39,822 nucleotides of DNA from Candidatus Zapsychrus exili. Lineage in GTDB: Bacteria; Omnitrophota; Gorgyraeia; Zapsychrales; Zapsychraceae. Below, one piece after another: positions 1 through 39,822 of the stretch; positions within the stretch are counted from its first letter, which is position 1; each line of letters begins with the position of its first letter. The notes below the pieces were generated by a model, which saw nothing but the letters and a program-made list of their open reading frames with translations, was not told the origin of the DNA and ran no database searches. The DNA lies in contig JAVCCJ010000057.1 in the NCBI GenBank assembly GCA_030765585.1, forward strand, positions 1-39,822. The letters run 5' to 3'. Both the position numbers and the translations under genes were made by a program.

Positions 1-184
1 CAAAATCAAGACCCATAATTCCGACACCCAAATAAGAGATAACAACAAGGGCAAAGAATACCGTTGCGCCTGTTAGCACAAAAATAAAAAAAGAAAATAA
101 AGAAGAAATTAATACAACATAGCAATTGTAAAGGAGAAAATTACCCTTAGACATCTTACTTGCTGCAATACCTATACGTTCCAT
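1..184 (-). CDS. Hypothetical membrane protein, 5' part (runs off the window start)
   Basis: Manual translation from ATG at 184 gives MERIGIAASKMSKGNFLLYNCYVVLISSLFSFFIFVLTGATVFFALVVISYLGVGIMGLDF, open to the edge and hydrophobic. Confidence 0.7.
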   Translation of the reverse strand, partial: MERIGIAASKMSKGNFLLYNCYVVLISSLFSFFIFVLTGATVFFALVVISYLGVGIMGLDF

Positions 185-257
185 AACAAGCTTATTTTAT
201 CACTATTTTTCTAATGTTAAACTATAAAGAGAAATACTTTGTTTATCGCTTAAGAAA

Positions 258-1046
258 TTATTTATATCTACTTTTAACTACTTTCATTTCACTTCTAGCA
301 ACTTTTATCCTATCTTCAAGATACGGATGACTTCTTAATACCAAAAAACCCCTAAATCCTTTTGATTCTTTTAATAATATATCAAGAACCTCTACTATTG
401 CGCTTGGATTATACCCAGACAAATATAAATACTTAATACCGATTTTATCTGCCTCGTACTCATCTTTACGACTATATGCAGAAAAGATTATGTTTACAAC
501 AAAATCTGCCCCTAAGGAAGCTACTTGCTTTGTCATGTTTGACATTTGGACATTGTTAAAAATAAAGTCTCCGACAAAATCATACCCTAAAGATACCTGA
601 AACTTTTTAACAGTATGTCTTGCGGCGCAATGTGCTACTTCATGAGCTATGACAGATGCTATTTGATCATCCGTAGTTAATTTATCTATAATGCCAGTAT
701 TGACATAAATGTTACCGCCAGGCGTAGTAAACGCGTTTAATTCATCGTTATTTACTAAAAAGAAATTATATTTATAATCTTGTCTATCTGATACGAGGAC
801 AACTCTTTCGCCTATTTTTTGAAGTTTATCTAACTTTTCTTTATCTTTTGAAAACTTAAACTTCTTTTTTAGCTTATTATGGATATCTTCCCCCATCTTT
901 ACCTCTTCATAGGTAGATATTGCAATAAACTCTTTTTTTCCAGTTGCGGGGTTATAAAATGTAGTACAACCTGAAAACAGAAAAATAACAATTAGATTTA
1001 TAATAAAAATTCTTAACGGAGGATTAAAAGGAGTAGCTTTTTTCAT
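258..1046 (-). CDS. M48-family zinc metallopeptidase, probable lipoprotein
   Basis: Lipobox-like FSGC; LNAFTTPGG, HEVAH (HExxH), YSRKDEYEAD and SHP motifs. Confidence 0.9.
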   Translation of the reverse strand: MKKATPFNPPLRIFIINLIVIFLFSGCTTFYNPATGKKEFIAISTYEEVKMGEDIHNKLKKKFKFSKDKEKLDKLQKIGERVVLVSDRQDYKYNFFLVNNDELNAFTTPGGNIYVNTGIIDKLTTDDQIASVIAHEVAHCAARHTVKKFQVSLGYDFVGDFIFNNVQMSNMTKQVASLGADFVVNIIFSAYSRKDEYEADKIGIKYLYLSGYNPSAIVEVLDILLKESKGFRGFLVLRSHPYLEDRIKVARSEMKVVKSRYK

Positions 1047-1654
1047 CTTTCAAATTTAACAACATCTTCCCACCAACGACTACTATCCCACTTTTTTATT
1101 GTTTTCCAAAGTTTTTTAGCTGTCTTTGTCTCTAAATAATCTGGGGCTTTTTTAAAAAATTTCTCAGCTTTTTTATGTCCACTATCATAATATTCTTTTG
1201 CCTGTAGCAGACATTCTAGAATATCAGCATCTCTAGCAACTATGCTTTCATTCGTTTTTTGCGCATCATAATCATCACGAAAAGATATCATTTCTTTTTT
1301 AATGCCACCTTCTAGATCTTTAACCTGATCATCAAACACTTTTCTTTCTGCCTTCTTAAAATCAATATAATAATGCCCCATTTTATGCAAATCATTTATT
1401 CTTGCCTCATGAATATCATTAAAAAGCGCCATCATAACTGATTTATATGGATCAACTCCTTCTGCATGTGCAATATAATACGCCATAATTGCACACCTAG
1501 ATGAATGTTCAGAAACACTTTCAGGGTCCTTTATGCCAGCAACCCACCACCCGCTTCTTTTTACATGCTTAAGCAATCCCGCCTCAGCAAATAAATTTAC
1601 AGCGACTTCTTCTTTTGTCTTCTTATTGTTTATTTTTTTGTTTTGCGATTTCAT
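1043..1654 (-). CDS. HD-domain hydrolase (YfbR/HDDC2-like 5'-deoxynucleotidase)
   Basis: LKHVKRSGW, ESVSEHS and DADILE motifs; the HD position reads ND (FNDIHE). Start moved to MKSQ at 1654. Confidence 0.8.
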   Translation of the reverse strand: MKSQNKKINNKKTKEEVAVNLFAEAGLLKHVKRSGWWVAGIKDPESVSEHSSRCAIMAYYIAHAEGVDPYKSVMMALFNDIHEARINDLHKMGHYYIDFKKAERKVFDDQVKDLEGGIKKEMISFRDDYDAQKTNESIVARDADILECLLQAKEYYDSGHKKAEKFFKKAPDYLETKTAKKLWKTIKKWDSSRWWEDVVKFER

Positions 1655-2348
1655 AACATAATATTGTTGTTGCATGTGCAACGTTAAAAGACAGCGTATC
1701 ATATTGCATAGGAATAAATACTTCTTGGTCTAAATATTTTTTTACGACATTTCTTATTCCTTTTTGCTCTGAGCCTATGACCACCCCTAAATGTTTTGGA
1801 AGCTCTATATCAAATAAAGACTCGCCCTCTCTACTTACTATTGTCCCTAAGATAGAAAACTTTTCATCTTTTGCTATCTTTATAGCATTCACCAAATTAG
1901 AAACCTTTGAAATGCCCACATAATTATCTGCGCCAGACGCTATTCTAAGAACCGTTTCTGTTACTTCAACAGAATCATGTTTAGGAATAACTATTGAAAA
2001 GTTTCCTAAACAAGCAGCGGTTCTTATAATGGCTCCTAAATTTTGTGGATCAGTTATCCCGTCTAAAAACAAAAGAGTCTTTTTTCTTTTTATAGAAATA
2101 TTAATTAGCTCAGAATAATCTACATAAGTATACTCATCAACATTAGCCAATACTCCTTGCGTGTTTTTATTTCTTGCAAGCTTCATCATTTTTGATGGCA
2201 TAATAGAAACTATCTGAATATTTCGCTGCCGAGCTTTCTTGTGAATAGCTGCAAGACCATTTTGTCCCTGCTCTAGAAATATTTTCCTAACACTTCCCGG
2301 ATTAAATCTTAAACGCTCCATTACTGAATTTTTACCATATAATCTCAT
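1623..2348 (-). CDS. rlmB: TrmH/SpoU-family rRNA 2'-O-methyltransferase (RlmB-like)
   Basis: LDGITDPQNLGAIIRTA, VIGSEQKGI, IPM...SFNVAHA SPOUT motifs; N-terminal LYGKNSV domain. Confidence 0.88.
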   Translation of the reverse strand: MRLYGKNSVMERLRFNPGSVRKIFLEQGQNGLAAIHKKARQRNIQIVSIMPSKMMKLARNKNTQGVLANVDEYTYVDYSELINISIKRKKTLLFLDGITDPQNLGAIIRTAACLGNFSIVIPKHDSVEVTETVLRIASGADNYVGISKVSNLVNAIKIAKDEKFSILGTIVSREGESLFDIELPKHLGVVIGSEQKGIRNVVKKYLDQEVFIPMQYDTLSFNVAHATTILCYEIAKQKNKQ

Positions 2349-3079
2349 TTTTTTATCCTAAACCCCAGTAAAAATACTGGTCTTAATATACTCCACCATC
2401 CGACGAAAGGCTTCATCTTTGTATAGCCTAATTCCTTAGGTGGGTAAAATTTTGTAACAGCCGCTTCCTTGTACTTATAGCCTAAAGCAATTGCTTTATA
2501 AATAAGATATGGTTCTAACTCATACTTATCAAGCCATGGCTGCTCTATGTCTATGTTATCATTATCAAAAATTGAAAGCCTAATAGCCCTAAACCCATTT
2601 GTTGTATCTGTAAGTTTTCTTCCCGCAAATAAAGACATCATTGCCGGATGCAACCTAGTTGCTATCTTTCTATAAAAAGGAATATTTCTTCCTGTGCCTT
2701 TTTCTGACTTATAGCGAGAACCTTGAACAAAATCACAACCATCATTTAAAATAGGATCTATAAGCTGCGAAATCTCATCAGGATTATCTTTATCATTTCC
2801 TGCCATAATTACTAAAACTTCGTAACCTTTTTCTTTTGCATACCTGATAGCTGTCTTAATAGCAGCCCCGACACCACTTCTTTTTTCATGCTTTATTGTG
2901 GTTACGCCTTGTTTAAGATAGCTTTCTATCACTTCTGTCGTGCCATCGTCCGACGCGTCATCAATTACCAAATAATCAACCACATCTCTTGATTTGCTTT
3001 TTAGAAATCTTTCAATAACATTTTTTAACTTAACATTTTCATTAAAAGCAACTGGACAAACTAGAACCTTATTCATCAA
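2345..3079 (-). CDS. GT2 glycosyltransferase (polyprenol-phosphate sugar synthase-like)
   Basis: PVAFNE, IDDASDDGT, GVGAA, VQGSRY, DTTNGFRA. Confidence 0.88.
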   Translation of the reverse strand: MMNKVLVCPVAFNENVKLKNVIERFLKSKSRDVVDYLVIDDASDDGTTEVIESYLKQGVTTIKHEKRSGVGAAIKTAIRYAKEKGYEVLVIMAGNDKDNPDEISQLIDPILNDGCDFVQGSRYKSEKGTGRNIPFYRKIATRLHPAMMSLFAGRKLTDTTNGFRAIRLSIFDNDNIDIEQPWLDKYELEPYLIYKAIALGYKYKEAAVTKFYPPKELGYTKMKPFVGWWSILRPVFLLGFRIKK

Positions 3080-3626
3080 TTTCTAACCCTTTTTCTTGTC
3101 TTTTATATTTTTTCTTACACTTGCAAGTCAAATTATCATCTAGTTTTCCGCCACAAAGACAAGCATATCCCTTAAACTTCGCAGGATTTCCAAATACTAA
3201 AGAATATGGCTCAACATCTTTTGTAACAACACTACCTGCGCCGACAAAAGCATGCTCCCCTACTGTTAATCCACAAAGCACAACAGCATTAGCACCTAAG
3301 CTTGCGCCTTCTTTTATTATTGTTTTCTCTAGTTTCCATCCATCTTCAAAATGACTACGAGGGTATCTGTCATTAATAAACGCTATGTTCGATCCTATAA
3401 AGGCGCTATCCTCAATCACTACTCCGTCAAAAATAGACACATTGTGTTTTATAGTTACTTTGTTACCCACAACAGCACCTTTTTCAACAAAAGATCCATC
3501 ACAAATATTACAATCCTCTCCTATAATAGCACCTGATTGTATATGCGTATTAGCCCACACTCTTGTGCCTTTACCTATTTGTGCTCCATCATCTACCAAT
3601 GCTTTTTCATGTTTAAAATAATCCAT
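3069..3626 (-). CDS. Hexapeptide-repeat N-acetyltransferase (WbpD/WlbB-like)
   Basis: Left-handed beta-helix repeats, FINDRYPRS, VFGNPA, C-terminal CLCG...CKC. Confidence 0.88.
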   Translation of the reverse strand: MDYFKHEKALVDDGAQIGKGTRVWANTHIQSGAIIGEDCNICDGSFVEKGAVVGNKVTIKHNVSIFDGVVIEDSAFIGSNIAFINDRYPRSHFEDGWKLEKTIIKEGASLGANAVVLCGLTVGEHAFVGAGSVVTKDVEPYSLVFGNPAKFKGYACLCGGKLDDNLTCKCKKKYKRQEKGLEIDE

Positions 3627-3694
3627 ACACTTCCCTTTATAATAAAAAATTTAATAATATATCTTAAATCTACATCCAAATTAAAATATATTTA

Positions 3695-3723
3695 TTGACA
3701 ACTATGAGTTTATAGGGTATCCT
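3695..3723 (+). promoter_or_regulatory. Sigma70-like promoter, antisense to the surrounding operon
   Basis: TTGACA (3695-3700), 17-bp spacer, TATCCT (3718-3723). Confidence 0.6.
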
Positions 3724-3729
3724 TTAAAT

Positions 3730-3788
3730 ATCACGATGGGCAGGCATGCTAAAGGTTCGTCCTTTAGATACTCTTGCCCTATTTTTTT
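3730..3788 (+). ncRNA. Candidate ~60-nt structured small RNA convergent with the NYN gene
   Basis: Starts ATCACG about 6 nt after the -10 box. Outer stem GGGCAGG/CTTGCCC, inner stem CTAAAGG-TTCGT-CCTTTAG, then a T7 tract overlapping the NYN stop codon. Confidence 0.45.
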
Positions 3789-4281
3789 ACCTTTTTCCTA
3801 TCTTTCTTTCCAATTCATTAATATATAAAAAATATTTCCTATACTTTCTTAAAAGAGATGAATATTTCCTAGGATTAGGAATAAGCACATGACCCAATTT
3901 CTTTTTCTCTTCAAGATATTCAATTAAACAATAAAAATCACCATCACCAGATACTATCATTGCCTTATTATAGTCATCAAAGTGAATCATTGAATGCAAC
4001 ACTAATTCTGCATCAACATTTCCCTTTCTAAAAATTTTCCCATCTTTTTTAATTTCTAATGTTGGTTTAAAAATAACAATATACCCTGCCATCTGCAAAT
4101 ATGTATACAAAGATTCGTTTCCTGCCATGTATCCAATAAACAAAAACGCTTTTTTAATCTTATATTTATCTTTTAAATAAATATAAAAACGCTTAAAATC
4201 CAATGTCCATCCGCAGCCCTTAATGCCTAAATTAAGATTTTGACTATCTATAAAAACATAAGTATTATTTGTTTTATCCAT
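3787..4281 (-). CDS. NYN-domain (LabA/DUF88, PIN-like) putative ribonuclease
   Basis: VFIDSQNL, KGNVDAEL and SGDGDF acidic catalytic motifs. Confidence 0.9.
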   Translation of the reverse strand: MDKTNNTYVFIDSQNLNLGIKGCGWTLDFKRFYIYLKDKYKIKKAFLFIGYMAGNESLYTYLQMAGYIVIFKPTLEIKKDGKIFRKGNVDAELVLHSMIHFDDYNKAMIVSGDGDFYCLIEYLEEKKKLGHVLIPNPRKYSSLLRKYRKYFLYINELERKIGKR

Positions 4282-4292
4282 TTTCTATTTCC

Positions 4293-5306
4293 TTATAAAT
4301 CTACACAAACACCTTTATTTTCTATAGATTGCTGTATGGCACAAAGTGTCTTAACAACATCGGCTCCTTTTTGTGCATCTGATAAATCTGGGCTATCTCC
4401 ATTTTCAACACAATCGATAAAATACTTAGCCTGCGCTTTTAAAGGTTCATTAAAACCTATGTTAGGTATTGTAATGCTTCCCTCTTTTGATAGAAGTTGA
4501 AATTCGCCATATGTTTCGTAAAAAGTAGCTGTTCTCTCGGCATATTTATCATAAAGTTTGATAGGTCCGATATTGTCTAAATCATCCCATACAAGCATCT
4601 TCTTCTCACCTACAATTGTTATTTGCCTTACTTTCTTTGGATCAAGCCAACTTACGTGAATGTTAGCAAGTAAATTGTCAGGATATTCAAGTGTTGCAAA
4701 AGCTACATCCTCTAATGAATTCCCTAAACACTTCTGCCCGCGAGCTGACACATTTATAGGAGAATTATCAAATAGATAATTAAATATTGAAATATCATGC
4801 GGAGCTAAATCCCACAGTGCGTTTACATCATAACGGAATGGACCTAAATTTGTTCTAATAGCATAAGCTGAATGAATTTTTCCCAATTCACCTGACTCAA
4901 TATATTTCTTAATCCAAGTAATACCAGCATTAAAAACAAATATGTGACCGACCATAAGTACTTTGTTTTTTTCTTTAGCTAATTTATTAAGAACATGACA
5001 CTCATCCGAATCAAGAGTCAAAGGCTTCTCGCACAAAACATGCTTACCAGCCTCTAATGCTTCTTTAGTCAGTTTAAAATGTATATTTGTTGGAGCTGCG
5101 ATACAAACAGCATCTATATCAGCGTTATTTAAAATATCTTTATAATCAGTTGTTGCTATGATTTCAGGAAATATCCCCTTAATAATCGCAAGACGCTTTT
5201 CATCTAAGTCTGCGCACATCAAAGACTCTGAATTAGATAATTGAGAAAAAATTCTTACATGATTCGGTCCCCAATGGCCACATCCAATAATACCTACGTT
5301 AATCAA
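4293..5306 (-). CDS. Gfo/Idh/MocA oxidoreductase (WbpB/WlbA-like sugar-nucleotide dehydrogenase)
   Basis: GIIGCGHWG, CEKP, MVGH, WDLAPHD; TTG start. Confidence 0.9.
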   Translation of the reverse strand: MINVGIIGCGHWGPNHVRIFSQLSNSESLMCADLDEKRLAIIKGIFPEIIATTDYKDILNNADIDAVCIAAPTNIHFKLTKEALEAGKHVLCEKPLTLDSDECHVLNKLAKEKNKVLMVGHIFVFNAGITWIKKYIESGELGKIHSAYAIRTNLGPFRYDVNALWDLAPHDISIFNYLFDNSPINVSARGQKCLGNSLEDVAFATLEYPDNLLANIHVSWLDPKKVRQITIVGEKKMLVWDDLDNIGPIKLYDKYAERTATFYETYGEFQLLSKEGSITIPNIGFNEPLKAQAKYFIDCVENGDSPDLSDAQKGADVVKTLCAIQQSIENKGVCVDL

Positions 5307-5359
5307 AGCAACACCTCTTTTCTATCAATATTTATTAATAACTAAATTAATATTAAAGT

Positions 5360-5387
5360 ATTATACTGTTTTAAAGGCATTTTGCAA
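5360..5387 (-). promoter_or_regulatory. Putative sigma70 promoter for the oxidoreductase-NYN-acetyltransferase operon
   Basis: Minus strand TTGCAA-16 bp-TATAAT. Confidence 0.4.
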
Positions 5388-5542
5388 TGTAAAAGAGATT
5401 CGAGCTTACGGCTAATTCCTAAAGAGAACACACCTTAAAACCAAGGGCAAGCCTAGTATTAAGGATTTAGGTTGAATTTGTATTACTTTATAATAGAATA
5501 ACTTTAAGCAATCAATCCAACAAAACGACATTAATCTCAAAT

Positions 5543-5986
5543 ATGCTTAAGCTTTATAAAAAACTACTCTCCTCTTTTTCGCTTCCACAAATAGTACTTA
5601 CTATTGGTCTATGCATTGTTTTGATCTTAAATTGTATTGCAATAGGAAAAGACCTAAGCAAATACCAAAAAATAAAACCTATCTTAAAGAACCAATTTAT
5701 TGGATATATATCTTCATGATTAGAAAACATTCTAAAAGATACAAAGAAAATAGGATATTACACAGACAAAAATCTTAACGATCCAATAAATAACAAACAA
5801 CTATCACAAGCCCAGTTTGTCTTAGCGCCTACTATTATAGATGTGTCTAACCTTAATCATAAATATGTACTTTTTGATTGTTCCTCAAAAGAAGTCGCAT
5901 TTGACAAAATGAAAAAAATCAAAGCCAAGCCTTTTAAAAAGAATAAATTTGGAATAATACTAGCAGTAAGCTCGACTACCAAGTAA
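5543..5986 (+). pseudogene. Membrane-anchored hypothetical protein with an internal TGA (absent from the ORF track)
   Basis: 147-codon frame MLKLYKK...IVLTIGLCIVLILNC...FIGYISS*LENILKDTKKIGYYTD...AQFVLAP...AVSSTTK with a single stop at 5717-5719; ends 16 bp before the next gene. Confidence 0.7.
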
Positions 5987-6002
5987 ACGACAAAAGAATC
6001 CT

Positions 6003-7346
6003 ATGACTTTTATATCAAGCCTAATACCATACATAATTTCATTTCTCGTCGGATATTTCTCGCTAAGATTTCTACTTAAAAATGAAATGAGCATACCTTC
6101 TTCTACTTTCATGTTTTTAAGCGCTGGCTTAGGTCTAGGCATAAGCTCCCAAATTACATTTCTAAGCTTCATCTTATTTAACAAATTAAATATCTATTTT
6201 GTTGTATCAACGAATATCCTAATATTGTCTCTTCTTATTTTAGATTTTGTAATCAATAAAAAAGAAATTATAAATCCTTTGAAGAGTCTAAAAAAAATGG
6301 ACTTCATTAAAGCGACAATATTTATTATTTTCTTATCTCCGGTAGTTTATATGTCGCATCTTTATCCTGAAGGTGGTTGGGATGCTTGGACAGTATGGAA
6401 CTTTAAATCTAAAACTCTGCTGCTGGGGTCGGAGAATTGGCAAAATATATTTGATCCTGTGCTATGGCGCACTAGCCCACATTATCCTTTATTCTTGCCA
6501 TTTATAAATGTATGGGGTTGGTCATTCACTAAAAATGCCCCACAAATAACACCAATATTAACATCAATAATATTTTCTATTATGCTGATTGGTCTTTTAT
6601 TTTCTACAATAAAAGAACTCGTCAGAACAGACTCTTACTTAATACCTGTTATATCGGTTCTCTCTTTGCCTGTATTTATAAAACTTTCTACAAGCCAATA
6701 TTCTGATTTGCTCGTAGGCTTCTACCTTCTTGCTATATTTTATTGTCTTATAATCGTTAAACTTAAAAACTGCAAAAATATTGCTCTTTTGGCTGGTATA
6801 TTTATAGGATTTTTGAGTTTCACTAAAAGTGAAGGATTTGTGACGAGCGCGATTATTCTATTATTATTTCTACCGTTTATATTCTTTAAAAATACTATTA
6901 AAGATAGAAAACAAGTAATAACCTATTTCTTCTTAGCTGCGGCAATATCTCTTATTCCTGCCATTATATTTAAAGTATTTTATGCTCCAGAAAATTTAAC
7001 TTTTATAAATGGGCTTATCTCGGCCAAGCATCCCGCAAGCTTTGAGAGGCTACAAGCCATTCTTTTCTTTTATTGCATAGAACCTGTAACCTTTAAATGG
7101 AATGGATTCTGGATAGTATTATTTCTAAGTATGCTACTTAGCCTAAAAAAATGTTTTGATTCCAACTTTATAATTATACCGTGTTTCCTCTTTATATATT
7201 TTCTAATACTTACTGCCTACTACCTAACAAACACACATTTTGCAATAGCCTGGTGGCTTAAGAACACTTTAACCCGAATTCTTTTTTCTGTGTTGCCTTC
7301 CATAGTCCTATGGGTGAACTTGTGTGTATTTGATAAACAAGAATAA
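6003..7346 (+). CDS. Multi-pass membrane protein, GT-C/ArnT-PMT-like glycosyltransferase
   Basis: Many TM segments; GWDAWTVWNFK, HYPLFLP, YSD and TKSEG motifs. Confidence 0.7.
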   Translation: MTFISSLIPYIISFLVGYFSLRFLLKNEMSIPSSTFMFLSAGLGLGISSQITFLSFILFNKLNIYFVVSTNILILSLLILDFVINKKEIINPLKSLKKMDFIKATIFIIFLSPVVYMSHLYPEGGWDAWTVWNFKSKTLLLGSENWQNIFDPVLWRTSPHYPLFLPFINVWGWSFTKNAPQITPILTSIIFSIMLIGLLFSTIKELVRTDSYLIPVISVLSLPVFIKLSTSQYSDLLVGFYLLAIFYCLIIVKLKNCKNIALLAGIFIGFLSFTKSEGFVTSAIILLLFLPFIFFKNTIKDRKQVITYFFLAAAISLIPAIIFKVFYAPENLTFINGLISAKHPASFERLQAILFFYCIEPVTFKWNGFWIVLFLSMLLSLKKCFDSNFIIIPCFLFIYFLILTAYYLTNTHFAIAWWLKNTLTRILFSVLPSIVLWVNLCVFDKQE

Positions 7347-7427
7347 AAAAACAAAATCTGACTCTGAGTGTCGGTAAAATAAAATGAGGACAGTCCCCAT
7401 CTATTATTACCCAATTATTAAATATCT

Positions 7428-7904
7428 TTATTTAGGTCTTTCTATCTTTAAAACTTTATACTTCAAAGAACCTGCTGGACCATCAATTTCTATTTCTTCG
7501 CCTTTTGCGTGGCCCATCAAGCCTGCGCCAACAGGAGACCTCATAGATAACTTATTCTCCTCATGACTTGCTTCCTCAGGAGACACCATCATATACTTAA
7601 GCTTTTCATCAGTCTTTAAATCTTTTAGAGTTACAATTGCTCCAATATAGATTTTATCTGATGGAATATCTTGATCCTCAATAATAACCACACTACCTAA
7701 ATTATTTTCTGCTTCAGCTATTTGATAAACATTATGAGCTTGTGCTTCTTTTGCAGCATCGTATTCTGCATTCTCAGAAATATCGCCTTGCAGTCTTGCC
7801 TCTTCGATTGCTCTTGATATCTTAATGCGATCTTTTCTAAGCTTTTCTAACTCATCACTTAACTTTTTATAACCAGCTCTTGTTAAATAAACTTCATCAG
7901 CCAT
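7428..7904 (-). CDS. greA: Transcription elongation factor GreA
   Basis: YLTRAGY, GDISENAEYDAAKE, SPVGAGLMG. Confidence 0.95.
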   Translation of the reverse strand: MADEVYLTRAGYKKLSDELEKLRKDRIKISRAIEEARLQGDISENAEYDAAKEAQAHNVYQIAEAENNLGSVVIIEDQDIPSDKIYIGAIVTLKDLKTDEKLKYMMVSPEEASHEENKLSMRSPVGAGLMGHAKGEEIEIDGPAGSLKYKVLKIERPK

Positions 7905-8026
7905 TTTTATTCTCCTTTAAAACAAAAAAATAGGTTTTTTAAATTAAAATACAATAAAAACCTAAGTAATCTGTATTTAATCTGTGCAATCAGCATTGAA
8001 ACAATAAACTTATGAAATCCCGATGC

Positions 8027-8067
8027 AAAAAAATTAGGGACAAACACCTTTGGGTGCGTGCCCCTAA
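8027..8067 (-). terminator. Rho-independent terminator
   Basis: Minus strand TAGGGGCACGCACC-CAAA-GGTGTTTGTCCCTA followed by a T-run, just downstream of the 8083 stop. Confidence 0.7.
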
Positions 8068-8082
8068 ATAATTTAAATATAA

Positions 8083-8316
8083 TTACATACTTTCAGATGC
8101 TTTTGCGATAAGTGGCGATACTTCAGTCACTTCATCTTTAGTCATACGTCCTAACTTTGCAAATCTCCATTCGCCTTCTTGGTTTCTGTTTTCTCTAGAA
8201 AGCTGAAGTTTTTTAGGTCCATCATTATAGGAAAAGACTCCTACTGTAACTCTTGTGTCTTCGAACTCTTTTGATTCTTTAAAAGATGCAACATCTAGTG
8301 TTTGATCATACGGCAT
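8083..8316 (-). CDS. Small protein, possibly PC4/YdbC-like nucleic-acid-binding
   Basis: VGVFSYNDGPKKLQLSRE...KLGRMTKDE resembles the PC4-like fold; strong RBS AAGGAG. Confidence 0.6.
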   Translation of the reverse strand: MPYDQTLDVASFKESKEFEDTRVTVGVFSYNDGPKKLQLSRENRNQEGEWRFAKLGRMTKDEVTEVSPLIAKASESM

Positions 8317-8371
8317 AAAACTTACTCCTTTCGATTTCTATCCCTTAAAATATTGGGATTCTTATTCCAAA

Positions 8372-8662
8372 TTATAAACCAGGAAACCCTGGTAACATTC
8401 CCTTCATTTCAGAAGCTGCTAAACTTTGAGACGCTTTTATTGCTGCATTTAAGCTTTTAAGTATGCTGTCCTGTAAATTCTTTTTATTTTCTATAGTAAT
8501 AAGACTATCATCAATTTCTATAGATTTAAAACATTGTGAACCATTTATAGTTATTTTAACTCCAGAAACCTCATTTACATCTGCATCTGTAACATCTAGC
8601 TTGCGCTTGATCTGATCAGCCTGCTTTTTCATTTCCATCAATTGTTTCATTTTGTCAAACAT
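8372..8662 (-). CDS. ybaB: YbaB/EbfC nucleoid-associated protein
   Basis: MFDKMKQLMEMKKQA, VKITING, LQDSILKSLNAA, MLPGFPGL tail. Confidence 0.85.
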   Translation of the reverse strand: MFDKMKQLMEMKKQADQIKRKLDVTDADVNEVSGVKITINGSQCFKSIEIDDSLITIENKKNLQDSILKSLNAAIKASQSLAASEMKGMLPGFPGL

Positions 8663-8744
8663 TAAGCATTCTCCCTAAAAATATTCTTTAATCTTTTTGT
8701 TCAGCAATCTTATACTTTTGGCTTAGATTTTGCAAGAGTTAATT

Positions 8745-8828
8745 TAAATGAGTGTATAATTTACGAAGCGAAGCGAACATAAGTTATAATCCCGAATTTA
8801 TTCCATACCCAACATATTTCGGGATCTC
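8745..8828 (+). repeat. Dispersed two-hairpin repeat, copy 1
   Basis: TAAATGAG..ATAATTTACG..TAAGTTATAATCCCGAATTTATTCC..TTCGGGATCT; similar to the reverse complement of 22157-22244. Confidence 0.65.
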
Positions 8829-8833
8829 AACAT

Positions 8834-9127
8834 TTATCTTAGCCTTAACCCAATATCCATAAGTGTTGTTACCAAAAACGCCCTTAAGAAAATAATTGCA
8901 AGAAAAGCAAGAATAGGCGATATATCTATACCCATAGGAGGCAAAACTTTTCTTATTCGCTGCAACACAGGATCAGTCATTCTATAAAGAAACTGTACTA
9001 TAGCATTGTATGGATCAGGATTAACCCAGCTAATCAACACACGTATAAGAATAAGCCAATAATATACAGTTAATATAACATCAACTATTTTTGCTACTGC
9101 TATAAAAAGGTTACTAAATATAAACAT
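8834..9127 (-). CDS. yggT: YggT family membrane protein
   Basis: LISWVNPDPYN, TDPVL, PPMGIDISP. Confidence 0.93.
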   Translation of the reverse strand: MFIFSNLFIAVAKIVDVILTVYYWLILIRVLISWVNPDPYNAIVQFLYRMTDPVLQRIRKVLPPMGIDISPILAFLAIIFLRAFLVTTLMDIGLRLR

Positions 9128-9142
9128 ATGTTTTTCCTTTCG

Positions 9143-9814
9143 CTAGAAAACTTTAAACAAATTGCCATCAATTATTCTTTGCTCTATTCTATCTAATAAT
9201 CGTTTGGTTTTCTTTGTTATATAACTTAACTCTCCTAATATAACATTTACTCCCTCCGATGTCTTGACCAGAGACTTTGCGGTGTCTTCTAAGGCAACTG
9301 ACAAATCCTTAAAATTAATTTTACTTAACTCGTCAGATGTTTTGGTAAAAGATTCTGCAGCCTCAGAGAAAACTTCTGCCAAATCTTGAACATCCATGGG
9401 CTCTTCTCCCATAATTGGCTCATCTAAATCTAAAGGCTTGCCTTGACCGTCTACATCAATTACAACCAACTTTTCTCCTAATATTCCATCGGTCACAATA
9501 ACAAACCTAGCACTTTTGTCTAATTGATTTCTATATTCCGAGAAAATGCTAAGAGCAACTTTTACTCTTTTCCCTTTGTATTCTTCTTTTAAAAAATTAA
9601 TATGATTGACTGACCCAACAAAAACGCCAGCCAGTCTAACTGGTGCACCCTCAATCAAACCTCCTACATCACCAAACAATACCTCTACTTTAAACTTTGG
9701 CTTTATAAGACCTTGATTTTCTCCAATTGTAAAAATCACAGTAAGAATCAAGAAAAGTCCAAGTATAAAAAACATTCCCGTAAAAAACGCCTTATTAGAT
9801 CTTCTTTGTCTCAT
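9143..9814 (-). CDS. mlaD: MCE/MlaD family protein
   Basis: N-terminal TM, FGDVGGLIEGAPVRLAGVFVGSV, TDGILGEK. Confidence 0.9.
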   Translation of the reverse strand: MRQRRSNKAFFTGMFFILGLFLILTVIFTIGENQGLIKPKFKVEVLFGDVGGLIEGAPVRLAGVFVGSVNHINFLKEEYKGKRVKVALSIFSEYRNQLDKSARFVIVTDGILGEKLVVIDVDGQGKPLDLDEPIMGEEPMDVQDLAEVFSEAAESFTKTSDELSKINFKDLSVALEDTAKSLVKTSEGVNVILGELSYITKKTKRLLDRIEQRIIDGNLFKVF

Positions 9815-9838
9815 ATTATTACCTCAACATTTCCTTAT

Positions 9839-10555
9839 TTAACTAATAAACTCCTGAACAAATTTATTGTCTGAACTTTCAATTGATTCTTTTGAACCAA
9901 TAGCAGCTATTTTACCATTTTTTATTAAAATCAACCTATCTGCAATACGAAAAGAATTTTTAATGTCGTGCGATGTTATCACGCAAGCGCAATCTAATCT
10001 CTTCACTATACTTCTTATCAAATCTGAAATATCTCTGCTTCTAATAGGGTCTAATCCACTCGTGGGTTCGTCACAAAACAATATCTTTGAATCAAGAATA
10101 ATAGCACGTGCTAAACCAACGCGTTTTTTCATTCCTCCGCTTAATTCAGATGGATATTTCTTTTCAATACCCTCTAAATCAACCATTTTTAAAATACTAG
10201 ATATCTTATTTTTTATAGTCTCATTATCTAGCGAAGTATGTTCAACAAGAGGAAAAGCTAGGTTCTCAAAAACATTCATAAAATCATACAAAGCGCCTTC
10301 TTGAAAAAGATATCCTATATTTTTTCTTACCTTTAAAAGCCTCTTCTCAGATAATTTTGTTATATCTATATTATCTATATAAACACTTCCGCTATCAGGA
10401 GTAATTAGACCTATCAAATGTTTTAAAAGAACACTTTTTCCTACCCCACTCTCACCTAAGATTACAACAATTTCTCCCTTGCTAACATCAAAACTTATAT
10501 CGTCTAAAACAGTTTGATCTAAAAATCTCTTAGATAAGTTTGAAACCTTTATCAT
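9839..10555 (-). CDS. mlaF: ABC ATPase, MlaF/Mkl family
   Basis: GESGVGKS, FQEGALYD, LSGGMKKR, DEPTSGLDP. Confidence 0.92.
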   Translation of the reverse strand: MIKVSNLSKRFLDQTVLDDISFDVSKGEIVVILGESGVGKSVLLKHLIGLITPDSGSVYIDNIDITKLSEKRLLKVRKNIGYLFQEGALYDFMNVFENLAFPLVEHTSLDNETIKNKISSILKMVDLEGIEKKYPSELSGGMKKRVGLARAIILDSKILFCDEPTSGLDPIRSRDISDLIRSIVKRLDCACVITSHDIKNSFRIADRLILIKNGKIAAIGSKESIESSDNKFVQEFIS

Positions 10556-10588
10556 TATTCTTCTCTTTCTTATCGTCTAAAAAATCTT

Positions 10589-10930
10589 TTAAGGTTGCGA
10601 AGCTTTTTCAAAAAAACGAAATTTATTCTTTCCAAATTTTGTATATAGACGACTATATGGACGGACATCAGTTTTATCTGCAAAGAATTGCACACCATTA
10701 TAAACGCCCAAAATATAAACTTCAGAATCAAGCAGGCTTTCAGTACCATCATAAGGAAACCACAACTCATCTTCAAACTCAATAGGATCGCCATTTATTA
10801 TCCATACGGCTTCAGAATTTGGAACATCATAACTTTGAAATTTGCCAAAATTTCCTTTTGTGCTTTGGCACCCGACAATGAAAACTAAACAAAAAATAAT
10901 AATTATTTTCTTAAATATATTTATATGCAA
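10589..10930 (-). CDS. Hypothetical lipoprotein within the mla operon
   Basis: Signal peptide with lipobox IVGC; co-oriented between mlaE and mlaF. Confidence 0.75.
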   Translation of the reverse strand: MHINIFKKIIIIFCLVFIVGCQSTKGNFGKFQSYDVPNSEAVWIINGDPIEFEDELWFPYDGTESLLDSEVYILGVYNGVQFFADKTDVRPYSRLYTKFGKNKFRFFEKASQP

Positions 10931-10945
10931 AACATATCTCCTTCG

Positions 10946-11716
10946 CTATTGCCAAATAGTTAAAATAATTTTTGTTAAAAGAGCATTAGATAAAATTACA
11001 AAGATAATAGAAAAAGCAACGGCTCTTGTTGTAAATTTGCCTACTCCCGAAGAACCTCCTCTAGTAAAAAATCCTTGATAGCAACAAATCCATCCGATTA
11101 AAACAGAAAAGAAAAATACCTTAGCAAAACCACTTAAGAAATCTACATAACGAATGGAATTGATAGTATGACTCATATACGAAAATCCTGGGATATTTGC
11201 CTCATATACACCAATAAAATATCCACCAAATATTCCAACGACCTCTGAAATAATTGTTAAAATCGGAAGAACAAGAAAACATGCAATAAATTTTGGAGTA
11301 ACTAAATACTCCATTGGATCGACGCCTAATGTTCTAGTCGCTAATATCTGATCATTTACATTCATCGCACCTAACTCTGCCGCAATACGTGCACCAGCCT
11401 TAGCAGAGAAAATAATTGCAGTAAATACTGGGCTCATTTCACGTAGCAATGATAAAGCAACTAATTGTGCAATATACTCTTTTGCCCCTAATCTAGAGAG
11501 GACAACATAACCCTGCAAAGCAAGAACAGCACCTGATGCAAAAGAAGTAAGAATGATAATTATTACAGACTGCAGGCCTTGCTCGTAACTTTCTCTGACA
11601 ACCTCTTTAAAGCGAATTCGTCCGCTTGCAATATTTCCGAGAATCTCTCCTAAAAAACAAAGAGCGCGCCCTATTTTAGAAATAAACTCAACAATAGGAC
11701 TTTCAGGCTGCCTCAT
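10946..11716 (-). CDS. mlaE: MlaE-family ABC permease
   Basis: LLREMSPV, AAELGAM..NDQ, LGVDP..YLVTP, VGKFTTRAV. Confidence 0.93.
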   Translation of the reverse strand: MRQPESPIVEFISKIGRALCFLGEILGNIASGRIRFKEVVRESYEQGLQSVIIIILTSFASGAVLALQGYVVLSRLGAKEYIAQLVALSLLREMSPVFTAIIFSAKAGARIAAELGAMNVNDQILATRTLGVDPMEYLVTPKFIACFLVLPILTIISEVVGIFGGYFIGVYEANIPGFSYMSHTINSIRYVDFLSGFAKVFFFSVLIGWICCYQGFFTRGGSSGVGKFTTRAVAFSIIFVILSNALLTKIILTIWQ

Positions 11717-11728
11717 TATTATTCTCCA

Positions 11729-12217
11729 CTATTCATCCAACCAAATTCGTTCTAATTCAGAATTGATTTTAAACTCTACTTCCTTAGATATATTCTTTGA
11801 CTTCTCTTTATTGTTTTGAACTTTCCCTCTATCTTTAGATAAACTTTTGTTACTTCTCAAAAACTCGCTTACTTTCATTACTTTTGCACCAAGCGCGCTA
11901 ACATAATGTTGAATATCTCTATCATCTGTAACAACTACAATATTTTTCTTAAGACTTGACTCTTCTACTATTTTCTTTATCTTGTCATCTGCAGATATGC
12001 TAGACGGAAACACGACCTGAATATCTGTTTCTCTTCTGCTGCTAATACCACTCTTGCCATCAAAAATAATAGTTACATTATTTCTTGTGCTACCGCAAGG
12101 GCGTTTTGTTCTTATAAAATTAACTAAATTATTTCTCTGATCTTCAAGGCTATCTTTCGCAGAAAAATGCATTTGATTAGTTATATTATATCCGTCTAGA
12201 AGAAATTGTAGTGACAC
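11729..12217 (-). CDS. YacP/Rae1-like NYN (PIN) domain protein
   Basis: LLDGYN, IFDG, SADD and VVTDDR motifs; GTG start. Confidence 0.82.
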   Translation of the reverse strand: MSLQFLLDGYNITNQMHFSAKDSLEDQRNNLVNFIRTKRPCGSTRNNVTIIFDGKSGISSRRETDIQVVFPSSISADDKIKKIVEESSLKKNIVVVTDDRDIQHYVSALGAKVMKVSEFLRSNKSLSKDRGKVQNNKEKSKNISKEVEFKINSELERIWLDE

Positions 12218-12259
12218 GAGAAAATTACCTCCAATAATTTAGAATAGTTTCGAAGTACT

Positions 12260-13216
12260 CTAAGAGTCTTTCTTAAAGCTTCCTAGGGCATAAATGATTC
12301 CACCTATAATACCAACAATTACCATAAACAAAAAGTTGACCAAAGAGATACTTACGGCTATTCCCGACTCGACACCAATCTTAGCAAACAAGAAAGCAGC
12401 TCCTGCCTCTCTTGCTCCAAGCCCACCAATAGAAGGCAATGCTCCGGCTACGCAAATCAAAGGAACAAATATAAGAAAATAAATAATGTTTATATCTTGG
12501 TGCAAAGCCTTTGCTGTTAAATAAAAGGTAAAAGAAAAAATTACCTGACAAAGGCAAGAAAGCGCAATGGCCTTCCACCCTTCTCTTTTTTTATTCTTAA
12601 GCAAAGCGATATCGTAATGTAATTCCATAAGATTATTCTTTATCTTTGGAAATTTATTAAATATCTTACAAGCAAAAGAATAAGCTCTTTCATTAAATAA
12701 AACCGTTATAAATCCAAAAAATACAATACCTAATATAACTATAGGAAATAAAAGTGTTTTGTCGTCAATAACATTATACCCTAAAGTAAATGCGGTAATG
12801 GCAACCAAAACAATTGCAATAAAACCGCTTAAACGATCAAGTAAAACAGATGCAACAACCGTTGGTTTTTTATCACTGTTTTTGCAGAGTCCTATTATTT
12901 TTATAAGGTCTCCTCCAATGGCGCTCGGAAGAAAAAGGTTCCCAAATAATCCTGCAAGAAAATATCTCGTAACACTTGATAATTTCACCGACAAATCAAG
13001 CGCTCTAATATAAATTACCCACCTATAAAGTAGAAATACATTTATAAATAAAAAGACTATGCCTGCATATAATATATAAATCATATTAGCTGACTTAATA
13101 ACATTTATTGTGCCTTCGATATCTATTTGCTTAAACAAATAAAATAAAAGTAAAGCACTGCACGCAATGCGCATAAAAAAAGATAAAACATTTTTTGTTT
13201 TTTCACCCAGCTGCAT
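12260..13216 (-). CDS. Lysylphosphatidylglycerol synthase TM / flippase-like protein (UPF0104)
   Basis: RW, FGNLFLPSAIGGD, LLDR, PSIGGLGARE; start moved to MQLG. Confidence 0.85.
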   Translation of the reverse strand: MQLGEKTKNVLSFFMRIACSALLLFYLFKQIDIEGTINVIKSANMIYILYAGIVFLFINVFLLYRWVIYIRALDLSVKLSSVTRYFLAGLFGNLFLPSAIGGDLIKIIGLCKNSDKKPTVVASVLLDRLSGFIAIVLVAITAFTLGYNVIDDKTLLFPIVILGIVFFGFITVLFNERAYSFACKIFNKFPKIKNNLMELHYDIALLKNKKREGWKAIALSCLCQVIFSFTFYLTAKALHQDINIIYFLIFVPLICVAGALPSIGGLGAREAGAAFLFAKIGVESGIAVSISLVNFLFMVIVGIIGGIIYALGSFKKDS

Positions 13217-13285
13217 AAAATATCTCCATGTTTTATAAGTAACCAGTTGCCAGCTAACAGTGGCAAGCAAAGAACATTACACTAG

Positions 13286-14176
13286 TTACTTGTTACTGAT
13301 TGCTGTTAAATAAGATTCTTCTGCCATAAAAGAGCTCCTTACCAAGGGTCCGCTTACAACAGACTTAAATCCCATCCTCAATCCTTCTTCTCTGTACAAA
13401 TCAAATTCTTCTGGCGAAACAAAACGATTAACCCTTACGTGTCTTTCTGTCTTGCTTGGCGCGAGATATTGTCCAATAGATAAAATATCGCAACCAACAC
13501 CTAGCAAATCTTTCAGCAAACTAAAGACTTCATCCTGAGTTTCACCCAGCCCAACCATAAAACTAGACTTAACAGAATAGTCAGAAGATGCTTCTTTCAA
13601 AGCTCTTAAAACATCTAGTGAGCGATGATATTCTGCTTGTGACCTAACGCTCGAAAATATTCTTTCTACGGTTTCTATATTGTGTCCAATAACATCTGCC
13701 TGTGTTTTTGACACCACCTCTAAACTTGTCTTGTTGCCAAGAAAGTCCGGAATTAATATCTCCACTTTAGCCTCTGGCAAAAGAGATTTAATTGCCAACA
13801 CTGTTCTCTTAAACTGGCTAGCACCTCCGTCATCAAGATCATCCCTTGTCACAGACGTTACAACAACGTACGACAGCTTTAATCTCTTAGATGCTAATGC
13901 AACATTATTAGGTTCATCTAAATCAATAGGTAACGGCTCACCTGAAACAACTCCGCAAAATCTGCAACAACGACTGCAAACATCTCCTAAAATCATAAAA
14001 GTAGCTGTGCCACGCTCCCAGCAATTTCCTGAGTTTGGACAACTAGCGCTCTTGCAAACGGTGTTAATGTTTAAATCTTTTAAAATATCATCAACCCAAT
14101 CAATCTTGGATTTCTTAGGAATTCTTTGCTTAAACCAACTTGGTAGGACTAAATTGTCTAAATTACCTAAAGACAC
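13286..14176 (-). CDS. lipA: Lipoyl synthase
   Basis: CX4CX5C (CKSASCPNSGNC), CX3CX2C, TSVTRDDL, HNIETV, VRSSF. Confidence 0.96.
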   Translation of the reverse strand: MSLGNLDNLVLPSWFKQRIPKKSKIDWVDDILKDLNINTVCKSASCPNSGNCWERGTATFMILGDVCSRCCRFCGVVSGEPLPIDLDEPNNVALASKRLKLSYVVVTSVTRDDLDDGGASQFKRTVLAIKSLLPEAKVEILIPDFLGNKTSLEVVSKTQADVIGHNIETVERIFSSVRSQAEYHRSLDVLRALKEASSDYSVKSSFMVGLGETQDEVFSLLKDLLGVGCDILSIGQYLAPSKTERHVRVNRFVSPEEFDLYREEGLRMGFKSVVSGPLVRSSFMAEESYLTAISNK

Positions 14177-14680
14177 TTAAGACTTTACCTTTTTATGAAT
14201 AGCATTAAGCTGTTCTTTAAATTTTATTTCTTCTTCTTTTGTAGCGTAATCAACAATGAGTTTGCCGTCCAAATGGTCTAGTTCGTGCATAAATGCTCTT
14301 GCCAAAAGATCATCAAAACTTTTCTGCAAAACCTCTGAAGACAAATCTAAATATTTAACAAGAATTTTCTTAGGGCGAGTTATATTAATTTCTACACCCG
14401 GAACGCTTAAACATCCCTCTTCAAGACATTCTGATCCAGTTGCTTTTATCATCTCAGGATTAATAAACACAAGAGGTCCGTCTCCAATATCAATAACAAA
14501 GATTCGTTTATTAATTCCAATTTGAGACGCAGCTAGCCCAACACCACCCTCGTTGTACATAGTTTCTATCATTAAACTAACGAGTATGCGCTCAGAAGGG
14601 CCAATCTCATCTACTGCAGTAGATTTTACTCTTAGGCAAGGATCTCCATCAAGCCTGACTTTTAATTTTGTTTTTGTCAT
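14177..14680 (-). CDS. def: Peptide deformylase
   Basis: GVGLAASQIG, EGCLS and HELDH all intact. Confidence 0.95.
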   Translation of the reverse strand: MTKTKLKVRLDGDPCLRVKSTAVDEIGPSERILVSLMIETMYNEGGVGLAASQIGINKRIFVIDIGDGPLVFINPEMIKATGSECLEEGCLSVPGVEINITRPKKILVKYLDLSSEVLQKSFDDLLARAFMHELDHLDGKLIVDYATKEEEIKFKEQLNAIHKKVKS

Positions 14681-15005
14681 CTAAATGAATAATTTTAGGT
14701 TTAATATCAACAGCCTCTTTTGGGTCAACTAAACAATAACTTAAGATTATAATTTGATCTCCAACAAGACCTTGACGTGCGGCAGGACCGTTAAGACAGA
14801 TCTGACCTGACCCTGACTTACCGGCAATTGTATAAGTTTGGAATCTGTTTCCATTATTTATATTTAAAACTTCTACTTTTTCTCCTGGGATTATTCCAAC
14901 TGCGGCAAGCAAAGTCTCGTCGACAGTTATGCTTCCTTCGTAAAGAAGTTCTGACTCTGTTATAAACCCATGAGCTATTTTTGATTTACAAAATTGTATT
15001 AACAT
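14649..15005 (-). CDS. panD: Aspartate 1-decarboxylase
   Basis: YEG/SIT self-cleavage site at G24-S25, NGNRFQTY, CLNGPAAR. Confidence 0.95.
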   Translation of the reverse strand: MLIQFCKSKIAHGFITESELLYEGSITVDETLLAAVGIIPGEKVEVLNINNGNRFQTYTIAGKSGSGQICLNGPAARQGLVGDQIIILSYCLVDPKEAVDIKPKIIHLDDKNKIKSQA

Positions 15006-15036
15006 AATATGTATCTCTTTTTATTAACTTCCTTGA

Positions 15037-15357
15037 TTACAAAATTGTATTTATCTTGTCAATAAGCTGATCTTTGGATACAGCTCCAACTACTTGGTCT
15101 ACAGGAACCCCACCTTTAAAAATAATAAGCGTAGGTATAGACATTACATTAAAATTAGATGCTAGACCTTGTGCATCATCAATATTTATTTTTGCAACCT
15201 TTGCTTTTCCTTCTAATTCGACAGATACCTCTTCAATTATAGGACTGATCATTTTGCACGGTCCGCACCATTCTGCCCAAAAATCTACCAATACAGGTAA
15301 ATCTGATTTAACTATCTCTGCTTCAAAATTTGCATCTGTTACGTGTACTACCGCCAT
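15037..15357 (-). CDS. trxA: Thioredoxin
   Basis: DFWAEWCGPC, SIPT. Confidence 0.97.
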   Translation of the reverse strand: MAVVHVTDANFEAEIVKSDLPVLVDFWAEWCGPCKMISPIIEEVSVELEGKAKVAKINIDDAQGLASNFNVMSIPTLIIFKGGVPVDQVVGAVSKDQLIDKINTIL

Positions 15358-15419
15358 AAAGCCTCCTTATTAAAAACATATTTATGGTTTGTTAATCAAG
15401 CTTGAATGTTTGTGGGGGT

Positions 15420-15448
15420 ATTATATATATAGTCTTCTTTTATATCAA
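15420..15448 (-). promoter_or_regulatory. Putative sigma70 promoter of the trxA-panD-def-lipA operon
   Basis: Minus strand TTGATA-17 bp-TATAAT. Confidence 0.5.
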
Positions 15449-15473
15449 GTAAGATTTTATTTTAAACAATTTG

Positions 15474-16688
15474 TCAATATTGGCGCCAAAGGGTTGGCAT
15501 TCCGCCCAAATCTCCTAGAAATATGTTACGAGATAGCCCAACTACCATATAAATTAAAAACAAAATATAAAGAAAATAAATAATCCTATAAAGATATATA
15601 TTAATATTTTTTAATTTTTGTATGCCATCAATAGTTAAGTACAAAACAACTGGTGCAAAAAATAATGAAGTCCTTGGCACAGTAAAAGGATATTTCTTTA
15701 AAACACCCAATATAAACAATTCAATAAAAAGAACAAAACCAATTGTCTTGACCGACTTTAAATAATAATCTTCTCTTTTAATGTTTGTAAAAAAGCTATG
15801 AAACAGATTAACAAAACCTATCACAACAAAACATCTTACAACAGACTTTATGTACCTTGGCTTCTCAGCAAAGAATCTTGAGAAAAGATTGCTTATCCCC
15901 TCTCCAAAACTTGAAAGAAACGCTCGTGCGGATTTAAAGGAAACAAAATAATCTCCCCATCCGCTTGTAAGCACGGCTGTGTCACGCAACCTCATATCAA
16001 AGAAATAGGAGGTTAAAAACACGACTATAAAAGATGCCAAATATATAAAAACAAATTTGACATTATCTTTATCCTTCTTGCTGTCGAGAACCAAATTATA
16101 AAGTGGAATCATCATAAACATAAAAGAAGGATATGAAAACAATCCTAAAAACGGCAAGAGTATTAAACACGCAACATAGCGGATTTTGTCATGTTTAATA
16201 TTGTCCTGATTATACAAAAACAATAAATACACCGCCGCAACCAAAACATCTAGAGAATACTGCTTTAATTCTGCCGAATAATATATAAGAAGTCCTGACG
16301 CTGCCCACGACAATGTAAATATAAAACGCTCTCTGATATCTTTTATCTCGTTCTTCGCTATTTTCTGCCAAGCAAAGAATGCTAAAAGCATAAAAACAAA
16401 AGATAAAAACCGTAAAGACAAAAGATGATACCCGAAGGGACTAGAGACTTTTTGTATAACAAATAAATAGGCCCTCGGAAAAACCTGAAATGACTTTAGC
16501 GGAACACTAAAAACTTCTTTTGTACTTAAAGATTTTACATTATCAAATATGCAGGCCTCATCATTCCATAAAGGTCTTTGATTAAAATAATGCGTAAAGC
16601 AAAGAAGCGCATACAAGCCTATCGCACACAAAATACAAACAGACAGGAATTTCTTAGATCCAATAGTTTTAAATAATCGTTTTATCAT
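15474..16688 (-). CDS. Multi-pass membrane protein, GT-C/PMT-like
   Basis: RPLWNDE, LSLRFLS, YYSAELKQYSLD, KYPF motifs; start after GGAGG RBS. Confidence 0.7.
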   Translation of the reverse strand: MIKRLFKTIGSKKFLSVCILCAIGLYALLCFTHYFNQRPLWNDEACIFDNVKSLSTKEVFSVPLKSFQVFPRAYLFVIQKVSSPFGYHLLSLRFLSFVFMLLAFFAWQKIAKNEIKDIRERFIFTLSWAASGLLIYYSAELKQYSLDVLVAAVYLLFLYNQDNIKHDKIRYVACLILLPFLGLFSYPSFMFMMIPLYNLVLDSKKDKDNVKFVFIYLASFIVVFLTSYFFDMRLRDTAVLTSGWGDYFVSFKSARAFLSSFGEGISNLFSRFFAEKPRYIKSVVRCFVVIGFVNLFHSFFTNIKREDYYLKSVKTIGFVLFIELFILGVLKKYPFTVPRTSLFFAPVVLYLTIDGIQKLKNINIYLYRIIYFLYILFLIYMVVGLSRNIFLGDLGGMPTLWRQY

Positions 16689-16910
16689 ATCTCCTCCATT
16701 ATATCTTATTATCAAATTCTAGGTAATTTACGCACACTTAACAAGTAAAAAGTTGACTTTAGAGGGCCCTTCCTATTTAAGCTAGTAAATATATTGTAAA
16801 TTAACAAAATACAACTAAAATATAAATATATCAAAAAAATTAAGGAATGACCCTATAATCGGGTTCTTTCTTTTATAAATTAATTAAGAAAGAACTAAAA
16901 TTAATATCAT

Positions 16911-17855
16911 ATGAAAATCCTACACATTGGAGACATAGCCTTTATTTCATACTCTTTATGCCAAGAGCTACAATCACGCGGCATTGAGACTACTCTTCTA
17001 TCAAAGAAAAAGCTAGATTTCAATCAAACAAAAAACAAAAACTGGATACTATCCTCTAAAAATAAAATAGATGAGCTTAAACTGTGCAACGTAGACTTAA
17101 AGACTTTTGATGTAATACACAGCCACTATCTTCTTAATTTAGGATCAATCGCGCTCGCCGTTCAAAACCCCAAAAAACCTATTATATTACATGCTCACGG
17201 ATGCGACACCAGACCCATCTCTTTTATACACAAGCTTGTTCAGCGATTTGTAGCATCTAAAGCAAAGGTCCTTTTGTACAGCACTCCAGACTTAAAAAAG
17301 AATATGGAGTGGTTTAAGGGAGAGAAAATATACCTGCCTAACCCAATAGATATTCCCTCTGATAAACCAGAGACAAAAAAACATAAGAACAAAATATTAA
17401 TATTTACAACACTCTATAAAATAAAAGAAATTGAGAAAATATTCTTAGAAGTAGAAAATCTAAACTTTAACTTTGACATAATAGATGATGGCCCTGACGC
17501 CGACTATTATAAAGGTATAGCCCCCGCGAACATAAGCTTCATTAAGCCTTTTAAGAAAGACGACGTAAACCAAGAGCTCTTAAAATACCAACTTATTATA
17601 GGTGGAAGTCAAGACGGCACTATAAGAGTATGCGAACTAGAGTCTATGGCGCTAGGCATACCAACTCTTTTTCCATTTGCTTACAATGATAGCTACGCAG
17701 AACCCCTTCCCATGCCAGAAACAAATGAAGAAAATATTTTAAAATGTTTTGGAGATTACGATCTCGGAGAGAAACAAAAAATATGGGTTTCTAAATACCA
17801 TGCTACTGAAATATCCGTCAATAAACTTCTTAATATCTATTCTAAATATCAATAA
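16911..17855 (+). CDS. GT4-like (GT-B) glycosyltransferase
   Basis: MKILHIG, DVIHSH, HAHGCD, YLPNPID, ELESMALGIP. Confidence 0.82.
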   Translation: MKILHIGDIAFISYSLCQELQSRGIETTLLSKKKLDFNQTKNKNWILSSKNKIDELKLCNVDLKTFDVIHSHYLLNLGSIALAVQNPKKPIILHAHGCDTRPISFIHKLVQRFVASKAKVLLYSTPDLKKNMEWFKGEKIYLPNPIDIPSDKPETKKHKNKILIFTTLYKIKEIEKIFLEVENLNFNFDIIDDGPDADYYKGIAPANISFIKPFKKDDVNQELLKYQLIIGGSQDGTIRVCELESMALGIPTLFPFAYNDSYAEPLPMPETNEENILKCFGDYDLGEKQKIWVSKYHATEISVNKLLNIYSKYQ

Positions 17856-17860
17856 ACCAC

Positions 17861-17892
17861 AAACCAACACCCGGTGTTGGTTTAGGTGTTGG
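17861..17892. repeat. REP-like palindrome between convergent genes
   Basis: AAACCAACACC-C-GGTGTTGGTTT perfect 11-bp arms, plus an extra GGTGTTGG half-site. Confidence 0.6.
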
Positions 17893-17893
17893 C

Positions 17894-18952
17894 TTACTGA
17901 TTCACCACACAATCTTTTTTTGATTTAAGCACAATCAAGTCTAGAACATCTTTAACTAAAATAACATCCATACATTGTCCTACACGAAATTTTGTAATTT
18001 TTTCGCAAGGATTGTTTCCAGGATAACAAGGAGCACAATCGAGTGATGTCTCAGAACGCAAAACATTTTCTTTATGATAATATGGATAAATATAATCGCT
18101 ATGTGTTGCGCCATACAAACTAATAGACTGACGCCCGCTACAACTAGCTAAGTGCAAAAGTCCAGTATCAGACCCAACAACAACATGGCAACACAAAATT
18201 AGATCCAACGCTTGTCTTAATGTAACATCGTCGATAATTGTTATTTTAGGCGAAAGATTTTTGATTACAAAAGATGCAAATGAATCATTGCAACTCTTGC
18301 TAAAGCTAACTATTCTTAATCCATGCTTATCTGTTAACTCTTCTGCCAATTCATTCCACTTATTAACAGGCCAATTTTTCAAGGGCCAAGCAGCAGCAGG
18401 TATAATCCCGATAATTTTCTCTGTTGACTCTATCCCTTTAGATTTCAGAAAGTCAATTGAATAAAATTCGTTATTCTTTTTATACGTATAAAAAGAATAT
18501 TTCTCTGCAACAGGTATTGCTTTGGAGCGCAAAAAATCTAAATATATAGATGCAATATGCCTCGACTCTTTAACGATTTTATTCCTTGTCAAATAATTCT
18601 GTATGCTCCAAATAGACGTCACCCCTAAAAAAACATACATAAGCGTACTCTTAAGCACCACAACAAGATCAAATCTTTCTTTTATCAGTTTAAAAATAAG
18701 AAACGTTCTAAAAAACTTTTCGTTCTTTCTTACCTTATCCATAGTTATTACATCATCTACCCCTGCACACGCTTGGACAATATCACGAGCTCTAATAGAA
18801 GTTAAAAATGTAATTTTTGCATTAGGAAATTTCTCACGAAGAGGCTGTAAAAACATAAGGTCATAACAAACATCTCCGATGTTAGAATGACCCAAAATTA
18901 AAATCTTCTTATATTCTTTTTGCTTTTTCTTTTTAATCCAACTAAATTGCAT
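17894..18952 (-). CDS. GT9 glycosyltransferase (heptosyltransferase-like)
   Basis: SNIGD, KNWP, GSDTGLLHLA, LYGAT, C-terminal CAPC. Confidence 0.9.
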   Translation of the reverse strand: MQFSWIKKKKQKEYKKILILGHSNIGDVCYDLMFLQPLREKFPNAKITFLTSIRARDIVQACAGVDDVITMDKVRKNEKFFRTFLIFKLIKERFDLVVVLKSTLMYVFLGVTSIWSIQNYLTRNKIVKESRHIASIYLDFLRSKAIPVAEKYSFYTYKKNNEFYSIDFLKSKGIESTEKIIGIIPAAAWPLKNWPVNKWNELAEELTDKHGLRIVSFSKSCNDSFASFVIKNLSPKITIIDDVTLRQALDLILCCHVVVGSDTGLLHLASCSGRQSISLYGATHSDYIYPYYHKENVLRSETSLDCAPCYPGNNPCEKITKFRVGQCMDVILVKDVLDLIVLKSKKDCVVNQ

Positions 18953-18973
18953 ACATTCCTAATCTCTTTCTCA

Positions 18974-20794
18974 TTAATTTAAAAATACTTTCTTCCATTT
19001 TGACAGCTGTATCAACTTCCATCTATCACCTGCATTAGTGCAATGAAACTTATTTCTCTTAAATATTTCCGGCAATGCATCTGACAAATCTTCATAACTA
19101 TCAACCGCTAACTTTTGCCAACTCTTTTGCTTCATCCAAGCATCTTGAGGAGCATCAAATCCAACCTTATCTTTTCTGTTTAATATCTCAGATATCGTAT
19201 ATTTTCCCAAAGCCTTCTTCTGTAGATATTTTGTCTCACCTTTACTTATCTTAAGTTTCTCAGACACGCCTAATACATACTCAATCAGACGATGATCAAG
19301 ATAAGGCACTCGCGCCTCCACGGAGAATGCCATAGAATTCTTGTCTTCAGAATTAAGCAAATGTTCTAATTTATATTGAAAATGTTGCGCAAGGCTTGCA
19401 TTTAAATTATCAGCTTCCATAAATTTATTAAAAACTATACTCCTATCAACATGATAATCAAAAAACTCTTTGTTTAAATATTGTGAGCTACTAAGAAGCG
19501 CGTATTTCTTAAGCGTTCTTGGAAGAAGCTTATAAAGCAAAGCCTGATATGACTTAACGTTTTGCTTTCTTACAATAAGACTAACAAAACCATTCATAAA
19601 TTCTTTATATTGTTTTCTTTTAAGTAAACCATACAAATAAAATCCATGTAAATATTGATAGCCTGCAAAGTTCTCATCTCCGCCCTGTCCGTCTAAAAGA
19701 ACAGTCACTCCCTCTTCTTTAGCTTTCTTCATAACTTCATACTGCGCATAATAAGATGCAGAAAGACATGGCTCATCTTGAGCGTACACAAACTTATCTA
19801 AGGATTCAAACGCAGCATCAAGCCTCGGCAATATCTTATAATTCTTAAAATCATAAGTTTTTCCCAAAGCCTCTATAAAGGAACTCTCGTCTTTTAAAAA
19901 TCCAGGAAAACTCGCAGTAAATGTAGAGTAGTTTTCATCAATTAATTTATGCTGAGATAAAATACCTAAGATAATTGATGAATCTAATCCTCCACTTAAA
20001 CAAGACCCGACAGTAACATCGCTTCTTAACCTAAGCTTTACAGAAGAAACCAATATCTCCTCAATGTCCTTTAAAATCTGCTCTTGTGATTCATTATTTT
20101 GATTACTAACAAATTCCTCTGGACTCCACCATTTTGTTAAATTAAGCCCATCCTTATCAAAAACACCATAATGCCCTTTTGGAACTTTCTTAATCTCATT
20201 TAAAAATGTTTCATCATATAAATTTGTTCTGTTAAAAACAAAATAATCAAACACTACCTGTTTATTAAGAGAGCTTTTCAAATCTGGAATCGCACGAAAA
20301 GATTTTATCTCAGAGGCAAAATATAACTTTGAACGAGAACAAATATAATACAAAGGCTTAATTCCCACTCTATCTCTTGCTAAAAAGAGCGAGTCTTGAT
20401 CCTTATCATAAATCGCAAAGGCAAACATTCCATTTAGCTTAGACAAACAATCCTTACCATAGGCTTGATAACACTTTAGGAGCACCTCGGTATCTGTCTT
20501 AGTTCTAAACTCTACGCCTTTTTGTTTTAGCTCTTCTCTTAGCTCGATATAATTATAAATCTCTCCATTAAATACAAGGCTATATCTTCCGTCGGAAGAA
20601 CAAAAAGGCTGATGGCCATCTTTAGATAAATCGATTATCGACAATCTTCTGTGGCCTAAAACACACTTTTCTGAAATATACATTCCCTCATCATCAGGAC
20701 CACGATGCCTTTGTATAAAGTTCATAGACTTAACTATGTCAATCTCAGACTTTTTAATATTTTTATTATTGAATATACCTGATATTCCGCACAT
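18974..20794 (-). CDS. asnB: Asparagine synthase-like glutamine amidotransferase (probably glycan amidation)
   Basis: MCGI Ntn start, HRGPD, RLSIID, FNGEIYN, LSGGLDSS, GQGGDE, RVPYLD. Confidence 0.93.
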   Translation of the reverse strand: MCGISGIFNNKNIKKSEIDIVKSMNFIQRHRGPDDEGMYISEKCVLGHRRLSIIDLSKDGHQPFCSSDGRYSLVFNGEIYNYIELREELKQKGVEFRTKTDTEVLLKCYQAYGKDCLSKLNGMFAFAIYDKDQDSLFLARDRVGIKPLYYICSRSKLYFASEIKSFRAIPDLKSSLNKQVVFDYFVFNRTNLYDETFLNEIKKVPKGHYGVFDKDGLNLTKWWSPEEFVSNQNNESQEQILKDIEEILVSSVKLRLRSDVTVGSCLSGGLDSSIILGILSQHKLIDENYSTFTASFPGFLKDESSFIEALGKTYDFKNYKILPRLDAAFESLDKFVYAQDEPCLSASYYAQYEVMKKAKEEGVTVLLDGQGGDENFAGYQYLHGFYLYGLLKRKQYKEFMNGFVSLIVRKQNVKSYQALLYKLLPRTLKKYALLSSSQYLNKEFFDYHVDRSIVFNKFMEADNLNASLAQHFQYKLEHLLNSEDKNSMAFSVEARVPYLDHRLIEYVLGVSEKLKISKGETKYLQKKALGKYTISEILNRKDKVGFDAPQDAWMKQKSWQKLAVDSYEDLSDALPEIFKRNKFHCTNAGDRWKLIQLSKWKKVFLN

Positions 20795-20831
20795 AAGTGT
20801 TCTTCTCTTTTTAAAAAACTCGAAATCTACA

Positions 20832-20936
20832 TTGTCATTGCGAACGAGGCATTAGCCGAGTGTGGCAATCTCATACAGATGCAACCTTATCATTATATAT
20901 GGGATTGCCACGTCATGTCGCTCCTCGCAATGACAA
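20832..20936. repeat. TGTCATTGCGA-type palindromic repeat element
   Basis: 12-bp terminal IR TTGTCATTGCGA/TCGCAATGACAA; internal IR GTGGCAATCTCATA/TATGGGATTGCCAC. Confidence 0.8.
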
Positions 20937-20942
20937 ACTACC

Positions 20943-22025
20943 TTAATTTTTTACAGTATAGTATTTTATAACTTCAGTAATAAAACTAGCTACATCAATT
21001 GTTTCAACCAATAGGATTTTCTTTTTATTTCTCCACTGGCTTTTAAGATTGTCATTCTTTAAAAGCTCATCTATCTTGCTAAGAAGCTCTTGGGGCTTTG
21101 AAGGGCTTATGTCAAATAAGAGCCCATACATATCTTCTAACTTCTTAAACACACTATGTATTCCAACAAAATCATTAAACCTAATTGCAGGCGTTCCTAA
21201 AATTGCAGCCTCGAGCGTCATTGTCTGGCTGTCTCCAATGAAAAGATCTGCGAAACTTAAAACATGAAAAATATCTTTTGGATTAACATTCAATCTATAC
21301 TGCTCAAATTCCTCTAGTAATGGCCTTTCTGAGGTGATAAAAACCTTTCCATAACCTTTTAACTTATCAATAATTTGCCTAGCAAGATCGTCGCTGATTC
21401 CCTTTTTACCCTTATCATGACTTGCAGAAAACTCGACTAAGCGCAATACAAAATATCTTGTCCCTTCAGGATTAAATTGTTCAACTATTTGTTTATCAGG
21501 AGTAAAGTATCTCGGATGCAAATAAGCTAGCTCATGGTAGCCTTCATATGTTATTTTTTTATTTTTCCATAACTTTAAATCGCAACAATTAGGAATTATA
21601 ACTTTTGTAGCAAAAGGATAAGTAATATAGTTCTCAGGGGTCGCAACCGTATCATCTTCACAAACATATAAAGAAGGTATTCCCATAACTGCCCCTACAT
21701 GGACAATGCTTCTTTCTGAACCTATCATTAAATCAGCTTTATTCTTTTTTAAATACTTAAATAAACGAAACCATGTCTTAATTAAATATACTGCTAGTGC
21801 TAAATAATGCGGCATTCGTTTGCTTCGTCTACCTTCAGGAAATATATTTGTATATTCCCATCCTTCCTCTAAAAGCAAATCTTCTAAAATATCTTTCTTG
21901 ACAATAACAATAGAGATATCATATTTTTGTCTTTTTAGATTAATTATTACGTTTTTGAAAAGATGATAATGCGCAGGATGGTTTAGAAAAAATAATATTT
22001 TTTTTGTGGGGGGATTCATTTCCAT
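20943..22025 (-). CDS. DUF354 domain protein (GT-B-like)
   Basis: NHPAHYHLFK, YEGYHELAYL, ASHD, GDSQTMTLEAAILGTP; the upstream part of the track ORF is repeat DNA. Confidence 0.85.
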   Translation of the reverse strand: MEMNPPTKKILFFLNHPAHYHLFKNVIINLKRQKYDISIVIVKKDILEDLLLEEGWEYTNIFPEGRRSKRMPHYLALAVYLIKTWFRLFKYLKKNKADLMIGSERSIVHVGAVMGIPSLYVCEDDTVATPENYITYPFATKVIIPNCCDLKLWKNKKITYEGYHELAYLHPRYFTPDKQIVEQFNPEGTRYFVLRLVEFSASHDKGKKGISDDLARQIIDKLKGYGKVFITSERPLLEEFEQYRLNVNPKDIFHVLSFADLFIGDSQTMTLEAAILGTPAIRFNDFVGIHSVFKKLEDMYGLLFDISPSKPQELLSKIDELLKNDNLKSQWRNKKKILLVETIDVASFITEVIKYYTVKN

Positions 22026-22037
22026 ATTTATATATTC

Positions 22038-22137
22038 TGTCATTCCGGTTTGCGCAACAATACCGGAATCTCCTAACAGATCCCTTGTCCGTAAAGGGAC
22101 GTAATCCCAACGAAACTTTACGTGCCTTCGCAGGGAT
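22038..22137. repeat. TGTCATTCC-type palindromic element with a nested CGTAAAG module
   Basis: TGTCATTCCGGT...ACCGGAATCT hairpin, then 22079-22137 matching the reverse complement of 27668-27725 at 52/59. Confidence 0.8.
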
Positions 22138-22156
22138 AAATTCAAATACTAAATCT

Positions 22157-22244
22157 AGATCTCGACATTCACTTTATGAAGTCGGGATAAATTCGGACTT
22201 ATAACTTACACTTCTTTTAGTCGCGTAAGTTATGTCCTCATTTA
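22157..22244 (-). repeat. Dispersed two-hairpin repeat, copy 2
   Basis: Minus strand TAAATGAGGACATAACTTACG..GTAAGTTATAAGTCCGAATTTATCCC..GTCGAGATCT; overlaps the GT2 stop codon. Confidence 0.65.
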
Positions 22245-23182
22245 CTTACTTCCATGTCAAACCACATTCCAAACAACAAAAACTGTAAGCCTGTAATGAC
22301 CATCATCGCACATAGTATTGATTTAGGCCCTGTTGCGCCACCAGCGAAATATTCTAAATACAACAAGTTAAATCCTAAAATCATTCCTAGCGGAAATAAA
22401 ATCATCCCTAGAAAATAAAAGAACACTAGAGGATGAAAATCCATATAAACATATTTAAAAAACATACGCCAAAAGAATCCTTTAATAAGCATAGGAGACA
22501 CTCTTAATGCATATCTAAAACCTTTTATCTGAGATTGTCTTTCGCCTTTTAAATAGATTGGAGCGCGAGGAACGTCACGAACGCGCAGACCATATGCATT
22601 GAGTCTTATAAGAAAATCCATTGGATATCCATATCTTTTCCAGGCTTTGTCCCAATCGATTATATCTATCGCTCTTTTGGTAATAGCTGTATATCCGTCG
22701 ACAACATCCATAATCTTGTAATATCCAGATGCGATCTTGGTTAATGCTGTAATAATAATGTTGCCAAAAATTCTTATCCTAGGCATCTTTTCTCTGGTCT
22801 TTTCCCAAAAGAAAAATCTATTGCCCTTTACATAGTCAGCTTGTTTATCAATAAGCGGATCTAGAAAACCATTGATCTCATCTAAAGACATTTGAGAATC
22901 TCCGCCAATAACAACAGAAATATCATATCCTTCTTTAGATGCCTTTAAATATCCTGTTATAATTGCCTGCCCTGGGCCCTGATTCTTATCATGCTTGATA
23001 AGTTCGATACGGCTATCACGCTCTGCAAGCTCTTTTACAACAGATACCATATTATCCTTGCTTGCATCATCTACTACATAGACCTTGTCGACTATATCTG
23101 GAATATTTTCCAATGTAGGCTTAATAAGTTTTTGCTCATTATAAGCCGGAATAACAACTGCTATTTTATTATCTCTATACAT
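22238..23182 (-). CDS. GT2 glycosyltransferase with two C-terminal TM helices
   Basis: VVIPAYNE, VDDASKD, GGDSQM, KGNRF, DVVDGYTA. Confidence 0.9.
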   Translation of the reverse strand: MYRDNKIAVVIPAYNEQKLIKPTLENIPDIVDKVYVVDDASKDNMVSVVKELAERDSRIELIKHDKNQGPGQAIITGYLKASKEGYDISVVIGGDSQMSLDEINGFLDPLIDKQADYVKGNRFFFWEKTREKMPRIRIFGNIIITALTKIASGYYKIMDVVDGYTAITKRAIDIIDWDKAWKRYGYPMDFLIRLNAYGLRVRDVPRAPIYLKGERQSQIKGFRYALRVSPMLIKGFFWRMFFKYVYMDFHPLVFFYFLGMILFPLGMILGFNLLYLEYFAGGATGPKSILCAMMVITGLQFLLFGMWFDMEVSK

Positions 23183-23198
23183 AATTAATTTTTATTAA

Positions 23199-23280
23199 AT
23201 ACTAGGTTCTAGATACTAGATACTCGATAAAAACTTAAACAATATCATCTAGCATCTAGCATCGAGCATCGAGCATCCAG
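23199..23280. repeat. Inverted pair of tandem heptamer arrays
   Basis: ATACTAG-like x4 (23199-23226) and CATCTAG/CATCGAG-like x5 (23246-23280), approximately reverse complementary. Confidence 0.8.
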
Positions 23281-24376
23281 TTTTTGCCTCTTGTTTTAAT
23301 ACATCAACTATTTTTTCTATTTCCTCGTCTTCTAATTCTGCAAACATAGGAAGAGATAAAATCTGTTCGCTATATTCTTCTGTCAAAGGAAAGTCTCCTT
23401 TTTTATATCCTAAGTTCGCATAAACATCTTGAAAATGAATTGGGATAGGATAATGTATACCAGACTCAATTCCAGCTTCAGACAACTTCTCTCTTAACTC
23501 ATCACGATTACTCACCCTCACAATATAAAGATGATAAACATGATCTGCATTGTCTGCTTCAAAAGGAGTAACGATACCAGAATCTTTTAGTAACTCATTA
23601 TATTTCGCAGCATTTTTTTGTCTATTTTTAGTCCACTCTGGAAGATGTTTTAATTTCACATTTAAAATAGCAGCCTGTATTTCATCCATTCTATAATTAT
23701 AACCATTCATATCATGTCTGTATTTATCTATTCGCCCATGATTAGCCAGCTTCCTCATTTTATTAGCAAGCTCTTCATTGTTGGTTATAACCATTCCAGC
23801 GTCGCCATAAGCTCCTAAATTTTTTCCAGGATAAAAACTAAAGCAAACTATATCGCCAAACTTTCCAATAGGCTGTCCTTTATATTCTGACATATGTCCT
23901 TGAGCTGCATCAAAAATAACTTTCAAGTTATACTTTTTAGCAAGATTCATAATCGCATCAATATCACAAGGCTGTCCATATAAATGAACAGGCATAAGCA
24001 CCTTAGTCTTATCTGTTATCGCCGCTTCTATTTTACTGACATCAATATTGTATGTCTTAGCATCTATATCAACTAAGCGTATAGTCGCCTTTGTTTGCGC
24101 TATAGCTTCTGTTGTTGCGATAAACGTATTTGCGACAGTGATAACCTCGTCACCCTCTTTGACGCCTAAAGCCTCGAGCGCTAAATGAAGCGCTGTTGTG
24201 CCGCTACTAGCCGCTATTCCAAACTTAGCTCCTGAAATGCTAGAAAAATCTTCTTCTAGCTTTTTAACACGAGCTCCACTTATAAATGATGCATTATCAA
24301 GGCAATCTGCTATCGCCGTATCGATTTCTTCTTTTATTGAAAGGTATTGTCTTTTAAGGTCTACGAACTTAATCAT
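23249..24376 (-). CDS. DegT/DnrJ/EryC1/StrS PLP aminotransferase (WbpE-like)
   Basis: SSGTTAL, PVHLYGQ, DAAQ, FSFYPGKNLGAYGDAG, GIHYP. Confidence 0.95.
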   Translation of the reverse strand: MIKFVDLKRQYLSIKEEIDTAIADCLDNASFISGARVKKLEEDFSSISGAKFGIAASSGTTALHLALEALGVKEGDEVITVANTFIATTEAIAQTKATIRLVDIDAKTYNIDVSKIEAAITDKTKVLMPVHLYGQPCDIDAIMNLAKKYNLKVIFDAAQGHMSEYKGQPIGKFGDIVCFSFYPGKNLGAYGDAGMVITNNEELANKMRKLANHGRIDKYRHDMNGYNYRMDEIQAAILNVKLKHLPEWTKNRQKNAAKYNELLKDSGIVTPFEADNADHVYHLYIVRVSNRDELREKLSEAGIESGIHYPIPIHFQDVYANLGYKKGDFPLTEEYSEQILSLPMFAELEDEEIEKIVDVLKQEAKTGCSMLDARC

Positions 24377-25392
24377 AATTTTATATTCTCCCCATTTCTC
24401 TTCATTGATTCTTGCGCTGCTTCTAGAATCTTTACCACTTTAAGACCATCTTCACCATTAGTCAGAGGCTCTTTATTATTATTTATACAATCCACAAAAT
24501 GATTACATTCTTCTTTTAAGGGCTCTACAAAATCAATCTTAGGAAATGTCACATCCCCTGCAGACTTAATTAATTGATATTTTCCAAAATCATCAAATGG
24601 CCCTAGCGAATCAGAAATATTTTGTTTCTTTATACCCTTATCATAAATCTGTATTTTTGAATCTGCCATATCGTCATATATTATCATTTTCTCGCTTCCA
24701 ACCACTGTCATCTTTCTTACCTTACTTGGATCAAGCCAGCTGACCTGAATATGCGCAACAATGTCCCCAGGAAAATGCATAACAACAAAAGAAATATCTT
24801 CAATACCCTTTTGGATAAAATCATAACCGCGAGCAGACACCATAGTTGGCATACTGCCTATTAAATAAAGCAAAATAGATATGTCATGTGGTGCCAAATT
24901 CCATAGAACATTTATATCTTTTCTTACTATTCCAAAATTAAGTCTTCTTGAATAAAAGTAATATGGTTTTCCTACTGTGCCCTTTTCTATCTGTCTTTTA
25001 AGTTCTTGTACTGCTCCATTATACTCAAATGTGTGTCCTACCATTAATTTGCAATTGTTCTTTTTAGATAAGGCAACAAGCTCCTCTGCCTCTTTGGTGC
25101 TCATGGCAAGCGGCTTTTCCACTAAAACATGTTTTTTATTCTCAATTACCTGTTTTGCAAGGCTGTAATGTGTGGATGCGGGAGTTGCGATAACAATTGC
25201 ATCTATATCATCGCAGAACAAATCCTTATGATCTTTAGTTGTTTTTATATCAGGATACTTTTTATTGATATAACTTATACGGGAGTCATCGAGTTCTGAG
25301 ACTTGTTTGACCACACAGTCTCTACAATCCGACAAATTTCTTAAAAGATTCGGCCCCCAGTAACCACAGCCAATTATACCAATATTAATCAT
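24373..25392 (-). CDS. Gfo/Idh/MocA oxidoreductase (paralog of 4293-5306)
   Basis: GIIGCGYWG, VEKP, MVGHTF, WNLAPHD, VSWLDP. Confidence 0.9.
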   Translation of the reverse strand: MINIGIIGCGYWGPNLLRNLSDCRDCVVKQVSELDDSRISYINKKYPDIKTTKDHKDLFCDDIDAIVIATPASTHYSLAKQVIENKKHVLVEKPLAMSTKEAEELVALSKKNNCKLMVGHTFEYNGAVQELKRQIEKGTVGKPYYFYSRRLNFGIVRKDINVLWNLAPHDISILLYLIGSMPTMVSARGYDFIQKGIEDISFVVMHFPGDIVAHIQVSWLDPSKVRKMTVVGSEKMIIYDDMADSKIQIYDKGIKKQNISDSLGPFDDFGKYQLIKSAGDVTFPKIDFVEPLKEECNHFVDCINNNKEPLTNGEDGLKVVKILEAAQESMKRNGENIKL

Positions 25393-25506
25393 AGGAAAAT
25401 GTTGAATTGAATTAAATCGAATTAAATCTTGAGGATATTAAGATATCATCAATTTCTATATATTAAAAGTATTTTTTTTAACTTAATTAAGTATTAGTAT
25501 TAATAC

Positions 25507-27636
25507 TTATCTATCTATTTTATCTTTTATTTGCTTCAATAACTTGGGATCAATCTTTGCGCCATACATTTTTGCAGATTTTACATTAGATAGGGTCTCT
25601 TCATAGCGATTAGCCATAGCAAATAAATTTGCCATTTTTATATAAACCTCAGGCAAATAAGGAAACAAGACTACAGCTTTGTTATAACTGGCAAAAGCAC
25701 TATTTAAGTCACCGCTATTAATGTATAAATCGCCCAAACTAATAAAATAATTATAAAAATATGATCTTGCCTTAAAATTAGTAATGTAACTTATGGCAAA
25801 TTTATTTATCTCCCCTATTCTACCTTCATCAGTTATTAGCTTAGCGTTATCTTGCTCTTTAGATATAACTGCTATCACTTCATCAGTATTCGCTCCAAAA
25901 ACACCTGCTCTTCCCTTTTTGCAAATAGCTTCGTTTTCTTTAGAATAATAAATATTTCTATCAGCTTGCTGCCAGAATGGATACGACAACCATCTGCAAT
26001 GATTATATTCTTCTAAATATCTCTGAGTTCCTATTATATGTTTATCTAGCTTAATAAAGCGAACCGCAACCCCTACAATATGCAAACAAAACAAGCTTAA
26101 AACAATTACCTTAAACCATGTCTTTACTTTTTGCCCCTGCATAAAGTTTGCACCATTTAGCTCTGTAAATAAAAGGTGTGCAGCGCTAAGAATATAAAAA
26201 CAAATCGCATAAATAGAATACCAATGATGTATTTCTGTATACCTCATAGAGGACGCAAAACTAAAACAAAGTCCGACAAAAAGCAAGAATAGCGAGAATA
26301 GATATCTCTTTTTCTCTTTCGTTTTCTTTACTAAAAGCCGCCACATTGACACCATTAAAACAACTAGCTCGACGATAAATAAATTGAAAATAAATACTGG
26401 AACCGACTTTAATTCTTTATATATTTCAATAAAATTATTAAGCGCCAATACCTTGTTCTTCATAATTCCGGTAAAATAAAAATTTGAAAATGTTGCATAA
26501 ACAAAGTTTTGCGTATTATTTAAATATCCCTTAAACGATGCCGCCGCTGGAATACAAACAAGATATATAGATACAATTCCGCCTAATATCAATAAATTAA
26601 TAAACAATACTAGCGAATAAAGTTTTGCAACCAGACCGCTTTTCTTTATCTTGCACAAAACAAAGAAAACAACTGACGCAACAAGCAACGATATTAAAAT
26701 AGTCAAAGGAATAGTGATAAAGCTATCCCTCAAAGGTGCTGGGCCATAAAGCCAAGAATATATATACCTAGACATCTTCGGTATATACGCATAATCAACA
26801 TGGTCTGGTCTTCTGACAGACCACCAAGGGAATATAAGAATGTTTAAAATTGAAACAAAAAGGCAAGGAAACAAACTCTTAGTGCTTCGTTCACTATCAC
26901 TTTTTATATCATTTGAGGAAAATAGATAATAAAACATAAAGAGAATATAGAAGAAAATCGCAGGAGCTATTTGAACCTTTGAAAAGATAGACAGCCCAAA
27001 GAAACATCCACTAAAAATAAAGAATCTAAAATATTTAAGAACTGATAATTTGTTTTTTTGTAAAAAACTAAAGGTAAAATAAAAGGCAATAAAAAAGAAT
27101 AGCAGACTTAATGTCTCAGGCCTTACAACAGACACATGATAAATAACACGTTCTGATGTAATCAATATAAACGTCCACATAAAGCCAAACAACTTGCTTT
27201 TAGTTAAGCGATAAAATACGCCGTACATAAGAATGGAAAATAAAATTGCAATAAAAAACGCGCCCATACGACAAATATACGTTGCTCGCTCTACTATATT
27301 TAAGACATCTCTTATGCTTGTTGCATCCTTTAGATGTAATAATTGTTTATAATCACTGTTTACTGTTGCTGCTACCTTCATTGCAAAGCCATAAATGTTG
27401 TAATGAGTAATAGCGGGATAAAAAACGTGCGTGGCAGGATCTCCGTCATTGATTAACGAAGCTGATTCGACAGCAAATACAGAATCAATATCATTGCCAA
27501 ATCTAAAATACCAAGGATAAGAAGAGTTTCCTACTCCTTTAAAAAAATACCAGGAAACCCAAAGGCATATAATAACAATGGCTACTGTATGTAAGAAAGT
27601 TTTTTTATGTAGTGGAAGGTTTTTGAAAAGTTTCAT
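25507..27636 (-). CDS. Large multi-pass membrane protein (GT-C-like) with C-terminal TPR
   Basis: Many TM helices, VRPE and FSKVQ; C-terminal LGDLY..GD..SA..YNKA..P..Y TPR pattern. Confidence 0.7.
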   Translation of the reverse strand: MKLFKNLPLHKKTFLHTVAIVIICLWVSWYFFKGVGNSSYPWYFRFGNDIDSVFAVESASLINDGDPATHVFYPAITHYNIYGFAMKVAATVNSDYKQLLHLKDATSIRDVLNIVERATYICRMGAFFIAILFSILMYGVFYRLTKSKLFGFMWTFILITSERVIYHVSVVRPETLSLLFFFIAFYFTFSFLQKNKLSVLKYFRFFIFSGCFFGLSIFSKVQIAPAIFFYILFMFYYLFSSNDIKSDSERSTKSLFPCLFVSILNILIFPWWSVRRPDHVDYAYIPKMSRYIYSWLYGPAPLRDSFITIPLTILISLLVASVVFFVLCKIKKSGLVAKLYSLVLFINLLILGGIVSIYLVCIPAAASFKGYLNNTQNFVYATFSNFYFTGIMKNKVLALNNFIEIYKELKSVPVFIFNLFIVELVVLMVSMWRLLVKKTKEKKRYLFSLFLLFVGLCFSFASSMRYTEIHHWYSIYAICFYILSAAHLLFTELNGANFMQGQKVKTWFKVIVLSLFCLHIVGVAVRFIKLDKHIIGTQRYLEEYNHCRWLSYPFWQQADRNIYYSKENEAICKKGRAGVFGANTDEVIAVISKEQDNAKLITDEGRIGEINKFAISYITNFKARSYFYNYFISLGDLYINSGDLNSAFASYNKAVVLFPYLPEVYIKMANLFAMANRYEETLSNVKSAKMYGAKIDPKLLKQIKDKIDR

Positions 27637-27643
27637 AAAGATT

Positions 27644-27801
27644 TGTCATCCCTGCGACTTTTTTGTCATCCCTGCGAAGGCACGTAAAGTCCCGTTGAGA
27701 CCACGTCCCTTTACGGGCAGGGATCTCCGCTTTTAAGAACTACTACTTCGCAATTGTTTAAGAGATTACTGTCTCCGCTTGACAGCTTCACAGGAATGAC
27801 A
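27644..27801. repeat. TGTCATCCC...GGAATGACA palindromic element with duplicated left end and nested module
   Basis: TGTCATCCCTGCGA twice (27644 and 27664), GGGATCTC, GAGATT...GGAATGACA. Confidence 0.8.
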
Positions 27802-27824
27802 GCATGCTTGTACTCTACCTCTCA

Positions 27825-28904
27825 TTAAACATTAAAACGTATAAACATTATGTCACCATCTTCTACGATATAATCTTTTCCTTTTAACATCCATTTGCCA
27901 GCTTCTTTTAATTCAGGCTCGCCGCCAAGTTCAAACAAATCATTGCACTTAAATATCTCTGCACGAATAAACCCTCGCTCCATATCAGAATGAATTGACC
28001 CCGCAGCCTTTGGCGCAGAAGAACCTTTACGAGTTGTCCATTGATGAACCTCTGTTTCTCCAACAGTGAAGAAAGAAATCAAACCTAATGCGTCAAAATA
28101 AAGTGAGCTTAGCCTATTTAAAGCAGATTCTTCAATATTTAAATCTTTTAAGAATTCTTCTCTTTCTTGTGTCTCTAACAATGCAAGCTCTGCTTCTATC
28201 TTTGCTGATATCTGCATTACTTTTACATTGTAATCAGAATATTTTTCTTCTACATTTTTTATCAAAGATTGATCTGAGAGCTTATCATCTGCAACATTTA
28301 AAACCACCAACACAGTCTTTCTAGTCATAAAGTTGTATGTAGACATAATCTTTTTATCTTCGTCTGATATATCAAGATTAGTTAGCGGAAGGTTTTTATC
28401 AAGCAAGTCTTTCATTAAAAGAAGAATCTCTTTCTCTTTAACTTGAATGTTTGAAGCAACACCTTTTTTTGTATCAAGGTCTATGTTCTCAATTCGTTTT
28501 TCAACCAGCATAAGATCTCTTAGAATAAGCTCTGTAAAAACATTCTCAATATCTCTTAAAGCATCCACGCTTCCCTCTTCATGAAAAACAGACTCATCTT
28601 CAAATGCGCGAACGATGTGACACAATGCATCACACTTTTCTAAGCTTTTTGCAAATTCTCCGCTTGATACTGTTTCTTTATCAAACTTAGGGAGCAAGAC
28701 TACATCAATTTTTGCAGGGGATTCTTTGGCAGGTTTATACATATCGACCAATCTATCAAAACGATTATCTCTTACGAGCGCAGACCCTTGCTTAATATCT
28801 TGCCCGGAAGAATATCCTTCGTCGGATAAATTTTGTCCTGTTAATATTTCAAATAAAGTTTTTTTGCCAACTTGTGGAAGGCCAATTATTCCTATTTTCA
28901 TCAT
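27825..28904 (-). CDS. YchF/Ola1-like ATPase with degenerate G motifs
   Basis: C-terminal FFTVG..APKAAGSIHSDMERGFIRAE..GKDYIVEDGD..RFNV is typical YchF; G1 reads GLPQVGKKT. Confidence 0.85.
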   Translation of the reverse strand: MMKIGIIGLPQVGKKTLFEILTGQNLSDEGYSSGQDIKQGSALVRDNRFDRLVDMYKPAKESPAKIDVVLLPKFDKETVSSGEFAKSLEKCDALCHIVRAFEDESVFHEEGSVDALRDIENVFTELILRDLMLVEKRIENIDLDTKKGVASNIQVKEKEILLLMKDLLDKNLPLTNLDISDEDKKIMSTYNFMTRKTVLVVLNVADDKLSDQSLIKNVEEKYSDYNVKVMQISAKIEAELALLETQEREEFLKDLNIEESALNRLSSLYFDALGLISFFTVGETEVHQWTTRKGSSAPKAAGSIHSDMERGFIRAEIFKCNDLFELGGEPELKEAGKWMLKGKDYIVEDGDIMFIRFNV

Positions 28905-28975
28905 CTCTTCTCTTTCTAAAAAACCCTTCTGCATTTTGCTGAAGGGCTAAATTATATATAATAAATTAAAACTTC

Positions 28976-29332
28976 CTAAATATCTTTTCCTTTATCTTGC
29001 TCTGCTTCGTTTGATTGTTCTCTTCCTAATTTCTTTAACGCTTCATTTAAAAATGAAAACTTACTATCCTCTTGTTCTTGAACATACTCATAAAACTCAC
29101 ACTTAATACAATTAAATAACTTCTTTGAGAATATACCTTGTTTTTCTCCTCCACAAAATGTTCCAGCAACAACCCAACAACATCTTCCAGCATTCTTTCC
29201 GTTATTGATACCTTCTACGCTTTCTTCAGATGCAGCCGGACAAACTCCAAGACTTTCAGTCTTATCTCCACCCGGTTCTCTTCCACATTTCTTAAATTCC
29301 CAACAATTCTTTTTATCGCTTTTATCTTCCAT
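28976..29332 (-). CDS. Two-CW domain cysteine-rich protein
   Basis: NCWEFKKCGRE..CPA..GRCCWVVAGTFC..CIKCEFY. Confidence 0.85.
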   Translation of the reverse strand: MEDKSDKKNCWEFKKCGREPGGDKTESLGVCPAASEESVEGINNGKNAGRCCWVVAGTFCGGEKQGIFSKKLFNCIKCEFYEYVQEQEDSKFSFLNEALKKLGREQSNEAEQDKGKDI

Positions 29333-29531
29333 ATGCCGGCCTTCCACAAACCTCTAAGATTTTAATTCTGCTATTGTTTTCTTTAACTCTTCTAGTCTTT
29401 TTGAGTCTTCCATAATTAAATAATCCTAAAAATGTTTTAAACGTTTTAAATTATAACTAAGAAATTTTGGCAGGACTTACTTAGAAGGTTATTCTAGTAT
29501 AAATATTTATATTAGTAAATAACATTATTAG

Positions 29532-29672
29532 GATGATAAAACGCTTAGCATTGAAATGCCAAACATTTATATTGCACTCTTAAGCGTTACCGCTTCATTT
29601 AGAAACACTAAGCGTTTCATCTTGTCCCTATATGGTAGGGACGCACCACCTACTTTTTTTAAAAAAAGTAGG
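29532..29672. repeat. Structured intergenic element (nested inverted repeats)
   Basis: AAACGCTTAG/CTAAGCGTTT IR, GTCCCTA-TATGG-TAGGGAC hairpin, perfect 24-bp palindrome CCTAC(T7)(A7)GTAGG. Confidence 0.55.
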
Positions 29673-29726
29673 CAAAAACCTTACAACGGCGTTTAACATC
29701 CAAAACAAAAACTTTTATGCTGTTTG

Positions 29727-29751
29727 GTAGGGGAGGGGCTTGTCCCCTCCC
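29727..29751 (+). repeat. GTAG-class REP sequence
   Basis: GTAG followed by the hairpin GGGAGGGG-CTTGT-CCCCTCCC. Confidence 0.7.
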
Positions 29752-29833
29752 GAATAAGATTATAAATTAATATTTATAACGGGCTGCAGATTTTTGATGA
29801 GATTTATTGAAATATTATCAATCATAAGAAAAA

Positions 29834-30022
29834 TTATTTTTGCTTCCTTTTCGTACTCCTCAAACCTTTTCTAGAATTATATTTTAAGCAATCTTTTAAA
29901 TCATATGGATTCCCTGGTGCTTGAGATTTAGTAAAAATACATATAGGACAATTGTGTTCACCACAAGGACCAATAGGGACAAAACTTGCTTTCTTTTTAT
30001 TTTTCTGCGAATCTTGGTTCAT
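29834..30022 (-). CDS. Small basic Cys/His-containing hypothetical protein
   Basis: RBS AAGGAG; CGEHNCPIC motif. Confidence 0.55.
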   Translation of the reverse strand: MNQDSQKNKKKASFVPIGPCGEHNCPICIFTKSQAPGNPYDLKDCLKYNSRKGLRSTKRKQK

Positions 30023-30115
30023 TTTTACTCCTTACTGGCAATCTTAATTCACTTAAATAATATACAAAATCATTCCCCATTATGACTTTTTCACCTTTAA
30101 CCAATAGTGACATTT

Positions 30116-30475
30116 TTAAAACTGACCTGTTTTTAACATAACTAGGGTACAGGCATTAACTGTTTCAATGCCCTCTTCTTTCGCCTTATTCTCTAAATTA
30201 AAATTTTCCGCTCCGGGATTAAAAATAATCCTTTTAGGTTTCTTGGCAATAAGATCATCTCGAATCAAATTTGATATAGCAGCGTTAACATACAAAGTGA
30301 CTATATCAATGGACTCCGCAATTTCTTTAATTGAATCATAGACTTTAATTCCTTCAATATCCTTAATTTTCTTATGAATAGGATAAACCTCATGCCCCTT
30401 TTCTTTTAAAAACATCACGGCTTTATAAGAATAGCGATGTACTTTGTTTGATGCTCCCACAACTACTACTTTCAT
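30116..30475 (-). CDS. CoA-binding protein (YccU-like)
   Basis: VVGASNK..RYS, IFNPGAEN, ACTLVML. Confidence 0.9.
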   Translation of the reverse strand: MKVVVVGASNKVHRYSYKAVMFLKEKGHEVYPIHKKIKDIEGIKVYDSIKEIAESIDIVTLYVNAAISNLIRDDLIAKKPKRIIFNPGAENFNLENKAKEEGIETVNACTLVMLKTGQF

Positions 30476-30488
30476 TTTTAAAACCCCT

Positions 30489-31895
30489 TTATCTTTTTAA
30501 CCAATAATCGGCAATAGATTTATAAAGCGTGCTTACAGCCAATATCGCACAATGGCAATGATCTTTTGGCAAATATCTTAATTCCTTAATAATTTTTCCT
30601 GGCGATATTTGCAAAACTTCTTGGATAGTCTTACCAAATGCTAAATGAGACGTCATTGTCCCACAGGCATATGTAAAAAAACAACCTCTTGTATAAAACT
30701 TAATGTCCTTAATGACATCTTCATTAATTGTAAGATAAAATTCCATTTCGTCTCCGCAAGGTCCTTTAATATGCGCTGACCCGTCTGGGTCATTCATTCT
30801 TCCAATATATTTCTTTTGAGTTATAGATCTTATAATGTGTTGAGGTATTTCATTATTATTTTGTGCTCTAACTGTCTGCAAATGCTTTTCTTTTTCAATC
30901 AACTCGTCTAACGAAAAATCAGAAACTATAGAGAATCCTGCATTTTTAATCATTTTATACGTTTCTAATCTAGACTCTCCTCTCGTATTTAAATACCCAT
31001 TAATGAATAATGAATTCGCTGGATAAAGTGCCAAAGACTGCATTTCTTTTAAATAAACTTCTCGACCTGCGGCTAAACGTATTTCCGAGTCAGGATTCAT
31101 CAATCTAAACAGACAAAGCACTCTTAAGCAATATTCAGGAGATAAGTCTAATTTTACTTCTAAAGACACTCCTTTGTTAGGTAAATAAAAATTAATAGGA
31201 ATAGACTCAACCTTTAACTTTCTTGTAGAACAGACCATATCATAAATATCATCTGCCGTTTCTCCCATACCAATAATAACGCCAGAACATACGTGTAAAT
31301 TTGCATTATGAGCTTCTTTTAAAGTTTTAACTCTATCTTCATAATTATGCGTACTACAAATATCAGAATAATAACGACTTGAAGTATTTAAATTATGATT
31401 CAATCTATCAAGCCCTGCTTCTTTTAAAATTTGAGCTTTTTCTTTATCCAAAAAACCATGAGAAACGCAAACCTGAATAGAATAAGTTGACTTAATTCTT
31501 TGAATCAATTCAGCTAAATAACGTGCCCGCTCTAACGACATTGAACGTCCGGAGAAAACCATACAATATCTATGCGCTCCACCTTCATAGGCCTGCTTAG
31601 CTTCAGCCATAATTTGTTCATCAGACTTCATGGAATATTCATTTATTTGAGTATCCGCCTCTGCTGATTGAACACAATATTTGCAATCTTCTGTGCACTG
31701 TCCATTTTGCACATTATTAATAACATGAATAGTTACTTCTCTACCAAAATATTTCTTACGAACCTCATAAGCCGTATTAAGCAATGGCAACAATTCAATC
31801 TCCTTAGAAGATAAGATAACATGAGCGTCTTTCCTTGATAAAGGCTCATTTAACAATCTCTGTTCTATTAAGTGAGAGTAAAATTCATTATTCAT
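30489..31895 (-). CDS. bioB: Biotin synthase fused to a C-terminal IscU/NifU-N Fe-S scaffold domain
   Basis: CTEDCKYC, RYCMV, QVCVS, NHNLN, VCSG, IRLAAGRE in about aa 1-335; GPCGD, GC..TYAC, LPKDHCHCA in about aa 350-468. Confidence 0.92.
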   Translation of the reverse strand: MNNEFYSHLIEQRLLNEPLSRKDAHVILSSKEIELLPLLNTAYEVRKKYFGREVTIHVINNVQNGQCTEDCKYCVQSAEADTQINEYSMKSDEQIMAEAKQAYEGGAHRYCMVFSGRSMSLERARYLAELIQRIKSTYSIQVCVSHGFLDKEKAQILKEAGLDRLNHNLNTSSRYYSDICSTHNYEDRVKTLKEAHNANLHVCSGVIIGMGETADDIYDMVCSTRKLKVESIPINFYLPNKGVSLEVKLDLSPEYCLRVLCLFRLMNPDSEIRLAAGREVYLKEMQSLALYPANSLFINGYLNTRGESRLETYKMIKNAGFSIVSDFSLDELIEKEKHLQTVRAQNNNEIPQHIIRSITQKKYIGRMNDPDGSAHIKGPCGDEMEFYLTINEDVIKDIKFYTRGCFFTYACGTMTSHLAFGKTIQEVLQISPGKIIKELRYLPKDHCHCAILAVSTLYKSIADYWLKR

Positions 31896-31896
31896 A

Positions 31897-32295
31897 TTAA
31901 AATGTCACCAGTTTATCGCTTTCTTTAGTAATATCATACATATCCTTCATCGTTGAAATTGGGCACATTTCCGTTTCAGCTATATTTCTAGTTGCCCTCA
32001 CGGGAATTAGGGCATCTTCTGGCCCTGACTGGGTGGAAGCCCTGATTTCAGATTCTTCCTGTTCGCGAGATTTAATACAGCTACCACAAGCAAGAATCGC
32101 TCCCCCATCTTTCATAAATTTCTCTGCCTGTTGAACCGTATTAAACTTATCTGTACTTATTTTTTGATATTCAACACCTTTGCCCATAAAAAAAATTTTT
32201 ACCTCATCTTTTTGAGATAGGCAAAAATTCGCATAACGAAGAGCATTCCAGCTTGTTTCAACATCATTGCTTGAAATCACAACTCCTATTTTCAT
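31897..32295 (-). CDS. DsrE/DsrF-like sulfur-relay protein with a 26-aa in-frame insertion
   Basis: ETSWNALRYAN, FFMGKGVE, ACGSC, CPISTMKD, SDKLVTF. Confidence 0.85.
   Translation of the reverse strand: MKIGVVISSNDVETSWNALRYANFCLSQKDEVKIFFMGKGVEYQKISTDKFNTVQQAEKFMKDGGAILACGSCIKSREQEESEIRASTQSGPEDALIPVRATRNIAETEMCPISTMKDMYDITKESDKLVTF
31967..32049. mobile_element. 73-nt GC-rich structured insertion flanked by 5-bp direct repeats
   Basis: ATTTC at 31967-31971 and 32045-32049; 39/73 GC; 78 nt in total, which keeps the frame. Confidence 0.6.
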
Positions 32296-32318
32296 TTCTT
32301 TTTACTCCTTTATATATT

Positions 32319-33032
32319 TTATACAGTTATTACTTGCCCTGCTTTCATATCAAGAAAATTATCTCTATACTTTTCCTTAAAAATATTTTCTGCATCTATT
32401 CCGCTACAATGAGTTGCGCCTACCTTGTTGACTTTTAATTTTACAAATTCTTCAACAATCTGCTTAATTTCTTTATTTGAATGATTCTTCAAATGAAATC
32501 CTCCCAAAACAGCATAAAATTTCTTGATGCTTAACTGCGACTTAACTTTTTCAAGTATTTTAATAATCCCAGGATGAGCACAACCAGTAATAACTGAAAA
32601 TCCTTTTTCTGTCTTAACAATTAAAGATTGTTCTGATATGTTTTTGCCTTTATAGGTTCCAACAATCTCTCCGCTAGAATAAACCCCTATATTAACTCGC
32701 ATAAAATGAGTAACTTCTTTTAATTTTGCTGAAGACTCTAATATTTTGCGCTTAAAAACAGATCCAAATCCAGAAGATGAAAAAACATTTATATCTGAAG
32801 TTTTTGCAAGGATATCCCATAATCCACCTGGATGATCCCAATGATCATGTGAAATTACAATATCTTCAATAAGTGAAATATCGATTTCTAATTTATTAAT
32901 ATTATTCAGCAAATAATCACCTTTCCCTCCTGTATCAAATATAATTCGATTATCAATTAAAAATGACAATCCCCAACCAGCAGATAAATCTTTTCGTATA
33001 CTTTCACTATTAAATAATACCTTAACATCCAT
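32319..33032 (-). CDS. MBL-fold metallo-hydrolase (COG1237-like)
   Basis: WGLS, FDTG, SHDHWDH, TGCAHPG, GGFH, HCSG. Confidence 0.88.
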   Translation of the reverse strand: MDVKVLFNSESIRKDLSAGWGLSFLIDNRIIFDTGGKGDYLLNNINKLEIDISLIEDIVISHDHWDHPGGLWDILAKTSDINVFSSSGFGSVFKRKILESSAKLKEVTHFMRVNIGVYSSGEIVGTYKGKNISEQSLIVKTEKGFSVITGCAHPGIIKILEKVKSQLSIKKFYAVLGGFHLKNHSNKEIKQIVEEFVKLKVNKVGATHCSGIDAENIFKEKYRDNFLDMKAGQVITV

Positions 33033-33058
33033 CGTCTATTTTCCTTTTGTTTCTGTTG

Positions 33059-33514
33059 TTATATAATATTCTCAATAATATTAGAATGATCTATTATTAA
33101 CTTACCATTTAAATGATCCACTTCATGCTGAATTACTTTTGCCAATAAACCGTTAGTCTTTAATTCAATTTTTTCATTGTTTTCATCAAACCCGATAACA
33201 ACTATTTCAAACGGTCGCTCAACCTCAACTTCTATACCCGGAAGACTCAAACATCTTTCTTTCATCTTATCAATATATTTTTTATTAATAATTTCTGGGT
33301 TAGCTATCTTCATTGCGCCTTCTCCAATGTCTGCAACAATTAATTGCTTAAGAATCCCTACCTAAGGAGCGACTAGCCCAATGCCTTTACAATGATGCAT
33401 TGTAGAAACCATATCATTTAAGATTTTTACATCATCCGTAGTTACTTTTTCTAATGGCATACATTTCTGTTCTAAAACTTTATCTGGAAATATTCTGATA
33501 TCAAATAAACTCAT
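33059..33514 (-). pseudogene. def: Peptide deformylase pseudogene
   Basis: ATG at 33514: MSLFDIRIFPDKVL...GIGLVAP*VG with TAG at 33362-33364 in place of the conserved Gln; ERCLS instead of EGCLS; QHEVDH retained. Confidence 0.88.
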
Positions 33515-33516
33515 AT

Positions 33517-34377
33517 CTAAACCCTTTTTAAAACAATATCACCTAATTCTACCCCAGCATATTTAGCAATTACTGGACACTTTGCCCTAAATAAAAAATA
33601 TATATTTTCTTTCTCTTGACTCAATGCCTCATAATTTCCCTGCCCCTTGCTAATAATCAAATCTGCATCTTTATAAACTTTCAAGAATTCTTTAGAACAA
33701 TATTTTAAAACTGTTCCAGGAGCATCAACTCCACTTGACATAATTTTAGTTCTTTTATCAAGCCCGCATTCTTGAGCATCCTCAATAAGAGCATCGTTGA
33801 GAACCGGCTTATCCCTTACAGCAAGAATAATAGCTTTATCTTCAGGAATTTCTTCTATAAAAACCCTGTCAAAAACAATTTCACCAGCATTGTCTGCTAA
33901 ATATAAAATTTTCTTAGCATCCTTTAATTCATATTTAAACTTCTCATAATCAAAAATAGTTTTGTTAATATGAGCAAAATCGTTTGTAAATAATTTTTCA
34001 AGTTCCTCTTCAATATTCAAACTATTATTAGCCGCATAATCAATAACATTACCTGCAATAGCAATTTCAACTGCCGTTAAAAGTTTTTCCTCAGAAGACC
34101 AAACTTCTTCTTTAAGTCTTGGGTACAAAGCTAGCGCCTTACGATTACTCTCTTTTTTAATACTTTTATAGATATCTTTATTCCCGTATCTTCTCTCCAT
34201 AACTTTATGAATTATGCGAGACATTTCAGGAGGCGAACATTCTAATGAAATCTTTGGAATAATCTGAGAAATCTCATTAAGTATCTCTTTATGAATAATT
34301 TCATTGTCGTCAACAAGCCGTGCCATTTCAAGCGCACTTTTTATAAAACAAGGTATACAATCTAAATACGTTCTCAT
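33517..34377 (-). CDS. DUF89/ARMT1-like damage-control phosphatase
   Basis: CIPC, AGNVID, DNAGEIVFD, LNDA, SKGQGNYE, AKC. Confidence 0.92.
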   Translation of the reverse strand: MRTYLDCIPCFIKSALEMARLVDDNEIIHKEILNEISQIIPKISLECSPPEMSRIIHKVMERRYGNKDIYKSIKKESNRKALALYPRLKEEVWSSEEKLLTAVEIAIAGNVIDYAANNSLNIEEELEKLFTNDFAHINKTIFDYEKFKYELKDAKKILYLADNAGEIVFDRVFIEEIPEDKAIILAVRDKPVLNDALIEDAQECGLDKRTKIMSSGVDAPGTVLKYCSKEFLKVYKDADLIISKGQGNYEALSQEKENIYFLFRAKCPVIAKYAGVELGDIVLKRV

Positions 34378-35222
34378 AATAATTCTTTCCAAATATTATT
34401 TATTAATCCATCATACTTGCCGTTTGCATGTTCTAATATTGTCTTGCCTTGTACCATTGCTTCTACAACCGTCTTATCAAAAGGGATTTTGCCTACAACA
34501 GAAATATTGTTTTCTGCACAATATTTTTCAATTTGTTCAGTCATCCCTAAATTTAAAGTATATTTATTAACAACAAGCTTAACTGGAACTTTAAAATGTT
34601 GAGCAACTTCAATAACACGTTTCGCATCATGTAACCCAGATAAGGTTGGCTCAGTAACAACCAAAGTGCAACTAACCCCCGACAAAGAAGCAATAACTGG
34701 ACATCCAATTCCTGGCGGACCATCAATTATTACATATTCACAATTTTGTTTTTCTGCTAATTCCTTAGCTTGTTGTCTGACAAGCGAAACTAACTTCCCC
34801 GAATTCTCTTCAGCTATTCCAAGCCTCGCATGAACAAACGATCCGAACCGGGTATCAGATATATACCATTCGCCTGACTCATTTTCCTGCATCTCTATTG
34901 CTTGTGCAGGGCAAACATGACTACAAAATGAACACCCCTCACACGCAATAGGATCTACGATAAATTCATCAGAAATTGCTTTATATCGGCACAATTCAAT
35001 GCATCTTCTACATTGAGCACACTTATCTTTATCAATAACCGCAGTCTTTCCGCTTCTAAACTCATTTTTCTCTTTTACTGTAGGAGACAATAAAAGATGT
35101 AGATCTGCTGCGTCAACATCACAATCAACCATCACTTTATTCTTTACCAAAGCGGCAAACGCACCAGTTAAAATGGTCTTTCCTGTTCCACCTTTTCCAC
35201 TAATAATTAAAATTTGTTTCAT
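34374..35222 (-). CDS. MinD/ParA-type P-loop ATPase with inserted 2x[4Fe-4S] ferredoxin (COG1149)
   Basis: SGKGGTGKT, DCDVDA, two CxxCxxCxxxC motifs, ENSGKLV, DGPPGIGCP. Confidence 0.92.
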   Translation of the reverse strand: MKQILIISGKGGTGKTILTGAFAALVKNKVMVDCDVDAADLHLLLSPTVKEKNEFRSGKTAVIDKDKCAQCRRCIELCRYKAISDEFIVDPIACEGCSFCSHVCPAQAIEMQENESGEWYISDTRFGSFVHARLGIAEENSGKLVSLVRQQAKELAEKQNCEYVIIDGPPGIGCPVIASLSGVSCTLVVTEPTLSGLHDAKRVIEVAQHFKVPVKLVVNKYTLNLGMTEQIEKYCAENNISVVGKIPFDKTVVEAMVQGKTILEHANGKYDGLINNIWKELL

Positions 35223-36079
35223 GTTTTTACCTGAACTTGCTTTTTAATTTCATCAAAAAGACTTATAAACTTAGTTTTATACTCTGGAAATAATTCAACT
35301 ATAGACTCTCCCTTTGAATAACTTTTGGCAATCTCTTCGCTAAAAGGAATCTTCATTAATACTGGAATATTTTCTTCATTGCAATAATTCTCAGTTTTAT
35401 CATCGCCTAAATCACATCGATTTATCACAACACCAAAAAGAATATCTAATTTACGCATAGCTTCAACTGCTAATTGAAGATCATTTAGACCAAATGGTGT
35501 TGGCTCTGTCACAAGAACACAAAAGTCAGTTCCTCCAACAGCAGTAATAACGGGGCATGATGTCCCTGGCGGCACGTCAATAATAACCGTTCTTGTTGGA
35601 TTAATGTGCTGTTTAACTTGACGTATAACTGGCGGAGCCATTGCCTCACCGATATTTAATTTTCCATGAACAAATTGAATATTATCTTTTTCACCAAACT
35701 CTATAATGCCAATTTCCCTATTCATTTCTGTAATAGCGCCCTGTGGACACAAATACTGACACGCTCCGCATCCGTGACAAAAATTAGGAAAAAGCAAAAT
35801 ATTACCTTTACTTTTGTCTGTTTGAGGAATTACGGCAATAGCATTATATTCACATACCTCACGACATTTACCGCAATATGTACATTTTTCTTTATCGATA
35901 ACAGGGACTGGAATAAATGCATTCTTTTTCTCAACTATGACAGGGTTTAAAAACAAAGCAGCATTAGGTTCCTCAACATCGCAGTCCATCAGCTGAACAT
36001 TACTTAATGACAAAGCTAAGTTTACAGCTATAGTTGTTTTTCCTGTTCCACCTTTTCCGCTAGCTACAGAAAGTATCAT
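35219..36079 (-). CDS. MinD/ParA-type P-loop ATPase with inserted 2x[4Fe-4S] ferredoxin (COG1149)
   Basis: SGKGGTGKT, DCDVEEPN, two CxxCxxCxxxC motifs, DVPPGTSCP, EPTPFG. Confidence 0.92.
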   Translation of the reverse strand: MILSVASGKGGTGKTTIAVNLALSLSNVQLMDCDVEEPNAALFLNPVIVEKKNAFIPVPVIDKEKCTYCGKCREVCEYNAIAVIPQTDKSKGNILLFPNFCHGCGACQYLCPQGAITEMNREIGIIEFGEKDNIQFVHGKLNIGEAMAPPVIRQVKQHINPTRTVIIDVPPGTSCPVITAVGGTDFCVLVTEPTPFGLNDLQLAVEAMRKLDILFGVVINRCDLGDDKTENYCNEENIPVLMKIPFSEEIAKSYSKGESIVELFPEYKTKFISLFDEIKKQVQVKT

Positions 36080-36091
36080 TATCTAATTACC

Positions 36092-36697
36092 TCATTTACG
36101 TATTATTATTAATTCCTGACACTTTGAACTAAATTTCTCTACTTGATATCCCTTGACCGTTATATACTCCACTACCTCATTTAGAGTACAATGACCTGAG
36201 CTGTGATCTCTTCCTTCACTTTTGTGCAACTCCTTAATAATTTTAAAACCCTCTTTATTAAAATCGCTTATAACAATCTTTCCATTTAAAGCAATAACTC
36301 TTAAGAATTCATCAATAACTTTTAGCGGTTGACTTAAATGATGAATTAAATTAATGCCAAAAGAAACATCGAAACTGGCATCAGCAAAGTGTAAATGTTG
36401 AGCATCAGCAACAACAAAGTTTACTTTATCTAATAATCCCAAATACTGAATATTCATTTTGGCAAACTTTTGCTCCTCTTCAGATATATCTACTGTAGTA
36501 AATTGATATCCACTTTTCACTAAAGCAACTGCAAAATGCCCCTTTCCAGTGCCAAGTTCTAGTATTCTTCCTTCAATCGGTTGAACATTTTTAATTATAA
36601 AATATCTTTCCTCATCAATATCATATCCAAAACTTTTAAATAATTTTATTCTGGCACAATACTGTTGATGGTTTTCTAAAATGTTTTTATCCATCAT
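36092..36697 (-). CDS. Class I SAM-dependent methyltransferase
   Basis: ILELGTGKG, VDIS, DAQHLHF..SFD, IHH. Confidence 0.88.
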   Translation of the reverse strand: MMDKNILENHQQYCARIKLFKSFGYDIDEERYFIIKNVQPIEGRILELGTGKGHFAVALVKSGYQFTTVDISEEEQKFAKMNIQYLGLLDKVNFVVADAQHLHFADASFDVSFGINLIHHLSQPLKVIDEFLRVIALNGKIVISDFNKEGFKIIKELHKSEGRDHSSGHCTLNEVVEYITVKGYQVEKFSSKCQELIIIRK

Positions 36698-36769
36698 TAC
36701 CTCGTAATTATTAAACCAAATTTTAAATAATTAATCACATCGCGCAAAATTTATTGCCCATAAGATGCT

Positions 36770-37135
36770 CTAAATTAAACCTGATTTTTCTTCAGCATTT
36801 GGACCCTTTGTTGATTTAAACTCCCCGTTATTAAAACTATCTAAGGCTTCTTTAACAGTTCCTCGAACATCAAGGATAACTTCAATCCCTGCTGATTCTA
36901 AAGTCTGAGATGCATTAGGCCCAACTTTTCCAGTAAGTAGAGTTTTTATTTGTTTTTCAGCCACAAGTTGTCCTGACTGAACACCAACGCCTCCCATACC
37001 ATTCACATTTTGATTTTGAACTGCTTCAAATTGAGAAGTATCAGTATCAACAAAAATAAAATACTGACAACGACCAAAACGCTGATCCACCTTAGAATCT
37101 AAATTATTTCCTTCAGATGTTATACAGATATTCAT
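36770..37135 (-). CDS. NifB/NifX-family cofactor-binding protein
   Basis: RFGRCQYF, GGVGVQ, TGKVGPNA. Confidence 0.9.
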   Translation of the reverse strand: MNICITSEGNNLDSKVDQRFGRCQYFIFVDTDTSQFEAVQNQNVNGMGGVGVQSGQLVAEKQIKTLLTGKVGPNASQTLESAGIEVILDVRGTVKEALDSFNNGEFKSTKGPNAEEKSGLI

Positions 37136-37545
37136 TTTTCACCTCCATCATGTTCGCAAACCTCTTCATTTGGATGATCGCAAACTGTTTTATCCAAACC
37201 ATAGCCTTTGCCACCGCCTGGCTTACAAAAACTTTCTCCACCTTTTAAAGTCCCTTCTTCTAACTTCCTTATAACATCACTTATTTTTCCTTCTATACCA
37301 ACAATAGTTTCCATTCCGTATTCTTGAAAAAATCCGGTAGCGCGCATCCCCATGCCCCCAGTAATGATGCATTGTGCGCCTTTTTCGTTTAAAAATCCTG
37401 GAATAAGTCCTGGCTGATGTCCTGGGTTTTCAATGATATCTTGTTTTATTACTTTTCCATCTTCAATATCAACAATCGTAAAGGATGGACATCTACCAAA
37501 ATGAGCAGATACATAGTCATTGTCTGTTGAAATAGCAACTTTCAA
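37132..37545 (-). CDS. NifB/NifX-family cofactor-binding protein with Cys/His tail
   Basis: SAHFGRCP, NPGH, GGMG; tail CKPG..CDH..CEH; TTG start after GGAGG. Confidence 0.9.
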   Translation of the reverse strand: MKVAISTDNDYVSAHFGRCPSFTIVDIEDGKVIKQDIIENPGHQPGLIPGFLNEKGAQCIITGGMGMRATGFFQEYGMETIVGIEGKISDVIRKLEEGTLKGGESFCKPGGGKGYGLDKTVCDHPNEEVCEHDGGEK

Positions 37546-37567
37546 AATTAACCTCCAAATTTATAAT

Positions 37568-37604
37568 TTGATGGGAGTAGAAATCTAAAACCTACTCCCA
37601 TCAA
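37568..37604. terminator. Intra-operon 13-bp hairpin (attenuator or mRNA-stability element)
   Basis: TTGATGGGAGTAG-11 nt-CTACTCCCATCAA. Confidence 0.5.
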
Positions 37605-37629
37605 TCGTTTTTATTATTCATTTATTTTC

Positions 37630-37959
37630 TTAAGCTACAGAAGAATCATTAGGTTCTAACTCTTTAATCCTAGCGTTAATTATTTTAATCTCATTCTGCA
37701 TTGAAGAAGATTGCGTTTTTAACAACTTTGTTTCTTCTTGCGATGAGAGCGTAGGACTATAAATATTAGAATTTATCCAACGAAACCCCATGCCACACCC
37801 AATACCTCTTCGGAAACCTCTACTGCCACTACCTCTGGCAACGCTCCGACCTGATAAAATATTAGAATAACCTGCCGCTGAAAATCCAGAGCAATATCCT
37901 GCCCTACGACCTGTAATTGAACCCATTCCTATAGGCCCAGTTCTATCTCCACCTGGCAT
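37630..37959 (-). CDS. DUF5320 family protein
   Basis: MPGGDRTGP.GMGSITGR.AGYC, Gly/Arg-rich middle, coiled-coil end; RBS GGAGG. Confidence 0.88.
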   Translation of the reverse strand: MPGGDRTGPIGMGSITGRRAGYCSGFSAAGYSNILSGRSVARGSGSRGFRRGIGCGMGFRWINSNIYSPTLSSQEETKLLKTQSSSMQNEIKIINARIKELEPNDSSVA

Positions 37960-37980
37960 TTCGCACCTCCTTTCCTTAAT

Positions 37981-37999
37981 GTTAATGACAACCATTATC
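37981..37999. promoter_or_regulatory. Fur box upstream of DUF5320
   Basis: GTTAATGACAACCATTATC, 16/19 to consensus GATAATGATAATCATTATC. Confidence 0.75.
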
Positions 38000-38017
38000 A
38001 TTAAATAATAAAAAAAT

Positions 38018-38488
38018 TTATTTTGTACTACATTTTTTGCAAATACCAAAAAACTGAATTAAATGGTCCGTAATGTTAAACTCATACTTTTTAGATAATC
38101 CATCTTCCGTATTTTTTAAGAACTTAACTTCATCTTTCATAAAATCAGAATAATCAATAACCTTATAACACTTTTTGCAAACTAAATGATGATGATGGCC
38201 CTTTCCACTATAATTGTCAGAAAGCTCATATTTAGATCTTCCCTCTCCAAAGTCAAACTTGACGACCATTCCCATATTTACAAGCATTTCTAAATTTCTA
38301 TATACGGTAGTCAATCCAATATTTGGATAAAATTTATGCACAGCCAAATAAATATCTTCGGCGCTTAAATGCTCCTGTGTATTTCCAAGAACATCAAGTA
38401 TCGCTTCTCTCGGCTTTGTCATTCGATAGCCACAACACTTAAATTTTCCGTGCATCCATCGTGGTCCTGCTCCATCCTTGTTTGGCAT
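38018..38488 (-). CDS. fur: Fur-family transcriptional regulator
   Basis: RMTKPR, HLSAED, GLTTVYRNL, HHHHLVCKKC, GICKKC. Confidence 0.93.
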   Translation of the reverse strand: MPNKDGAGPRWMHGKFKCCGYRMTKPREAILDVLGNTQEHLSAEDIYLAVHKFYPNIGLTTVYRNLEMLVNMGMVVKFDFGEGRSKYELSDNYSGKGHHHHLVCKKCYKVIDYSDFMKDEVKFLKNTEDGLSKKYEFNITDHLIQFFGICKKCSTK

Positions 38489-38501
38489 ATTTTCTCCTAT
38501 T

Positions 38502-38520
38502 GATAATGATTGTCATTAAC
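38502..38520. promoter_or_regulatory. Fur box upstream of fur
   Basis: GATAATGATTGTCATTAAC, 16/19 to consensus. Confidence 0.8.
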
Positions 38521-38521
38521 A

Positions 38522-38550
38522 AATATATACTCTAAAATACAATCTGTCAA
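38522..38550 (-). promoter_or_regulatory. Sigma70 promoter of the fur operon
   Basis: Minus strand TTGACA-17 bp-TATATT, immediately followed by the Fur box. Confidence 0.7.
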
Positions 38551-38629
38551 GATATTTGTTTTGGATGCTAAGTTCTATTGTAAATGCCAAGCATTTCATA
38601 TTGTTCTTTGAAGGGGAAAACTGAAGAAT

Positions 38630-39520
38630 TTAAATATCTTTTCCTGTTATCAATTTGAAAGCTGAATGATATTTATCATATGTCTTTTTAACAATTTCAT
38701 CAGGTAAATCTGGACCAGGATAAGTTTTATCCCAATCTAAAATCAACAAATAGTCACGAACATATTGTTTGTCAAAACTTGGCTGAGATTGACCTGGCGC
38801 ATACTGGTCTTTCGGCCAAAAACGAGACGAATCAGGAGTTAATACTTCATCAATTAAAATAATCTTACCCTCAAACCAACCAAATTCAAATTTTGTATCT
38901 GCTATAATGATACCTTTTGTCTCTGCATACTGGGCTGCCTTTTCGTAAATAGCTATACTAGTATCCCTTAAAAAAGATGCTGTTTCTTCTCCAATTTCAT
39001 TTAGCATATAATCGTAAGAGACATTCATGTCATGCCCTTCTTCTTCTTTTGTTGCAGGAGTAAAAATAGTGTTCGGCAATTTATCTGACTCACATAACCC
39101 TTCAGGTAATTTTTCTCCACATACTGTTTGACTTTCTTTATACTCTGCCCACCCAGAACCAGACAAATAACCTCTAACTACACATTCAAACGCTAGGGGT
39201 TGAGCCTTTTTTGTTAGCATACAGCGACCCTTCAATGCCTCTTTAGCCACCAACAATTCTTGAGGAAACTCATCCACGTTCGCTGTAATTAAATGATTAG
39301 GAATTATATCTTTGATAAAATCAAACCAATATTCAGATAACTTTGTTAGAATTGTTCCCTTTTGTGGAATGGCTGTAGGCAAAACAACATCAAAACAAGA
39401 TATTCTATCAGATGCCACCATAAGCAACTTATCTTGATATTCGTAAATTTCACGAACTTTACCTCTTCGAGAAAATTTTAAATTAGGTATATTTTTAATT
39501 TGATCAGCTAAATCTGTCAT
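38630..39520 (-). CDS. purC: SAICAR synthetase
   Basis: GKVREIY, SDRISCFD, ECVVRGYLSGS, ADTKFEFG, DEVLTPDSSRFW, DKQYVRD. Confidence 0.97.
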   Translation of the reverse strand: MTDLADQIKNIPNLKFSRRGKVREIYEYQDKLLMVASDRISCFDVVLPTAIPQKGTILTKLSEYWFDFIKDIIPNHLITANVDEFPQELLVAKEALKGRCMLTKKAQPLAFECVVRGYLSGSGWAEYKESQTVCGEKLPEGLCESDKLPNTIFTPATKEEEGHDMNVSYDYMLNEIGEETASFLRDTSIAIYEKAAQYAETKGIIIADTKFEFGWFEGKIILIDEVLTPDSSRFWPKDQYAPGQSQPSFDKQYVRDYLLILDWDKTYPGPDLPDEIVKKTYDKYHSAFKLITGKDI

Positions 39521-39701
39521 TAAAGACTCCTTTCGTATTTACTTAAGCAATATACAACTTTTTAACAGCATTACAATATCTTTAATCTTTTTTTTATCTA
39601 TCTGTGGGGACGTTCTGGCTATTTACTGGCAGGCCTTTTGCCTTGCTTTTAAGGACACTTCTGCCACAACCCTATTAATTGCAACAATTTATCTAAAAAC
39701 G

Positions 39702-39822
39702 TGTAAGTTCAAGCCTCTAGCGCAACACTTTACCTGTTATAATAACGGGGAAAGGAGTTGCTTATGGCTAAATATACTAGATTAACTTTTATTGAGCGTG
39801 AAGAAATCAGCCGACAATTAGC
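39702..39822 (+). mobile_element. IS30-family insertion sequence, left end (truncated by the window)
   Basis: TGTAAGTTCAAGCCTCTAGCGCAACA resembles the 26-bp IS30 terminal IR (TGTA..TTCAA...CGCAACA); transposase-like ORF follows. Confidence 0.75.
39764..39822 (+). CDS. IS30-family transposase, N-terminus (partial)
   Basis: RBS AAGGAG then MAKYTRLTFIEREEISRQLA, typical of the IS30 N-terminal HTH. Confidence 0.75.
   Translation, partial: MAKYTRLTFIEREEISRQL

What the first reader, a model, noticed from the sequence alone, without database searches (positions are those of the whole stretch)
3690..4281. NYN RNase gene paired with a convergent, separately promoted small structured RNA: candidate RNA-antitoxin or defence cassette
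Seen: an intact NYN/PIN nuclease gene sits between a WbpB-like oxidoreductase and a WbpD-like acetyltransferase, where it has no obvious pathway role. Directly behind it, on the opposite strand, is a complete mini transcription unit: TTGACA-17-TATCCT, a start near ATCACG (3730), a two-stem hairpin (GGGCAGG/CTTGCCC outside, CTAAAGG-TTCGT-CCTTTAG inside) and a T7 tract reaching the NYN stop codon. The U-tract is on the wrong side to terminate the NYN mRNA, and no ORF lies in the unit. Known: RNase toxins neutralised by cognate small RNAs exist (type III TA such as ToxIN). Inference: this ~600-bp unit is a portable nuclease plus RNA module in which the RNA is antitoxin, substrate or partner.
Basis: partly seen in the sequence, partly recalled or inferred. 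Interest (0 to 1): 0.75.

Follow-up and report, generated by a model that had tools for sequence, protein, structure and literature searches.

The report
NYN nuclease with partner small RNA
A gene for a predicted RNA-cutting enzyme sits tail to tail with a conserved, hairpin-forming small-RNA gene that matches no catalogued RNA family; the pair recurs in many uncultured bacteria, and the RNA likely keeps the enzyme in check, which would make it an undescribed RNA-antitoxin module.

Summary
Observation confirmed, and it is far from chance. Behind 96 of 97 other close NYN homologs with enough flank lies the same opposite-strand unit: sigma-70-type promoter, AUCACGA start, bulged hairpin, U tract. 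The outer stem covaries (39 compensatory branch events against at most 11 in 265 control pairings). The motif persists where it lies outside the reading frame. There is no Rfam match. RNA variants track protein subclades, and distant NYNs carry other convergent units. In this genome the pair is a ~630-bp insert, absent at this site in 23 relatives. Orphan RNAs, some with NYN remnants, occur. Against an obligatory antitoxin: three lineages (28 of 186 proteins, enriched sample) keep the catalytic residues without the RNA. Transcription, binding, toxicity and defence are untested; no RNA run was listed. Best reading: an RNA-restrained nuclease cassette that works like type III toxin-antitoxin but fails that family's layout tests; antisense control and a cofactor role remain rivals. 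Ten literature searches found no description. This scan noted an NYN-sRNA module before on other DNA (e1-849017, e1-4474043).

The parts
3787..4281 (-). NYN (LabA/DUF88-type, PIN-like) predicted ribonuclease gene, 164 aa, acidic active-site residues D12, D90, D113, D115 intact
   Evidence: ORF; PF01936 E 2.6e-14; PDB 2QIP by sequence (E 3e-11) and fold (TM 0.70); residues
3695..3723 (+). Predicted sigma-70-type promoter of the small RNA (TTGACA-17-TATCCT)
   Evidence: same position in homologs: 63 of 87 distinct loci score at least 10 of 12, against 0.4% of shuffles
3730..3788 (+). Predicted ~59-nt small RNA: single-stranded 5' tail (3730-3737), outer stem, internal loop, inner stem with UUCGU loop, U tract
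   Evidence: fold; alignment of 88 copies; pair counts; tree-aware covariation; no Rfam match
3782..3788 (+). T7 tract after the hairpin (predicted intrinsic terminator), overlapping the NYN stop codon
   Evidence: sequence; T-rich tract conserved in alignment
3665..3674 (.). 10-nt direct repeat, copy beyond the RNA promoter (possible cassette boundary; weak on its own)
   Evidence: family D5; family-wide enrichment of such repeats
4296..4305 (.). 10-nt direct repeat, copy formed by the last coding bases of the Gfo/Idh/MocA gene, 631 nt from the other copy

Best explanation
This is a ~630-bp two-gene cassette, inserted into a sugar-modification operon, in which a predicted NYN ribonuclease is paired with a conserved small-RNA gene on the opposite strand, and the RNA likely binds and restrains the nuclease as an antitoxin. 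Shown by sequence comparison: the cassette, the intact active site, the conserved promoter-RNA-U-tract unit, the covarying stems and the insertion. Inferred: the RNA is made in excess from its own strong promoter, while the nuclease gene mostly lacks a consensus promoter and is read from host transcripts. Inferred: the protein recognises the conserved unpaired parts (5' tail, apical loop) on a hairpin scaffold. Inferred: loss of the RNA, after cassette loss or a transcription shut-off such as phage infection, would free the nuclease to cut cellular RNA. Pairing with the 3' end of the NYN mRNA may add a second layer of control.
For: Motif behind 96 of 97 other close homologs with enough flank. 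A motif-blind promoter+hairpin+U detector fires on the antisense strand of 127 of 142 NYN loci, on the sense strand of 2 of 142, and behind 23 of 500 ordinary ORFs of this genome. Unpaired A1, U2, A4 and A7 are invariant in 88 of 88 RNAs. Tail and loop stay conserved in the 50 copies that lie outside the ORF; a cis-antisense RNA would not need this (inference). Promoter of at least 10/12 before the RNA in 64 of 86 loci, before the NYN gene in 7 of 86. RNA subtypes cluster on the protein tree (co-inheritance alone also gives this). Patchy spread: 12 of 61 related genomes, and absent at this site in 23 of 23 relatives. Orphan RNAs: 3 of 15 model hits in relatives and 4 of 27 in a second sample, at least two with an NYN 3' remnant. 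A related NYN is a sequence-nonspecific ssRNase (bioRxiv 2024.04.08.588522, abstract and passages).
Against: RNA-less lineages keep all five active-site residues checked: 4 of 132 loci before enrichment, and 28 of 186 distinct proteins in three lineages after two searches centred on them. So the family can live without an adjacent RNA. The strictly convergent, often ORF-overlapping layout (33 of 83 copies overlap the ORF) fits antisense control as well. My candidate RNA-binding residue (K39) failed on the larger set. There is no match to a described defence model beyond weak NYN-type hits, only 2 loci in viral contigs and none in GenBank phages. Nothing here shows transcription, binding or toxicity.
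Confidence: 0.5

Rival explanations
1. The RNA is a cis-antisense antitoxin (type I-like, as SR4/bsrG): it pairs with the 3' end of the NYN mRNA and triggers its decay, without binding the protein.
For: The layout is convergent in every RNA-bearing locus examined, including distant clades. The RNA overlaps the ORF end in 33 of 83 copies. The gene strand has no U tract after the hairpin, so the mRNA should run through the RNA gene (sequence). A 5' tail, bulged stem and often a YUNR-like loop resemble antisense RNAs; SR4 pairs with the 3' end of its toxin mRNA and promotes RNase III-dependent decay (PMC3834814, passages).
Against: Complementarity is automatic in cis, so it does not explain invariant unpaired bases across 88 copies. 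The overlap is only about 60 nt and mostly self-paired. In this window cleavage would cut a host operon mRNA. Type I toxins are usually small hydrophobic proteins (PMC6563280, search listing).
Confidence: 0.2
2. The RNA is a cofactor, dedicated substrate or specificity subunit of a non-toxic NYN ribonucleoprotein with some processing or regulatory job; it is not an antitoxin.
For: RNA-less relatives with intact active sites exist, so the fold need not be toxic. A CRISPR-linked NYN is proposed to trim crRNAs (bioRxiv 2024.04.08.588522, abstract). DUF3800 genes have 11 different partner RNAs of unknown role (PMC5737381, passages).
Against: There is no variable guide-like segment; the RNA is short and mostly stem. 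Patchy spread, orphan RNAs and the promoter imbalance fit addiction modules better than housekeeping.
Confidence: 0.22
3. The element is not a functional RNA but a DNA-level cassette end (recombination or mobility site), or merely a terminator and barrier against convergent transcription.
For: Exact duplication of promoter+RNA around a small ORF in G011, stacked copies at several loci, and orphans behind unrelated genes in G007. Direct repeats flank some cassettes.
Against: A consensus promoter is fixed about 6 nt before the motif (48 of 87). G-U pairs favour the promoter strand 49 to 23, and that strand folds better in 55 of 88 copies against 31. The flanking repeats lie outside the promoter, not in the hairpin.
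Confidence: 0.08

Closest known systems
Type III toxin-antitoxin systems ToxIN, CptIN, TenpIN (PMC5086642, passages)
   Same: Endoribonuclease gene paired with a cognate small RNA gene; RNA variants follow protein subgroups; RNA predicted in excess.
   Different: The RNA is single-copy, downstream, on the opposite strand and has its own promoter. There are no tandem repeats and no supported pseudoknot. The nuclease has the NYN/PIN-like fold.
AbiF with abiF-motif ncRNA (RCd22/AbiFCd; PMC12373285, abstract and first part of Discussion)
   Same: RNase gene tied to a short conserved RNA motif; there the RNA neutralises the protein by direct binding and also acts in cis.
   Different: AbiF is a HEPN RNase and its RNA lies upstream in the same transcript. 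Here the nuclease is NYN and the unit is convergent. There is no match to any Rfam family.
Type I antitoxin SR4/bsrG of Bacillus subtilis (PMC3834814, passages)
   Same: Small RNA complementary to the 3' end of the partner mRNA.
   Different: The partner here is a 164-aa enzyme, not a 38-aa hydrophobic peptide. The RNA is about 60 nt, not about 180 nt, and its unpaired bases are conserved across distant hosts.
DUF3800-I to -XI RNA motifs (PMC5737381, passages)
   Same: One protein family associated with several unrelated small structured RNAs, often terminator-ended, function unknown.
   Different: Different protein family. [quoted passage not shown]
NYN proteins VPA0982 (PDB 2QIP), MARF1-NYN (5YAA) and CRISPR-associated B. 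fragilis NYN
   Same: Fold and catalytic aspartates.
   Different: No partner small-RNA gene appears in what I read of them. This clade is only about 22% identical to 2QIP.

Membership tests
NYN domain ribonuclease (PF01936) | Profile match above the curated cut-off | tested here: met
   54.4 bits against cut-off 24.2
NYN domain ribonuclease (PF01936) | PIN-like fold with conserved acidic active-site residues | tested here: met
   Model pLDDT 84; best match 2QIP, TM 0.70. D12, D90 and D113 align with the aspartates given as D14, D92 and D115 for VPA0982 (a 3-residue numbering offset is inferred).
NYN domain ribonuclease (PF01936) | Metal-dependent RNA cleavage | not testable with these tools
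   Needs an assay
Type III TA (ToxIN/CptIN/TenpIN) | Antitoxin made of tandem repeats | tested here: not met
   Single hairpin unit; no tandem repeat in 3560-4400; a second copy at only a few loci
Type III TA (ToxIN/CptIN/TenpIN) | Antitoxin upstream in one operon, terminator before the toxin gene | tested here: not met
   Unit is downstream and antisense: 127 of 142 antisense, 2 of 142 sense in the downstream flank
Type III TA (ToxIN/CptIN/TenpIN) | Pseudoknotted antitoxin | tested here: not met
   Tail-loop pairing is possible in 89% of cells but has no two-sided change and 0 compensatory branch events; it is lost in other subclades. Only this one candidate pseudoknot was tested.
Type III TA (ToxIN/CptIN/TenpIN) | Toxic RNase neutralised by direct RNA binding | not testable with these tools
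   Indirect hints only; RNA-less relatives argue for caution
AbiF/abiF-motif system | HEPN RNase (Abi_2/AbiD/F) and abiF RNA motif | tested here: not met
   Pfam gives NYN only; no Rfam match
Type I TA, 3'-overlap kind | Antisense RNA complementary to the 3' end of the toxin mRNA | tested here: inconclusive
   The layout allows it in all loci, but the mRNA end is unknown
Type I TA, 3'-overlap kind | Toxin is usually a small hydrophobic protein | tested here: not met
   164-aa basic enzyme, pI about 9.5

The most novel reading that the evidence does not exclude
A widespread, undescribed class of RNA-antitoxin systems built on the NYN/PIN fold: a free-standing ~60-nt hairpin RNA from a convergent promoter plugs a nonspecific RNase, and each nuclease subclade has its own RNA. 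It is common in Patescibacteria-type and other uncultured bacteria, where it may serve as a compact abortive-infection or addiction module.
Probability: 0.45. Interest if true: 0.85.

Novelty: new variant of a known kind. Interest (0 to 1): 0.74.

Why it matters
RNA antitoxins that bind their toxin are known for few nuclease families (ToxIN, CptIN, TenpIN, AbiF). A PIN-like NYN enzyme with a cognate RNA would add a new fold and a new gene layout. It would give a testable role to a very large unannotated protein family: 8000 of 8000 scored candidates were significant hits, and 22 of 151 sampled genomes of one phylum carry the RNA under a strict model. It also supplies a new RNA family with strong covariation. 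The whole unit is about 630 bp and can be tested directly in a laboratory strain. If the RNA proves to be a cofactor rather than an inhibitor, that would be still more unusual.

Tried and rejected
Expression: no RNA holder was listed for window 3000-5000; this is no evidence either way, and read laying was not used. Known RNA family: no Rfam match at 3690-3800 down to E 10, and none for the unit in 12 other loci at the gathering threshold. Pseudoknot or dimer through 5' ACGA and loop UCGU: rejected as unsupported. Conservation as a by-product of coding overlap: rejected, as it holds in the 50 non-overlapping copies. K39 as an RNA-binding marker: it looked perfect on 126 versus 4 proteins and failed on the enlarged RNA-less set. 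Dispersed repeat in this genome: rejected, single copy of both gene and RNA. Role in the sugar pathway: rejected, absent at this site in 23 of 23 relatives. Defence-library membership: only weak PADLOC NYN and HEC-09 hits and no NCBIfam family. Plasmids hold only ~27% identical NYNs; GenBank phages none. A maximum-likelihood tree did not finish, so the trees are FastTree only and no clade or transfer test was run. No protein-complex job was sent, since the open partner is RNA. The supplement of PMC5737381 could not be read; it lists 224 motifs and may bear on the novelty claim.

Full report
1. Observation. The NYN ORF runs 4281..3787 on the - strand (164 aa; PF01936 at 54.4 bits, cut-off 24.2), 11 nt after the stop of a Gfo/Idh/MocA gene and upstream of a hexapeptide acetyltransferase gene. 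On the + strand lie TTGACA (3695-3700), TATCCT (3718-3723), ATCACGAT (3730), a two-stem hairpin (3738-3779) and T7 (3782-3788), which overlaps the NYN stop codon. The hairpin folds at -20.5 kcal/mol, z -4.16, with 0 of 200 shuffles as good. The promoter match alone is not above local chance (19 found, 14.3 expected). There is no Rfam match. Gene and RNA are single-copy in the 2.04-Mb assembly.

2. The protein. The predicted structure (pLDDT 84) matches NYN proteins 2QIP (TM 0.70) and MARF1-NYN; 2QIP is also the only sequence match in the PDB. D12, D90, D113 and D115 are each present in at least 135 of 136 homologs scoring over 100 bits. By the alignment, three of them correspond to the aspartates that the B. 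fragilis NYN preprint names as conserved (passages; numbering offset inferred). That enzyme is a sequence-nonspecific, Mn-dependent ssRNase (abstract). The family is very large (8000 of 8000 scored candidates significant), with named members in Patescibacteria and Ca. Scalindua.

3. The RNA gene is conserved. I collected loci from three collections and related genomes. Of 100 loci with at least 50% identity, the window among them, an automatic filter found the motif in 96. Of the four misses, L001 plainly has it, two end 37-41 nt after the gene, and L081 keeps only the 3' half. That gives 96 of 97 other loci with enough flank. Among 87 distinct copies with full upstream DNA, 63 have a promoter of at least 10/12 against 0.4% of shuffles, with 6 nt between the -10 box and the motif in 48. 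In the 88-copy alignment A1, U2, A4 and A7 are invariant. All 7 outer-stem pairs show two-sided changes, and the register beats every slid control. On the protein tree of 81 of these loci, six outer-stem pairs give 39 same-branch compensatory events against a mean of 3.6 and a maximum of 11 in all 265 mismatched pairings. Conservation is as high in the 50 copies outside the ORF as in the 33 that overlap it. G-U pairs favour the promoter strand 49 to 23. Kin are not independent, so the counts overstate the number of events.

4. The layout extends to distant relatives. A motif-blind detector (promoter, hairpin, T tract) fired on the antisense strand of 127 of 142 loci scoring 55 bits or more, on the sense strand of 2 of 142, on 2 of 10 weaker-scoring loci, and behind 23 of 500 ORFs of this genome. 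Distant subclades carry their own RNAs, several with a similar pyrimidine-CG loop. RNA subtypes, labelled partly by eye, cluster on a FastTree tree of 152 proteins (39 changes against 101.8 shuffled). This shows co-inheritance, not binding, and some subtype swaps occur.

5. It is an insert. Close NYN genes occur in 11 of 61 related genomes (12 with one weak hit). At the orthologous site none of 23 relatives has NYN. The Gfo-acetyltransferase gap is at most 78 nt in 19 of the 22 where both were seen, against 669 nt here. A 10-nt direct repeat 631 nt apart brackets the unit. That is weak alone, but repeats of 14 nt or more flank 6 of 74 cassettes against 0.07% of cross-locus pairs (the null ignores genome composition). 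GC falls to about 27-29% against about 35% in the acetyltransferase-side genes. The window protein groups with metagenome and other-phylum sequences rather than with same-order homologs; no transfer test was run.

6. Asymmetry and exceptions. A covariance model gave 15 hits in 13 of 61 relatives: 11 directly behind the 11 close NYN genes, one exact duplicate and three orphans. In 151 genomes of the phylum of G061 it gave 27 hits in 22 genomes: 22 adjacent to NYN, one tandem copy and four orphans. Only part of the candidates per genome was scored, so weak copies are missed. One orphan keeps an NYN 3' remnant by profile (E 5e-5) and another by eye, as expected if the nuclease is lost first. Against this, 4 of 132 loci scoring 100 bits or more had no unit despite intact active sites. 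Two searches centred on them (55 new loci examined) raised this to 28 of 186 distinct proteins in three lineages of 22, 5 and 1. Many have longer basic C-terminal tails, and their neighbours vary. So the RNA is not obligatory for the family.

7. Mechanism. I commit to an RNA-restrained nuclease cassette with direct binding (0.5). The reasons are the invariant unpaired bases, an RNA promoter far stronger by consensus than any before the gene (64 against 7 of 86), patchy spread and orphan RNAs. Rivals are a cofactor or substrate role (0.22), cis-antisense control (0.2) and a DNA-level or terminator role (0.08). Transcription, binding, toxicity and defence are all untested; no RNA run was listed.

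8. Comparison with known systems. [quoted passage not shown] It is not AbiF, which is HEPN with an upstream RNA (PMC12373285, abstract and Discussion part 1). It shares the 3' overlap with SR4/bsrG (PMC3834814, passages) and the many-RNAs-per-family pattern with DUF3800 motifs (PMC5737381, passages; NYN, LabA and COG1432 do not occur in its main text; supplement unreadable).

9. Novelty. Ten searches of the open library (listings only, except the five papers above) showed no description of an NYN gene with a convergent small RNA. Most subscription papers are not covered. Earlier notes of this scan mention an NYN-sRNA module on other DNA (e1-849017, e1-4474043, e1-4763170); they are unchecked AI notes and I count them as no evidence. 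Verdict: a real, conserved, uncatalogued nuclease-RNA module, a new variant of a known kind if the antitoxin reading holds. Interest 0.74.

Noticed in passing
L115 (G007:C21:44000-56000), RNA copies at 4324-4394 and 7823-7892: Two orphan copies of the RNA lie behind unrelated genes (Y1-transposase-like and DUF3800-like by recall, untested) in an island where genes are preceded by a shared short repeat; it looks like a cassette array that strands old RNA genes.
   Followed up: partly
L117 (G011:C40), 4053-4122 and 4387-4456: An exact ~100-bp direct duplication of promoter plus RNA flanks a small ORF (ribbon-helix-helix-like by recall, untested).
   Followed up: partly
L133, L145, L147, L151, L217, L220, L249, L258, L263: Two RNA units stacked behind one NYN gene, sometimes of different subtypes; they may be relics of successive cassette replacement or extra antitoxins.
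   Followed up: no
L142, L144, L218, L219, L222-L240; L138, L139, L255, L256, L262: RNA-less NYN lineages with intact active sites and longer basic C-terminal tails; they are useful natural controls.
   Followed up: partly
L173, L175, L178, L179, L163, L164, L166, L176, L021: Distant NYN clades carry different convergent promoter-hairpin-U units, each a candidate further RNA family.
   Followed up: partly
L192 (G006:C40), between the Gfo/Idh/MocA and acetyltransferase genes: The same site holds another insert, a 179-aa and a 65-aa ORF (nucleotidyltransferase-like pair by recall, untested); two more relatives have 243 and 386 nt gaps, so the site takes inserts repeatedly.
   Followed up: no
alignment A1, C termini: In many homologs the ORF reads into the complement of the RNA, which gives a shared short C-terminal peptide that is a by-product of the RNA sequence.
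   Followed up: partly
window 11729-12217 (-): A second, unrelated NYN-type gene (YacP-like, PF05991) lies about 7.5 kb away.
   Followed up: no
L161:37-272: A group I intron match (RF00028, 73 bits) upstream of an NYN gene in a small-genome bacterium.
   Followed up: no

What the first reader, a model, noticed from the sequence alone, without database searches (positions are those of the whole stretch)
30489..31895. Biotin synthase carrying its own IscU/NifU Fe-S scaffold domain
Seen: one 468-aa ORF has a complete BioB, with the radical-SAM CX3CX2C and equivalents of all four E. coli auxiliary [2Fe-2S] ligands (RYC, QVC, VCSG, IRL). A short linker joins it to a U-type scaffold domain that keeps the IscU ligand set (GPCGD, GC, HC) but has LPKDH in place of the HscA-binding LPPVK. 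Known: BioB sacrifices its auxiliary cluster as the sulfur donor and needs it rebuilt; carrier or scaffold proteins (NfuA, IscU) do this in trans for the related LipA. Inference: a self-regenerating biotin synthase with cluster repair in cis, possibly fed sulfur by the DsrE encoded 1 bp upstream. No other bio genes are in the window.
Basis: partly seen in the sequence, partly recalled or inferred. Interest (0 to 1): 0.8.

Follow-up and report, generated by a model that had tools for sequence, protein, structure and literature searches.

The report
Biotin synthase fused to IscU-like domain
Some Omnitrophota bacteria carry a spare copy of the biotin-making enzyme joined to an iron-sulfur cluster-handling domain taken from its neighbouring gene, a real and apparently undescribed fusion that may or may not reload the cluster the enzyme destroys in each reaction.

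Summary
The 468-aa BioB + U-type (NifU_N) fusion is real. It recurs in 10 other 90%-identity clusters, an independent contig bridges the linker, and both halves are under purifying selection. All auxiliary-cluster and U-domain ligands are invariant. It arose once, in a subset of Omnitrophota (5 of 168 genomes of the order), and is always a second bioB: every fusion genome keeps a standalone bioB, and this genome also has a bio operon and NifS-NifU. The U domain is not housekeeping IscU. It is the resident gene of a Fur-family-controlled, ORP-like operon, normally standalone, lacking most IscS-contact residues, and also found fused to many other operon neighbours. bioB entered this operon unfused first, sometimes with no U gene nearby. 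DsrE belongs to the operon, not to BioB. Best reading: an operon-neighbour fusion in which each half keeps its job (0.45). Close rival: a tethered [2Fe-2S] carrier, loaded in trans, that reloads BioB (0.38). An autonomous DsrE-fed scaffold is unlikely. No paper or earlier scan note on this fusion was found. It is a ready single-polypeptide test of BioB cluster repair.

The parts
30489..31895 (-). bioB-U fusion ORF, 468 aa
30891..31895 (-). Type I biotin synthase domain (aa 1-335): radical-SAM C67/C71/C74; auxiliary ligands C111, C143, C203, R273; His57 at the E. coli Ser43 position
   Evidence: model matches 8VCW Z 42.3 and 1R30 Z 39.0
30861..30890 (-). Linker (aa 336-345), predicted to extend the last BioB helix (329-347); length fixed, sequence variable (38% mean identity over aa 336-349)
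30489..30860 (-). U-type (IscU/NifU_N-fold) domain of the ORP-operon subfamily (aa 346-468): C380, D382, C405, H448, C449, plus C411 (family-wide) and C447 (all fusions)
   Evidence: model matches A. fulgidus IscU 4EB5_C, Z 21.2, rmsd 1.7 over 119 aa
31897..32295 (-). DsrE-family gene, general member of the operon; 26-aa insertion relative to relatives
30116..30475 (-). CoA_binding_2 protein, last gene of the operon (8 of 80 U loci)
32319..33032 (-). Metallo-beta-lactamase-fold hydrolase of the operon (56 of 80 U loci)
33059..33514 (-). Peptide deformylase gene interrupted by an in-frame TAG near 33364 (probable pseudogene)
33517..34392 (-). ARMT1-like damage-control phosphatase
34374..36079 (-). 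Pair of MinD-like ATPases, each with two 4Fe-4S ferredoxin motifs (Orp3/Orp4-like)
   Evidence: description of Orp3/Orp4 in PMC6345978
36092..36697 (-). Class I SAM methyltransferase of the operon (not BioC by cut-off)
36770..37545 (-). Two NifX/Di-Nase-domain genes (Orp8-like)
37630..37959 (-). DUF5320 gene
38018..38488 (-). Fur-family regulator, first gene of the operon
38501..38550 (-). Sigma-70-like promoter (11 of 12, 38550-38522) followed by a Fur-type 7-1-7 palindrome (38501-38515)
37986..38000 (.). Second Fur-type 7-1-7 palindrome, before DUF5320

Best explanation
An operon-neighbour fusion of two working proteins. Step 1 (shown): an extra bioB was recruited into a Fur-family-controlled, ORP-like Fe-S/metal-handling operon. 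Step 2 (shown by trees and synteny; the molecular event is inferred): in one lineage it came to lie directly upstream of the operon's resident U-type gene and the two frames joined through a ~10-residue linker. Step 3 (inferred from conserved residues): the N-terminal part is an ordinary Type I biotin synthase that sacrifices its [2Fe-2S] cluster to insert sulfur into dethiobiotin; it is an accessory copy expressed with the operon, not under BirA. Step 4 (inferred): the U domain goes on doing its old job, holding or relaying an Fe-S cluster for the operon's proteins (the MinD-like ferredoxin ATPases, with Mrp). BioB's clusters are supplied in trans by NifS-NifU, as for the standalone BioB, and the tether adds little to turnover.
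For: One origin only: 11 fusion proteins form one clade (SH-aLRT 99), and only one 50%-identity cluster spans both halves among the best 150 hits of a balanced BATS+U profile over 1.84 billion representatives. Sister of the BioB half is an unfused bioB in an ORP-like operon of G109 (97-98); sister of the U half is the standalone operon U of G156 (94). U is standalone in 77 of 80 GTDB loci and none of those 77 has bioB in the fetched flanks. The same kind of domain is fused to a methyltransferase, TrmO, ARMT1, a thioesterase, an MBL hydrolase, another radical SAM enzyme, a flavin reductase and Mrp, mostly families of the same operon and several without Fe-S clusters. Unfused operon-borne bioB has a U gene in its locus in only 2 of 6 cases. 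All 5 fusion genomes keep a standalone bioB, and 149 of 168 genomes of the order have a bioB. The fused domain is the only U of this subfamily in G000, which by itself explains its conservation; that conservation (77-88% at 81-85% MinD identity) lies within or at the top of the standalone range (5-95%: 54-88%).
Against: Most other U fusions are clusters of one or two sequences, whereas BioB-U is a stable family of at least 11 clusters with fixed linker length and synonymous divergence above 1; the only other recurring partner is the Fe-S carrier Mrp. Every extra bioB copy in the order whose context could be read sits in this operon type or beside its genes, which suggests a functional link between BioB and the operon. 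The fusion has its own conserved residues on both halves (H146, F148, N299, Y313; Y353, Y409, E438; C447 in 11 of 11 against 9 of 77). No direct test of binding or turnover was possible.
Confidence: 0.45

Rival explanations
1. Tethered carrier: the U domain is loaded with a [2Fe-2S] cluster in trans (by NifS-NifU or Mrp) and hands it to the spent auxiliary site of the attached BioB, within the chain or across the BioB dimer, giving multiple turnovers. This benefit is why the fusion was kept.
For: Type I motif, so the whole cluster must be rebuilt (PMC10813225 passages). All five IscU ligand positions invariant in 11 of 11; dN/dS of U 0.04-0.12, like the barrel's 0.05-0.11. Stable family with fixed linker. 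bioB repeatedly associated with this operon. Host has a minimal Fe-S system: NifS-NifU, no HscB or SufBD found. Precedents: IscU transfers a cluster to LipA in vitro (PMC13692748 passage); a BioB-BsaP fusion exists in Pseudonocardia (PMC11099021 passage).
Against: Single origin; promiscuous fusion domain; bioB absent from 77 of 77 unfused U loci; operon-borne bioB often lacks U; standalone BioB serves most relatives. In E. coli BioB the auxiliary cluster is about 9 A below the surface (PMC10813225 passage) and the linker is short and helical. Cluster binding by this U subfamily is itself untested.
Confidence: 0.38
2. Zinc/persulfide relay: the U domain binds Zn like SufU and passes sulfane sulfur, not a whole cluster, either to the operon's clients or to the damaged BioB cluster.
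For: SufU shows that a U fold with Cys/Asp ligands can be a zinc-dependent sulfurtransferase (PMC13066941 passages). Extra cysteines C411 (76 of 77 standalone) and C447; DsrE and TauE-type sulfur genes occur in the operon.
Against: SufU model score 41.9 against cut-off 92.5; no SufBD found in the 96% complete genome; the IscU His105 equivalent is invariant; best structural match is IscU.
Confidence: 0.07
3. One reading: an autonomous scaffold that builds the cluster de novo on the fusion, with sulfur from the adjacent DsrE.
For: Ligand set intact; DsrE 1 bp upstream here and directly upstream in G166.
Against: IscS-contact positions Y3, Y11, V40, K42, K59, Y61, G64, K103 (PMC2854127 passage) are replaced in the fusion (I, I, E, E, H/Y, S/N/R, F, H), while the genome's NifU keeps Y3, F11, K59, Y61, K103. 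DsrE is a general operon gene, broken or absent upstream in 2 of 4 fusion loci. No desulfurase match in any of the 80 U loci.
Confidence: 0.05
4. The operon-borne BioB is repurposed to insert sulfur into something other than dethiobiotin, for the operon's own metal-cofactor chemistry.
For: Redundant with a housekeeping bioB; under a Fur-type operator rather than with the bio genes; a related operon-borne group has a rewired ligand set (C97G, R95C, N151H, R260C).
Against: At all examined active-site positions the fusion matches the 35 housekeeping BioBs (R95, N151, H152, N153, R173, N222 equivalents); it passes TIGR00433 as well as the housekeeping copy (361 against 361 bits).
Confidence: 0.05

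Closest known systems
Type I biotin synthase BioB (E. coli, PDB 1R30; TIGR00433)
   Same: Radical-SAM motif, C97/C128/C188/R260 auxiliary ligands, Asn at position 151, same fold (Z 39.0, rmsd 2.1 over 308 aa).
   Different: C-terminal U-type domain; His at Ser43 and Asn at Asp155 (both shared by Omnitrophota housekeeping BioBs); accessory copy outside the bio operon.
IscU / NifU N-terminal domain / MisU (PF01592; PDB 4EB5 chain C)
   Same: Fold (Z 21.2, rmsd 1.7 over 119 aa) and ligand positions C37, D39, C63, H105, C106.
   Different: Below all NCBIfam cut-offs; no LPPVK; most IscS-contact residues replaced; extra C411 and C447; not beside a cysteine desulfurase; belongs to an ORP-operon subfamily.
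ORP (orange protein) gene cluster and MrpORP of Desulfovibrio (PMC6345978)
   Same: Paired MinD-like ATPases with two 4Fe-4S motifs, Di-Nase/NifX-domain genes, Mrp in relatives; Fe-S trafficking theme.
   Different: Led by a Fur-family regulator with a conserved 7-1-7 operator rather than a sigma-54 activator; includes a U-type gene and, in some lineages, a bioB. Orthology to the DVU proteins was not tested by direct comparison.
BioB-BsaP fusion of Pseudonocardia / mycobacterial BsaP (PMC11099021)
   Same: A helper fused to the C-terminus region of BioB, proposed to act at the [2Fe-2S] site.
   Different: Here the added domain is a NifU_N-family protein and a standalone BioB works without it in the same genomes; BsaP is required.
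LipA repair by NfuA or IscU in trans (review PMC13692748)
   Same: Sacrificial auxiliary cluster needing replacement by a carrier or scaffold.
   Different: Separate proteins, [4Fe-4S] cluster; no fusion mentioned in the passages read.

Membership tests
Type I BioB | TIGR00433 above curated cut-off | tested here: met
   361.1 against 225 bits
Type I BioB | CX3CX2C radical-SAM motif | tested here: met
   C67/C71/C74 in 11 of 11 fusions
Type I BioB | Cys at E. coli 97 plus C128, C188, R260; Asn at 151 | tested here: met
   C111, C143, C203, R273, N166 in 11 of 11; definition from PMC10813225
Type I BioB | Converts dethiobiotin to biotin with a [2Fe-2S] cluster | not testable with these tools
   needs complementation or assay
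Type II BioB (4Fe-5S) | Ser at 97, Cys at 43, His at 151 | tested here: not met
   Cys111, His57, Asn166
IscU | Ligands C37, D39, C63, H105, C106 | tested here: met
   C380, D382, C405, H448, C449, 11 of 11
IscU | TIGR01999 cut-off | tested here: not met
   49.9 against 192.4 bits
IscU | LPPVK HscA motif and HscA/HscB system | tested here: not met
   LPKDH; no HscB over cut-off in G000; HscA not searched separately
IscU | IscS-contact residues (Y3, Y11, G38, V40, K42, K59-G64, K103) | tested here: not met
   8 of these positions replaced; the glycines and C63 kept. Docking itself not tested
IscU | Assembles and transfers a [2Fe-2S] cluster | not testable with these tools
   needs spectroscopy and transfer assay
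NifU / MisU housekeeping scaffold | Encoded with a cysteine desulfurase; TIGR03419 or TIGR02000 cut-off | tested here: not met
   82.6 against 187.9 bits; no NifS match in 80 U loci; the genome's nifS-nifU pair is on C48
SufU | TIGR01994 cut-off and SUF context | tested here: not met
   41.9 against 92.5 bits; no SufBD found in a 96% complete genome
ORP-like gene cluster | Paired MinD-like ATPases with 4Fe-4S motifs and Di-Nase-domain genes | tested here: met
   window 34374-36079 and 36770-37545
ORP-like gene cluster | Mrp/NBP35 carrier in the cluster | tested here: inconclusive
   absent from this operon copy; present in a second copy on C15, directly after the fusion in 2 relatives and in 23 of 80 U loci
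ORP-like gene cluster | Sigma-54 activator (OrpR) control | tested here: not met
   no such ORF among the operon's genes; Fur-family regulator with a conserved operator instead
ORP-like gene cluster | Orthology to DVU2103-DVU2109 | not tested
   no direct comparison run

The most novel reading that the evidence does not exclude
A biotin synthase that carries its own [2Fe-2S] reloading module: the tethered U domain, filled by NifS-NifU or Mrp, restores the sacrificed auxiliary cluster after each turnover, giving the first single-polypeptide, multiple-turnover Type I BioB and identifying BioB as a client of the unexplained ORP-like Fe-S operon.
Probability: 0.4. Interest if true: 0.82.

Novelty: new variant of a known kind. 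Interest (0 to 1): 0.55.

Why it matters
How Type I BioB regains its sacrificed [2Fe-2S] cluster is unresolved, and BioB turnover limits microbial biotin production (established knowledge; PMC10813225 reports failed searches for a helper of Type II BioB). A natural BioB-U fusion, with a standalone paralogue and an unfused sister as built-in controls, makes cis repair directly testable with three constructs. Even a negative result would give the first biochemistry on a widespread, uncharacterised U-type subfamily that has lost the usual desulfurase-docking surface, and would bear on why extra bioB copies keep appearing in ORP-like operons.

Tried and rejected
Assembly artefact or one-off stop loss: rejected. 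Independent BioB-IscU/NifU fusions in other lineages: not found among the best 150 hits of the BATS+U profile or in 401 phylum genomes beyond G000 and G151; very divergent fusions scoring under about 105 bits would be missed. Type II BioB: rejected. Single-chain folds: the shallow alignment gave pTM 0.67 with a poor U domain; the deep one gave pLDDT 93, pTM 0.77, which neither shows nor excludes a fixed packing, and no coordinates were available to measure distances. Whether all operon-borne bioB copies share one origin: the free tree splits them, but the AU test does not reject one clade (p 0.159), so the number of recruitments (1-3) is open. Expression: no RNA holder listed. Internal restart for a separate U protein: no conserved in-frame start in the linker. 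The Fur-type box alone is not significant in the window (3 matches, 0.92 expected, 7 of 100 shuffles as high); only its position and conservation count. The DsrE insertion is not a dispersed repeat in this genome. Reyda et al. 2009 (BioB-HscA) is not held; only its title was seen in a reference list. Earlier scan notes on this fusion: none.

Full report
OBSERVATION. The ORF at 30489-31895 (-) is uninterrupted and encodes 468 aa. It has Radical_SAM, BATS and NifU_N domains and passes the bioB equivalog model (361 against 225 bits), while the C-terminal part stays below the IscU, NifU and SufU cut-offs. A deep-alignment model (pLDDT 93) matches B. obeum BioB (Z 42.3), E. coli BioB (Z 39.0) and, for aa 350-468, A. 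fulgidus IscU (Z 21.2, rmsd 1.7).

IT IS NOT AN ARTEFACT. A search with aa 300-468 returned 17 proteins from 164 candidates; 11 (the query and 10 others) have the same three domains and 468-475 aa. Three of these clusters hold 16 further or identical member records; the named full-length ones are labelled simply 'biotin synthase BioB' of Omnitrophota, e.g. OGX22773.1. A contig of run X2 spans 30728-30952 without a difference; X1 or X2 may be the source sample. Among the 11 proteins the U domain is as conserved as the barrel (79% against 77% mean identity; linker 38%). Nei-Gojobori dN/dS over 10 pairs of 5 DNA sequences is 0.04-0.12 for U and 0.05-0.11 for the barrel, with dS often above 1, so the values are rough.

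IT IS A SECOND COPY. The host genome (G000, 96% complete; Omnitrophota judged from its relatives) has a standalone bioB on C64 (53% identical) between a FabX-like gene and trxB, a birA-bioF-bioH-bioC-bioDA operon on C98, an AccB-type biotin carrier, and nifS-nifU on C48; BioY, HscB and SufBD were not found. In the order, 149 of 168 genomes have a bioB match. The fusion is in 5 of 168 (G000, G151, G166, G106, and G167, whose locus is complete in L046), in two families, and all five keep the standalone gene. In an even sample of 401 phylum genomes only G000 and G151 had it.

WHERE THE U DOMAIN COMES FROM. The fusion is the twelfth gene of a same-strand run: Fur, DUF5320, two NifX-domain genes, a methyltransferase, two MinD-like ferredoxin ATPases, ARMT1, a broken deformylase, an MBL hydrolase, DsrE, the fusion and a CoA-binding gene. 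This resembles the Desulfovibrio ORP cluster as described in PMC6345978 (passages). A scan of GTDB genomes found 259 relatives of the U domain and kept the best 80. Three are fusions; 77 are standalone genes of under 200 aa. Neighbour counts of 80: MinD pair 66, methyltransferase 62, NifX 57, MBL 56, Fur 48, Mrp 23, DsrE 19, bioB 3 (the fusions only), NifS 0; many loci are truncated, and of the 42 loci of 15 kb or more none has bioB. The U tree (132 columns, weakly resolved) puts the fusion's domain next to the standalone operon U of G156 (SH-aLRT 94). That operon has TauE-DUF364-U, and L046 has DUF364-bioB+U, the order expected if bioB landed just upstream of U. A Fur-type 7-1-7 palindrome (consensus recalled, not from a call) follows the operon's promoter. 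Upstream of 54 related fur genes the best match has 3 or fewer mismatches in 20 and 4 or fewer in 48, against 2.4% and 18% in shuffles (kin are not independent). The housekeeping bioB and nifS have none. So the fusion is probably controlled by a metal-sensing repressor, not by biotin (inference).

WHERE THE BioB HALF COMES FROM. In trees of 55-60 BioB sequences (quick method; the 35 housekeeping rows are the loci returned, not all 149), the 11 fusions are one clade (99) whose sister is an unfused bioB in an ORP-like operon of G109 (97-98; it carries one internal stop). Five more unfused extra copies lie in or beside such operons (G125, G024 twice, G030, G031); the two G141 matches are one split housekeeping gene. 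Only 2 of these 6 loci hold a U gene. The AU test does not reject a single origin of all operon-borne copies (p 0.159). Thus bioB is tied to the operon more than to U, and it joined before the fusion.

IS THE U DOMAIN A SCAFFOLD? Its ligands are invariant in fusions and standalone copies alike. But of the IscU residues that contact IscS in the E. coli complex (PMC2854127 passage), Y3, Y11, V40, K42, K59, Y61, G64 and K103 are replaced in the fusion; K42 is Glu in 76 of 77 standalone copies and K103 is His in 68 of 77, whereas the genome's NifU keeps Y3, F11, K59, Y61 and K103. This argues for a holder or carrier rather than a desulfurase-docking scaffold (inference; substitutions could match a different partner). 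The domain type is also fused to a methyltransferase, TrmO, ARMT1, a thioesterase, an MBL hydrolase, another radical SAM enzyme, a flavin reductase and, repeatedly, Mrp. Against over-reading this: the six such clusters have one or two members, some may be gene-calling accidents, and four of the long hits lie outside the core subfamily. A profile balanced between BATS and U found one representative spanning both halves among its best 150.

DsrE. Intact directly upstream in G000 and G166, a broken remnant in G151, absent from L046, and present in 18 of 77 unfused loci without bioB. It is an operon gene, not a BioB partner.

MECHANISM. Shown: architecture, ligands, selection, single origin, redundancy, operon context. 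Inferred: Type I biotin synthase activity (high), cluster binding by U (moderate), any delivery to BioB (open). I put 0.45 on two independent jobs in one chain and 0.38 on a tethered carrier that reloads BioB; a Zn/persulfide relay, the DsrE-fed autonomous scaffold and a repurposed BioB share the rest. No interface was tested.

LITERATURE. Six searches listed no paper whose title or abstract start describes a BioB-IscU/NifU fusion; the library lacks most subscription papers. Seen: PMC10813225 (passages and part 1 of 3 of Results; 0 occurrences of 'fusion' or 'fused' in the main text; supplements not read, and its Table S2 and Figures S4-S5 may bear on His57 and on C-terminal extensions); PMC11099021, PMC6345978, PMC13692748, PMC2964542, PMC2854127, PMC13066941 and bioRxiv 10.64898/2026.06.07.730766 (passages only; the last mentions bioB counts in Omnitrophota and has no occurrence of NifU or IscU). 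PMC2964542 reports that extra Isc proteins did not raise biotinylation in E. coli, a mild caution that cluster supply need not be limiting.

VERDICT. Real, stable, apparently undescribed fusion; a new variant of known parts. Interest 0.55, mainly because it makes BioB cluster repair testable in one polypeptide.

Noticed in passing
L064:4978-5970 (+), L204:8693-9649 (-), L205:8260-9231 (-), L206:7578-8549 (-): A group of extra, operon-borne BioB-like proteins (G024 twice, G030, G031) with a rewired auxiliary site: E. coli C97 to Gly, R95 to Cys, N151 to His, R260 to Cys, on a long branch, still above the TIGR00433 cut-off. Fits the uncharacterised 'Type G' motif of PMC10813225 and may bind a different cluster.
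   Followed up: partly
window 31725-31727 (His57): His at the E. coli Ser43 / Type II Cys52 position in all 11 fusions and 34 of 35 housekeeping Omnitrophota BioBs: a possible extra auxiliary-cluster ligand in this lineage.
   Followed up: partly
L066-L145; window 30489-30860: The standalone ORP-operon U-type subfamily (259 GTDB hits) has its own signature (GRMNDP, C411, LPxDHxHC) and no desulfurase neighbour; I found no characterisation of it in the papers read.
   Followed up: partly
L046, L065, L017 (U domain codons): Synonymous divergence of the U half among L046, G166 and G106 (0.35-0.62) is far below that of the BioB half (0.94-1.84), suggesting recombination within the fused gene.
   Followed up: no
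window 38501-38515 and 37986-38000; upstream of fur in 54 loci: Conserved 7-1-7 operator (often TGGAAACCATTTTCA) 27-50 nt before the Fur-family gene of these operons.
   Followed up: partly
L156:1501-2520 (+) (G109): The unfused sister bioB has one internal TAA and AAGW in place of AAGR: decaying copy or sequencing error.
   Followed up: partly
window 33059-33514: Peptide deformylase gene with an in-frame TAG near 33364; an intact-looking deformylase lies at 14177-14680.
   Followed up: yes
window 31960-32060: The DsrE gene has a 26-codon, GC-richer in-frame insertion absent from relatives and not repeated in the genome.
   Followed up: partly
G000 C15:137-6631: A second ORP-like operon in the same genome (Fur, NifX pair, MinD pair, flavoprotein, Mrp) with no U gene found.
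   Followed up: partly
window 13286-14176: A LipA-like radical SAM gene, the other cluster-sacrificing enzyme, lies unfused 16 kb away (identity from sequence, not scanned).
   Followed up: no
P0116; P0048, P0074: P0116 joins a MiaB-like N-terminus to half a U domain and looks chimeric; P0048 and P0074 have three tandem NifU_N domains.
   Followed up: no
window 28976-29347: Two-CW-domain protein (NF045718), 770 bp past the operon's end.
   Followed up: no
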